DNA of 22,138 nt, taken from IMG/VR virus record IMGVR_UViG_3300045988_101675. The stretch is one strand, 5' to 3'. The notes beneath the pieces were generated by a model. The model had not been told where the DNA came from, made no database searches, and was given only the letters and a program-made list of their open reading frames with translations. Position 1 is the first letter of the stretch. Each line of letters opens with the position of its first letter. The translations under genes and the position numbers were made by a program. Positions 1 through 22,138 of the stretch are shown here, piece after piece. The stretch is from a virus (lineage: Duplodnaviria > Heunggongvirae > Uroviricota > Caudoviricetes).

Positions 1-95
1 CTGACTTGGTAGCCCCCGCCGTAGCGGTATTTTCTGTTGTATTACAATTAGTTAAATTACTCATATCGCTTCAATTGGCTCTAGTTAACTCTGGT

Positions 96-1091
96 TTATG
101 GACGCATTATGGACATTCCTGACACCGGGTTAAGAGTCACTGCATCTTGTAAGAAATCCGGTGCAAAGTGTGCGTAGGTCATAGTTTGCTGAATGTTAGA
201 ATGACCCAGGATGCGCTGCAATGTGATTATGTTACCTCCATTCATTATAAAATGTGTGGCAAATGTATGCCTCAAAACATGCACTGCCTGTCCGTCAGGT
301 AAATCGGGTTTTACTTCCCTGAGAGCGTTGCGCACTTTGTAGTAACTGGCATTAAAAAGCCTGCCTGAATTTTTGGTCTTGATCCGTTTAATCAGGTCCT
401 GCGAAACGGGAATTGTCCTGCGCTTTCCGTTTTTAGTTTTCATAAACGTAACCATCTGGTTAATGATGTGTTCAGCTTTTAAATTAGACACTTCACTCCA
501 GCGTCCACCAGTAGAAAGGCAGACCAGAGTCGCATTTAATTCATCACCATCGAGCATGGATAACAGCCGTGTAATCTCTTCACTGGACAAAAAAGCCATT
601 TCTGTAACAGCTTCACGTAATCGCTTAACCTCACGGAACGGGTTGTGAGAATGGTATTCACCGGCGTCAATTAACTTGGTGAACATCCCGCTCATTATTG
701 CCAGATGCCGATTTACGCTGGCTGGTTTTAGACCATCGTTCATCATTACAACGCGATAATCAGTTATCGTTTTCTTTGTTAGCTGGTCAGCTCTGGACAC
801 TCCCATTTCTGCAAATTTGGCGATTATTGTCGTCAAACGCCCCCGTTCAATATCTCCACGCTCATGTGATTTTCCGTGATATATCCACCATCTGCCTAAC
901 AACTCTGTAAGAGTTCGGCGGTCGGCTGGCTTCTCCAGCCACTCTTTGTTGTGGTAGTTAACCAGTACATGACGTTCGAATGCTTGAGCTTCACCTTTAG
1001 TTTTAAATTTCCGCCTGATACGTTTTCCATCTGCACCCTGCGGTCTGACGTCCACTTCATAACGACCATCATCGAGCTTTTTAATAGACAT
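96..1091 (-). CDS. int: Phage tyrosine integrase (site-specific recombinase), P2 Int-like
   Basis: 331-aa ORF. C-terminal catalytic region carries the tyrosine-recombinase signature (HVLRHTFATH ... LGHSNIQQTMTYAHF). Sits at the prophage edge, next to and co-oriented with the repressor gene, as in P2. Confidence 0.92.
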   Translation of the reverse strand: MSIKKLDDGRYEVDVRPQGADGKRIRRKFKTKGEAQAFERHVLVNYHNKEWLEKPADRRTLTELLGRWWIYHGKSHERGDIERGRLTTIIAKFAEMGVSRADQLTKKTITDYRVVMMNDGLKPASVNRHLAIMSGMFTKLIDAGEYHSHNPFREVKRLREAVTEMAFLSSEEITRLLSMLDGDELNATLVCLSTGGRWSEVSNLKAEHIINQMVTFMKTKNGKRRTIPVSQDLIKRIKTKNSGRLFNASYYKVRNALREVKPDLPDGQAVHVLRHTFATHFIMNGGNIITLQRILGHSNIQQTMTYAHFAPDFLQDAVTLNPVSGMSIMRP

Positions 1092-1184
1092 AAAGCCCTC
1101 CGATGACGCTGTTTACTTCTACTACTTGAAAATTAATGCAATTTTCTTTCGTACATTTACTGCATACATATGCTGAATAAATCG

Positions 1185-1496
1185 TCAGCCAGTCTTTTGG
1201 TCTGAGTGGTGCAAGGTTGTTGAGTCTTGCCCAATGTGCGCGAGCGCCGGGGCTATTTGTCCGCCAGCGGGATCAGTTTCATCAAACATGAACCAGTCAC
1301 GGTACTTGCGAAATCTTTCAGGCTTGAAAAATTTCATGCCTGCGTCAAAAGACATCTTTACTTTTCCCTGCTCATATCCAGCATAGGTGTTGTAGTTAAT
1401 TCCAGTTAATTCAGCAACTTGCTTCCTTGTCATTCTTTCTGACTCCCGAATAAGTGCGAGTTTCTCTGCTTGAGATGTGATTTGTGTATTTGACAT
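1185..1496 (-). CDS. C: Immunity repressor, P2 C-type
   Basis: Trimmed from the 119-aa track ORF to the internal ATG at 1494-1496 (MSNTQITSQ...), giving 103 aa. The C-terminus GQIAPALAHIGQ...HSDQKTG matches my memory of the P2 C repressor; the N-terminal half is divergent. Divergent from cox, upstream of int. Confidence 0.8.
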   Translation of the reverse strand: MSNTQITSQAEKLALIRESERMTRKQVAELTGINYNTYAGYEQGKVKMSFDAGMKFFKPERFRKYRDWFMFDETDPAGGQIAPALAHIGQDSTTLHHSDQKTG

Positions 1497-1518
1497 GAAT
1501 TGTCGTATCTCGTAATTT
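1490..1518 (+). promoter_or_regulatory. Candidate early promoter Pe: TTGACA (1490-1495), 17-bp spacer, TAATTT (1513-1518), with flanking direct repeats GTCGTAT (1502-1508) and GTTGTAT (1521-1527) as possible C operators
   Basis: Near-consensus sigma70 -35 and -10 hexamers read directly from the sequence. They face cox and overlap the C start codon. P2-type repressors bind direct repeats flanking the Pe -10 element. Confidence 0.5.
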
Positions 1519-1600
1519 ATGTTGTATGCGACACACCAGAACAACGCAGAGCGGCTTCAAATAGCTCTGGTTGAATGGCACCAAAGTTGAGGATATCAAA

Positions 1601-1957
1601 ATGAGTATTGGATCAGAAATGAATAACGATGTTGGAGAAAAAGTATCTGATCTCACAAAAAGTAAAAAATGTGACATCAAACTTGCAGCCGCACCGTCGG
1701 ATTTGCTCTCGAAAGAGGGATTTGCTCTTTACATCGGTAAGACGCCTCGTGCTGTTGCTGAAATGGCGAAAGCAGGCAAGTTACCAGCCTTTTATATGAC
1801 GGACCCATTAAAGCCGGGCGGTCATGCTGAGTTATGGATTAATCGCCGTGAGTGGGACAAGTACGCAGCCCAACTAGTTGATGAAGCTCCGACAGAATGG
1901 CATGACTGGAAAAATCGCATTAGTTACAGCAAATCAAGACATGGCCGTGCGGCTTAA
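1601..1957 (+). CDS. cox: Cox-like excisionase / early transcriptional regulator
   Basis: Track ORF 1571..1957 begins at TTG; trimmed to ATG 1601, which has GAGGA 8 nt upstream. The segment GKTPRAVAEMAKAGKLPAFYMTDP resembles the P2 Cox DNA-binding region as I recall it. First gene of the rightward early operon. Longer than P2 Cox (118 vs 91 aa). Confidence 0.75.
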   Translation: MSIGSEMNNDVGEKVSDLTKSKKCDIKLAAAPSDLLSKEGFALYIGKTPRAVAEMAKAGKLPAFYMTDPLKPGGHAELWINRREWDKYAAQLVDEAPTEWHDWKNRISYSKSRHGRAA

Positions 1958-1967
1958 GGTGGAAAGG

Positions 1968-2138
1968 ATGAACGAGCCTCGTTGTATTGCTCAGTTATTG
2001 CGTAACGAAAGCCCCAGGGCGATTGACTTCACCATTACCCACGGTAAGGGGCGTAAGGGAATCATTATCCGCACCAAAAAACAGAGTCCGTTAAAAAAGG
2101 CTCTGACCTTTCTGAAAAGCCGGAGGGTATGGAAATGA
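1968..2138 (+). CDS. Small basic hypothetical protein (57 aa), in the position of P2 orf78
   Basis: Trimmed from track ORF 1878..2138, which would overlap cox. ATG 1968 follows the cox stop and has AAGGTGG upstream. Its stop overlaps the B start (ATGA at 2135-2138), suggesting translational coupling. Confidence 0.45.
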   Translation: MNEPRCIAQLLRNESPRAIDFTITHGKGRKGIIIRTKKQSPLKKALTFLKSRRVWK

Positions 2139-2635
2139 CAGTGATGACGCTCAATCTCGTTGAAAAACAACCAGCAACTATGCGCCGGATAATTGGTAAG
2201 CATCTTGCCGTCCCTCGCTGGCAGGAGACATGTGATTATTATAATCAGATGATGGAGCGCGAACGGCTAACGGTTTGCTTCCATGCACAGTTAAAACAGC
2301 GTCATGCAACGATGCGTTTTGAAGAAATGAACGACGTCGAACGTGAACGGCTGGTTTGTGCAATTGATGAATTGCGTGGGGCATTCTCAAAACGCCGTCA
2401 GGTCGGTGCAAGTGAGTATGCATATATTAGCTTTTTAACTGTCAGTCAGCGCCGTACTTTATTTATGCACGCACGACTGACAGAAAAAGAATTTAATCAG
2501 CCATACTGGCGAATTAATGAAGAGTCATGTTACTGGCGTGATGCTTTATTCCGTGCATTACGTGAATTATTCAGTCTGTTTGAATATGCACCGACAATTC
2601 TGACGTCGGTAAAACCAGAGCAATATCTGCATTAA
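2135..2635 (+). CDS. B: P2 gpB-like replication protein
   Basis: ATG 2135 with GGAGG 8 nt upstream gives 166 aa, the length I recall for P2 B. Position between cox and A matches P2. Protein identity is from synteny and size, not a recognised motif. Confidence 0.7.
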   Translation: MTVMTLNLVEKQPATMRRIIGKHLAVPRWQETCDYYNQMMERERLTVCFHAQLKQRHATMRFEEMNDVERERLVCAIDELRGAFSKRRQVGASEYAYISFLTVSQRRTLFMHARLTEKEFNQPYWRINEESCYWRDALFRALRELFSLFEYAPTILTSVKPEQYLH

Positions 2636-2656
2636 GTAATTAACCAAAGTTTTTAA

Positions 2657-2685
2657 CGCACTTAATCGTGCGGGGCTTCTTTTTG
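2657..2685 (+). terminator. Weak stem-loop followed by a T-tract; possible attenuator after B
   Basis: CGCAC (2657-2661), loop TTAATC, GTGCG (2668-2672), then GGGCTTCTTTTT. Only a 5-bp stem. Confidence 0.25.
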
Positions 2686-2698
2686 CCTGGAGAAAGTC

Positions 2699-2911
2699 AT
2701 GCATACAGTTTCTGAAAATCAGTGCGGTAAATACGCATTAATGCTGCAACAGGCCAGAACCGAAGCACAGGCCGATGCAGCAACGCGCTTTTCGTCTCAT
2801 CTTGATGCCATGATTCGCCACATCACAAAGGCGGAGTTATCCCGCGTGGAGATAGTCGAGTTGCTCAGTCAGGAGTCTGCCAAATTCCATAATCTAGGAC
2901 TCAATAAATAA
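2699..2911 (+). CDS. Hypothetical early protein (70 aa)
   Basis: ORF with GGAGA 5 nt upstream of the ATG. Co-oriented in the early operon. Confidence 0.6.
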
Positions 2912-2925
2912 CAGGGGAGTTGGAG

Positions 2926-3171
2926 ATGACAAATACAAAATGGTTCAGGAAACGCTTAACAGATTATCAACTTTCATTACTTAAAAAATTAGATGACAAG
3001 ACTCCACTACATCCTTCAAGCGATGTCTTCCGCTCCTGTCCTAGTCGTGTGGAAAAAGCATTTATAGCAATGGGGAAATGGGGGCTTGTGACCAAATCAA
3101 GAGAAGGTTTCTGTATTACCGATAATGGCCGGGAAATGATTGATTCTGCGGAGAGGGCATATAGCGAATGA
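2926..3171 (+). CDS. Hypothetical early protein (81 aa)
   Basis: Track ORF begins at GTG 2920; ATG 2926 has GGGGAG 6 nt upstream. Stop overlaps the next start. Confidence 0.6.
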   Translation: MTNTKWFRKRLTDYQLSLLKKLDDKTPLHPSSDVFRSCPSRVEKAFIAMGKWGLVTKSREGFCITDNGREMIDSAERAYSE

Positions 3172-3458
3172 AAAATATATTGCTTAATAACTGGCTGAAG
3201 ATTTCAGTCATGAAAAATGGTGATTTGTCGCTAGCTGATATTAAACGCGATAAAAACACTGGGGATATGGTGGAATCAACTATAGCCATTTATGCGGATA
3301 AATTAAATCTCCTGTCTGATGTGGTCAATTTACTTGTTAAACGCGCTGTATTTCATAAGCAAATTTCATCCGTGGATGAACTGACAAAATTAACGACAGA
3401 AATCGCCAGCTATTGCGCTGATGAATTTAAGAAGCTGAACGACAAAAGGAGCTGGTAA
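3168..3458 (+). CDS. Hypothetical early protein (96 aa)
   Basis: ATGA overlap with the upstream stop and TAATG overlap with the downstream start. Confidence 0.6.
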   Translation: MKNILLNNWLKISVMKNGDLSLADIKRDKNTGDMVESTIAIYADKLNLLSDVVNLLVKRAVFHKQISSVDELTKLTTEIASYCADEFKKLNDKRSW

Positions 3459-3682
3459 TGCCGGACAACGTAGATTTTATTCAGGAACAACAGGCTGAAT
3501 TACTGGAGCGCCAGATTAACGCGGCAAGGGTAAAACATTGCGGTGTTTCTGCGCTGGTTTGCGAAGAGTGTGACGCGCTAATACCTGCTGCCCGTCGTGC
3601 GGCTTATCCGTCAGCCACGCGTTGTGTTTCCTGTCAGTCAGTCTTTGAAGCAAAAAACAAACATTACCGGAGAATGGCATGA
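3458..3682 (+). CDS. TraR/DksA-family C4 zinc-finger protein (P2 orf83-like)
   Basis: 74 aa with two CxxC pairs (CEECDALIP ... CVSCQ), typical of phage TraR-like proteins. Located just upstream of A as in P2. Confidence 0.8.
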   Translation: MPDNVDFIQEQQAELLERQINAARVKHCGVSALVCEECDALIPAARRAAYPSATRCVSCQSVFEAKNKHYRRMA

Positions 3683-3954
3683 GCATTCGTATTGAAATTG
3701 GCGAACGTTATGTGGTTACCAGTGACAGCTTCCAGTTTATTCTCCACGAGAAAAAGAGAGCGGAAAGCGGTAAAAACGCCGGTCAGGAGTGGCTGGCGGT
3801 GGTTGGTTATTACCCGAAATTAAGCCAGCTCGTTTCCGGCCTGATGCATCACGATATTCTGACCGGAAGCGCAAAATCTTTTGCCGATTTAAACGCGCAG
3901 GTTGAGCAACTCAGCAAGCGTTGCTCAGAGGCTTTTGGCTCACATGGCCGTTAA
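3679..3954 (+). CDS. Hypothetical early protein (91 aa)
   Basis: ORF in the early operon. Its 3' end overlaps the A start by 11 nt. Confidence 0.6.
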   Translation: MSIRIEIGERYVVTSDSFQFILHEKKRAESGKNAGQEWLAVVGYYPKLSQLVSGLMHHDILTGSAKSFADLNAQVEQLSKRCSEAFGSHGR

Positions 3955-6229
3955 AGCCTCCGGGCGTTTTGTCCCTCCGTCAGCATTTGCCGCAGGCACC
4001 GGTAAGGCGTTTACCGGTGCTTATGCATGGAACGCGCCACGCGAGGCCGTCGGGCGCGAAAGACCCCTTACACGTGACGAGATGCGTCAGGTGCAAGGTG
4101 TTTTATCCACGATTAACCGCCTGCCTTACTTTTTGCGCTCGCTGTTTACTTCACGCTATGACTACATCCGGCGCAATAAAAGCCCGGTGCACGGGTTTTA
4201 TTTCCTCACATCCACTTTTCAGCGTCGTTTATGGCCGCGCATTGAGCGTGTGAATCAGCGCCATGAAATGAACACCGACGCGTCGTTACTGTTTCTGGCA
4301 GAGCGTGACCACTATGCGCGCCTGCCGGGAATGAATGACAAGGAGCTGAAAAAGTTTGCCGCCTGTATCTCATCGCAGCTTTTCATGATGTATGAGGAAC
4401 TCAGCGATGCCTGGGTGGATGCACATGGCGAAAAAGAATCGCTGTTTACGGATGAGGCGCAGGATCACCTCTATGGTCATGTTGCTGGCGCTGCACGTGC
4501 TTTCAATATTTCCCCGCTTTACTGGAAAAAATACCGTAAAGGACAGATGACCACGAGGCAGGCATATTCTGCCATTGCCCGCCTGTTTAACGATGAGTGG
4601 TGGACCCATCAGCTTAAAGGCCAGCGTATGCGCTGGCATGAGGCGTTACTGATTGCTGTCGGGGAGGTCAATAAAGACCGTTCTCCTTATGCCAGTAAAC
4701 ATGCCATTCGTGATGTGCGTGCGCGCCGCCAGGCAAATCTGGAATTTCTTAAATCGTGTGACCTTGAAAACAGAGAAACCGGCGAGCGTATCGACCTTAT
4801 CAGTAAGGTGATGGGCAGTATTTCTAATCCTGAAATTCGCCGGATGGAGCTGATGAACACCATTGCCGGTATTGAGCGTTACGCCGCCGCAGAGGGTGAT
4901 GTGGGGATGTTTATCACGCTGACCGCGCCGTCAAAGTATCACCCGACACGTCAGGTCGGAAAAGGCGAAAGTAAAACCGTCCAGCTAAATCACGGCTGGA
5001 ACGATGAGGCATTTAATCCAAAGGATGCGCAGCGTTATCTCTGCCGTATCTGGAGCCTGATGCGTACGGCATTCAAGGATAATGATTTACAGGTCTACGG
5101 TTTGCGTGTCGTCGAGCCACACCACGACGGAACACCGCACTGGCATATGATGCTTTTTTGTAATCCACGCCAGCGTAACCAGATTATCGAAATCATGCGT
5201 CGCTATGCGCTCAAAGAGGATGGCGACGAAAGAGGAGCCGCGCGAAACCGTTTTCAGGCAAAACACCTTAACCGGGGCGGTGCTGCGGGATATATCGCTA
5301 AATACATCTCAAAAAATATCGACGGCTATGCACTGGATGGTCAGCTCGATAACGATACCGGCAGGCCGCTTAAAGATACTGCCGCGGCTGTTACCGCATG
5401 GGCGTCAACGTGGCGCATCCCGCAATTTAAAACGGTTGGTCTGCCGACAATGGGGGCTTACCGTGAACTACGCAAATTGCCTCGTGGCGTCAGCATTGCT
5501 GATGAGTTTGACGAACGCGTCGAGGCTGCACGCGCCGCCGCAGACAGTGGTGATTTTGCGTTGTATATCAGCGCGCAGGGTGGGGCAAATGTTCCGCGCG
5601 ATTGTCAGACTGTCAGGGTTGCCCGTAGCCCGTCGGATGACGTTAACGAGTACGAGGAAGAAGTCGAGAGAGTGGTCGGCATTTACGCGCCGCATCTCGG
5701 CGCGCGTCATATTCATATCACCAGAACGACGGACTGGCGCATTGTGCCGAAAGTGCCGGTCGTTGAGCCTTTGACTTTAAAAAGCGGCATCGCCGCGCCT
5801 CGGAGTCCTGTCAATAACTGTGGAAAACTCACCGGTGGTGATACTTCGTTACCGGCTCCCACACCTTCTGAGCACGCCGCAGCAGTGCTTAATCTGGTTG
5901 ATGACGGTGTTATTGAATGGAATGAACCGGAGGTCGTGAGGGCGCTCAGGGGCGCATTAAAACACGACCTGCGAACGCCAAACCGTCAGCAAAGAAACGG
6001 AAGCCCGTTAAAACCACATGAAATTGCACCATCGGCCAGACTGACCCGGTCGGAAAGAATGCAAATTACCCGTATCCGCGTTGACCTTGCTCAGAACGGT
6101 ATCAGGCCGCAGCGATGGGAGCTTGAGGCGCTGGCGCGTGGCGCGACCGTAAATTATGACGGGAAAAAATTCACGTATCCGGTCGCTGATGAGTGGCCGG
6201 GATTCTCAACAGTAATGGAGTGGAAATGA
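3944..6229 (+). CDS. A: Rolling-circle replication initiation endonuclease gpA (HUH superfamily)
   Basis: Track ORF begins at TTG 3902; trimmed to ATG 3944 (MAVKASGRFVPP...), giving 761 aa, the P2 A length as I recall it. Contains the HUH-like PHWHMMLF motif and the two-tyrosine active-site segment GYIAKYISKNIDGY. Confidence 0.93.
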   Translation: MAVKASGRFVPPSAFAAGTGKAFTGAYAWNAPREAVGRERPLTRDEMRQVQGVLSTINRLPYFLRSLFTSRYDYIRRNKSPVHGFYFLTSTFQRRLWPRIERVNQRHEMNTDASLLFLAERDHYARLPGMNDKELKKFAACISSQLFMMYEELSDAWVDAHGEKESLFTDEAQDHLYGHVAGAARAFNISPLYWKKYRKGQMTTRQAYSAIARLFNDEWWTHQLKGQRMRWHEALLIAVGEVNKDRSPYASKHAIRDVRARRQANLEFLKSCDLENRETGERIDLISKVMGSISNPEIRRMELMNTIAGIERYAAAEGDVGMFITLTAPSKYHPTRQVGKGESKTVQLNHGWNDEAFNPKDAQRYLCRIWSLMRTAFKDNDLQVYGLRVVEPHHDGTPHWHMMLFCNPRQRNQIIEIMRRYALKEDGDERGAARNRFQAKHLNRGGAAGYIAKYISKNIDGYALDGQLDNDTGRPLKDTAAAVTAWASTWRIPQFKTVGLPTMGAYRELRKLPRGVSIADEFDERVEAARAAADSGDFALYISAQGGANVPRDCQTVRVARSPSDDVNEYEEEVERVVGIYAPHLGARHIHITRTTDWRIVPKVPVVEPLTLKSGIAAPRSPVNNCGKLTGGDTSLPAPTPSEHAAAVLNLVDDGVIEWNEPEVVRALRGALKHDLRTPNRQQRNGSPLKPHEIAPSARLTRSERMQITRIRVDLAQNGIRPQRWELEALARGATVNYDGKKFTYPVADEWPGFSTVMEWK

Positions 6230-6681
6230 TGGCAAAAATTCACGAGGTAAAGCTGCACGCAAAATATTTTGACCTTGTGCTGGAAGGAAAGAAACGCGCA
6301 GAGTTTCGGAAAAATGACCGTAATTATGAGCGCGGGGACACATTGATTTTGCATGAATGGGTGCAGGGTGTGTTTACGGGGCGAAAGGTTGAAGCCCGGA
6401 TAACAGATGTTACTGACCTGTCAGACTGGCTGGAAGATTATGTCTTGCTAAGTATTGAGCTGCTTAATACGGGCGCATATAAGATTGTGAACTGGAAAGA
6501 ACTTAGTGAGCGTGGCCTGGTATTCAGAATTAATCATGAAATTATGCATCAGCTCGGCCTTGCTGTTATGTATGAACCAGAGACGGGGATGTCTGGCGGG
6601 GCAATGGTTGCCACGGATGGAGTATGGAACTATTCAGATGAACAGATGGAGCGTGCACAGCAAAACGGGTGGCTCGGATAA
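6226..6681 (+). CDS. ASCH/DUF3850-like domain protein with a C-terminal extension
   Basis: 151 aa. The N-terminus (EVKLHAKYFDLVLEGKKRAEFRKNDRNYERGDTLILHEW) resembles ASCH/DUF3850 domains as I know them. GGAG lies 5 nt upstream. The start overlaps the A stop, suggesting translational coupling. Confidence 0.7.
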   Translation: MMAKIHEVKLHAKYFDLVLEGKKRAEFRKNDRNYERGDTLILHEWVQGVFTGRKVEARITDVTDLSDWLEDYVLLSIELLNTGAYKIVNWKELSERGLVFRINHEIMHQLGLAVMYEPETGMSGGAMVATDGVWNYSDEQMERAQQNGWLG

Positions 6682-6735
6682 TGCACAGAATACCAGGCGA
6701 GATACCGCACCATAAAAACTAAAAATATCAAGCTG

Positions 6736-6894
6736 ATGGCCATTGTTCACCGTCTACAGCAGATTATGGTCAACGAAAATCTGACGCCCGATGAACTAGT
6801 CGGGTGTGCCGAAATAGTCCGGGATAATTACGGGCGACTTAACTATATCGGTATCGGTCAGTCCAGAGTTGCGCCACCACCACGCAGACGATAG
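6736..6894 (+). CDS. Possible small ORF (52 aa)
   Basis: ATG-initiated ORF read by hand, below the 60-aa track cutoff, ending 5 nt before repeat copy 1. No clear Shine-Dalgarno sequence. Confidence 0.25.
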   Translation: MAIVHRLQQIMVNENLTPDELVGCAEIVRDNYGRLNYIGIGQSRVAPPPRRR

Positions 6895-6898
6895 AGAA

Positions 6899-6965
6899 CG
6901 CCGCCAGTCGTGAAACTTGTTTTCAGGGCTGGCGGCGTTGAACAACGAGCGAAGCGAGGCGTTAG
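6899..6965 (+). repeat. Copy 1 of a 67-nt repeat: 39-nt GC-clamped stem-loop (6899-6937) plus a 28-nt tail ending GCGTTAG
   Basis: CGCCGCCAGTCGTGAAA / CTTGT / TTTCAGGGCTGGCGGCG forms a stem of about 17 bp. About 82% identical to copy 2. Lies at the left boundary of the AT-rich insert. Confidence 0.65.
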
Positions 6966-7123
6966 TTGACAGTCATATTTTTACTGCGTTGGTGCTGGTT
7001 TTTGACGGTTGAAAGGAGTTAGCCAGGAGAGCAAAAGCCAACAACTTACAAATATTCAAAAGTAAGCTTCCTGTTGCTAACATAAGGTCGATTTTTTATG
7101 TGGATGATGCAAAAAGGATAGCT

Positions 7124-7855
7124 ATGGATATTGTAATCGCTTTTCTATCACTCGCTTTTTTCGTTGCTTTTTTCATCGGGTTAATCAAGCCATCACTGGT
7201 GCGGATGCCAAACCGTAAACGTGCAAGTGCGGTTTATCTCGGAGGTAGTTTTGCATTGAGCATAATTGGTTCAATACTCTACCCAACAGAAAAAAGCCAG
7301 CCAGTTGCTAAAACTGAAACAGCAACCGTAGCAGAACACCAGGCTCAAAAAACATTCGAATATACTGAAAAAACACTCAAGGAATATCGGAACGAGCCAA
7401 AGAAGACGCGACACGATATTGTGAATAGTTACATTAACTTTAAGAAAGTGCCAGTCACCGCATCAGATGCATTTTATGCCTGCATGAGTGAGTATACATT
7501 TACCAAAGATGATGAGTTGAAACTCGGTGATGTTCTTGGGTGGTGCTTTAATGATTATGAAAATGACCCGAATTCATTAAACAATAAAATCAATCTTGAT
7601 ACATTTCAGAGTAATTTTAGTGGTTGGGATGGTTCTTATCGGCCATTGGAAAAATTAATTAAAGATAATATGAACGATGATTCATCTTATAAACATGTGT
7701 CAACGGTATATCATTTGGTTTTGAATAAAGACCCGCACGCCATTGTGAAAACCACGTTTCGCGGCACTAATGCTTATGGTGGAGTGGTAAAGCAGACCGT
7801 AGCGGCGCGCGTCAACGTGCGAACGGGTGAGGTCGATTCGATACTCGACAATTAA
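7124..7855 (+). CDS. Accessory membrane protein of unknown function: two predicted N-terminal TM helices and a ~180-aa C-terminal domain
   Basis: Track ORF begins at GTG 7100; ATG 7124 has AAGGA 5 nt upstream. Hydrophobic segments IVIAFLSLAFFVAFFIGLI and AVYLGGSFALSIIGSILY. AT-rich, unlike the backbone. No recognisable motif. Confidence 0.7.
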   Translation: MDIVIAFLSLAFFVAFFIGLIKPSLVRMPNRKRASAVYLGGSFALSIIGSILYPTEKSQPVAKTETATVAEHQAQKTFEYTEKTLKEYRNEPKKTRHDIVNSYINFKKVPVTASDAFYACMSEYTFTKDDELKLGDVLGWCFNDYENDPNSLNNKINLDTFQSNFSGWDGSYRPLEKLIKDNMNDDSSYKHVSTVYHLVLNKDPHAIVKTTFRGTNAYGGVVKQTVAARVNVRTGEVDSILDN

Positions 7856-7871
7856 ACAATATAGTGACATA

Positions 7872-7938
7872 CCCCGCCAGTACTGAAACTTGTTTTCAGT
7901 GCTGGCGGGGTTAAACAAAGAGCATCGTGAAGCGTTAG
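7872..7938 (+). repeat. Copy 2 of the 67-nt repeat: stem-loop (7872-7910) plus tail
   Basis: CCCCGCCAGTACTGAAA / CTTGT / TTTCAGTGCTGGCGGGG. Same architecture as copy 1, with the second stem base pair swapped from G-C to C-G. Lies between the two accessory genes. Confidence 0.65.
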
Positions 7939-7963
7939 ATTAAAATCATTTGAGGCAGATAAA

Positions 7964-8626
7964 ATGCTTTGGAAAATAATTTCTTTTTTATTAGTTGGTA
8001 TTTGTATGTTTGCTTTCGGTTTATGGTTAGGCTCTATTCAGGCTGAATGGGCGAAACCAGAGCATAAAGATGCTGTTGCTTATTTAGCAATGATCGGAGG
8101 ATGGGTCTCAGGAATTGCAACGTCAGTCGCAGTAATTATTTCATTGTATGCGACATATCAAGCATCACAGAATAATGTTGAAAAATTAAGTTTAACCTAT
8201 AAGCCTTACTCTAGCGTAGACAAAGAAAATTATTGTGCCAATATTGAGGTTGTAAATTTGCGGAGCGTTCCGGTACATATACAAGAGTTTTGCTTAGAAT
8301 TTAGTGGGATAAATAATCATTTCAACATAAACGAACTAAAAGCAAATGGGAAGGAGATACCGTATTCTTTATACCAAGTAGGAGAGAAATGGGAGTTTGC
8401 CTTCTATCCTTTTGCAAAGCTGGGAAATATGAGGTTCTATAAAAGCTTAAGTGAGAATGGTAATCCAAGTTTTCGTAGTGGTTTCTTTGTGGTTAAAACA
8501 TCAATGAAACAATACAAATTAAGGATACCTAATGAGCTTTTGGAAATTATGAAAATTAGCTATGAAAAGCAAATGGAAATACGGAAGAATTATAAGGAAA
8601 TGCATGGTAAAGAGATGGGCTTTTAA
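7964..8626 (+). CDS. Accessory membrane protein of unknown function: two predicted N-terminal TM helices and a ~150-aa C-terminal domain
   Basis: 220-aa ORF with GAGG 8 nt upstream of the ATG. Hydrophobic segments IISFLLVGICMFAFGLWLG and VAYLAMIGGWVSGIATSVAVIISLY. Very AT-rich. Last gene before cos. Confidence 0.7.
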   Translation: MLWKIISFLLVGICMFAFGLWLGSIQAEWAKPEHKDAVAYLAMIGGWVSGIATSVAVIISLYATYQASQNNVEKLSLTYKPYSSVDKENYCANIEVVNLRSVPVHIQEFCLEFSGINNHFNINELKANGKEIPYSLYQVGEKWEFAFYPFAKLGNMRFYKSLSENGNPSFRSGFFVVKTSMKQYKLRIPNELLEIMKISYEKQMEIRKNYKEMHGKEMGF

Positions 8627-8749
8627 AACGCATTAACAAGCATCAAATTGCATGCGCATCCCTCCCCTGTTGTGTTTGAGCGCTGCCAGTGATGGTGTGC
8701 CTCTGGCGTGTTCGTGCAACTGCATTAAAACCGCCCCATGAAGCGGGCG

Positions 8750-8768
8750 GGCGAGGCGGGGAAAGCAC
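8750..8768. other. cos site: 19-nt cohesive-end sequence GGCGAGGCGGGGAAAGCAC
   Basis: Matches the P2 cohesive-end sequence as I remember it. Located between the accessory region and gene Q, as in P2. A 6-bp GC dyad (CCGCCC ... GGGCGG, 8731-8750) abuts its left edge. Confidence 0.75.
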
Positions 8769-8937
8769 TGCGCGCTGGCGGTGGTGCTGATTTTATTTTT
8801 TCAGCGTCTGAGCGCGTCTTGATGGCGTTTAGATTGTGCGCCGGGGCGTTGGTGTGTCTGCGGGGTGTTTTGTGCGGTGGTGAGCGTGTGAGGGCGTGAT
8901 GACGGGGTGTAAAAAAGCCGCCCGCAGGCGGCGATGT

Positions 8938-9972
8938 TCAGCCGTTGTCAGTGTCCAGTGAGTAGTTTTTAAAGCGGATGACCTCCTGGCCGAGCCAGCC
9001 GTTTATTTCCCGAATCCTGTCCTGTAGCGGGATAAGCTCATTGCGGACAAAGACCTTTGCCACTTTCTCAATATCACCCAGAGACCCGACGTTCTCCGGC
9101 TTGCCGCCCATCAACTGAAAGGGGATGCGGTGCGCGTCCAGCAGGTCAGCGGCGCTGGCTTTTTTGATATTAAAAAAATCGTCCTTCGTCGCCACTTCAC
9201 TGAGGGGGATAATTTTAATGCCGTCGGCTTTCCCCTGTGGGGCATAGAGAAACAGGTTTTTAAAGTTGTTGCGGCCTTTCGACTTGACCATGTTTTCGCG
9301 AAGCATTTCGATATCGTTGCGATCCTGCACGGCATCAGTGACGTACATGATGTATCCGGCATGAGCGCCGTTTTCGTAATACTTGCGGCGGAACAGCGTA
9401 GCTGATTCATTCAGCCAGGCAGAATTAAGGGCGCTGAGATATTCCGGCAGGCCGTACAGCTCCTGATTAATATCCGGCTCCAGCAGGTGAAACACGGAGC
9501 CGGGCGCGAAAGGTGTCGGCTCGTTGAAGGACGGCACCCACCAGTAAACATCCTCCTCAACACCACGGCGGGTATATTTTGCCGGTGAGGTTTCCAGTCT
9601 GATGACCTTACCGGTGGTGCTGTAGCGCTTTTCCAGAAACGCATTACCGAACACCAGAAAATCCAGCACAAAGCGGCTGAAATCCTGCTGGGAAAGCCAC
9701 GGGTGCGGAATAAACGTTGAAGCCAGAATATTACGTTTGACGTAAATCGGTGAGCTGTGATGTACGGCAGCACGCAGGCTTTTTGCCAGACCGGTAAAGC
9801 TGACCGGTGGCTCATACCATCTGCCGTTACTGATGCACTCGACGTAATCCAGAATGTCACGGCGGTCGAGTACCGGCACCGGCTCACCAAAGGTGAATGC
9901 CTCCATTTTCGGGGCGCTGGCGGTGATTGTTTTTGCCGCAGGTTGCGGTGTTTTCCCTTTTTTCTTGCTCAT
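8938..9972 (-). CDS. Q: Portal protein gpQ
   Basis: 344 aa, the P2 Q length as I recall it. First gene after cos, co-oriented with the large terminase, with a 1-nt overlap between the P stop and Q start. Confidence 0.93.
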   Translation of the reverse strand: MSKKKGKTPQPAAKTITASAPKMEAFTFGEPVPVLDRRDILDYVECISNGRWYEPPVSFTGLAKSLRAAVHHSSPIYVKRNILASTFIPHPWLSQQDFSRFVLDFLVFGNAFLEKRYSTTGKVIRLETSPAKYTRRGVEEDVYWWVPSFNEPTPFAPGSVFHLLEPDINQELYGLPEYLSALNSAWLNESATLFRRKYYENGAHAGYIMYVTDAVQDRNDIEMLRENMVKSKGRNNFKNLFLYAPQGKADGIKIIPLSEVATKDDFFNIKKASAADLLDAHRIPFQLMGGKPENVGSLGDIEKVAKVFVRNELIPLQDRIREINGWLGQEVIRFKNYSLDTDNG

Positions 9973-11744
9973 CAGTAAAACTCCAGAATGGTGGATGTCA
10001 GCGGAGTGCTGATACCGGCGGTGAGTGGCTCATTTAACAGGGCGTGCATGGTCGCCCAGGCGAGGTCGGCGTGGCTGGCTTCCTCGCTGCGGCTGGCCTC
10101 ATAGGTGGCGCTGCGTCCGCTGCTGGTCATGGTCTTGCGGATAGCCATAAACGAGCTGGTGATGTCGGTGGCGCTGACGTCATATTCCAGACAGCCACGG
10201 CGGATGACGTCTTTTGCCTTGAGCACCATTGCGGTTTTCATTTCCGGCGTGTAGCGGATATCGCGCGCGGCGGGATAGAACGAGCGCACGAGCTGGAACA
10301 CGCCGACACCGAGGCCGGTGGCATCAATCCCGATGTATTCAACGTTATATTTTTCGGTGAGTTTGCGGATGGATTCCGCCTGGGTGGCAAAGTCCATGCC
10401 TTTCCACTGGTGACGCTCAAGTATTCTGAATTTGCCACCGGCCACCACCGGCGGTGCCAGTACCACGCATCCGGCGCTGTCGCCACGGTGTGACGGGTCG
10501 TAACCAATCCATACCGGGCGGGAGCCGAACGGATTGGCGGCAAACGGCGCATAGTCTTCCCATTCTTCCAGCGTGTCGACCATGCAGCGTTGCAGCTCCT
10601 CGAACGGGAACACCGACGCCTTGTCGTCAACAAATTCACACATGAACAGGTTTTTAAAATCGTCGGCGCTGTTTTCACGTTTGAGCTGCTCAATGTCGAA
10701 CAGCGTGCAGCCGCCTTTCAGGGCGTCCTCAATGGTGACAATCTGCCGCCACTGGCCGTCCGCACAGAGAAGACCACCGGCAAGAGCGTTATGACTGACG
10801 TCTATTTCCACGCGTTCGGCGGCGCTGGCGCGTCCCCGGTTAAACAGTTCACCCGACCAGAACGGGTAGGCGTCGTGCGCCAGCGTGGACGGGGTGGAGA
10901 AATAGGTCGAGCGCAGGTGACTCTGTGAGGCCATACCTGATGCCACCTTACGCAGTACCTGAAAATTCGGGATCCAGAAAATCTCATCGACGTACAGGTC
11001 GCCGTTATGGCTCTGCGCGGTGTTGGAGTTGGTGCCGAGAAAAATCAGTTTTGCGCCGTTATTGCCCAGGACAATCGGGTCACCGGTCAGGTCAACGTCA
11101 ACCAGCCGGGCAAAGGCGATGATGTATTCGCGGAACACATACGCCTGCGTTTTACTGGCCGACAGAAAAATCTGGTTATGACCGGTTTTCAGGGCGCGCA
11201 GCAGCGCCTCGCGGGAAAAATAAAACGTCGCGCCAATCTGGCGGGATTTCAGGATATCGCGGATGCGGTGCTCAAGCCCGGCGCGATACCAGTGCAACTG
11301 ATAGTCGAAAGACTGCTCAAAGAAAATCTGCTCCAGCTTTTCGATGGCCTCGTCACTGAAAAAATTCTTTTTCGGTTTGCGACGCCCGCCTTTGTTGCGG
11401 TTAGCGACGTTCGGATTAAGGTCTGCCTCGTTGCCGGTCTGACTGTAGCGGTTGACCCGCGCCAGTCGTTCAATCTGGCGTCCCAGCAGGTCAATTTCCT
11501 TGAAGTCACCGCCGGTTTTCTGCGGTTTGATGATGAGCTGGGTCAGCCGCGCTTCCAGACTCATTTCGACACGGCTGATGGGGGCAACGCTGTCCCAGCC
11601 GTCGCGCTGTTTCCAGCTCTGCACCGTCGGGCGTTTCATCTGCAACATGGCGGCAATCTGCGGCACGGAAAACCCCTGCCAGTACAGCAGCGCCGCCTGA
11701 CGACGCGGATCGTGTAAAAGAGTGGTGTCTGTGGTGATGGTCAT
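9972..11744 (-). CDS. P: Terminase large (ATPase) subunit gpP
   Basis: Track ORF begins at TTG; trimmed to ATG (MTITTDTTLLHD...), giving 590 aa, the P2 P length as I recall it. Confidence 0.93.
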   Translation of the reverse strand: MTITTDTTLLHDPRRQAALLYWQGFSVPQIAAMLQMKRPTVQSWKQRDGWDSVAPISRVEMSLEARLTQLIIKPQKTGGDFKEIDLLGRQIERLARVNRYSQTGNEADLNPNVANRNKGGRRKPKKNFFSDEAIEKLEQIFFEQSFDYQLHWYRAGLEHRIRDILKSRQIGATFYFSREALLRALKTGHNQIFLSASKTQAYVFREYIIAFARLVDVDLTGDPIVLGNNGAKLIFLGTNSNTAQSHNGDLYVDEIFWIPNFQVLRKVASGMASQSHLRSTYFSTPSTLAHDAYPFWSGELFNRGRASAAERVEIDVSHNALAGGLLCADGQWRQIVTIEDALKGGCTLFDIEQLKRENSADDFKNLFMCEFVDDKASVFPFEELQRCMVDTLEEWEDYAPFAANPFGSRPVWIGYDPSHRGDSAGCVVLAPPVVAGGKFRILERHQWKGMDFATQAESIRKLTEKYNVEYIGIDATGLGVGVFQLVRSFYPAARDIRYTPEMKTAMVLKAKDVIRRGCLEYDVSATDITSSFMAIRKTMTSSGRSATYEASRSEEASHADLAWATMHALLNEPLTAGISTPLTSTILEFY

Positions 11745-11917
11745 GAATACCTCGCCGTGATGAATACACGGCAAGGCTACTGAGTCGCGCCCCGCGATTC
11801 GCTAAGGTGCTGTTGTGTCAGTGATAAGCCATCCGGGACTGATGGCGGAGGATGCGCATCGTCGGGAAACTGATGCCGACATGTGACTCCTCTAATCACT
11901 ATTCAGGACTCCTGACA
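11745..11917. promoter_or_regulatory. Divergent late promoter region between P and O, containing the dyad GCCATC-N7-GATGGC (11828-11846)
   Basis: Intergenic region between divergently transcribed late operons. P2 late promoters are activator-dependent. I searched for the TGT-N12-ACA element and did not find an exact match, so placement is approximate. Confidence 0.4.
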
Positions 11918-12772
11918 ATGGCAAAAAAAGCATCAAAATTCTTTCGTATCGGCGTTGAGGGTGACACCTGTGACGGGCGTGTCATCAGTGCGCAGGATAT
12001 TCAGGAAATGGCCGAAACCTTTGACCCGCGAGTCTATGGTTGCCGCATTAACCTGGAACATCTGCGCGGCATCCTACCTGACGGTATTTTTAAGCGTTAT
12101 GGCGATGTGGTCGAACTGAAGGCCGAAAAGATTGACGATGATTCGGCGCTGAAAGGCAAATGGGCGCTGTTTGCGAAAATCACCCCGACCGATGACCTTA
12201 TCGCGATGAACAAGGCCGCGCAGAAGGTCTATACCTCAATGGAAATTCAGCCGAACTTTGCCAATACAGGCAAATGTTATCTGGTGGGTCTGGCCGTCAC
12301 CGATGACCCGGCAAGCCTCGGCACGGAATACCTGGAATTCTGCCGCACGGCAAAACACAACCCCCTGAACCGCTTCAAATTAAGCCCTGAAAACCTGATT
12401 TCAGTGGCAACGCCTGTTGAGCTGGAATTTGAAGACCTGCCTGAAACCGTGTTCACCGCCCTGACCGAAAAGGTGAAATCCATTTTTGGCCGCAAACAGG
12501 CCAGCGATGACGCCCGTCTGAATGACGTGCATGAAGCGGTGACCGCTGTCGCTGAGCATGTGCAGGAAAAACTGAGCGCCACTGAGCAGCGCCTTGCTGA
12601 GATGGAAACCGCCTTTTCGGCACTTAAGCAGGATGTGACTGACAGGGCGGATGAAACCAGTCAGGCATTCACCCGCCTGAAAAACAGTCTCGACCACACC
12701 GAAAGTCTGACCCAGCAGCGCCGCAGCAAAGCCACCGGCGGTGGCGGTGACGCCCTGATGACGAACTGCTGA
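11918..12772 (+). CDS. O: Capsid scaffolding protein gpO
   Basis: Track ORF begins at an upstream ATG; trimmed to the ATG at 11918 (MAKKASKFFRIGVEGD...), giving 284 aa, the P2 O length as I recall it. Confidence 0.9.
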   Translation: MAKKASKFFRIGVEGDTCDGRVISAQDIQEMAETFDPRVYGCRINLEHLRGILPDGIFKRYGDVVELKAEKIDDDSALKGKWALFAKITPTDDLIAMNKAAQKVYTSMEIQPNFANTGKCYLVGLAVTDDPASLGTEYLEFCRTAKHNPLNRFKLSPENLISVATPVELEFEDLPETVFTALTEKVKSIFGRKQASDDARLNDVHEAVTAVAEHVQEKLSATEQRLAEMETAFSALKQDVTDRADETSQAFTRLKNSLDHTESLTQQRRSKATGGGGDALMTNC

Positions 12773-12830
12773 CCGGCGTCAGCCAGTCCGGGAAAACCTT
12801 CACGATTAACCCTTAATTTCAGGAAAAACT

Positions 12831-13904
12831 ATGCGCCAGGAAACCCGCTTTAAATTTAATGCCTACCTGTCCCGTGTTGCCGAACTGAACGGCATCGACG
12901 CCGGTGATGTGTCGAAAAAATTCACCGTTGAACCGTCGGTCACCCAGACCCTGATGAACACCATGCAGGAGTCCTCTGATTTTCTGACCCGCATCAACAT
13001 TGTGCCGGTCAGCGAAATGAAAGGGGAAAAAATTGGTATTGGTGTCACCGGCTCCATCGCCAGCACCACCGACACCGCCGGTGGCACCGAGCGTCAGCCG
13101 AAGGACTTCTCGAAGCTGGCGTCAAACAAGTACGAATGCGACCAGATTAACTTCGATTTTTATATCCGCTACAAAACGCTGGACCTGTGGGCGCGTTATC
13201 AGGATTTCCAGCTCCGTATCCGTAACGCCATTATCAAACGCCAGTCCCTTGATTTCATCATGGCCGGTTTTAACGGCGTGAAGCGTGCTGAAACCTCTGA
13301 CCGCAGCAGCAATCCGATGCTGCAGGATGTGGCGGTCGGCTGGCTGCAGAAATACCGCAATGAAGCCCCGGCGCGCGTGATGAGCAAGGTCACTGACGAG
13401 GAAGGTCACACGACCTCTGAGGTCATCCGCGTGGGTAAGGGCGGTGATTATGCCAGCCTCGATGCACTGGTGATGGATGCGACCAACAACCTGATTGAGC
13501 CGTGGTATCAGGAAGACCCTGACCTTGTGGTGATTGTGGGGCGTCAGCTACTGGCGGACAAGTATTTCCCCATCGTCAACAAGGAGCAGGACAACAGCGA
13601 GATGCTGGCCGCTGACGTCATCATCAGCCAGAAACGCATCGGTAACCTGCCGGCGGTACGCGTCCCGTACTTCCCGGCGGATGCGATGCTCATCACGAAG
13701 CTGGAAAACCTGTCCATCTACTACATGGATGACAGCCATCGCCGCGTGATTGTGGAAAACCCGAAACTCGACCGCGTGGAGAACTACGAGTCAATGAACA
13801 TTGATTACGTGGTGGAAGACTACGCCGCCGGTTGTCTGGTAGAAAAAATTAAGGTCGGTGACTTCTCCACACCGACTAAAGTGACCGCAGAGCCGGGAGC
13901 GTAA
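12831..13904 (+). CDS. N: Major capsid protein gpN
   Basis: 357 aa, the P2 N length as I recall it. Follows the scaffold gene. Confidence 0.93.
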   Translation: MRQETRFKFNAYLSRVAELNGIDAGDVSKKFTVEPSVTQTLMNTMQESSDFLTRINIVPVSEMKGEKIGIGVTGSIASTTDTAGGTERQPKDFSKLASNKYECDQINFDFYIRYKTLDLWARYQDFQLRIRNAIIKRQSLDFIMAGFNGVKRAETSDRSSNPMLQDVAVGWLQKYRNEAPARVMSKVTDEEGHTTSEVIRVGKGGDYASLDALVMDATNNLIEPWYQEDPDLVVIVGRQLLADKYFPIVNKEQDNSEMLAADVIISQKRIGNLPAVRVPYFPADAMLITKLENLSIYYMDDSHRRVIVENPKLDRVENYESMNIDYVVEDYAAGCLVEKIKVGDFSTPTKVTAEPGA

Positions 13905-13907
13905 CCG

Positions 13908-14651
13908 ATGACGAGTCCCGCACAGCGCCACATGATGCGGGTCTCGGCAGCGATGACCGCGCAGCGGGACGCCGCCCCGCTGCGACATGCAACTGTCTAT
14001 GAGCAGATGCTGGTCAAGCTGGCCGCAGACCAGCGCACACTGAAAGCGATTTATTCAAAAGAGCTGAAGGCCGCGAAAAAACGCGAACTGCTGCCGTTCT
14101 GGTTGCCGTGGGTGAACGGCGTGCTGGTGCAGGGCAAAGGTGCACAGGATGACATTCTGATGACGGTCATGCTGTGGCGTCTGGATACCGGCGATATTGC
14201 CGGTGCGCTGGAGATTGCCCGTTATGCCCTGAAGTACGGTCTGACCATGCCGGGTAAACACCGCCGCACCCCGCCGTACATGTTCACCGAGGAGGTGGCG
14301 CTCGCGGCCATGCGCGCCCACGCTGCCGGTGAGTCTGTGGATACCCGCCTGCTGACGGAGACCCTTGCACTGACCGCCACGGCAGACATGCCTGATGAAG
14401 TGCGCGCAAAGCTGCACAAAATCACCGGTCTGTTTCTGCGTGACGCTGGTGATGCCGCAGGGGCGCTGGCACACCTGCAACGTGCGACACAGCTCGACTG
14501 TCAGGCAGGCGTCAAAAAAGAGATTGAACGACTGGAGCGGGAGCTGAAACCGAAGCCGGAGCCGCAGCCAAAAGCGGCCACCCGTACCCCGCGTAAGACC
14601 CGGAGCGTGACACCGGCAAAACGTGGACGCCCGAAAAAGAAAGCCAGTTAA
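13908..14651 (+). CDS. M: Terminase small (endonuclease) subunit gpM
   Basis: 247 aa, the P2 M length as I recall it. Basic, Lys/Arg/Pro-rich C-terminus. Position after N. Confidence 0.9.
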   Translation: MTSPAQRHMMRVSAAMTAQRDAAPLRHATVYEQMLVKLAADQRTLKAIYSKELKAAKKRELLPFWLPWVNGVLVQGKGAQDDILMTVMLWRLDTGDIAGALEIARYALKYGLTMPGKHRRTPPYMFTEEVALAAMRAHAAGESVDTRLLTETLALTATADMPDEVRAKLHKITGLFLRDAGDAAGALAHLQRATQLDCQAGVKKEIERLERELKPKPEPQPKAATRTPRKTRSVTPAKRGRPKKKAS

Positions 14652-14750
14652 CAACCGAATGCGCCCCGCGCCAGGGCGGCACGCCGGTCAGTGAGGGTGA
14701 ATCACCTGACACTGCACCGGCGTCCACCGCCCGACTTTTCAGAGGTAGTC

Positions 14751-15260
14751 ATGATGACGCTGATTATTCCGCGAAAGGAGGCTCCCGTGTCCGGTGAGGG
14801 TACGGTGGTCATCCCGCAACCGGCAGGCGACGAGCCGGTGATTAAAAACACGTTCTTTTTTCCCGATATCGACCCGAAGCGCGTCCGGGAACGTATGCGC
14901 CTTGAGCAGACCGTCGCCCCCGCCCGTCTGCGTGAGGCCATCAAGTCAGGCATGGCGGAGACGAATGCGGAGCTGTACGAGTACCGCGAACAGAAAATTG
15001 CTGCCGGTTTTACGCGTCTGGCGGACGTCCCGGCGGACGACATCGACGGTGAAAGCATCAAAGTTTTTTACTACGAGCGCGCCGTGTGTGCGATGGCGAC
15101 CGCATCGCTTTATGAGCGTTATCGCGGCGTGGATGCCAGTGCGAAAGGCGACAAGAAGGCCGACAGCATTGACAGCACCATTGATGAGCTGTGGCGGGAT
15201 ATGCGCTGGGCAGTGGCGCGCATCCAGGACAAGCCGCGCTGCATCGTGAGTCAAATTTGA
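14751..15260 (+). CDS. L: Head completion/stabilisation protein gpL
   Basis: Track ORF is extended upstream; trimmed to ATG 14751 (MMTLIIPRKEAP...) with AGAGG 5 nt upstream, giving 169 aa. Confidence 0.88.
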   Translation: MMTLIIPRKEAPVSGEGTVVIPQPAGDEPVIKNTFFFPDIDPKRVRERMRLEQTVAPARLREAIKSGMAETNAELYEYREQKIAAGFTRLADVPADDIDGESIKVFYYERAVCAMATASLYERYRGVDASAKGDKKADSIDSTIDELWRDMRWAVARIQDKPRCIVSQI

Positions 15261-15463
15261 TGAAGACCTTTGCGCTACAGGGCGACACGCTCGACGCCAT
15301 CTGTGTCCGGTATTACGGGCGCACTGAGGGCGTGGTCGAAGCCGTGCTCGCCGCAAATCCGGGACTGGCTGAACTGGGCGCGGTGCTGCCGCACGGCACC
15401 GCCGTCGAACTGCCCGACGTTCAGACCGCGCCCGTGGCTGAAACTGTCAATCTGTGGGAGTAA
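15260..15463 (+). CDS. X: Tail protein gpX
   Basis: Trimmed to ATG 15260 (MKTFALQGDTLD...), giving 67 aa. The start overlaps the L stop (TGATG). Confidence 0.8.
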   Translation: MKTFALQGDTLDAICVRYYGRTEGVVEAVLAANPGLAELGAVLPHGTAVELPDVQTAPVAETVNLWE

Positions 15464-15466
15464 CGC

Positions 15467-15748
15467 ATGACAGCAGAAGAAAAAAGCGTCCTGTCGCTTT
15501 TCATGATTGGGGTGCTGATTGTTGTCGGCAAGGTGCTTGCCGGTGGTGAACCCATCACCCCGCGTCTGTTTATCGGGCGCATGTTGCTCGGTGGTTTTGT
15601 CTCGATGGTTGCCGGTGTTGTTCTGGTGCAGTTTCCTGACCTGTCACTGCCTGCGGTGTGCGGCATCGGCTCCATGCTGGGTATCGCCGGTTATCAGGTG
15701 ATTGAGATTGCCATTCAGCGCCGCTTTAAGGGCAGGGGGAAACCGTAA
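15467..15748 (+). CDS. Y: Holin gpY
   Basis: 93 aa with hydrophobic helices (LSLFMIGVLIVVGKVLAG, LLGGFVSMVAGVVLVQF, GSMLGIAGYQVI) and a charged C-terminus. Immediately upstream of the endolysin gene. Confidence 0.85.
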   Translation: MTAEEKSVLSLFMIGVLIVVGKVLAGGEPITPRLFIGRMLLGGFVSMVAGVVLVQFPDLSLPAVCGIGSMLGIAGYQVIEIAIQRRFKGRGKP

Positions 15749-16245
15749 TGCCGGTAATTAACACGCATCAGAATATCGCCGCCTTTCTCGACATGCTGGC
15801 CGTGTCCGAAGGGACGGCGAATCATCCGCTGACGAAAAACCGGGGCTATGACGTGATAGTCACCGGACTGGACGGAAAGCCGGAAATCTTCACCGACTAC
15901 AGTGACCACCCGTTCGCGCATGGCCGACCGGCGAAGGTGTTTAACCGTCGCGGTGAAAAATCCACGGCCTCCGGTCGCTATCAGCAGCTTTACCTGTTCT
16001 GGCCGCACTACCGCAAACAGCTTGCCCTGCCGGATTTCAGTCCGTTGTCACAGGACAGGCTCGCCATTCAGTTGATCCGCGAACGCGGTGCACTGGATGA
16101 CATCCGGGCGGGACGCATTGAGCGCGCCATTTCACGCTGTCGCAATATCTGGGCGTCCCTGCCGGGTGCCGGTTACGGTCAGCGTGAGCATTCACTGGAA
16201 AAACTGGTCACCGTCTGGCGTACCGCCGGCGGCGTACCGGCTTAA
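15748..16245 (+). CDS. K: Endolysin gpK (lambda R-like lytic transglycosylase)
   Basis: 165 aa. FLDMLAVSEGT ... RNIWASLPGAGYGQ closely parallels lambda R as I recall it. Overlaps the Y stop. Confidence 0.9.
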   Translation: MPVINTHQNIAAFLDMLAVSEGTANHPLTKNRGYDVIVTGLDGKPEIFTDYSDHPFAHGRPAKVFNRRGEKSTASGRYQQLYLFWPHYRKQLALPDFSPLSQDRLAIQLIRERGALDDIRAGRIERAISRCRNIWASLPGAGYGQREHSLEKLVTVWRTAGGVPA

Positions 16246-16259
16246 ACGGAGTAAACACC

Positions 16260-16685
16260 ATGAAGAAATTATCCCTTTCACTGATGCTGAACGTGTCGCT
16301 GGCGCTGATGCTGGCACTGTCCCTGATTTACCCGCAGAGCGTGGCCGTCAATTTTGTCGCCGCCTGGGCGATTCTGGCGACGGTTATCTGTGTGGTTGCC
16401 GGTGGTGTCGGCGTGTATGCCACTGAGTATGTGCTGGAACGCTACGGGCGGGAGCTGCCGCCGGAATCGCTGGCCGTGAAGATTGTCACGTCGCTGTTTT
16501 TGCAGCCGGTGCCGTGGTGCAGACGGGCGGCGGCTCTGGTGGTGATGGTGGCGACGTTTATCTCGCTGGTTGCCGCCGGGTGGATTTTTACCGCGCTGAT
16601 TTATCTCGTGGTATCGGTGTTCTTCCGGCTGATACGTACGGCCTGCCGTCAGCGTTTTGAGGGGCGGGAACCATGTCAAAGCTGA
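16260..16685 (+). CDS. lysA: Lysis accessory membrane protein LysA
   Basis: 141 aa, strongly hydrophobic with multiple predicted TM helices. Position after K. Confidence 0.8.
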   Translation: MKKLSLSLMLNVSLALMLALSLIYPQSVAVNFVAAWAILATVICVVAGGVGVYATEYVLERYGRELPPESLAVKIVTSLFLQPVPWCRRAAALVVMVATFISLVAAGWIFTALIYLVVSVFFRLIRTACRQRFEGREPCQS

Positions 16686-17098
16686 TGATTGTGCTGGTTG
16701 TGTTGTTATCACTGGCGGTGGCCGGTCTGTTTCTGGTGAAACACAAAAATGCCAGCCTGCGCGCCTCGCTGGACAGGGCGAATAACGTCGCCAGTGAACA
16801 GCAGACGACCATCACCATGCTGAAAAATCAGCTTCATGTTGCCATCACCAGGGCAGACAAAAACGAGCTGGCGCAGGTGGCACTGCGTCAGGAACTGGAG
16901 AACGCGGCGAAGCGTGAAGCACAGCGCGAGAAAACCATCACGAGGTTACTGAATGAAAACGAAGATTTTCGCCGCTGGTACGGCGCTGACCTGCCTGATG
17001 CTGTGCGCCGGTTGCACCAGCGCCCGGCCTGCACCGACGCCAGTGATTGTCGCCAACGCCTGCCCGAAAGTGAGCCTTTGCCCGATGCCGGGCAGTGA
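16673..17098 (+). CDS. lysB: LysB, Rz-like inner-membrane spanin
   Basis: 141 aa with an N-terminal TM helix (LMIVLVVLLSLAVAGLFLV), then a charged and partly proline-rich periplasmic region. Contains the nested lysC start. Confidence 0.8.
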   Translation: MSKLMIVLVVLLSLAVAGLFLVKHKNASLRASLDRANNVASEQQTTITMLKNQLHVAITRADKNELAQVALRQELENAAKREAQREKTITRLLNENEDFRRWYGADLPDAVRRLHQRPACTDASDCRQRLPESEPLPDAGQ

Positions 17099-17243
17099 CC
17101 CGGAGACGAACGGCGATTTAAGTGCCGATATCCGACAGCTTGAGAACGCGCTGGCACGCTGTGCCAGCCAGGTAAAAATGATTAAACACTGTCAGGACGA
17201 AAACGATGCTCAAACCCGACAGCCTGCGCAGAGCGCTGACTGA
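16953..17243 (+). CDS. lysC: LysC, Rz1-like outer-membrane lipoprotein spanin
   Basis: 96-aa ORF in the +1 frame that starts inside lysB and runs into R. Signal peptide with lipobox (LMLCAGC) and a proline-rich mature region. Confidence 0.75.
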   Translation: MKTKIFAAGTALTCLMLCAGCTSARPAPTPVIVANACPKVSLCPMPGSDPETNGDLSADIRQLENALARCASQVKMIKHCQDENDAQTRQPAQSAD

Positions 17244-17673
17244 TGCCGTCACGGTACTGAAAACTAACCCCGATATGCTGCGGATATTCGTGGATAACGG
17301 GAGTATTGCCTCCACACTGGCGACGTCGCTGTCATTCGAAAAGCGTTACACGCTCAATGTCATTGTGACCGACTTTACCGGTGATTTTGACCTGCTCATC
17401 GTGCCGATGCTGGCGTGGCTGCGGGAAAATCAGCCCGACATCATGACCACCGACGAAGGCCAGAAAAAGGGCTTCACGTTTTATGCGGACATCAACAATG
17501 ACAGCAGCTTTGATATCAGCATCAGCCTGATGCTGACCGAGCGCACGCTGGTCAGTGAGGTGGACGGCGCGCTGCATGTGAAGAATATCCCGGAACCTCC
17601 GCCGCCGGAGCCGGTCACCCGCCCGATGGAGCTTTATATCAATGGCGAACTGGTGAGCAAGTGGGATGAATGA
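17206..17673 (+). CDS. R: Tail completion protein gpR
   Basis: 155 aa, the P2 R length as I recall it. Position after the lysis genes. Confidence 0.88.
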   Translation: MLKPDSLRRALTDAVTVLKTNPDMLRIFVDNGSIASTLATSLSFEKRYTLNVIVTDFTGDFDLLIVPMLAWLRENQPDIMTTDEGQKKGFTFYADINNDSSFDISISLMLTERTLVSEVDGALHVKNIPEPPPPEPVTRPMELYINGELVSKWDE

Positions 17674-18118
17674 GTTTAAGCGTTTTGAAGACCGGCTGAC
17701 CGGACTGATTGAGTCGCTGTCACCGTCAGGGCGTCGGCGACTGAGTGCCGAACTGGCGAAGCGCCTGCGGCAGAGTCAGCAGCGTCGGGTGATGGCACAG
17801 AAAGCCCCGGACGGCACACCCTACGTGCCACGCCAGCAGCAGAGCGCCAGAAAAAAGACTGGTCGTGTTAAGCGAAAAATGTTTGCGAAACTTATCACCA
17901 GTCGTTTTTTGCATATCCGCGCCAGCCCGGAACAGGCATCAATGGAATTTTACGGCGGAAAGTCACCGAAAATCGCCAGTGTGCATCAGTTCGGTCTGTC
18001 GGAAGAAAACCGGAAAGACGGTAAGAAAATTGATTATCCGGCGCGTCCCCTGCTCGGCTTTACCGGTGAGGATGTGCAGATGATTGAAGAGATTATTCTG
18101 GCGCACCTCGACCGTTAG
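17666..18118 (+). CDS. S: Tail completion protein gpS
   Basis: 150 aa. Overlaps the R stop. Position matches P2. Confidence 0.88.
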   Translation: MNEFKRFEDRLTGLIESLSPSGRRRLSAELAKRLRQSQQRRVMAQKAPDGTPYVPRQQQSARKKTGRVKRKMFAKLITSRFLHIRASPEQASMEFYGGKSPKIASVHQFGLSEENRKDGKKIDYPARPLLGFTGEDVQMIEEIILAHLDR

Positions 18119-18140
18119 TTGTGCCATTCCCGACACCTCA

Positions 18141-18162
18141 TCGTCACATTGCCGCCGGTATG
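18141..18162 (+). other. Perfect 8-bp GC-rich hairpin (GCCGCCGG TATGAC CCGGCGGC) between S and V
   Basis: Inverted repeat read directly from the sequence. No T-tract follows, so its role as terminator or regulatory site is uncertain. Confidence 0.3.
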
Positions 18163-18184
18163 ACCCGGCGGCATCCTTCCCGTT

Positions 18185-18820
18185 ATGAACACTCTCGCAA
18201 ATATTCAGGAACTCGCGCGCGCACTGCGCAACATGATCCGCACCGGCCTTGTCGTCGAAACCGACCTTAACGCCGGTCGCTGCCGTGTGCAGACCGGCGG
18301 CATGTGCACTGACTGGCTTCAGTGGCTGACCCATCGTGCCGGTCGTTCGCGCACATGGTGGGCACCTTCCGTGGGGGAACAGGTGCTGATTCTGGCCGTG
18401 GGCGGTGAACTCGACACGGCGTTCGTTCTGCCGGGGATTTATTCCGGCGATAACCCCGCGCCGTCTGCGTCGGCGGATGCCCTGCATATCCGTTTCCCTG
18501 ACGGGGCGGTGATTGAGTATGAACCCGAAATCAGTGCGCTCACGGTAAGCGGAATTAAAACGGCCAGCGTGACGGCTTCTGATTCTGTTACTGCCACGGT
18601 GCCGGTGGTCATGGTGAAAGCATCAACCCGCATCACCCTGGACACACCGGAGGTGGTCTGCACCAACAGGCTGATTACCGGCACGCTGGAAGTGCAGAAG
18701 GGCGGGACGATGCGCGGCAACATTGAACACACCGGCGGTGAACTCTCATCAAACGGTAAGGTACTGCATACCCATAAACACCCCGGCGACAGCGGCGGCA
18801 CAACCGGGAGTCCTCTATGA
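18185..18820 (+). CDS. V: Baseplate spike protein gpV
   Basis: 211 aa, the P2 V length as I recall it. First gene of the baseplate cluster V-W-J-I. Confidence 0.9.
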   Translation: MNTLANIQELARALRNMIRTGLVVETDLNAGRCRVQTGGMCTDWLQWLTHRAGRSRTWWAPSVGEQVLILAVGGELDTAFVLPGIYSGDNPAPSASADALHIRFPDGAVIEYEPEISALTVSGIKTASVTASDSVTATVPVVMVKASTRITLDTPEVVCTNRLITGTLEVQKGGTMRGNIEHTGGELSSNGKVLHTHKHPGDSGGTTGSPL

Positions 18821-19164
18821 CAGCGCGTTATCTCGGAATGAATCGCAGTGATGGCCTGACTGTCACTGACCTTGAGCATATCAGCCAGAGTATCGGCGAT
18901 ATCCTGCGCACACCGGTCGGCTCACGGGTGATGCGTCGTGATTACGGCTCGTTGCTGGCGTCAATGATTGACCAGCCGCAGACCCCGGCGCTTGAGTTGC
19001 AGATTAAGGTCGCCTGTTACATGGCGGTGCTGAAATGGGAACCCCGCGTCACCCTGTCATCCGTCACCACTGAGCGCAGTTTTGACGGGCGAATGACGGT
19101 CACGTTAACCGGCCAGCACAACGACACCGGCCAGCCACTTTCGTTAACCATCCCTGTGAGTTGA
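18817..19164 (+). CDS. W: Baseplate wedge protein gpW
   Basis: 115 aa. Start overlaps the V stop. Position matches P2. Confidence 0.9.
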   Translation: MTARYLGMNRSDGLTVTDLEHISQSIGDILRTPVGSRVMRRDYGSLLASMIDQPQTPALELQIKVACYMAVLKWEPRVTLSSVTTERSFDGRMTVTLTGQHNDTGQPLSLTIPVS

Positions 19165-19168
19165 AACC

Positions 19169-20077
19169 ATGCCGATTATCGACCTGAACCAGCTACCCGC
19201 ACCGGATGTGGTCGAGGAGCTGGACTTTGAAACCATTCTCGCCGAACGCAAGGCGACACTGATTTCCCTTTACCCGGAAGACCAGCAGGAGGTGGTCGCC
19301 CGTACCCTGACACTGGAATCCGAGCCTCTCGTCAAACTGCTGGAGGAAAATGCTTATCGTGAGCTTATCTGGCGTCAGCGTGTGAATGAGGCCGCACGGG
19401 CGGTGATGCTGGCCTGTGCAGCCGGTAATGACCTTGATGTGATTGGTGCCAATTACAACACCACACGCCTGATTATCACCCCGGCAGATGATTCGACCAT
19501 CCCGCCGACACCGGCAGTAATGGAGTCTGACACCGATTATCGTCTGCGTATTCAGCAGGCGTTTGAAGGTTTAAGCGTCGCCGGGTCGGTGGGTGCCTAT
19601 CAGTATCATGGTCGCAGTGCCGACGGGCGTGTCGCGGATATCTCTGTCACCAGTCCATCTCCGGCCTGCGTCACCATCTCTGTGCTGTCACGTGAGAATA
19701 ATGGTGTGGCATCCGAAGACCTGCTGGCTGTGGTACGTAACGCCCTTAATGGCGAGGATGTCAGGCCGGTGGCCGACCGCGTGACCGTGCAGTCTGCCGC
19801 CATCGTTGAATATCAGATAAACGCCACGCTTTACCTTTACCCTGGTCCCGAAAGCGAACCCATCCGCGCTGCTGCCGTGAAAAAACTGGAAGCGTACATC
19901 ACAGCACAGCACCGGCTGGGGCGCGACATCCGTCTGTCTGCCATTTATGCCGCTTTGCATGTGGAAGGCGTGCAGCGTGTCGAACTGACTGCTCCGCTGG
20001 CCGACATCGTGCTCAACAGTACGCAGGCGTCTTTCTGTACCGAATACCGCGTCGTGACCGGAGGCTCGGATGAGTGA
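19169..20077 (+). CDS. J: Baseplate assembly protein gpJ
   Basis: 302 aa, the P2 J length as I recall it. Confidence 0.9.
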   Translation: MPIIDLNQLPAPDVVEELDFETILAERKATLISLYPEDQQEVVARTLTLESEPLVKLLEENAYRELIWRQRVNEAARAVMLACAAGNDLDVIGANYNTTRLIITPADDSTIPPTPAVMESDTDYRLRIQQAFEGLSVAGSVGAYQYHGRSADGRVADISVTSPSPACVTISVLSRENNGVASEDLLAVVRNALNGEDVRPVADRVTVQSAAIVEYQINATLYLYPGPESEPIRAAAVKKLEAYITAQHRLGRDIRLSAIYAALHVEGVQRVELTAPLADIVLNSTQASFCTEYRVVTGGSDE

Positions 20078-20681
20078 TTCGCGCCTGCTGCCGACCGGCT
20101 CATCACCGCTTGAAGTCGCCGCCGCAAAAGCCTGTGCGGAAATTGAAAAAACGCCGGTCAGTATTCGTGAACTGTGGAACCCGGATACCTGCCAGGCAAA
20201 TCTGCTGCCGTGGCTGGCGTGGTCATTTTCGGTTGACCGCTGGGATGATAAGTGGCCGGAAGCGACAAAACGCGCTGTTATCCGCGATGCGTATTTCATT
20301 CACTGTCATAAAGGCACTATAGGTGCAATCCGGCGTGTGGTGGAGCCGCTCGGCTATCTGATTGAGGTGAGGGAGTGGTGGCAGCTCAACGAGGAGCCGG
20401 GGACGTTCCGTATCGTTGTTGGCGTGCTTGAGCAGGGTATTACCGAAGAAATGTATCAGGAGCTGGAGCGCCTCGTTGCTGATGCAAAACCGGCGAGCCG
20501 CCATCTGACGGGACTGGCTATCAGTTTAAGTACAACCGGCAACATTTTTGCCGGTGCGGGATGCTATCACGGCGACGCCCTGACGGTTTATCCCTACACC
20601 CCGGAGGCCATTATTGTCGGAGGGGATTATTTCCCGGCCTCGGCCATTCATTTAATTGATAACCTGAGAGTAAACGCATGA
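20070..20681 (+). CDS. I: Baseplate assembly protein gpI
   Basis: 203 aa. The N-terminal two thirds fit P2 I by position and context. The ORF is longer than the ~176 aa I recall for P2 I. Confidence 0.85.
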   Translation: MSDSRLLPTGSSPLEVAAAKACAEIEKTPVSIRELWNPDTCQANLLPWLAWSFSVDRWDDKWPEATKRAVIRDAYFIHCHKGTIGAIRRVVEPLGYLIEVREWWQLNEEPGTFRIVVGVLEQGITEEMYQELERLVADAKPASRHLTGLAISLSTTGNIFAGAGCYHGDALTVYPYTPEAIIVGGDYFPASAIHLIDNLRVNA

Positions 20682-21814
20682 CAGTGAAATACTACGCCAT
20701 TCTGACTAATCAGGGCGCAGCACGGCTGGCTAACGCGACGATGCTCGGCAGTAAGCTGAATCTGACGCAAATGGCCGTTGGTGATGCGAATGGTGTCTTG
20801 CCGACACCAGACCCGGCACAGACAAAACTGATTAACCAGAAACGCATCGCGCCGCTGAATCTTCTGAGTGTTGACCCGAACAACCAGAGCCAGATTATTG
20901 CGGAGCAAATCATCCCTGAGAACGAGGGCGGATTCTGGATCCGTGAGATTGGGCTTTATGATGATGAAGGCGTACTCATTGCGGTGGCGAACTGCCCGGA
21001 AACGTACAAACCGCAGTTACAGGAAGGCAGTGGTCGTACCCAGACTATCCGCATGATTCTGGTTGTCACGAATACCGAAGCTATTACGCTGAAAATCGAC
21101 CCGTCGGTGGTACTGGCGACCCGTAAATACGTGGATGATGAAGTCCTGGAATTAAAGCTGTATGTGGATGACCAGATGAGAAACCACATTGTCGCACAGG
21201 ATCCTCATACCCAGTATGCGCAGAAACATAATCCGACATTTACCGGAGAACCAAAAGCGCCGACGCCTGCCGCAGGAAATAACACCACGCGGATTGCGAC
21301 CACTGAGTTTGTTCAGGCCGCTATTACCGCTCTGATTAACGGCGCGCCAGACACGCTGGACACACTGAAAGAAATTGCCGCGGCCATTAACAATGACCCG
21401 AAATTCAGCACCACCATTAACAATGCGCTGTCAGGTAAGCAGCCACTGGATGAGACGCTGACTCATTTGAGTGGAAAGGATGTAGCTGGTCTTCTCACAT
21501 ACCTTGGTTTAAGAGCAAGCGGGCAGTACACCGATAATTTGTTATTTACAGGTCCTGATGGTCTTAAGATTCAGGTGTTTCGCCGGACGCTCGCAAATTT
21601 GACTACTGTCGGTGTAGTAAATTCTGTGCCAGTGACTTTCCCTGTCCCGTTCCCTGTTAATTGCTGGGGCGTTTTTTCTACCAAATTAACATGGGTTCAG
21701 ATAACTAACTCATGCGAGTGGGTAAGCAATACAGGATTTACCGCTCAGGTTATGATGAATATTGCTGTAAATACAAACACCTCAGACGCTATGTTTTTAG
21801 CTATAGGATATTAA
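20678..21814 (+). CDS. H: Tail fibre protein gpH, short variant
   Basis: 378 aa. The N-terminal region (AVGDANGVLPTP ... GFWIREIGLYDDEGVLIAVANCPETYKPQLQEGSGRTQTIRMIL) is P2 H-like. The middle has a tail-fibre repeat motif (NTTRIATTEFVQAAITAL). The C-terminal ~110 aa is AT-rich and distinct. Confidence 0.85.
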   Translation: MTVKYYAILTNQGAARLANATMLGSKLNLTQMAVGDANGVLPTPDPAQTKLINQKRIAPLNLLSVDPNNQSQIIAEQIIPENEGGFWIREIGLYDDEGVLIAVANCPETYKPQLQEGSGRTQTIRMILVVTNTEAITLKIDPSVVLATRKYVDDEVLELKLYVDDQMRNHIVAQDPHTQYAQKHNPTFTGEPKAPTPAAGNNTTRIATTEFVQAAITALINGAPDTLDTLKEIAAAINNDPKFSTTINNALSGKQPLDETLTHLSGKDVAGLLTYLGLRASGQYTDNLLFTGPDGLKIQVFRRTLANLTTVGVVNSVPVTFPVPFPVNCWGVFSTKLTWVQITNSCEWVSNTGFTAQVMMNIAVNTNTSDAMFLAIGY

Positions 21815-21815
21815 T

Positions 21816-22138
21816 ATGAATCGTTTTGTGTTCAGTCCATCTGAGTCCCGTTTTTATGCCATCGAGTGGCAGGCTGATTATGTTGATAATAATTGTTGGC
21901 CACATGATGCCATTAACGTTAGTGACAGCATTTATTATGAGTTTTCCGGCACTCCCCCTACAGGTAAGCAACTTATAACTTTAAATAACATGCCAGCATG
22001 GGGTGATATTCCTCCACCTACACGAGAAGAATTAATTGTCGCTGCTGATGTGGAGAAGCAAAAAAGAATAGATTTAGCCAATGATTACATGAACGGTAGG
22101 CAATGGCCTGGTAAAGCAGCTATTGGTCGTCTGAAAGG
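21816..22138 (+). CDS. G: Tail fibre assembly chaperone gpG-like, 5' partial (runs off the window)
   Basis: ATG 21816 follows the H stop. My translation (MNRFVFSPSESRFYAIEWQ ... EKQKRIDLANDYMNGRQWPGKAAIGRLKG) ends in a motif I recognise from tail fibre assembly proteins. Not in the ORF track because no stop is reached. Confidence 0.7.
   Translation, partial: MNRFVFSPSESRFYAIEWQADYVDNNCWPHDAINVSDSIYYEFSGTPPTGKQLITLNNMPAWGDIPPPTREELIVAADVEKQKRIDLANDYMNGRQWPGKAAIGRLK

What the first reader, a model, noticed from the sequence alone, without database searches (positions are those of the whole stretch)
6899..7938. Two copies of a 67-nt repeat with a 17-bp stem-loop, one upstream of each accessory gene
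Copies at 6899..6965 and 7872..7938 are about 82% identical and share the same architecture. Each has a GC-clamped outer stem, an inner CTGAAA/TTTCAG stem, a 5-nt loop CTTGT, and a 28-nt tail ending GCGTTAG. The second base pair of the stem is G-C in copy 1 and C-G in copy 2, so the pairing is kept while the sequence changes. That suggests selection on structure. Neither copy is followed by a U-tract, so these are not canonical intrinsic terminators. Candidate roles are a structured RNA element, a regulator binding site, or a recombination site marking gene-unit boundaries.
Basis: seen in the sequence. Interest (0 to 1): 0.65.

Follow-up and report, generated by a model that had tools for sequence, protein, structure and literature searches.

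The report
Conserved hairpin bordering P2 cargo hotspot
The two repeats are copies of a roughly 70-base element (a hairpin whose sequence varies but whose pairing is kept, followed by an almost invariant tail) that closes the last rightward genes of P2/186-like prophages across Enterobacterales and marks, to the base, where their swappable accessory or defence genes begin.

Summary
The window is a P2-like prophage, and the two repeats lie in its variable "tin/old" (TO) region between replication gene A and cos. They belong to a family, called E here, found in P2/186-like prophages of 39 Enterobacterales genomes, always between gene A and the portal gene.

E has two parts:
- A hairpin of about 18 bp with very strong covariation. 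In 93 distinct copies, 93.8% of cells are paired, 16 of 18 pairs show compensatory changes, and sliding the partners gives 27-40%.
- A 29-nt tail that is more conserved than neighbouring synonymous sites.

Wobble pairs favour the + strand. E starts 2-8 nt after the stop codon of tum, orf92 or orf97. Sequence becomes unrelated exactly after ...GCGTTAG, with 61 junction classes (some divergent p85 homologues).

The window has two copies because an orf92|E module and a 186-type orf97|E module were joined. E is not an intrinsic terminator, an attC site, a REP element or an Rfam family.

My best guess (about 0.4) is a cis-acting RNA element in the 3' UTR or between cistrons, which also serves as the left homology arm for cargo exchange. 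The rivals are a single-stranded-DNA signal resembling the phage's own ori, and a true recombination site.

The parts
6897..6965 (+). Element copy E1: hairpin 6897-6939 (AAC...GTT, 18 pairs, one G.G mismatch in the upper stem, loop CTTGT) plus tail 6940-6965 (GAACAACGAGCGAAGCGAGGCGTTAG)
   Evidence: Covariance-model hit 6891-6965, 89 bits. Fold. Homology to P2-type phages (Wphi, 'Peduovirus P2' OU784549) ends at 6967.
7870..7938 (+). Element copy E2: hairpin 7870-7912 (18 pairs including G.U wobble, loop CTTGT) plus tail 7913-7938 (AAACAAAGAGCATCGTGAAGCGTTAG, a diverged tail)
   Evidence: Covariance-model hit 7864-7938, 74.8 bits. Homology to phage 186 (orf97 plus its element) runs 7074-7938 and stops at the element's last base.
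6736..6894 (+). orf92-type small gene (phrog_11386). Its stop codon TAG lies 2 nt before E1.
   Evidence: The same gene is followed by the element in Wphi, PSP3, SW9, L241 and L244.
7100..7855 (+). Orf97-family gene (phrog_3403). In phage 186 this gene is annotated 'expression from plasmid blocks 186 infection'. It is followed by E2.
7964..8626 (+). Cargo ORF of unknown function (phrog_16957, N-terminal hydrophobic stretch), first gene after E2
   Evidence: no PADLOC or Pfam match.
5784..5821 (+). Replication origin inside gene A: a 5-bp hairpin (GCGGC ATC GCCGC) followed by the invariant tail GCCTCGGAGTCCTGTCAATAACTGT. It has the same 'variable hairpin plus invariant tail' layout, on the same strand, 1.1 kb upstream of E1.
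   Evidence: identical to the P2 ori, whose nick site is annotated in NC_001895. The stem covaries between P2 and 186.
3902..6229 (+). Replication gene A (HUH rolling-circle initiator)
   Evidence: Pfam Phage_GPA, 9e-123.
8750..8768 (+). cos 19-mer, identical to P2 cosR. It is the right-hand limit of the variable region.
8938..9972 (-). Portal gene Q, the first conserved gene beyond cos
   Evidence: Pfam Phage_portal. 99-100% identical in 80 IMG/VR loci.

Best explanation
**What it is (shown).** The repeats are two copies of a discrete cis-element of about 70 nt, E, typical of P2/186-like prophages of Enterobacterales. E has two parts. The first is an AAC...GTT-clamped hairpin whose sequence drifts freely while pairing is kept. 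The second is a 29-nt tail, GTTGAACAAcGAGC-N3-GcGAGGCGTTAG, whose sequence is almost frozen. E is read on the + strand. It begins 2-8 nt after the stop codon of the last rightward genes of the early or SOS operon (tum, orf92, orf97) and ends exactly where the hypervariable cargo begins.

**How it most likely works (inferred).** E acts in the transcript as an element of the 3' UTR or the space between cistrons.
- The stable hairpin is a barrier to 3'-to-5' exonucleases, or a processing site. It sets the stability of the upstream message and uncouples it from whatever cargo lies downstream.
- The invariant single-stranded tail is the landing site for a host factor. In about 14% of contexts it supplies the Shine-Dalgarno sequence for the next gene.

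**Consequence for cargo exchange.** E is the last conserved sequence before the hotspot. It therefore serves as the left-hand homology arm when cargo is exchanged, with cos and the portal gene as the right arm.

**Why the window has two copies.** An orf92|E module and a 186-type orf97|E module were joined. This was not a recent duplication.
For: **Locus.** gene A, orf91/92, Orf97, cos and portal are identified.

**Family and context.** A search with the tail alone over 185,579 species genomes gave 39 Enterobacterales hits. All lie between gene A and portal, and each has a hairpin of different sequence at the same distance from the tail.

**Covariation.**
- MAFFT alignment of 43 sequences: 92.2% paired against 34-50% when partners are slid, and 13 of 18 pairs change on both sides.
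- RNAalifold finds the same helix independently.
- 93 distinct copies: 93.8% paired, 16 of 18 pairs compensatory, 329 compensatory cells in the whole structure against 109 +/- 12 in shuffles.

**Strand.** G.T/T.G pairs number 66 against 17 A.C/C.A. The + strand also folds better.

**Tail constraint, from sampling that did not depend on E.** 78 of 79 usable loci fetched through Tum carry E right at the tum stop codon. Per-site diversity is 0.0-0.1 across the 14-nt and 12-nt tail blocks. It is 0.1-0.5 at tum third codon positions and in the stem, and 0.5-0.7 from the first base after TTAG.

**Transcribed.** In phage 186, E lies between orf97 and the annotated 'p95 transcript terminator' t95b, 24 nt downstream.

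**Junction.** In 109 unique contexts there are 61 downstream classes with no shared prefix beyond chance. Homology breakpoints fall at 6967 and 7938.

**Old paralogues.** In PSP3, SW9, L241 and L244 (tum-Ea-orf92-Eb), the two copies within a genome are less alike than orthologous copies across genomes.
Against: - There is no transcript, half-life or processing data for E itself. The RNA reading rests on strand asymmetry, position and one GenBank annotation.
- All the strand evidence fits a + strand DNA hairpin equally well.
- A decay barrier alone does not explain 26 nearly invariant tail bases. I cannot name the factor that would bind them, and no complementary target exists in the window.
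- The tail is the ribosome binding site of the next gene in only 15 of 109 contexts.
- E is dispensable. Canonical P2 lacks it. So do about 74% of 72 E. coli P2-like loci in which the whole interval from gene A to portal is present.
- Homologous recombination explains how existing junctions spread. It does not explain how dozens of unrelated cargos first became joined at the same base.
Confidence: 0.4

Rival explanations
1. **Single-stranded-DNA signal on the displaced strand.** Rolling-circle replication starts at the gene A nick and displaces the + strand. E is then a structured signal on that strand. It would be either a single-strand initiation (lagging-strand priming or helicase-loading) site, like the sso/ssi signals of rolling-circle plasmids and phages, or a secondary site for the HUH protein gpA.
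For: - E has the same layout as the phage's own ori: a hairpin with a covarying stem (GCGGC/GCCGC in P2, GGCGC/GCGCC in 186) followed by an invariant tail, on the same strand.
- E lies 1.1 kb (E1) and 2.1 kb (E2) downstream of the ori on that strand.
- Its orientation relative to gene A is fixed in every locus.
- The + strand is the folding strand.
- It is dispensable and exchanged as a module, as plasmid sso elements are.
- The tail is the same in Peduovirus and Eganvirus although their gpA proteins are only 31-43% identical. That points to a host factor.
- The top of the stem is A/T-rich, which eases extrusion.
Against: - Canonical P2, the phage in which lagging-strand synthesis was defined, has no E. 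Most E. coli P2-like prophages also lack it.
- The tail shows no convincing similarity to the ori nick region.
- It carries no conserved primase (CTG) or DnaA-box motif.
- E abuts stop codons and lies inside a mapped transcript, which a DNA signal does not require.
- The direction of fork movement is inferred from the annotated nick strand. I did not check it.
Confidence: 0.22
2. **A true recombination site.** A structure-specific enzyme (gpA, a host enzyme or an unknown one) cuts after ...GCGTTAG. Cargo is thereby inserted or replaced at a fixed base, as at an integron attC/attI site or at the hairpin ends of HUH transposons.
For: - The junction is precise to the base, with 61 downstream classes (some are divergent p85 homologues, so at least 40 are unrelated) and no nested remnants.
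- E is flanked by unrelated sequence on both sides: at least five upstream gene families.
- Arrays of gene-E-gene-E exist.
- AAC/GTT triplets clamp the stem as in attC, and GTTGAAC fits the GTTRRRY motif.
- From memory only: Nilsson et al. 2004 argued for site-specific recombination at this region. I could not read the paper.
Against: - The left borders of the orf92 and orf97 modules lie at the gene starts, not at the preceding E. There is therefore no clean cassette.
- Homology between phages does not break at the G|TT at the hairpin base. It breaks 26 nt further on.
- The + strand folds, whereas attC uses the bottom strand.
- There are no 7-bp R boxes.
- The only tyrosine recombinase in the window is the phage integrase, 5.8 kb away.
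- Copies Ea and Eb within one genome are old and divergent.
- Selection for an intact E, together with pressure to keep the genome compact, could sharpen junctions made by illegitimate recombination.
Confidence: 0.15
3. **Transcription terminator or attenuator.** E closes the early or SOS operon and insulates the cargo from it.
For: - It is a strong GC-clamped hairpin right after stop codons.
- In PSP3 and SW9, copy Ea sits where phage 186 has the partial terminator t95a, directly after tum.
Against: - There is no U-tract in any copy. GAACAAC follows the stem.
- The terminator scan does not call it.
- In 186 the transcript is annotated as ending at t95b, 24 nt beyond E.
- Some downstream genes take their Shine-Dalgarno sequence from the tail, so transcription must read through.
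Confidence: 0.08
4. **Double-stranded-DNA operator.** E is an inverted repeat bound by a dimeric regulator.
For: It is an inverted repeat with a short spacer next to regulated genes.
Against: - The arms change sequence freely while staying complementary. That is selection for folding, not for a protein that reads bases.
- The strand-asymmetric wobble pairs have no explanation in duplex DNA.
- The conserved part, the tail, is not palindromic.
Confidence: 0.03

Closest known systems
REP-type and intercistronic stabiliser hairpins (for example the malE-malF REP) and hairpins that mark trimmed 3' ends of mRNAs
   Same: A stable hairpin without a U-tract, placed just after a stop codon, inside a transcript and between genes. 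Its sequence can vary as long as pairing is kept.
   Different: E is confined to P2/186-like prophages, with about one place per genome, whereas REPs occur hundreds of times per chromosome. E lacks the GTAG motif. It carries a 29-nt invariant tail that REPs do not have.
Integron attC sites (59-base elements)
   Same: A structure-conserved, sequence-variable hairpin clamped by AAC...GTT. It follows each gene in an array and has sharp module boundaries. It contains GTTRRRY-like motifs (GTTGAAC, GTTAG).
   Different: E has no 7-bp complementary R boxes and no extrahelical bases; it has a G.G mismatch instead. The boundary lies 26 nt beyond the GTT. The top strand folds rather than the bottom strand. 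There is no IntI. The left borders of the modules are not at E.
The P2/186 replication origin, other HUH-endonuclease substrates, and the sso/ssi signals of rolling-circle replicons
   Same: A hairpin with a covarying stem followed by an invariant single-stranded tail, specific to one strand and one orientation, downstream of the nick. Like sso elements, E is dispensable and behaves as a module.
   Different: The stem is much longer (18 bp against 5 bp). The tail sequence is unrelated to the nick region. No activity has been tested. E is absent from canonical P2.
Conserved boundary or linker sequences at mosaic joints of lambdoid phages, and the flanking homology arms described for P2/P4 defence hotspots (Rousset 2022, PMC9122126; NAR 2026, PMC13586616)
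   Same: A short conserved sequence at a module junction that can serve as a homology arm for swapping neighbouring genes.
   Different: Compensatory evolution and tail invariance show that E is under its own selection, so it is not only a by-product of recombination. Neither hotspot paper mentions a hairpin, stem-loop or terminator in its main text.

Membership tests
Intrinsic (Rho-independent) terminator | GC-rich hairpin | tested here: met
   An 18-pair stem, -35 to -39 kcal/mol as RNA.
Intrinsic (Rho-independent) terminator | U-tract directly after the stem | tested here: not met
   The stem is followed by GAACAAC in essentially all copies. The terminator scan does not call it.
Intrinsic (Rho-independent) terminator | Transcripts end at the element | tested here: not met
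   The phage 186 record places the p95 transcript terminator t95b 24 nt downstream of E. This rests on the annotation only.
Integron attC | Conserved AAC / GTT triplets at the base of an imperfect hairpin of variable sequence | tested here: met
   AAC is kept in 88-89 and GTT in 88-89 of 93 distinct copies.
Integron attC | 7-bp R''/R' boxes (RYYYAAC / GTTRRRY) that pair with each other | tested here: not met
   The 3' side, GTTGAAC, fits. The 5' side is purine-rich (GCGAAC, ACAAAC, AGAGAAC) and is not complementary to it.
Integron attC | Cassette boundary at G|TT of R', at the base of the hairpin | tested here: not met
   Homology continues through the 26-nt tail beyond the GTT and ends after GCGTTAG.
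Integron attC | The bottom strand is the folded, recombined strand | tested here: not met
   Wobble pairs favour the top (gene-sense) strand, 66 against 17.
Integron attC | Adjacent IntI integrase and attI site | tested here: not met
   The only tyrosine recombinase in the 22-kb window is the phage integrase at 96-1091, on the - strand.
REP/BIME elements | Many dispersed extragenic copies in the host chromosome | tested here: not met
   There is a median of one place per E. coli genome that has any match: 240 of 5,426 genomes by megablast. All 39 Enterobacterales hits lie in a P2-like context.
REP/BIME elements | Conserved GTAG next to the palindrome | tested here: not met
   It is absent from the consensus.
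HUH-endonuclease origin or nick site (P2 gpA ori type) | Hairpin of variable sequence followed by an invariant single-stranded tail on the nicked strand | tested here: met
   The ori in P2, 186 and other loci has this layout, as does E on the same strand.
HUH-endonuclease origin or nick site (P2 gpA ori type) | Tail carries the gpA nick sequence (CTCG|GAGTyCTGTCAATAAC) | tested here: not met
   Only short resemblances were found (TNAAYAAC; CGCCTCG on the opposite strand).
HUH-endonuclease origin or nick site (P2 gpA ori type) | Cleavage or joining by the Rep protein | not testable with these tools
   This needs an assay with purified gpA and oligonucleotides.
Single-strand initiation (sso/ssi) signal | Fixed orientation relative to the leading-strand origin, and dispensable | tested here: met
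   The strand is the same as gene A in every locus. E is absent from P2 and from about 74% of E. coli P2-like loci.
Single-strand initiation (sso/ssi) signal | Supports priming on single-stranded DNA | not testable with these tools
   This needs an M13-based ssi assay.
Any Rfam family | Covariance-model match | tested here: not met
   The only hit was a chance 19.8-bit match to Giardia RNase MRP (gathering score 60).

The most novel reading that the evidence does not exclude
E is the recombination site of a phage-borne gene-capture system. The extruded + strand hairpin plus tail is cut after ...GCGTTAG by an HUH-type enzyme, most plausibly the phage's own replication protein gpA, whose ori has the same hairpin-plus-tail layout. 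Accessory and defence genes would then be inserted or exchanged at a fixed base, working like an integron but through single-strand rolling-circle chemistry.
Probability: 0.08. Interest if true: 0.9.

Novelty: new variant of a known kind. Interest (0 to 1): 0.58.

Why it matters
**Biological context.** The region between gene A and cos in P2-like phages is one of the best-studied defence-gene hotspots. How cargo is swapped there so fast and so cleanly is still open.

**What the element offers.** E is a discrete conserved element that defines the left edge of the hotspot to the base, and it is clearly under its own structural and sequence selection. That makes the question concrete and testable:
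- Mutate the stem or the tail and measure cargo exchange.
- Measure expression and stability of the antirepressor Tum and of the first cargo gene.
- Measure replication intermediates.

**Practical use.** E is a precise landmark for delimiting cargo in thousands of prophages. It is also a candidate new structured-element family for Rfam-type databases.

**If the function turns out to be ordinary.** If E is only an mRNA stabiliser, it is still an unusually clean example of compensatory evolution beside a frozen single-stranded motif.

Tried and rejected
- **Rfam.** Nothing real.
- **Promoter and terminator scan.** Neither copy is called. No sigma-70-like hexamers with sensible spacing are visible in the tail.
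- **Complement of the tail elsewhere in the window.** I was looking for a long-range pairing partner. Only the elements themselves matched.
- **IMG/VR scan with the 15-mer TGAAACTTGTTTTCA.** Most hits were chance, and the pattern biases towards one inner stem. I replaced it with a tail-only pattern and with protein-anchored sampling.
- **'The tail is just the ribosome binding site of the next gene'.** Rejected as a general explanation. Only 15 of 109 contexts have an ATG-initiated ORF within 12 nt. All three codon positions are invariant.
- **'Recent tandem duplication'.** Rejected. The copies are 82% identical, each matches orthologues in other phages better than it matches its partner, and older two-copy arrays exist.
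- **'Clean mobile cassette (gene plus E)'.** Rejected. The left borders lie at the gene starts.
- **Resemblances considered by eye and dropped.** These were LexA box, Chi, RfaH ops (GGCGGTAG against GGCGTTAG), boxA/nut, sigma-54, DnaA box and Xer/dif. Each is either not conserved across genera, on the wrong strand, or mismatched at key bases. None was tested beyond reading the sequence.
- **Literature.** Nilsson et al. 2004 (Mol Biol Evol 21:1) and Odegrip et al. 2006 are not held. The papers that cite them give no detail. The main texts of Rousset 2022 and the NAR 2026 hotspot paper contain no mention of a hairpin, stem-loop or terminator.
- **A second small hairpin in the tail.** AAC-AA-CGAGC-NNN-GCGAG-GC-GTT is compatible with the data, because the tandem G.A/A.G is replaced by U-A/C-G in 3-4 copies. 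The region is too invariant to test.
Full report
**1.

Positions 6899-6965 and 7872-7938 are 55/67 (82.1%) identical. They form the longest direct repeat in the window: 79 nt, 80% identical, two copies. A degenerate pattern of the hairpin finds only these two sites, and none of 100 shuffles gave a match.

Each copy folds into an 18-pair hairpin with the loop CTTGT. As RNA the + strand gives -38.8 and -34.8 kcal/mol (z about -6), against -26.5 and -31.3 kcal/mol for the - strand. DNA parameters rank the strands the same way. There is no U-tract, and no terminator or promoter is called at either copy.

Two details need correcting. Copy 1 reads GTGAAA, not CTGAAA, and has an internal G.G mismatch. 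The 'compensatory' G-C/C-G position is a G.G mismatch in most relatives.

**2. Where we are.**

The window is a P2-like (Peduovirus) prophage. Its features, in order:

| Coordinates | Strand | Feature |
|---|---|---|
| 96-1091 | - | integrase |
| 3902-6229 | + | replication gene A |
| 6193-6681 | + | Orf91-like ASCH/DUF3850 gene |
| 6736-6894 | + | orf92-type small gene |
| 6897-6965 | + | E1 |
| 7100-7855 | + | Orf97-family gene |
| 7870-7938 | + | E2 |
| 7964-8626 | + | ORF of unknown function |
| 8750-8768 | + | P2 cos 19-mer |
| 8938-9972 | - | portal gene |
| 9972-11774 | - | terminase |

This is the tin/old region, the defence hotspot of P2-like phages (PMC9122126; PMC13586616). Neither accessory ORF matches PADLOC or Pfam.

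**3. The repeats belong to a family.**

BLAST finds the element in 73 phage records, including Wphi, 186, PSP3, Salmonella, Klebsiella, Yersinia and Erwinia phages.

To avoid biasing the stem, I searched one genome for each of 185,579 species using only the tail (GTTGAACAA-N10-GAGGCGTTAG). That gave 48 hits. Of these, 39 are in Enterobacterales, across many genera including Citrobacter, Enterobacter, Pantoea, Serratia, Mixta, Tatumella and Rosenbergiella. Every one of the 39 lies in a P2/186-like prophage, with gene A upstream on the same strand and portal downstream on the other strand. Every one has a hairpin at the same distance from the tail but with a different stem sequence. The nine hits outside Enterobacterales have no hairpin and look like a coding-sequence coincidence.

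**4. Structure is selected.**

| Data set | Cells paired | With partners slid | Pairs changed on both sides | Compensatory cells (shuffles) |
|---|---|---|---|---|
| MAFFT alignment, 43 copies | 92.2% | 34-50% | 13 of 18 | 128 (38; 0/500 reach it) |
| Model-aligned, 93 distinct copies | 93.8% in the hairpin (87.5% whole structure) | 27-40% | 16 of 18 in the hairpin | 329 (109 +/- 12) |

RNAalifold predicts the same helix independently. The model-aligned set leans towards the model's structure, but the MAFFT result agrees with it.

The conserved features are:
- the AAC/GTT clamp;
- a G.G mismatch next to the clamp (25 of 43 copies);
- a freely varying GC-rich middle;
- an A/U-rich top;
- a loop of 4-5 nt.

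G.T/T.G pairs outnumber A.C/C.A by 66 to 17. The strand that matters is therefore the + strand, which is the sense strand of the early operon and the strand carrying the ori nick.

**5. The tail is selected for sequence.**

I sampled loci through the neighbouring Tum protein, independently of the element. Of 79 usable IMG/VR loci, 78 have E starting at the tum stop codon. In those loci the per-site diversity is as follows:

| Region | Diversity |
|---|---|
| tum third codon positions | 0.1-0.5 |
| hairpin stem | 0.1-0.5 |
| GGTTGAACAACGAG and GCGAGGCGTTAG | 0.0-0.1 |
| the 3-4 nt between those two blocks | 0.3-0.7 |
| from the first base after TTAG | 0.5-0.7 |

Invariance at all three phases rules out a coding constraint. 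The tail may form a small second hairpin (AAC-AA-CGAGC-NNN-GCGAG-GC-GTT). In 3-4 copies the tandem G.A/A.G is replaced by U-A/C-G. There is too little variation to test this.

**6. Context.**

*Upstream.* E begins 2-8 nt after the stop codon of a + strand gene. That gene is Tum, the DinI-like antirepressor, in most genera. Otherwise it is orf92, Orf97, or genes of phrog_698/1993.

*Downstream.* Anything can follow. Among 109 unique contexts there are 61 junction classes. Some are divergent homologues of one 85-residue ORF (p85), so I count at least 40 as unrelated. They lie on either strand and share no prefix beyond chance. In 15 of 109 contexts an ATG lies 2-6 nt after TTAG, so the tail's GAGG acts as its Shine-Dalgarno sequence. 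Homology between phages ends at window 6967 (P2-type phages) and at 7938 (186 type).

**7. E is optional.**

Canonical P2 has no copy. Its tin gene, on the opposite strand, ends 38 nt after orf91. Among 72 E. coli loci with a near-identical portal and the whole interval from gene A to portal present, only about 19 carry E. With a few exceptions, these are the loci that also carry orf92. Among 5,426 complete E. coli genomes, 240 match by megablast, with a median of one place per matching genome.

**8. Why there are two copies here.**

In phage 186 the order is tum, t95a, orf97, E, t95b, cos. The window is homologous to 186 from 26 nt before orf97 to the last base of E2 (7074-7938, 76% identical). 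Phage 9W and loci L128 and L196 share E1, the leader and orf97 with the window, but they diverge inside the end of orf97 (7812-7833) and have no E2. So E1 belongs to orf92 and E2 belongs to orf97.

Two-copy arrays also occur in PSP3, SW9 and two genome loci, in the order tum, Ea, leader, orf92, Eb. There, the two copies within one genome are 60-87% identical, while orthologous Eb copies in different genomes are 91-95% identical. They are old paralogues, each maintained separately.

The left edge of the orf92 module is its start codon, not the preceding E. This argues against a clean gene-plus-E cassette.

**9. What it is not.**

- **Not an intrinsic terminator.** There is no U-tract. In 186 the p95 transcript is annotated as ending at t95b, 24 nt beyond E.
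- **Not attC.** It has no paired 7-bp R boxes. The boundary is 26 nt beyond the GTT. The top strand folds. There is no IntI.
- **Not REP.** It is confined to the prophage, occurs about once per genome, and has no GTAG.
- **Not an Rfam family**.
- **Not a duplex operator.** The arms vary freely.

**10. Mechanism.**

*Shown:*
- a bipartite, strand-specific element under dual selection;
- a position at the 3' end of rightward genes;
- inclusion in a mapped transcript in 186;
- coincidence with the hotspot's left junction.

*Inferred, about 0.4:* E acts in RNA. The hairpin is a decay barrier or processing site for the upstream message. The tail is a host-factor or ribosome landing site. E also doubles as the left homology arm for cargo exchange.

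*Main rival, about 0.22:* a + strand single-stranded-DNA signal. The phage's own ori has the same layout on the same strand, 1.1 kb upstream: a 5-bp hairpin whose stem covaries between P2 and 186, followed by an invariant tail. E is also orientation-fixed, dispensable and modular, like plasmid sso/ssi signals.

*Other readings:* a true recombination site (about 0.15) would best explain the base-precise junctions, but it lacks a recombinase and clean cassettes. A terminator or attenuator is unlikely (about 0.08).

**11. Novelty.**

I found no annotation of the element in the GenBank records of P2-EC67, Wphi, 186, PSP3 or SW9. I found no Rfam family. The main texts of the two hotspot papers contain no mention of a hairpin, stem-loop or terminator.

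The 2004 paper that argued for site-specific recombination at this region could not be read. It may already have noted the border sequence. My recollection of its content is a lead, not evidence.

I rate E as a new variant of a known kind of element, a cis-acting hairpin at a module boundary. Its unusual features are the frozen tail and its ori-like architecture.

Noticed in passing
window 6681-6735 and 6736-6894: orf92 seems to have lost its N-terminus. In PSP3 and SW9 the homologous gene starts at an ATG that aligns with window 6681, where it overlaps the orf91 stop as TAATG. In the window a 1-nt difference introduces a stop after 13 codons, so only the internal ATG at 6736 gives the 52-residue ORF.
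   Followed up: partly
window 6966-7022: Directly after E1, a TTG lies 6 nt after the tail's GAGG and opens an 18-codon hydrophobic mini-ORF (MTVIFLLRWCWFLTVERS). The same leader recurs in other E. coli loci that have E1 followed by orf97. It could be a leader peptide or chance.
   Followed up: no
window 5784-5821; L002 3877-3914; L003 about 2555-2600: The P2-type ori inside gene A is a small hairpin whose stem covaries between phages (GCGGC/GCCGC in P2 and this window, GGCGC/GCGCC in 186, PSP3 and SW9). It is followed by an invariant CTCGGAGTyCTGTCAATAACTGT.
   Followed up: partly
E. coli RefSeq chromosomes NZ_CP196099, NZ_CP172140, NZ_CP075663, NZ_CP147084, NZ_CP160121: In several complete genomes the element sits at exactly coordinate 2941. 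This suggests those assemblies were rotated to start at the same prophage feature about 2.9 kb upstream, possibly gene A mistaken for a chromosomal start gene.
   Followed up: no
L141 about 8188-10050, against window 8773-8912: An IMG/VR prophage that otherwise matches the window at 99.6% identity carries about 1.7 kb of extra DNA right next to the cos 19-mer.
   Followed up: no
L204, L205, L206, L211, L227, L239, L248, L250: The tail pattern also matches, without any hairpin, in Lactobacillus, Nostoc, Rahnella, Dickeya, Woeseiaceae and Gracilimonas. Five of these share a context like ATGTTGAACAACATGGTnCGnGAGGCGTTAGT, and the three Nostoc loci share another (GTGTTGAACAAGCAAGTCAAAGAGGCGTTAGAAAAAAC). 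These are probably conserved coding segments.
   Followed up: no
L226 7204 onwards; L237 (- strand) after 6268: In two genomes an ORF beginning MGFPSPAQDYVE starts 2-3 nt after the element and uses the tail's GAGG as its Shine-Dalgarno sequence. From memory this resembles the N-terminus of UmuD/S24 peptidases. I ran no family search on it.
   Followed up: no
L208, L209, L229, L249 and others, 2-3 nt after the element: A conserved ORF of 85-93 residues (phrog_2100, function unknown) is the commonest first gene after the element outside E. coli. Degenerate remnants of it persist in other loci (L231, L233, L236, L242).
   Followed up: partly
L003 3545-3577 (phage 186 t95a): In 186, the position directly after tum holds a canonical partial terminator (ACCCCATG...CATGGGGTTGTTTTGT). 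In PSP3 and SW9 the same position holds a copy of the element.
   Followed up: partly

Follow-up and report, generated by a model that had tools for sequence, protein, structure and literature searches.

The DNA that fills the slot between gene A and cos in the P2-like genome analysed here is, as our results partly support, a plausible phage-exclusion locus; it cannot count as undescribed, and its two genes do not form a fixed module. In the window, i.e. the whole 22,138-nucleotide stretch of DNA that was analysed, this slot contains a member of the Orf97 family of coliphage 186 (gene 1) followed by a member of a second, unrelated family of membrane proteins (gene 2). On balance, we consider it somewhat more likely than not that these are two independent exclusion-type cassettes, with Orf97 facing the periplasm and serving in superinfection exclusion and the gene 2 protein tethered to the membrane with a cytoplasmic domain, possibly as an abortive-infection type protein.

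The A-to-cos slot and its borders

The backbone of the window is that of a P2-like prophage, as the first-pass annotation had recognized. A stretch of 96.6% identity is found in E. coli SCAID URN1-2021, where the annotated order is int, HTH repressor (C), Cox, replication endonuclease (A), a DUF3850 protein, a small hypothetical and two hypotheticals, followed by portal (Q), terminase (P), scaffold (O), capsid (N) and terminase small subunit (M). The main features of the region in the window are as follows.

3902-6229: gpA
6193-6681: DUF3850/ASCH+DUF7415 ORF
6736-6894: ORF of 52 aa
6896-6965, plus strand: boundary element copy 1, a 19-bp hairpin (arms 6897-6915 and 6921-6939) with a conserved tail ending in GCGTTAG
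7124-7855, plus strand: gene 1, Orf97-family protein of 243 aa counted from the ATG, assigned by similarity to phrog_3403 and 186 orf97
7869-7938, plus strand: boundary element copy 2 (hairpin arms 7871-7888 and 7894-7911), 80% identical to copy 1
7964-8626, plus strand: gene 2, 220-aa protein of the uncharacterised family phrog_16957
8750-8768, plus strand: P2-type cos 19-mer GGCGAGGCGGGGAAAGCAC, exact match, on the right side of the hotspot
From 8938, minus strand: Q and P

Alignability with P2, Wphi and other relatives is lost at 6965-6967 (megablast), and backbone similarity is regained between ~8640 and 8712 (megablast of 8560-8960). Thus, the borders previously proposed for an insert in this interval, 6966-8630, coincide almost to the base with the variable slot that separates gene A from cos. 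The GC content is 37.7% over 6966-8630 (40.2% in gene 1 and 34.4% in gene 2) versus 53-57% in the flanking backbone (53.4% in gpA, 52.9% in Q and 57.4% in P), which bears out the description of the insert as AT-rich. The two co-oriented ORFs are also real genes, because both are under purifying selection (dN/dS of 0.11 for gene 1 and 0.32 for gene 2); Shine-Dalgarno sequences precede both. Both genes are AT-rich morons in the A-to-cos hotspot. When this interval was compared across P2-like loci, its content proved to be variable, as had been anticipated. P2 itself carries the prophage exclusion genes tin and old in the same slot; their proteins are unrelated to those of genes 1 and 2, and P2 homology stops at the boundary element.

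The statement that neither protein could be assigned to a family holds for Pfam, NCBIfam and PADLOC, in which scans found no matching family, but each protein belongs to a phage protein cluster, gene 1 to phrog_3403 and gene 2 to phrog_16957. No defence-protein model of PADLOC-DB v2 was matched by either protein at E-values up to 1, profile searches of PDB sequences with both proteins returned nothing, and both are absent from the supplements of Vassallo et al. 2022. Structure models were obtained for both proteins as had been suggested, and Foldseek searches of BFVD yielded nothing but uncharacterised phage proteins, at TM-scores around 0.3. The fold and sequence searches together found a functional analogue for neither protein. 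An Rfam scan of 6600-9000 gave a single sub-threshold chance match.

Gene 1 is a member of the Orf97 family

The predicted layout of the gene 1 protein is as follows.

7130-7186 (residues 3-21): first transmembrane helix (TM1), followed by a basic loop predicted to be cytoplasmic
7214-7279 (residues about 31-52): second transmembrane helix (TM2)
Residues 55-77: disordered linker
7355-7852 (residues 78-243): folded domain predicted to be periplasmic

By sequence similarity, gene 1 is a member of the coliphage 186 Orf97 family (phrog_3403). It matches phrog_3403 with an E-value of 4.6e-145 over residues 9-251 of the 251-aa ORF, and the ATG start that gives 243 aa is backed by the family start and a Shine-Dalgarno sequence. 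The identity to 186 orf97 is 77% at the nucleotide level (megablast) and 80% at the amino acid level. The traits of the family in a 34-member alignment are all present, namely two N-terminal TM helices, a basic loop and the C-terminal motifs FSGWDGSYRPLEK and FRGTNAYGG, and so is the placement of the family in P2/186-like phages, with the replication gene (or tum) on one side and cos on the other. C120 and C141 are invariant in the same alignment. The AlphaFold2 model of gene 1 has a pLDDT of 83. The helical subdomain of Orf97 weakly resembles the acid-stress chaperones HdeA and HdeB.

Among 113 family members, the mean number of lysine and arginine residues is 0.04 in the N-terminal tail versus 4.71 in the TM1-TM2 loop; these counts predict a cytoplasmic loop and a periplasmic C-terminal domain. 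Two variant arrangements are consistent with an extracytoplasmic domain. In an Oxalobacter metagenome-assembled genome, the Orf97 domain lacks the TM hairpin and carries a lipoprotein signal (MKK...LAGC), and in Xenorhabdus it lies behind a Zn-ribbon and a single TM helix.

At orf97 (AAC34191), the GenBank record of 186 states 'expression from plasmid blocks 186 infection', which makes the exclusion role suggested by the first-pass annotation plausible. In that record, the SOS operon consists of p95 with a LexA site, tum, a partial terminator (t95a), orf97 and a terminator (t95b). The operon was described by Brumby et al. 1996, as cited in PMC5322425, and beyond this one citing paper our literature search found nothing on orf97. 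The family of gene 1 has thus been known since 1996, and the locus can no longer be called undescribed. The likeness between the gene 1 protein and 186 Orf97 extends from length (243 aa) and the two-TM-plus-domain layout to the position of the genes just before cos, with the same hairpin element after them. In contrast to 186, the window has a P2-type backbone in which no tum, p95 or DinI-family gene is present, the DUF3850/ASCH and 52-aa ORFs lie upstream of gene 1 instead, and a further cassette follows gene 1. A LexA-box search gave no match near 6900-7120, and its overall count was at chance. The control of gene 1 must therefore differ from that of 186 orf97.

Genes of both families have also been counted in the P2 hotspot. 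In Table S5B of Rousset et al. 2022 (PMC9122126), an Orf97-like protein that closely resembles gene 1 is entered as system #12 (210 occurrences, no Pfam, '2 TM'), and an S164-type relative of gene 2, about 30% identical to it, as system #30 (119 occurrences, '2 TM'). Both are unnamed, separate one-gene entries. Their sequences are absent from the tested-systems table of that study, and the word 'orf97' is absent from its main text. Our assignment ties the abundant system #12 to a 186 gene for which a block of infection is on record. About 232 of 5426 complete E. coli genomes (~4%) contain DNA that resembles the query region, mainly in its orf97 part. WP_001154434, a common 'hypothetical + DinI' neighbour in the Rousset table, was considered as a further Orf97; this is unlikely, because 186-orf97-like DNA was found by megablast in only 39 E. 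coli genomes, far below the frequency of this accession in the table.

From its homology, the annotated phenotype of plasmid-expressed 186 orf97 and the predicted topology, we read Orf97 as an exclusion protein. It would be an inner-membrane protein with its N-terminus out and its basic loop in, displaying a folded, probably disulfide-bonded domain in the periplasm. Orf97 most likely stops incoming phages of the P2/186 type, and perhaps others, at the envelope or DNA-entry step. The working model is provided by T4 Imm and Sp, P22 SieA, P1 Sim and HK97 gp15, small proteins of the inner membrane or periplasm, encoded by phages, that halt the DNA of incoming phages. The predicted periplasmic location of the active domain makes a block at entry directly testable.

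It is unlikely, in our judgement, that Orf97 instead perturbs the membrane and arrests or kills the cell through abortive infection or toxicity, that the block of 186 is a consequence of this and that the gene 2 protein acts likewise. Such an activity would fit a phenotype that came from plasmid expression, the LexA repression of 186 orf97 and its position behind a partial terminator, both expected of a harmful product, and the fact that both proteins are small membrane proteins; transmembrane proteins of known anti-phage systems are believed to be suicide effectors (Rousset et al., PMC9122126). However, Orf97 consists mostly of a well-folded soluble domain that is strongly conserved (dN/dS of 0.086), not of a minimal membrane peptide, and the existence of the lipoprotein form suggests that the TM hairpin is an anchor rather than an effector.

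Gene 2 belongs to a family of prophage accessory membrane proteins

The predicted layout of the gene 2 protein is as follows.

Residues 5-23 and about 38-62: conserved TM hairpin with the small-residue motif GGWVSGIATxxAVxxS
8186-8524 (residues 75-187): variable Ig-like beta-sandwich, predicted to be cytoplasmic
Residues 190-214: C-terminal helix

Gene 2 matches phrog_16957 with an E-value of 8.5e-69 and contains the signature of the family, which is the TM motif G-G-W-V-S-G-x-A-T-x-x-A-V followed by a beta-rich domain with G-E-x-W. TM2 is the best conserved part of the protein, and the beta domain is variable. An exhaustive search of 1.84 billion cluster representatives with the gene 2 profile yielded 112 matches at E <= 0.001 and 28 at E <= 1e-10. 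In Pfam at E-values up to 1, gene 1 retrieved no family and gene 2 only noise (DUF996 at E 0.03, Tetraspanin and DUF4830), and Pfam and PADLOC scans of 74 relatives gave no consistent match. The Pfam families of SieB, T4 Imm and S-2TMbeta were matched by neither gene 1 nor gene 2 nor the 74 relatives.

The orientation of the protein was assessed from 40 distant relatives with one TM helix. These have a short acidic N-terminal tail (K+R 0.62, D+E 2.15), and the 15 residues after the TM helix are strongly basic (K+R 3.62), a charge pattern that puts the beta domain on the cytoplasmic side. The two-TM forms, including gene 2, are predicted by homology to be N-in/C-in; their own charge bias is weak, and the placement is strong only for the one-TM relatives.

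The one-TM relatives are located in lambdoid prophages, between the lysis cassette and terminase. One two-TM relative is located on an element carrying Ogr/Delta and primase genes, and another is found in Enterobacter 186-like prophages after tum, Orf97 and an 85-aa ORF. These contexts indicate a moron family of phages and satellites rather than a speciality of P2. Gene 2 thus represents a small family of accessory membrane proteins, carried by P2-like and lambdoid prophages and by satellite elements, that is annotated in no database.

With its two-TM hairpin followed by a beta-rich soluble domain, gene 2 is laid out like P22 SieB and the CBASS effector Cap15 (S-2TMbeta), both of them abortive-infection proteins of the membrane in which a soluble domain follows two N-terminal TM helices. 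Judging from this anatomy and from the genomic context, gene 2 is most likely a separate, rapidly exchanged cassette with a second, independent anti-phage function, possibly of the abortive-infection type. The conserved two-helix hairpin, with its small-residue packing face, would tether the variable Ig-like domain in the cytoplasm, where the domain may recognise a phage product, and the hairpin itself would be the effector. A more ambitious version of this model, which we regard as rather improbable as a whole, is that gene 2 represents a new and widespread class of single-gene prophage defence in which a small-residue hairpin or helix effector is joined to a hypervariable cytoplasmic Ig-like sensor. 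The alleles would then be exchanged in the manner of specificity cassettes, downstream of a dedicated hairpin joint, with the boundary element as the recombination or docking site, and gene 2 would be layered behind periplasmic Orf97 as a two-tier barrier.

A hairpin element marks the cassette boundaries

Gene 1 is flanked by a 79-nt direct repeat of 80% identity (6898-6976 and 7871-7949), whose conserved core of about 70 nt ends in GCGTTAG at 6965 and 7938. Copy 1 of this element is the final backbone sequence ahead of the variable slot; up to about 6967, but no further, the sequence aligns at 92-97% with P2, Wphi and Yersinia P2-like phages. Sequence divergence starts immediately past GCGTTAG. 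Copy 2 ends 25 nt before the ATG of gene 2; homology to S164-type phages (query 1-1023) breaks off within this copy. The element forms a 19-bp hairpin (-34.7 kcal/mol) with compensatory changes: among 58 unique copies, 15 hairpin pairs are 90-100% paired, several of them with two or three pair types.

An nhmmer search found the element in 105 of 124 loci, in P2/186 contexts only. The 186-type phages have one copy, located 8-15 nt past the orf97 stop codon; in 186 itself, it sits unannotated between orf97 and t95b. In the P2-type phages, one copy follows the small ORF that precedes the slot, and a second copy follows orf97 where a gene 2 allele of the window type or the S164 type comes next. 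The words hairpin, terminator and stem-loop are absent from a 2026 NAR survey of P2/P4 hotspots.

Since P2- and 186-like genomes cease to align precisely at this element, it is a candidate for how hotspot cassettes are swapped. We read it as a marker of cassette boundaries and a candidate left joint for cassette exchange; each of the two cassettes follows one copy of about 70 nt, which would serve as the joint for recombination. The element may also act as RNA, for example in transcript 3'-end formation or stability.

Orf97 and gene 2 as probably independent cassettes

Both proteins have two N-terminal hydrophobic helices in hydropathy plots and AlphaFold2 models, so that this part of the shared architecture noted earlier is confirmed. 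The resemblance goes no further: an hhalign comparison of the two families gave a probability of 3%, indicating that they are not paralogues, and the predicted topologies are opposite, with the soluble domain of Orf97 in the periplasm and that of gene 2 in the cytoplasm.

The two genes had also been taken for one module, and the survey of loci speaks against this. In 78 usable IMG/VR loci, Orf97 is followed by a gene 2 relative in 20, by other unrelated ORFs in 42 and by no ORF in 16, the last group having nothing before the portal gene, as in 186. Among the products of the other ORFs are a 260-266-aa protein with a C-terminal TM helix, a PDC-S64-like protein and further proteins of 429, 311, 297 and 182 aa; nearly all are without a family. 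Conversely, Orf97 lies upstream in 10 of the 14 IMG/VR viral loci found via gene 2 and is absent in the other 4, where the gene 2 homologue directly follows the backbone. Orf97 on its own is thus the common state.

In phages S164, P24A7b, BIS20, P22H4/9W and PHB48, a protein 25-39% identical to gene 2 is encoded directly behind Orf97. These loci were initially read as a conserved gene with a diversifying partner, but the wider survey argues against an obligate system. In 28 unique combinations of Orf97 and gene 2, the mean identity was 85.8% for Orf97 and 41.9% for gene 2, with a correlation of r = 0.17, and in pairs of loci whose Orf97 proteins are at least 90% identical, gene 2 identity ranged from 23 to 100% (median 32%). 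This pattern indicates replacement of the gene 2 cassette rather than co-divergence. Neither the co-occurrence nor the co-variation of an obligate two-gene system is therefore observed. At the same time, Orf97 is enriched upstream of gene 2 (10 of 14 loci), also in several lineages whose alleles are only 25-40% identical to that of the window, and this exceeds the obvious expectation for independent cassettes.

This enrichment leaves a low probability for a single trans-envelope system, in which periplasmic Orf97 would sense or block the injecting phage and signal to the gene 2 protein, whose cytoplasmic domain or TM hairpin would respond. Of the surveyed loci, 40 have a gene 2 relative immediately after Orf97, and these span those several lineages and both tum-type and ASCH-type backbones; the two domains, predicted to lie on opposite sides of the membrane, would complement each other in such a system, and the intergenic gap is only about 110 nt without a canonical terminator. 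However, the GenBank note credits the block of infection to expression of orf97 from 186, a phage that lacks gene 2, and gene 2 is missing at 58 of the 78 Orf97 loci. The 4 gene 2 loci without Orf97, the replacement of gene 2 alleles with no matching change in Orf97, the strong hairpin between the two genes and the two separate one-gene entries of Rousset et al. with their different counts (210 and 119) point in the same direction. We therefore regard such a system as quite unlikely and retain the explanation that the insert consists of two single-gene accessory cassettes in the P2/186 A-to-cos slot, each probably with an exclusion-type function of its own.

A role in the phage cycle or the host instead of against phages, such as remodelling or protecting the envelope while SOS induction and lysis take place, a chaperone-like stress function in the periplasm or lysis timing, would agree with the co-induction of 186 orf97 and the antirepressor gene tum by DNA damage, the HdeA/HdeB resemblance, the position of one-TM gene 2 relatives right after lysis cassettes and the presence of non-defence cargo (e.g. 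a partition system) in about a quarter of P2 hotspots, but is improbable given that the sole recorded phenotype is a block of infection, that exclusion and defence genes (tin, old, retrons and others) dominate this slot in P2 relatives and that the high turnover of gene 2 alleles suits conflict better than housekeeping.

Expression signals

A promoter and terminator scan returned counts no higher than those of shuffled sequences and no convincing promoter before gene 1. One weak site was noted ahead of gene 2.

7838-7865, plus strand: sigma-70-like site TCGATA-16-TATAGT across the stop codon of gene 1 (9/12 matches in a consensus scan that gave no more sites than shuffles did)

This site would start a transcript at the hairpin of copy 2, and we regard it only as a lead. 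Many of the loci that have a downstream cassette carry the TATAGT insertion, but some lack it.

Boundary element at the edge of the variable slot

The exact left edge of the variable slot between A and cos in P2- and 186-like phages is marked by a conserved element of ~70 nt, which consists of a covarying 19-bp hairpin and a conserved tail with GCGTTAG as its last bases. In the window, orf97 (the homologue of the coliphage 186 gene) is flanked by duplicate copies of this element. The element carries no annotation in the 186 record.

Window 6896-6965: boundary element, copy 1
Window 7869-7938: boundary element, copy 2
Phage 186 (L002), about 4771-4840: boundary element
Window 6193-6681: ORF with DUF3850/ASCH and DUF7415, directly after gpA (replication protein A)
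Window 7838-7865: weak promoter-like site

The small phrog_11386 ORF (window 6736-6894; L008 2915-3124) moves together with the boundary element. It is located 5' of copy 1 in the window, upstream of orf97. Salmonella phage PHB48 instead carries it downstream of orf97, ahead of the homologue of gene 2 (the second gene of the slot). The DUF3850/ASCH ORF, the start of which overlaps the end of A, has a fold with an RNA-binding annotation and occupies the position held by the DinI-family gene tum in 186-type backbones.

Slot content behind orf97

Alternative cassettes were found behind orf97 in other loci.

L053, 4843-5625: alternative cassette
L052, 4753-5733: alternative cassette
L046, 4845-6134: alternative cassette
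L071, 1981-2916: alternative cassette
L102, 4843-5391: alternative cassette
L113, 4875-5768: alternative cassette

One of these, present in ~16 loci, encodes a protein of 260-266 aa with a C-terminal TM, and another encodes a protein of 311/326 aa that matches the PADLOC candidate PDC-S64 (E 1.6e-17). Further cassettes encode proteins of 429, 311, 182 and 297 aa. No Pfam family was assigned to any of these cassette proteins.

The promoter-like site is made by a TATAGT-containing insertion of ~7 nt located after the orf97 stop codon and before the boundary element. Many of the loci that have a cassette downstream contain this insertion, and it is missing in 186 and in most loci without one, although the correlation is imperfect. 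In E. coli bR_120_Kylling, an IS3-family element (L010 2782-4010) separates the boundary element from orf97, and the downstream pair of orf97 and gene 2 is otherwise intact.

Related proteins in other contexts

Distant one-TM relatives of gene 2 are present in lambdoid prophages (L124 6001-6531; L130 6001-6555), with lysis genes (lysozyme followed by DUF2514 or LysC) on one side and terminase genes on the other. This lysis-to-terminase interval is another classical moron position, here occupied by gene-2 relatives. The C-terminal domain of Orf97 was also found behind a Zn-ribbon and a single TM in Xenorhabdus (L026 4869-5618) and as a lipoprotein with a signal peptide ending in LAGC in an Oxalobacter MAG (L027 4941-5525), where two further small lipoprotein-like ORFs follow downstream.

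Follow-up and report, generated by a model that had tools for sequence, protein, structure and literature searches.

A two-helix membrane protein with a variable soluble domain, encoded beside cos in a P2-type prophage, is a candidate phage-exclusion factor

The gene at positions 7964..8626 of a 22,138-nucleotide stretch of viral DNA (IMGVR_UViG_3300045988_101675; this whole stretch is referred to as the window) is a genuine phage-borne, independently mobile accessory gene, or "moron". Its product belongs to an uncharacterised family for which sequence and profile comparisons detect no relative among the defence and exclusion proteins already known. We propose that the product, referred to here as that of gene 2, acts by itself as a phage-exclusion factor, in the manner of superinfection exclusion or abortive infection, a reading to which we give a probability of roughly 0.45, i.e., somewhat short of an even chance.

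Pfam matches across the genes of the window identify a prophage of the P2 type, including a tail protein X and a tail fibre in addition to most of the features given below.

96-1091, minus strand: integrase (Pfam)
1185-1544, minus strand: HTH repressor (Pfam)
1571-1957: Cox (Pfam)
3902-6229: replication protein A (Pfam)
ending at 6681, plus strand: ASCH/DUF3850 and DUF7415 protein, first of four ORFs between A and cos
6736-6894, plus strand: 52-aa ORF (phrog_11386), second of the four
7124..7855, plus strand: gene 1 (GTG-started ORF from 7100), 243 aa, homologue of phage 186 Orf97 (phrog_3403)
7952..7955, plus strand: GAGG Shine-Dalgarno sequence, 8 nt 5' of the gene 2 ATG, read from the sequence
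7964..8626, plus strand: gene 2 CDS, 220 aa and stop, a member of phrog_16957, fourth of the four
8750..8768, plus strand: cos, P2-type 19-nt cohesive end GGCGAGGCGGGGAAAGCAC, a single exact match where none is expected by chance
8938-9972, minus strand: portal Q (Pfam), first gene beyond cos
9972-11774, minus strand: large terminase P (Pfam)
15467-15748: holin Y, in the late operon (PF04550, E = 2.6e-42)

The cohesive end sequence is that given for P2 in PMC3931495. Gene 2 is the last ORF before cos, as the initial annotation had it, with 124 bp between its stop and the single cohesive end, after which Q follows. The slot that it occupies is the replicase-to-portal (A-Q), cos-proximal hotspot of P2-like phages, and an IMG/VR metagenomic viral contig (L007) is 100% identical to the window across the A-cos region.

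ORF calling returned exactly the plus-strand frame that had been annotated, with an ATG start and 220 codons. Using Kyte-Doolittle hydropathy (19-residue windows, cut-off 1.6), values above 1.6 are reached only at residues 1-27 and 40-62, which agrees with the two N-terminal hydrophobic helices proposed earlier. The description of the soluble part as aromatic-rich (F+W+Y account for 14.6% of residues 63-220) and as ending in a charged Lys/Glu tail (16 K and 16 E in these 158 residues, the final 24 being KISYEKQMEIRKNYKEMHGKEMGF, as quoted) also holds, and the family alignments restrict this tail to the close clade of gene 2, beyond which it is not conserved. A word-indexed search retrieved gene 2 homologues in 22 clusters at 43-99% identity, with E. 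coli, Salmonella, Enterobacter and Kosakonia as host names, and an exhaustive profile search of 1.84 billion representative proteins retrieved 48 clusters at E <= 1e-3, nearly all of 180-230 aa. Pairwise dN/dS within the family is 0.03-0.4. That gene 2 might be a spurious ORF in an AT-rich spacer is ruled out by its conservation and dN/dS, and the likelihood of this is negligible.

The gene 2 protein matches phrog_16957, a family whose function is not known, with an E-value of 8.5e-69 (residues 1-207 on positions 14-221 of a profile of 223), and all of its matches in the PHROG scan are families of unknown function. Searches of Pfam, NCBIfam, PADLOC and PDB sequence profiles with this protein and 36 diverse relatives gave no significant match; for example, PADLOC-DB v2.0.0 yielded no family for gene 2 at E <= 1 and none for any of the 36 family members at E <= 0.01. 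Below threshold, these scans returned only noise from the transmembrane (TM) region, such as DUF996 and Tetraspanin. A literature search found no mention of the RefSeq accessions of the family or of its PHROG; papers on Eganvirus and on P2 diversity are silent on it, and it is absent from the discussion in a 2026 hotspot paper in NAR.

An AlphaFold2 (AF2) model of gene 2, built from 22 sequences (mean pLDDT 80, pTM 0.62), comprises a helical hairpin (residues 2-28 and 32-70), a beta-sandwich of generic fold (strands within residues 75-187 plus a single helix, 153-164) and, at the C-terminus, a further helix (190-214). Combined with hydropathy, the model divides the gene as follows.

7967..8044, plus strand: membrane helix 1 (TM1), residues ~2-27 (hydropathy; AF2 helix 2-28)
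8045..8080, plus strand: short acidic, Trp-rich loop, residues 28-39, putatively periplasmic
8081..8149, plus strand: membrane helix 2 (TM2), residues 40-62, family signature and conservation peak
8186..8524, plus strand: variable beta-sandwich domain, residues 75-187, predicted to be cytoplasmic
8531..8623, plus strand: C-terminal helix and Lys/Glu-rich tail, residues 190-220 (AF2 helix 190-214)

The two membrane helices found by both hydropathy and AF2 predict an inner-membrane location. In the PDB profile search the best match is to 8fk7, an archaeal type IV pilin/archaellin (E = 0.17, not significant), and an identity of this type was rejected: the hydrophobic helix and Ig-like sandwich of the pilin resemble gene 2 in general architecture alone, whereas gene 2 has two membrane helices, lacks a prepilin-peptidase-type N-terminus and comes from a bacterial prophage.

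Family members are uniform in length (about 205-225 aa), and gene 2 displays every feature by which membership was judged. An alignment of 36 diverse members gives the TM2 signature M-(L/I)-G-G-W-V-S-G-x-A-T-x-x-A-V-x-V-S-L, in which G45, W47 and A56 are invariant; E73, after TM2, is near-invariant, and G140 is a conserved position of the sandwich. Mean column entropy over the 36 members is 1.12 bits in TM2, 2.1 in TM1, 2.66 (~2.7) in the sandwich and 2.9 in the C-terminal helix. The inter-helix loop is acidic on average (K+R 1.1 versus D+E 2.1), the N-terminus always carries K/R (up to six in distant members), the stretch after TM2 is K/R-rich (e.g., DRQRRE), and no cysteine is conserved in the family. 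Since basic residues flank the hairpin on its outer sides, the loop is acidic and Trp-rich, and a conserved Cys is absent, the protein is probably N-in/C-in with its sandwich in the cytoplasm.

The AT bias that had been noted for gene 2 is clear: its GC content is 34.5% and its GC3 32%, compared with a GC3 of 64-71% in the portal, terminase and capsid genes, a GC of 53-57% in the phage core genes and 52% in the whole window. The initial annotation read this bias as consistent with recent horizontal acquisition; it is no evidence of that, because low GC is a stable trait common to every family member examined. All of them lie 2-18 GC points (mostly 10-18) below their own locus, and members in 64%-GC phages still have a gene GC of 47-48%. 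Persistent AT-richness of this kind is common in hotspot cargo. Horizontal exchange is nevertheless real, the evidence for it lying in recombination patterns in the DNA rather than in GC. Two segments are central to these patterns.

7700..8170, plus strand: conserved recombination island, covering the gene 1 3' end, a hairpin element in the intergenic gap and, in gene 2, the 5' third with the TM-hairpin codons
8175..8690, plus strand: variable segment, covering the soluble-domain part of gene 2 and the stretch from there to the conserved cos region

In comparison with the 186-type E. coli prophage L005, the island has 85-97% DNA identity and its flanks 50-77%; identity falls sharply at ~8175, which is the junction of TM2 and the soluble domain, and rises again at the cos region. 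Within the variable segment, sliding-window identity to L005 and L013 is 35-77%, and dS is 1.2-1.4 or saturated. From this pattern of breakpoints we infer that the soluble domain is a swappable cassette between two conserved anchors. A second comparison, of L009 (P2-type) with L011 (186-type), gives a dS of ~1.7 for gene 1 and, for gene 2, values of 0.10 (TM part) and 0.32 (C-domain), with a near-identical stretch running from ~130 bp before the gene 1 stop to ~130 bp after the gene 2 stop; to judge by these sequences, the cassette has passed recently between P2-type and 186-type backbones. Across comparisons, dN is 0.01-0.12 in the TM part versus 0.2-0.6 in the C-domain, and omega is 0.03-0.27 versus 0.2-0.4. 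Selection is purifying overall and there is no gene-wide positive selection; the faster substitution of the C-domain at an omega of 0.2-0.4 fits relaxed constraint as well as it fits an arms race.

The upstream neighbour, gene 1, is a homologue of Orf97 of phage 186 (80% identity). The GTG-started ORF is aligned by phrog_3403 from its residue 9 (E = 4.6e-145), and its start is therefore likely the ATG at 7124, which gives 243 aa, as in all homologues. In the GenBank record of phage 186, orf97 comes second in the LexA-repressed p95 operon, behind the gene of the antirepressor Tum, and bears the note "expression from plasmid blocks 186 infection", the one annotation in this neighbourhood that speaks to function. 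Orf97 receives only passing mentions in the literature and no coverage in the BTP5 transcriptomics paper. Orf97 is far more conserved and widespread than gene 2: its family comprises at least 161 clusters (90% identity) in Enterobacterales, compared with 22 for the gene 2 family, and has a mean column identity of 65%.

Gene 1 and gene 2 had been described as sharing an architecture without sharing sequence similarity. The absence of similarity is confirmed, in that an hhalign comparison of family versus family gives a probability of 3.2%, confined to TM residues, and phrog_3403 is not among the matches of gene 2 in the PHROG scan. The shared architecture stands as far as both proteins have an N-terminal two-helix hairpin followed by a soluble domain of ~160-180 residues; topology, fold and sequence differ. 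In gene 1, the loop between the membrane helices has a charge of +5 and two cysteines, C120 and C141, are invariant, which points to a periplasmic C-domain, the opposite of the topology predicted for gene 2. The fold of gene 1 also differs, having an HdeA/HdeB-like helical subdomain, which likewise points to the periplasm, and a four-stranded sheet rather than a beta-sandwich, and a Cys pair where gene 2 has none. Thus, given the profile-profile probability of 3% and the opposite predicted topologies, the common architecture is only superficial. The two genes are further alike in being AT-rich (Orf97 has 40% GC), in lying in the pre-cos hotspot within the same operon, and in being non-essential accessory genes.

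Whether the two genes work as a pair or independently had been left open, and their co-occurrence bears on this. The family gene lies ~110 bp 3' of an Orf97 homologue in 13 of 14 first-pass loci, and it has this position in 19 of 23 confident IMG/VR loci too. This adjacency is seen on the P2-type backbone (A at least 97% identical, ASCH gene present, no Tum) and also on the 186-type backbone (A 37% identical, Tum present). In phage 186, however, Orf97 occurs alone and the family gene is absent. Among 5426 complete E. coli genomes, 88 contain Orf97-like DNA; across the whole set of 5426, the gene 2 clade of the window is found in 4, an L017-type allele (31% amino-acid identity) in about 29-34 and a P24A7b-type allele in 7, for a total of ~40 genomes with a family allele; with Orf97 and the alleles tallied separately, roughly half of the Orf97-carrying genomes would be without the family gene. 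In some prophages, an unrelated soluble protein of 224 aa fills the slot of gene 2. Conversely, no fewer than ten independent contexts have the family gene but no Orf97, among them the following.

L006, L040 and L041: A, LexA box, small ORF and family gene, followed in L006 by an AbiL-like pair
L019-L022: LexA box, 63-aa Tum remnant, family gene and a PDC-M01/Septu-like pair
L026: DinI-like gene, family gene and an AbiU/AIPR gene
L027: P2-type backbone without Orf97
L038 and L048: Tum and then the family gene
L018, L028, L024 and L025: GC-rich hosts, with the family gene at the end of the prophage and umuD/umuC-like genes adjacent
L054: a 62%-GC phage that is not P2-like, in which the gene is a moron flanked by head-morphogenesis and scaffold genes

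The defence neighbours in these contexts vary (AbiL-like, PDC-M01 or Septu-like, AbiU/AIPR), so the family gene is no fixed part of one defence system. In the sample examined, the family is confined to phage and prophage contexts.

These distributions bear on the possibility that Orf97 and gene 2 form an obligate two-component membrane system, for instance one that couples a sensor in the periplasm to an effector in the cytoplasm, or one in which one protein is toxic and the other neutralises it. Such a system would account for the frequent adjacency at ~110 bp on both backbones, for two inner-membrane products with two TM helices each and complementary predicted topologies, and for a conserved DNA island that spans the 3' end of gene 1 and the TM region of gene 2. 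Nonetheless, each gene is found without the other: Orf97 stands alone in phage 186, where it carries the infection-blocking note, and, by the separate tallies, in about half of the 88 E. coli genomes, its partner's slot being taken in some prophages by the 224-aa protein, while the contexts without Orf97 extend over L006, L018-L022, L024-L028, L038, L040, L041, L048 and L054. The two genes also diverge independently of each other, an identity of 80-81% in gene 1 being paired with one of either 25% or 71% in gene 2, and the adjacency can be explained by their shared recombination anchors. An obligate pair, or a toxin with a neutraliser, is thus unsupported and we consider it very improbable. 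The genes do occur independently, as the initial annotation had considered, but neither has a known, unrelated annotation.

The contexts of the family gene also differ in their regulatory sequences. Upstream of the family gene, six context types contain exact CTGT-N8-ACAG boxes in agreement with the extended LexA consensus (e.g., ATACTGTTCATGCATACAGTATA), against a chance expectation of ~0.006 per 400 bp; the loci with such a box are the 186-type loci, L006, L018-L022, L026, L028 and L038-L041. In 186-type loci, the box is the annotated p95 of phage 186, ~1400 bp upstream, and the order is p95-tum-orf97-gene 2. Elsewhere, it is found at 318-331 bp (L006 and L039-L041; L039 has it as an additional box, downstream of orf97 and ahead of the family gene), 336 bp (L019-L022), 844 bp (L026) or 138-142 bp upstream (L018 and L028, where a divergent umuD-like gene shares it). 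A scan of the whole window found no exact LexA box, and boxes with one mismatch number 6 versus 7.0 expected by chance, none being at a promoter position; the other P2-type loci likewise have no LexA box. Directly upstream of gene 1 or gene 2, a sigma-70 consensus scan found no convincing promoter. What does occur upstream of both genes is a 79-nt repeat.

6898..6976, plus strand: repeat copy 1, upstream of gene 1 (fold z = -5.4)
7871..7949, plus strand: repeat copy 2, between genes 1 and 2, with an 18-bp hairpin at 7871-7911

The RNA of copy 2 folds with -35 kcal/mol (z = -6.6), and Rfam contains no family for this intergenic hairpin element. Phage 186 has this element too, behind orf97 and ahead of t95b, the terminator annotated for p95, and owing to this position it may be read through.

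The recurrent, full-consensus LexA boxes could instead mean that gene 2 serves the phage's own induction or lytic programme, as a modifier of envelope, division or lysis timing within an SOS operon. The position of the 186 hairpin element 5' of the p95 terminator, which suggests read-through in phages that carry gene 2, would agree with this, and a conserved membrane protein of the host could offer a docking site for the conserved TM2. On the other hand, the family gene is missing from phage 186 and, by the separate tallies, from about half of the E. coli genomes that carry Orf97, and is therefore dispensable for induction; P2-type prophages with neither tum nor a LexA box, the window included, carry it all the same; distant members occur as morons among head genes or at the ends of prophages; a housekeeping role in the phage would hardly be expected of a protein with a hypervariable cytoplasmic domain; and the phage's own holin is located elsewhere. 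Taken together, we regard a role in induction or lysis as unlikely. A holin or lysis-protein identity for gene 2 itself was rejected, given its 220 aa, its distance of 7 kb from the holin and its lack of a holin Pfam match.

The A-Q hotspot is known to carry old/tin and several validated anti-phage systems, as well as partition systems and toxins such as cytolethal distending toxin (Rousset et al. 2022, PMC9122126). Table S5A of the same paper lists a DUF3850/ASCH gene with three hypothetical proteins, an arrangement of the kind seen in the window, to which it gives no function. Gene 2 shares with old, tin and the other systems of that paper its slot, AT-richness, exchange and high polymorphism, and it differs from them in matching no PADLOC model and in belonging to a family that appears merely as "hypothetical" in that table. 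The non-defence cargo of the hotspot raises the question of whether gene 2 could be a lysogenic-conversion gene with a host benefit that has nothing to do with phages (membrane stress tolerance, colonisation or bacteriocin immunity, for example), and its moron-like site, AT-richness and predicted membrane localisation would suit such a role. No similarity to any host-fitness family was found in Pfam or NCBIfam, however, the contexts in the sample examined are exclusively those of phages and prophages, and the swapping of the C-domain and the linkage to SOS operons fit conflict with mobile elements better; we give this explanation little credence. The validated "2TM + 1TM + TIR" system AC1 of the Rousset paper was rejected as an identity for gene 2, its first protein being unrelated on inspection.

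Small inner-membrane proteins of superinfection exclusion or abortive infection include T4 Imm, P22 SieA/SieB, HK97 gp15 and lambda RexB. Like these, gene 2 is phage- or prophage-encoded, non-essential and, by prediction, membrane-embedded, but none of them is known to have a swappable cytoplasmic beta-sandwich of ~150 residues, and homology of gene 2 to a characterised exclusion or defence protein was not detected in PADLOC, Pfam, NCBIfam or PHROG.

We favour the reading of gene 2 as a stand-alone exclusion factor in view of its A-Q hotspot site, its Orf97 neighbour, the combination of a conserved anchor with a variable domain, and the defence neighbours of its relatives; to these may be added the persistent AT-richness, the LexA boxes in six context types and the distance from the lysis cassette. 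Guilt by association with the hotspot is in itself weak evidence for exclusion. As an exclusion factor, the protein would be anchored in the inner membrane by its N-in/C-in hairpin and would expose the beta-sandwich and terminal helix to the cytoplasm. Its conserved, small-residue-rich TM2 (GGWVSGxAT) would then plausibly serve as a constant membrane-acting or oligomerising module, and the cytoplasmic domain swapped by recombination would determine the target of recognition. In 186-type relatives, the gene 2 homologue would be made on SOS induction because it ends the LexA-controlled tum-orf97 operon. In the P2-type window, orf97 and gene 2 would have been transplanted without tum or a LexA box, and gene 2 would presumably be expressed by read-through or from a weak promoter. 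More tentatively, and with some doubt, the family as a whole may be a single-protein membrane exclusion or abortive-infection system, with a constant effector, a swappable sandwich "sensor" and, often, wiring to SOS; if so, immunity would rise under DNA damage of the prophage or the cell.

Genes of this kind, which encode accessory membrane proteins within an established defence hotspot of prophages, here beside a gene annotated as blocking infection, are already familiar, and current concepts are left unchanged, since the hotspot is known for such cargo. The linkage to SOS and the recombination breakpoint at a domain boundary are useful and modestly surprising details, and the SOS operon of phage 186, old and barely studied, emerges as having a third gene in many relatives. 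If the exclusion reading is true, the gene 2 family would constitute a compact, one-gene (660 bp) anti-phage module of the membrane with natural, swappable specificity domains, and it would offer insight into how prophage immunity is diversified by domain shuffling and coupled to SOS.

Between the replication gene A and gene 2 (7964-8626, plus strand; a 220-aa two-TM protein of phrog_16957), the window carries two reading frames, gene 1 (the homologue of phage 186 Orf97) and a direct repeat that brackets gene 1:

6193-6681: protein with ASCH/DUF3850 and DUF7415 regions, overlapping the end of gene A
6736-6894: small conserved 52-aa ORF (phrog_11386), upstream of the first repeat copy
6898-6976 and 7871-7949: copies of a 79-nt direct repeat, one on either side of gene 1, 80% identical

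RefSeq places a 68-aa protein in the stretch of L004 (4749-4955), a related prophage of E. coli, that corresponds to the 52-aa ORF, a comparison by position. For gene 1, mechanical ORF calling gives 7100-7855 with a GTG start at 7100, and the true start is likely the ATG at 7124, judging from sequence, since alignments to the PHROG profile and to every 243-aa homologue, Orf97 of phage 186 among them, begin there.

Each copy of the 79-nt repeat begins with an 18-19-bp hairpin, with a predicted RNA folding energy of -35 to -39 kcal/mol and fold z-scores of -5.4 and -6.6 for the two copies. The hairpin arms differ between the copies by a paired change that preserves pairing (CGCCGCCAG/CTGGCGGCG versus CCCCGCCAG/CTGGCGGGG). 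The element is also present in phage 186, after orf97 and upstream of the annotated terminator t95b. A comparison with Rfam gave no family for this element, which might mark a recombination boundary or serve in RNA processing or attenuation.

In E. coli DG341-1 (L016, 2611-3285) an unrelated soluble protein of 224 aa, with no match in Pfam, NCBIfam or PADLOC, replaces the gene 2 family after Orf97. It occupies the slot in this strain and at least eight similar genomes, in P2-type prophages that are near-identical apart from this slot. An IS3-family transposase interrupts the gene 1-gene 2 region of the prophage in E. coli bR_120_Kylling (NZ_CP182374.1, 2156127-2159514), whose gene 2 shares 81% DNA identity with that of the window.

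In one group of alleles, which share 31-34% identity with gene 2, the gene is accompanied by a LexA box of its own, some 320 bp upstream, with a small ORF in between. LexA boxes near family members include:

L039 (IMGVR_UViG_2874870605_000008), about 4177; L006, 3651; L040; L041: allele group with its own box
L018, 578-593; L028, 518-533: full-consensus box in the intergenic region common to the family gene and a UmuD-like gene

Because this allele group brings its own box, the L039 operon has two, namely that of p95, the LexA-repressed tum-orf97 promoter, and another that lies after orf97 and ahead of the family gene. The distant members in L018 and L028 are divergent from a 126-aa Peptidase_S24 (UmuD-like) gene, and in L024 and L025, both GC-rich P2-like prophages, the family gene lies at the prophage end and abuts umuDC-like genes.

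In Peduovirus P22H4 (L029, 1501-2076), tblastn matches gene 2 at 27% identity over 576 bp, a span in which the annotated CDS covers just 270 bp, and this copy may be degraded or mis-annotated; phage 9W presents the same case. A distant member, 22-23% identical, lies at 4462-5076 of a 56-kb, 62%-GC phage contig (L054), flanked by a Mu-F-like head-morphogenesis gene on one side and by scaffold/capsid genes on the other, roles that were read by eye from the translations. The gene 2 family thus extends beyond P2-like phages.

Follow-up and report, generated by a model that had tools for sequence, protein, structure and literature searches.

The 3′ end of the window, by which we mean the whole 22,138-nucleotide stretch analysed here (virus record IMGVR_UViG_3300045988_101675), very probably represents the expressed arm of a Pin/Gin/Cin-type invertible tail-fibre switch in a P2-like (pro483-type) prophage. 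Its tail-fibre gene H fuses a constant shaft in frame to a variable tip at a 26-bp invertase crossover site, and a tail-fibre assembly gene follows directly:

20070 to 20681, + strand: gene I, tail/baseplate protein I, 203 aa, directly 5′ of H (PF09684, E = 1.5e−55)
20678 to 21814, + strand: tail-fibre gene H, an open reading frame of 378 aa, constant shaft plus variable tip in the present orientation
20678 to 21503, + strand: constant part of H (aa 1 to 275), with the baseplate-attachment domain and the shaft motif, common to both fibre forms
21492 to 21517, + strand: 26-bp crossover site of the Gin/Pin/Cin family of serine invertases, left end of the segment (TTCTCACATACC TT GGTTTAAGAGCA)
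21503 to 21814, + strand: variable tip of H (aa 276 to 378), a compact all-beta lectin-like "foot" domain, predicted to be the receptor-binding part
21504 to 22138, no strand assigned: visible 635 bp of the invertible segment (about 1,829 bp in total)
21816 to 22138, + strand: tail-fibre assembly (chaperone) gene, 5′ 107 codons, running off the end of the window (PF02413 Caudo_TAP, phrog_188)

The start of H overlaps the stop of gene I as ATGA, and the protein matches phrog_327 (tail protein, E = 1e−159). Profile searches assign aa 1 to 150 to PF12571, the Phage tail-collar fibre N-terminal domain family (E = 1.1e−62, 210.9 bits, cut-off 23, positions 1 to 150 of 150), and aa 313 to 378 to PF21882. 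The H gene of P2 (NC_001895) spans 2,010 nt and encodes 669 aa, as the preliminary description of this DNA had correctly stated, and P2 G encodes 175 aa. The same description held that the P2-like N-terminal domain and the central motif are retained. The former is true at the level of the PF12571 family, but identity to P2 gpH is only 42% and is confined to aa 26 to 258; H has no full-length similarity to P2 gpH of the kind that a colinear orthologue would have. The motif is indeed kept: NPxFTGxPxxPT...APDxLDTLxExAAAxxNDPxF...GKQP, at H aa 175 to 258 (21200 to 21451), is 44% identical to P2 aa 246 to 329, and in a PDB sequence search with H it matches 9d93 gp4. The two SSATNSTSETLAATPKAV copies of P2 fall in a stretch where H aligns poorly, and the C-terminal 120 aa of H have no similarity to P2 H in a protein comparison. 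In DNA, blastn against P2 gives 94.9% identity over 18185 to 20500 and nothing beyond, so that canonical P2 homology ends inside gene I, which encodes 176 aa in P2. The constant part of H is 95 to 99% identical in DNA to about 700 E. coli records, up to position 21522.

The homology breakpoints around the shaft-tip junction (21492, 21493, 21504, 21510, and 21522) coincide with the crossover site, and the homology shared with hundreds of P2-like prophages ends at 21510 to 21522. A 20-base consensus made only from the half-sites of Mu gix and e14 pix has a single match in the window, at 21492 to 21517 (2 mismatches), and none in 100 shuffles. Within H the site encodes ...L-T-Y-L-G-L-R-A..., and its predicted exchange point is the central TT at 21504-21505. 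A looser 12-base core pattern finds gixL and gixR of Mu at the annotated boundaries of the G segment and, in every relative, picks out a site within H and another next to the invertase. Because this core is calculated to occur by chance about once per 22 kb, we did not count it as evidence alone and used the 20-base consensus. The site pairs of the relatives, located by sequence reading and pattern scan, are in inverted orientation and have the same central dinucleotide. On the opposite strand the right site reads ...ACG TT GGT..., versus ...ACC TT GGT... on the left; the two sites have only 19 of 26 positions in common, which explains why a repeat search of L003, L004, and L001 did not report the pair.

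The partner site lies in contigs that carry the same gene. An identical H protein is found on four independent public contigs, two of which (L005 and L006) are 100% and two (L003 and L004) 99.85 to 99.9% identical to the window over the shared part. Three of the four (L003, L004, and L005, of which L003 and L005 come from COST17-1 metagenome samples) reach beyond the end of the window, and all three have the same order: Tfa (146 aa), an inverted Tfa′ (200 aa), an inverted Collar tip (179 aa), a Resolvase+HTH_7 invertase (197 aa), and then the sheath gene. The two sites are at 6815 and 8642 in L003, at 4119 and 5946 in L004, and at 2377 and 4204 in L005. Since the window stops at 22138, we infer its right site, second arm, and invertase from these near-identical contigs. 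By this comparison, the remainder of the segment would occupy about 22139 to 23332 in window numbering and would comprise the 3′ remainder of Tfa, then a TfaE-like gene (200 aa) and a Collar-type tip, both inverted, and lastly the right site. The invertase of the three contigs (PF00239 and PF02796) is 86% identical to PinE and 79% identical to Gin, has Gin 3uj3 as its best PDB match (E = 4e−94), and has the same N-terminal MLIGYVRVSTNDQ stretch as Gin. The DNA from the site into the 5′ region of the invertase gene is colinear with pinE and gin (74% identity to Mu over 464 nt). The gene of a Din-family invertase is expected to contain, in its 5′ part, a Fis-bound recombinational enhancer. When the segment of L003 is inverted in silico, H becomes an uninterrupted in-frame gene of 442 aa with a PF07484 Collar domain, and a 200-aa Caudo_TAP chaperone gene starts one base after it. 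The second arm and invertase just past position 22138 in contigs with the exact H argue for a programmed two-state switch and not only for a historical swap.

Inversion of this cassette is also seen in natural isolates. The E. coli isolates ZH48 and ZH49, which have similar names, carry a cassette that matches window positions 21523 to 22138 at 99.4% identity and is flanked by the same two sites; its chromosomal position is the same in both isolates, its orientation opposite. The hybrid half-sites, read in this one isolate pair, are exactly those expected for exchange at the central dinucleotide. A second E. coli pair with similar names, Z1323PEC0011 and Z1323PEC0013, has the same cassette in an e14-type element, again at one shared chromosomal position and in opposite orientations. 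Inversion at the tail-fibre locus of E. coli P2-like prophages has been observed experimentally (PMC4272514), and invertases are common at this P2 hotspot (bioRxiv 10.1101/2024.10.15.618418).

These observations bear on the reading closest to that of the preliminary description, namely, a static mosaic in which the tip and chaperone were acquired once and fixed, leaving a single specificity and no switching. The window itself displays one arm only, whose tip allele is rare and lower in G+C, and in TBE6 an ISKpn26 insertion breaks the alternative arm, so that some relatives are effectively one-state. We nevertheless consider a static mosaic improbable, given the intact second arm, partner site, and full-length invertase in three longer contigs with an identical H, the inversion of the same site pair in ZH48/ZH49, and a boundary that matches the crossover dinucleotide to the base. 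The earlier proposal of a swapped receptor-binding cassette is thus right in that the tip and assembly gene are exchangeable and unrelated to those of P2, but the cassette is very probably an invertible arm and not only a static replacement. That the host range differs from that of P2 can fairly be expected.

We propose that the switch would operate as follows. The constant shaft and the variable tip would meet at the 26-bp site, and the segment of about 1.83 kb would contain this tip with its dedicated chaperone and, at the far end and in the opposite orientation, a second chaperone and a Collar-domain tip. The serine invertase would exchange strands at the central TT of the inverted sites and thereby turn the segment around. 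With the promoter and shaft of H unchanged, reading would continue into the other tip, and the shaft would be joined to GGTTTGGGAGAAGGCTCTGCATTACCG... in a 442-aa fibre, with the TfaE-like chaperone behind it. The switch is probably active in this particular prophage as well; the phage should then make two fibre types, of 378 and 442 aa, and a lysogen population would release particles of either of two receptor specificities.

The variable arm also differs in base composition. G+C is 0.520 over 20678 to 21460, 0.421 over 21461 to 21814, and 0.417 over 21815 to 22138, in line with the earlier remark that the downstream assembly gene is AT-rich; GC3 is 0.57, then 0.43 in the tip and 0.32 in the assembly gene. 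The preliminary description had placed the onset of AT-rich sequence at about 21460. The lower G+C is real, but the breakpoint is at 21504/21505, and the drop from 0.52 to 0.42 is spread over about 21400 to 21700; versus P2 itself, divergence begins earlier still, near 20500. Whereas DNA homology is lost abruptly between 21492 and 21522, composition falls gradually over about 300 nt. In a scan of 19000 to 22138, the maximum-likelihood change point is 21386 (2-lnL support, 21124 to 21673). GC skew, which had been suggested as a check, has no clear break across the region; the change registers in the G+C change point and in AT skew, which flips from +0.27 to −0.24 across 21300 to 21600. That the step arose by chance or from a chimeric assembly is exceedingly improbable: equally AT-rich stretches of the same length do make up 8% of those elsewhere in the window, but a change-point gain as large as that observed arose in 0 of 300 block shuffles, and the junction recurs in independent assemblies and complete genomes. 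We counted this reading as already refuted by the shuffles and the independent assemblies. We attribute the compositional step to the variable arm being a horizontally exchanged module of lower G+C.

According to structural modelling, the tip carried by this module is a compact lectin-like domain of about 95 aa, predicted to bind the receptor, and it is a rare allele. The PF21882 (Gp53-like_C) match is marginal (E = 2e−6, 28.6 bits versus a cut-off of 24.9), and the tip has no match in the PDB sequence search. An AlphaFold2 model built on a 27-sequence alignment of distant relatives reached pLDDT 95.1; a model from 9 near-identical sequences, a shallow alignment, gave pLDDT 41.7 and was discarded. 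In Foldseek, the model (a monomer) matched the R1 pyocin fibre foot (6cxb/6cl5, TM 0.81) and AP22 gp53 (4mtm, TM 0.72), as well as H-type lectins. Across the R-pyocin feet (6cxb, 6cl5, and 6cl6) and AP22 gp53, the TM values were 0.81, 0.66, and 0.72 at 17 to 25% identity. The R-pyocin foot is a lectin-fold domain, or lectin jellyroll, proposed to bind LPS sugars (PMC6363177). It shares with the tip its place at the C-terminus of a chaperone-dependent fibre of a P2-type contractile tail; the sequence similarity of the tip to the R-pyocin foot and AP22 gp53 is marginal, and the host of the tip is enterobacterial. Given this likeness in fold, the model points to a surface carbohydrate, such as LPS, as the most likely ligand of the expressed tip.

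In tblastn searches, the 103-aa tip had no match in the phage (50,697 records) or plasmid collections, and at 50% identity its family comes to only 39 representative clusters in a set of 1.84 billion proteins. The top match of the representative search, P0020 (4,561 aa, 87 stretches), was rejected as a tandem-repeat translation artefact whose unit resembles VNSVPVTFPVPFPVNCWGVF by chance. The same tip sits on at least four unrelated shafts, always with the junction at the site-encoded Y/N-L/V-G-L, and e14-type elements carrying this tip cassette exist. The tip seems to move as a unit between elements of at least four kinds, namely, two P2-like lineages, the e14 type, and one further fibre type. 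In a possible route, homologous recombination within the invertase and chaperone genes, which are conserved, would exchange the silent arm, and a later inversion would present the exchanged arm to the resident shaft. Intermolecular exchange catalysed by the invertase appears less likely than this route as the source of the base-precise boundaries.

The ATG of the assembly gene (21816) is one base past the stop of H. The window fragment scores 39.5 bits against PF02413 and the full protein, which is 146 aa long in L003, L004, and L005, scores 93.9 bits (cut-off 22.1). The identity of the chaperone to pro483 Tfa is 60% and to e14 TfaP 56%, and BLASTP found no similarity between the fragment and P2 G.

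With 291 aa fewer than P2 H, the gene could be read as truncated or defective: the prophage would be decaying, and the 378 aa would be what is left of a fibre of about 670 aa. We regard such decay as highly improbable, since the reading frame ends in a complete, confidently folding terminal domain, a cognate chaperone gene starts one base past the stop, four independent contigs carry the identical protein, the pro483 phage record has the same short architecture, and elsewhere the window has a complete late operon of P2 type. In a P2-like prophage, a short H is therefore not to be read as a truncated gene, nor, in the light of the switch, as a fixed host-range determinant: two fibres are very probably encoded, and which of them an assembly displays is arbitrary. 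The crossover site is a natural junction, in frame and precise to the base, where tips can be exchanged together with their chaperones on several fibre scaffolds, and it is relevant to host-range prediction and to phage and tailocin engineering. The tip itself is a small, confidently modelled domain of lectin type that is not known from any isolated phage. More speculatively, and with the odds against it, the tip may recognise a glycan used by no characterised coliphage, and the segment may act as a docking bay for new specificities; if so, it would take in new specificities beyond two-state switching.

Among known systems, pro483, an Escherichia phage of the genus Peduovirus, is 97% identical in DNA up to window position 21522; its H is built in the same short form (399 aa), its segment also has two arms, and its invertase and that of the contigs are 96% identical. 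Its H has 83% protein identity overall and is near-identical up to aa 277, but past the crossover site its expressed tip is wholly different, and a PFP-like patch alone aligns. P2 shares with the window the operon position V-W-J-I-H-G, the family of the N-terminal domain of H, and the shaft motif, and its V to I genes are 95% identical in DNA. In contrast to the window, P2 has a longer and different C-terminal region of H, is without an invertase, and has fun(Z) after G.

Another close layout is that of the invertible P segment of e14, a cryptic prophage of E. coli K-12 (stfP-tfaP / tfaE-stfE / pinE), which has the same part families in the same arrangement. Its pix site at position 4606 of L012 (TTCTCCCAAACCAACGTTTATGAAAA) is identical to the right site here. 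For the second chaperone the identity to TfaE is 90%, for the invertase that to PinE is 86%, and DNA identity is 84 to 90% across tfaE and stfE-pinE. The present switch differs in being joined to a PF12571 H shaft inside a complete tail operon of P2 type; its expressed arm (tip and N-terminal part of Tfa) is unrelated to the StfP tip, and its alternative tip is only 55% identical to StfE. In the G segment of Mu (S/U, S′/U′, Gin), likewise, a 26-bp site within the fibre gene is where a constant N-terminal part meets one of the alternative C-termini; each tip has an assembly gene of its own, the arms are convergent, and the invertase gene (product 79% identical) is directly outside the right site. 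The Mu segment is about 3 kb long, versus about 1.8 kb here, and belongs to a Mu-like and not a P2-like phage; none of the tips or chaperones here resembles Mu S, S′, U, or U′ detectably in sequence. P1, with its C segment and Cin, has the same kind of invertible fibre switch. Given that the inversions of Mu G, P1 C, e14 P, and EPEC P2-like prophages are long established, the switch described here opens no new question and extends this catalogue.

The window carries most of a P2-type prophage, with a repressor-like HTH gene, portal and terminase genes, and a late operon that runs to V-W-J-I-H. The genes needed for orientation are as follows:

96-1091, minus strand, integrase
3902-6229, gpA
20678-21814, tail-fibre gene H (378 aa, ORF intact, start overlapping the stop of I)
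21816 to past the window end, Caudo_TAP tail-fibre assembly protein ORF (start one base after the H stop)

Two plus-strand ORFs between gpA and the portal gene (7100-7855, 251 aa; 7964-8626, 220 aa) sit where the DNA is strongly AT-rich (G+C 0.37-0.40), at the position of the classical P2 old/tin hotspot. Neither has a match in Pfam or PADLOC, and both are candidates for uncharacterised hotspot cargo, possibly for anti-phage defence. Additionally, a 162-aa ORF (6193-6681, plus strand) that overlaps the 3′ end of gpA encodes DUF3850/ASCH and DUF7415 domains.

The preliminary description of a short H with a different, AT-rich tip is confirmed. G+C is 0.52 in the first 783 nt of H, 0.42 in its last 354 nt, and 0.42 in the assembly-gene fragment, with third-position G+C declining from 0.57 to 0.43 to 0.32. 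Given that the P2 reference lengths are 669 aa for H and 175 aa for G, the comparison of 378 with 669 aa was also correct. A single-change-point likelihood scan of 19000-22138 places a step at 21386 (support 21124-21673), which was equalled in 0 of 300 block shuffles. AT skew changes sign across 21300-21600, but GC skew, which had been proposed as the check, has no clear change. Therefore, the compositional step in H is real but gradual, and not abrupt as initially described. Similarly AT-rich stretches of equal length are found at 1-3500 and 7000-8500. The strongest change point of the window is at 8654 (support 8627-8733), where G+C rises from 0.46 in the early genes and hotspot on its left to 0.56 in the late genes on its right, a far larger step than that in H.

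To canonical P2, DNA identity in blastn is 94.9% from V (18185) to ~20500 in gene I, with none after. Full-length colinear identity with P2 H, the alternative that had been raised, is absent: the two proteins are 42% identical in the N-terminal 258 aa only, with 44% in the shaft motif, and the assembly protein is unrelated to its P2 counterpart by BLASTP. Gene I (20070-20681) encodes 203 aa here versus 176 aa in P2, and, together with the stop of P2 homology inside the gene, this suggests that the I C-terminus may have been exchanged jointly with the H N-terminus, its presumed contact partner.

In a megablast search of 20678-22138 that covered 50,697 phage records and 5,426 complete E. coli genomes, the first 753-845 bases of the query matched hundreds of P2-like prophages at 95-99% identity, and the full query was found in 2 genomes only. 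Pairwise blastn comparisons placed five homology boundaries, all within 21492-21522:

21522, end of homology to Escherichia phage pro483
21510, end of homology to the ZH49 fibre shaft
21492, start of homology to the ZH49 silent cassette copy
21493, start of homology to the e14-type copy of Z1323PEC0011
21504, start of homology to the e14-type copy of Z1323PEC0013

The sequence at 21492-21517 is TTCTCACATACC-TT-GGTTTAAGAGCA. A site consensus derived solely from Mu gix and e14 pix half-sites, TTCTCNNAAACCNNGGTTTNNGAGAA, has its single match in the window there, with two mismatches, and no matches in 100 shuffles. A looser pattern finds Mu gixL and gixR precisely where the annotated G segment begins and ends, both e14 sites plus two chance matches in the e14 locus, and, in each other relative examined, exactly two matches, one inside H and one beside the invertase gene. 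The point at which homology breaks is a recombination site. The assembly gene holds another mosaic boundary (~21990-22138, from codon ~59): the first ~58 codons of the gene accompany only the window-type tip, and its later part has 72-79% DNA identity to the assembly genes of numerous phages of Klebsiella, Escherichia, Salmonella, and Citrobacter.

The exact 378-aa H was found on four contigs, whose overlaps are 100% (L005 and L006), 99.92% (L003), and 99.85% (L004) identical to the window. Past H, the three long contigs encode, in order, the assembly protein (146 aa), a convergent second assembly protein (200 aa), an inverted orphan tip with a Collar domain (179 aa), a Resolvase+HTH_7 protein (197 aa), and the tail sheath, a layout also seen in E. 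coli TBE6 and phage pro483. Identity of the invertase is 86% with PinE and 79% with Gin; its top PDB match is Gin (3uj3, E=4e-94), with which it shares an N-terminal MLIGYVRVSTNDQ stretch. On the right, the site TTCTCCCAAACCAACGTTTATGAAAA matches one e14 pix site at every base and on the opposite strand has the central TT of the left site. DNA of the second arm and invertase is 84-90% identical to e14 tfaE and stfE-pinE. In TBE6 (L001, 6153-7894), ISKpn26, an IS5-like element, has inserted into the alternative Collar tip and split it, and one arm of that switch copy is dead.

In-silico inversion of contig L003 between the central dinucleotides links codons 1-275 of H to the other tip in frame, giving a 442-aa product (PF12571 and PF07484 Collar) with a TfaE-like chaperone gene directly after. 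The cassette (21523-22138) is present in 31 of the 5,426 complete E. coli genomes at ≥80% coverage. In the near-identical chromosomes of ZH48 and ZH49, its position is shared but its orientation is opposite: the ZH48 fibre (452 aa) joins the cassette to the shaft, and the ZH49 fibre (516 aa) has the Collar tip instead, which leaves the window-type tip as a 115-aa orphan next to the invertase. Across the four sites of the two strains, half-sites are combined reciprocally, as expected from central-dinucleotide exchange, and both ZH48 sites match those of the window-type phage exactly. Z1323PEC0011 and Z1323PEC0013 form a second opposite-orientation pair, in an e14-type element with pinE. Judged by annotation name, only a proxy for orientation, about one-third of the listed cassette copies are fused and two-thirds orphan. 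The preliminary reading as a swapped receptor-binding cassette, correct in that the cassette is exchangeable and different from that of P2, is incomplete, because the locus is a programmed two-state switch with its second half beyond the window. In the e14-type element (L013, 5492-6265), a LEM-3-like GIY-YIG protein gene follows pinE, where K-12 has mcrA; Z1323PEC0013 has, past the GIY-YIG gene, a gene for a DNA cytosine methyltransferase.

The tip had no tblastn match in phage and plasmid collections. A word-indexed search of 5.8 billion proteins returned 19 clusters, those with a source name all from E. coli, E. albertii, or Citrobacter freundii and many being orphans of ~115 aa. With HMMER, an exhaustive search of 1.84 billion representatives returned 39 matches, one a repeat artefact. 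The match to P0020 (4561 aa, E=7e-209) was rejected as spurious, a tandem-repeat translation (~52-aa unit) with 87 short repeated matches; P0033 (727 aa, 13 short stretches) may be of the same kind. The ENA-derived P0003 (157 aa), with the tip at 99% identity and a precomputed PF00724 (Oxidored_FMN) match upstream, may be a gene-calling or assembly oddity.

An AlphaFold2 model of the tip, from an alignment of 27 diverse relatives, is an all-beta domain (pLDDT 95.1). Its Foldseek matches are the R1 pyocin fibre foot (6cxb, 6cl5; TM 0.81), AP22 gp53 (4mtm; TM 0.72), the R2 pyocin fibre (6cl6; TM 0.66), and H-type lectins (several PDB entries; TM ~0.55). Salazar et al. (PMC6363177) listed these same structural relatives for the pyocin foot, which they proposed to be the LPS-sugar-binding domain. 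Given these modelled similarities, our best guess for the tip receptor is a carbohydrate.

At least four different sequences precede the tip (GLRASGQYTDN...), and in every case the junction is at the site-encoded Y/N-L/V-G-L codons: the window shaft, the ZH48-type shaft, the e14 StfP shaft (P0021, 199 aa), and a 464-aa fibre with P2-like TPKAV repeats (P0022). Gin/Pin-family invertases are known to act within one supercoiled molecule. We suggest that an arm could be exchanged in its silent state, through homologous recombination within the conserved genes for the invertase and chaperone, and that a later inversion would bring the module boundary onto the crossover point.

Sequencing and PCR have demonstrated inversions in EPEC P2-like prophages (PMC4272514), and invertases are reported to be frequent in the P2 Z/fun hotspot (bioRxiv 10.1101/2024.10.15.618418). 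The mapping covered the features that define the Gin/Cin/Pin/Hin tail-fibre inversion systems other than the Fis enhancer, and the switch has each of those covered. This type of switch is already known. Specific to the present case is that a pro483-type shaft is combined with a rare lectin-like tip, a pairing that only 2 of the 5,426 complete E. coli genomes contain.
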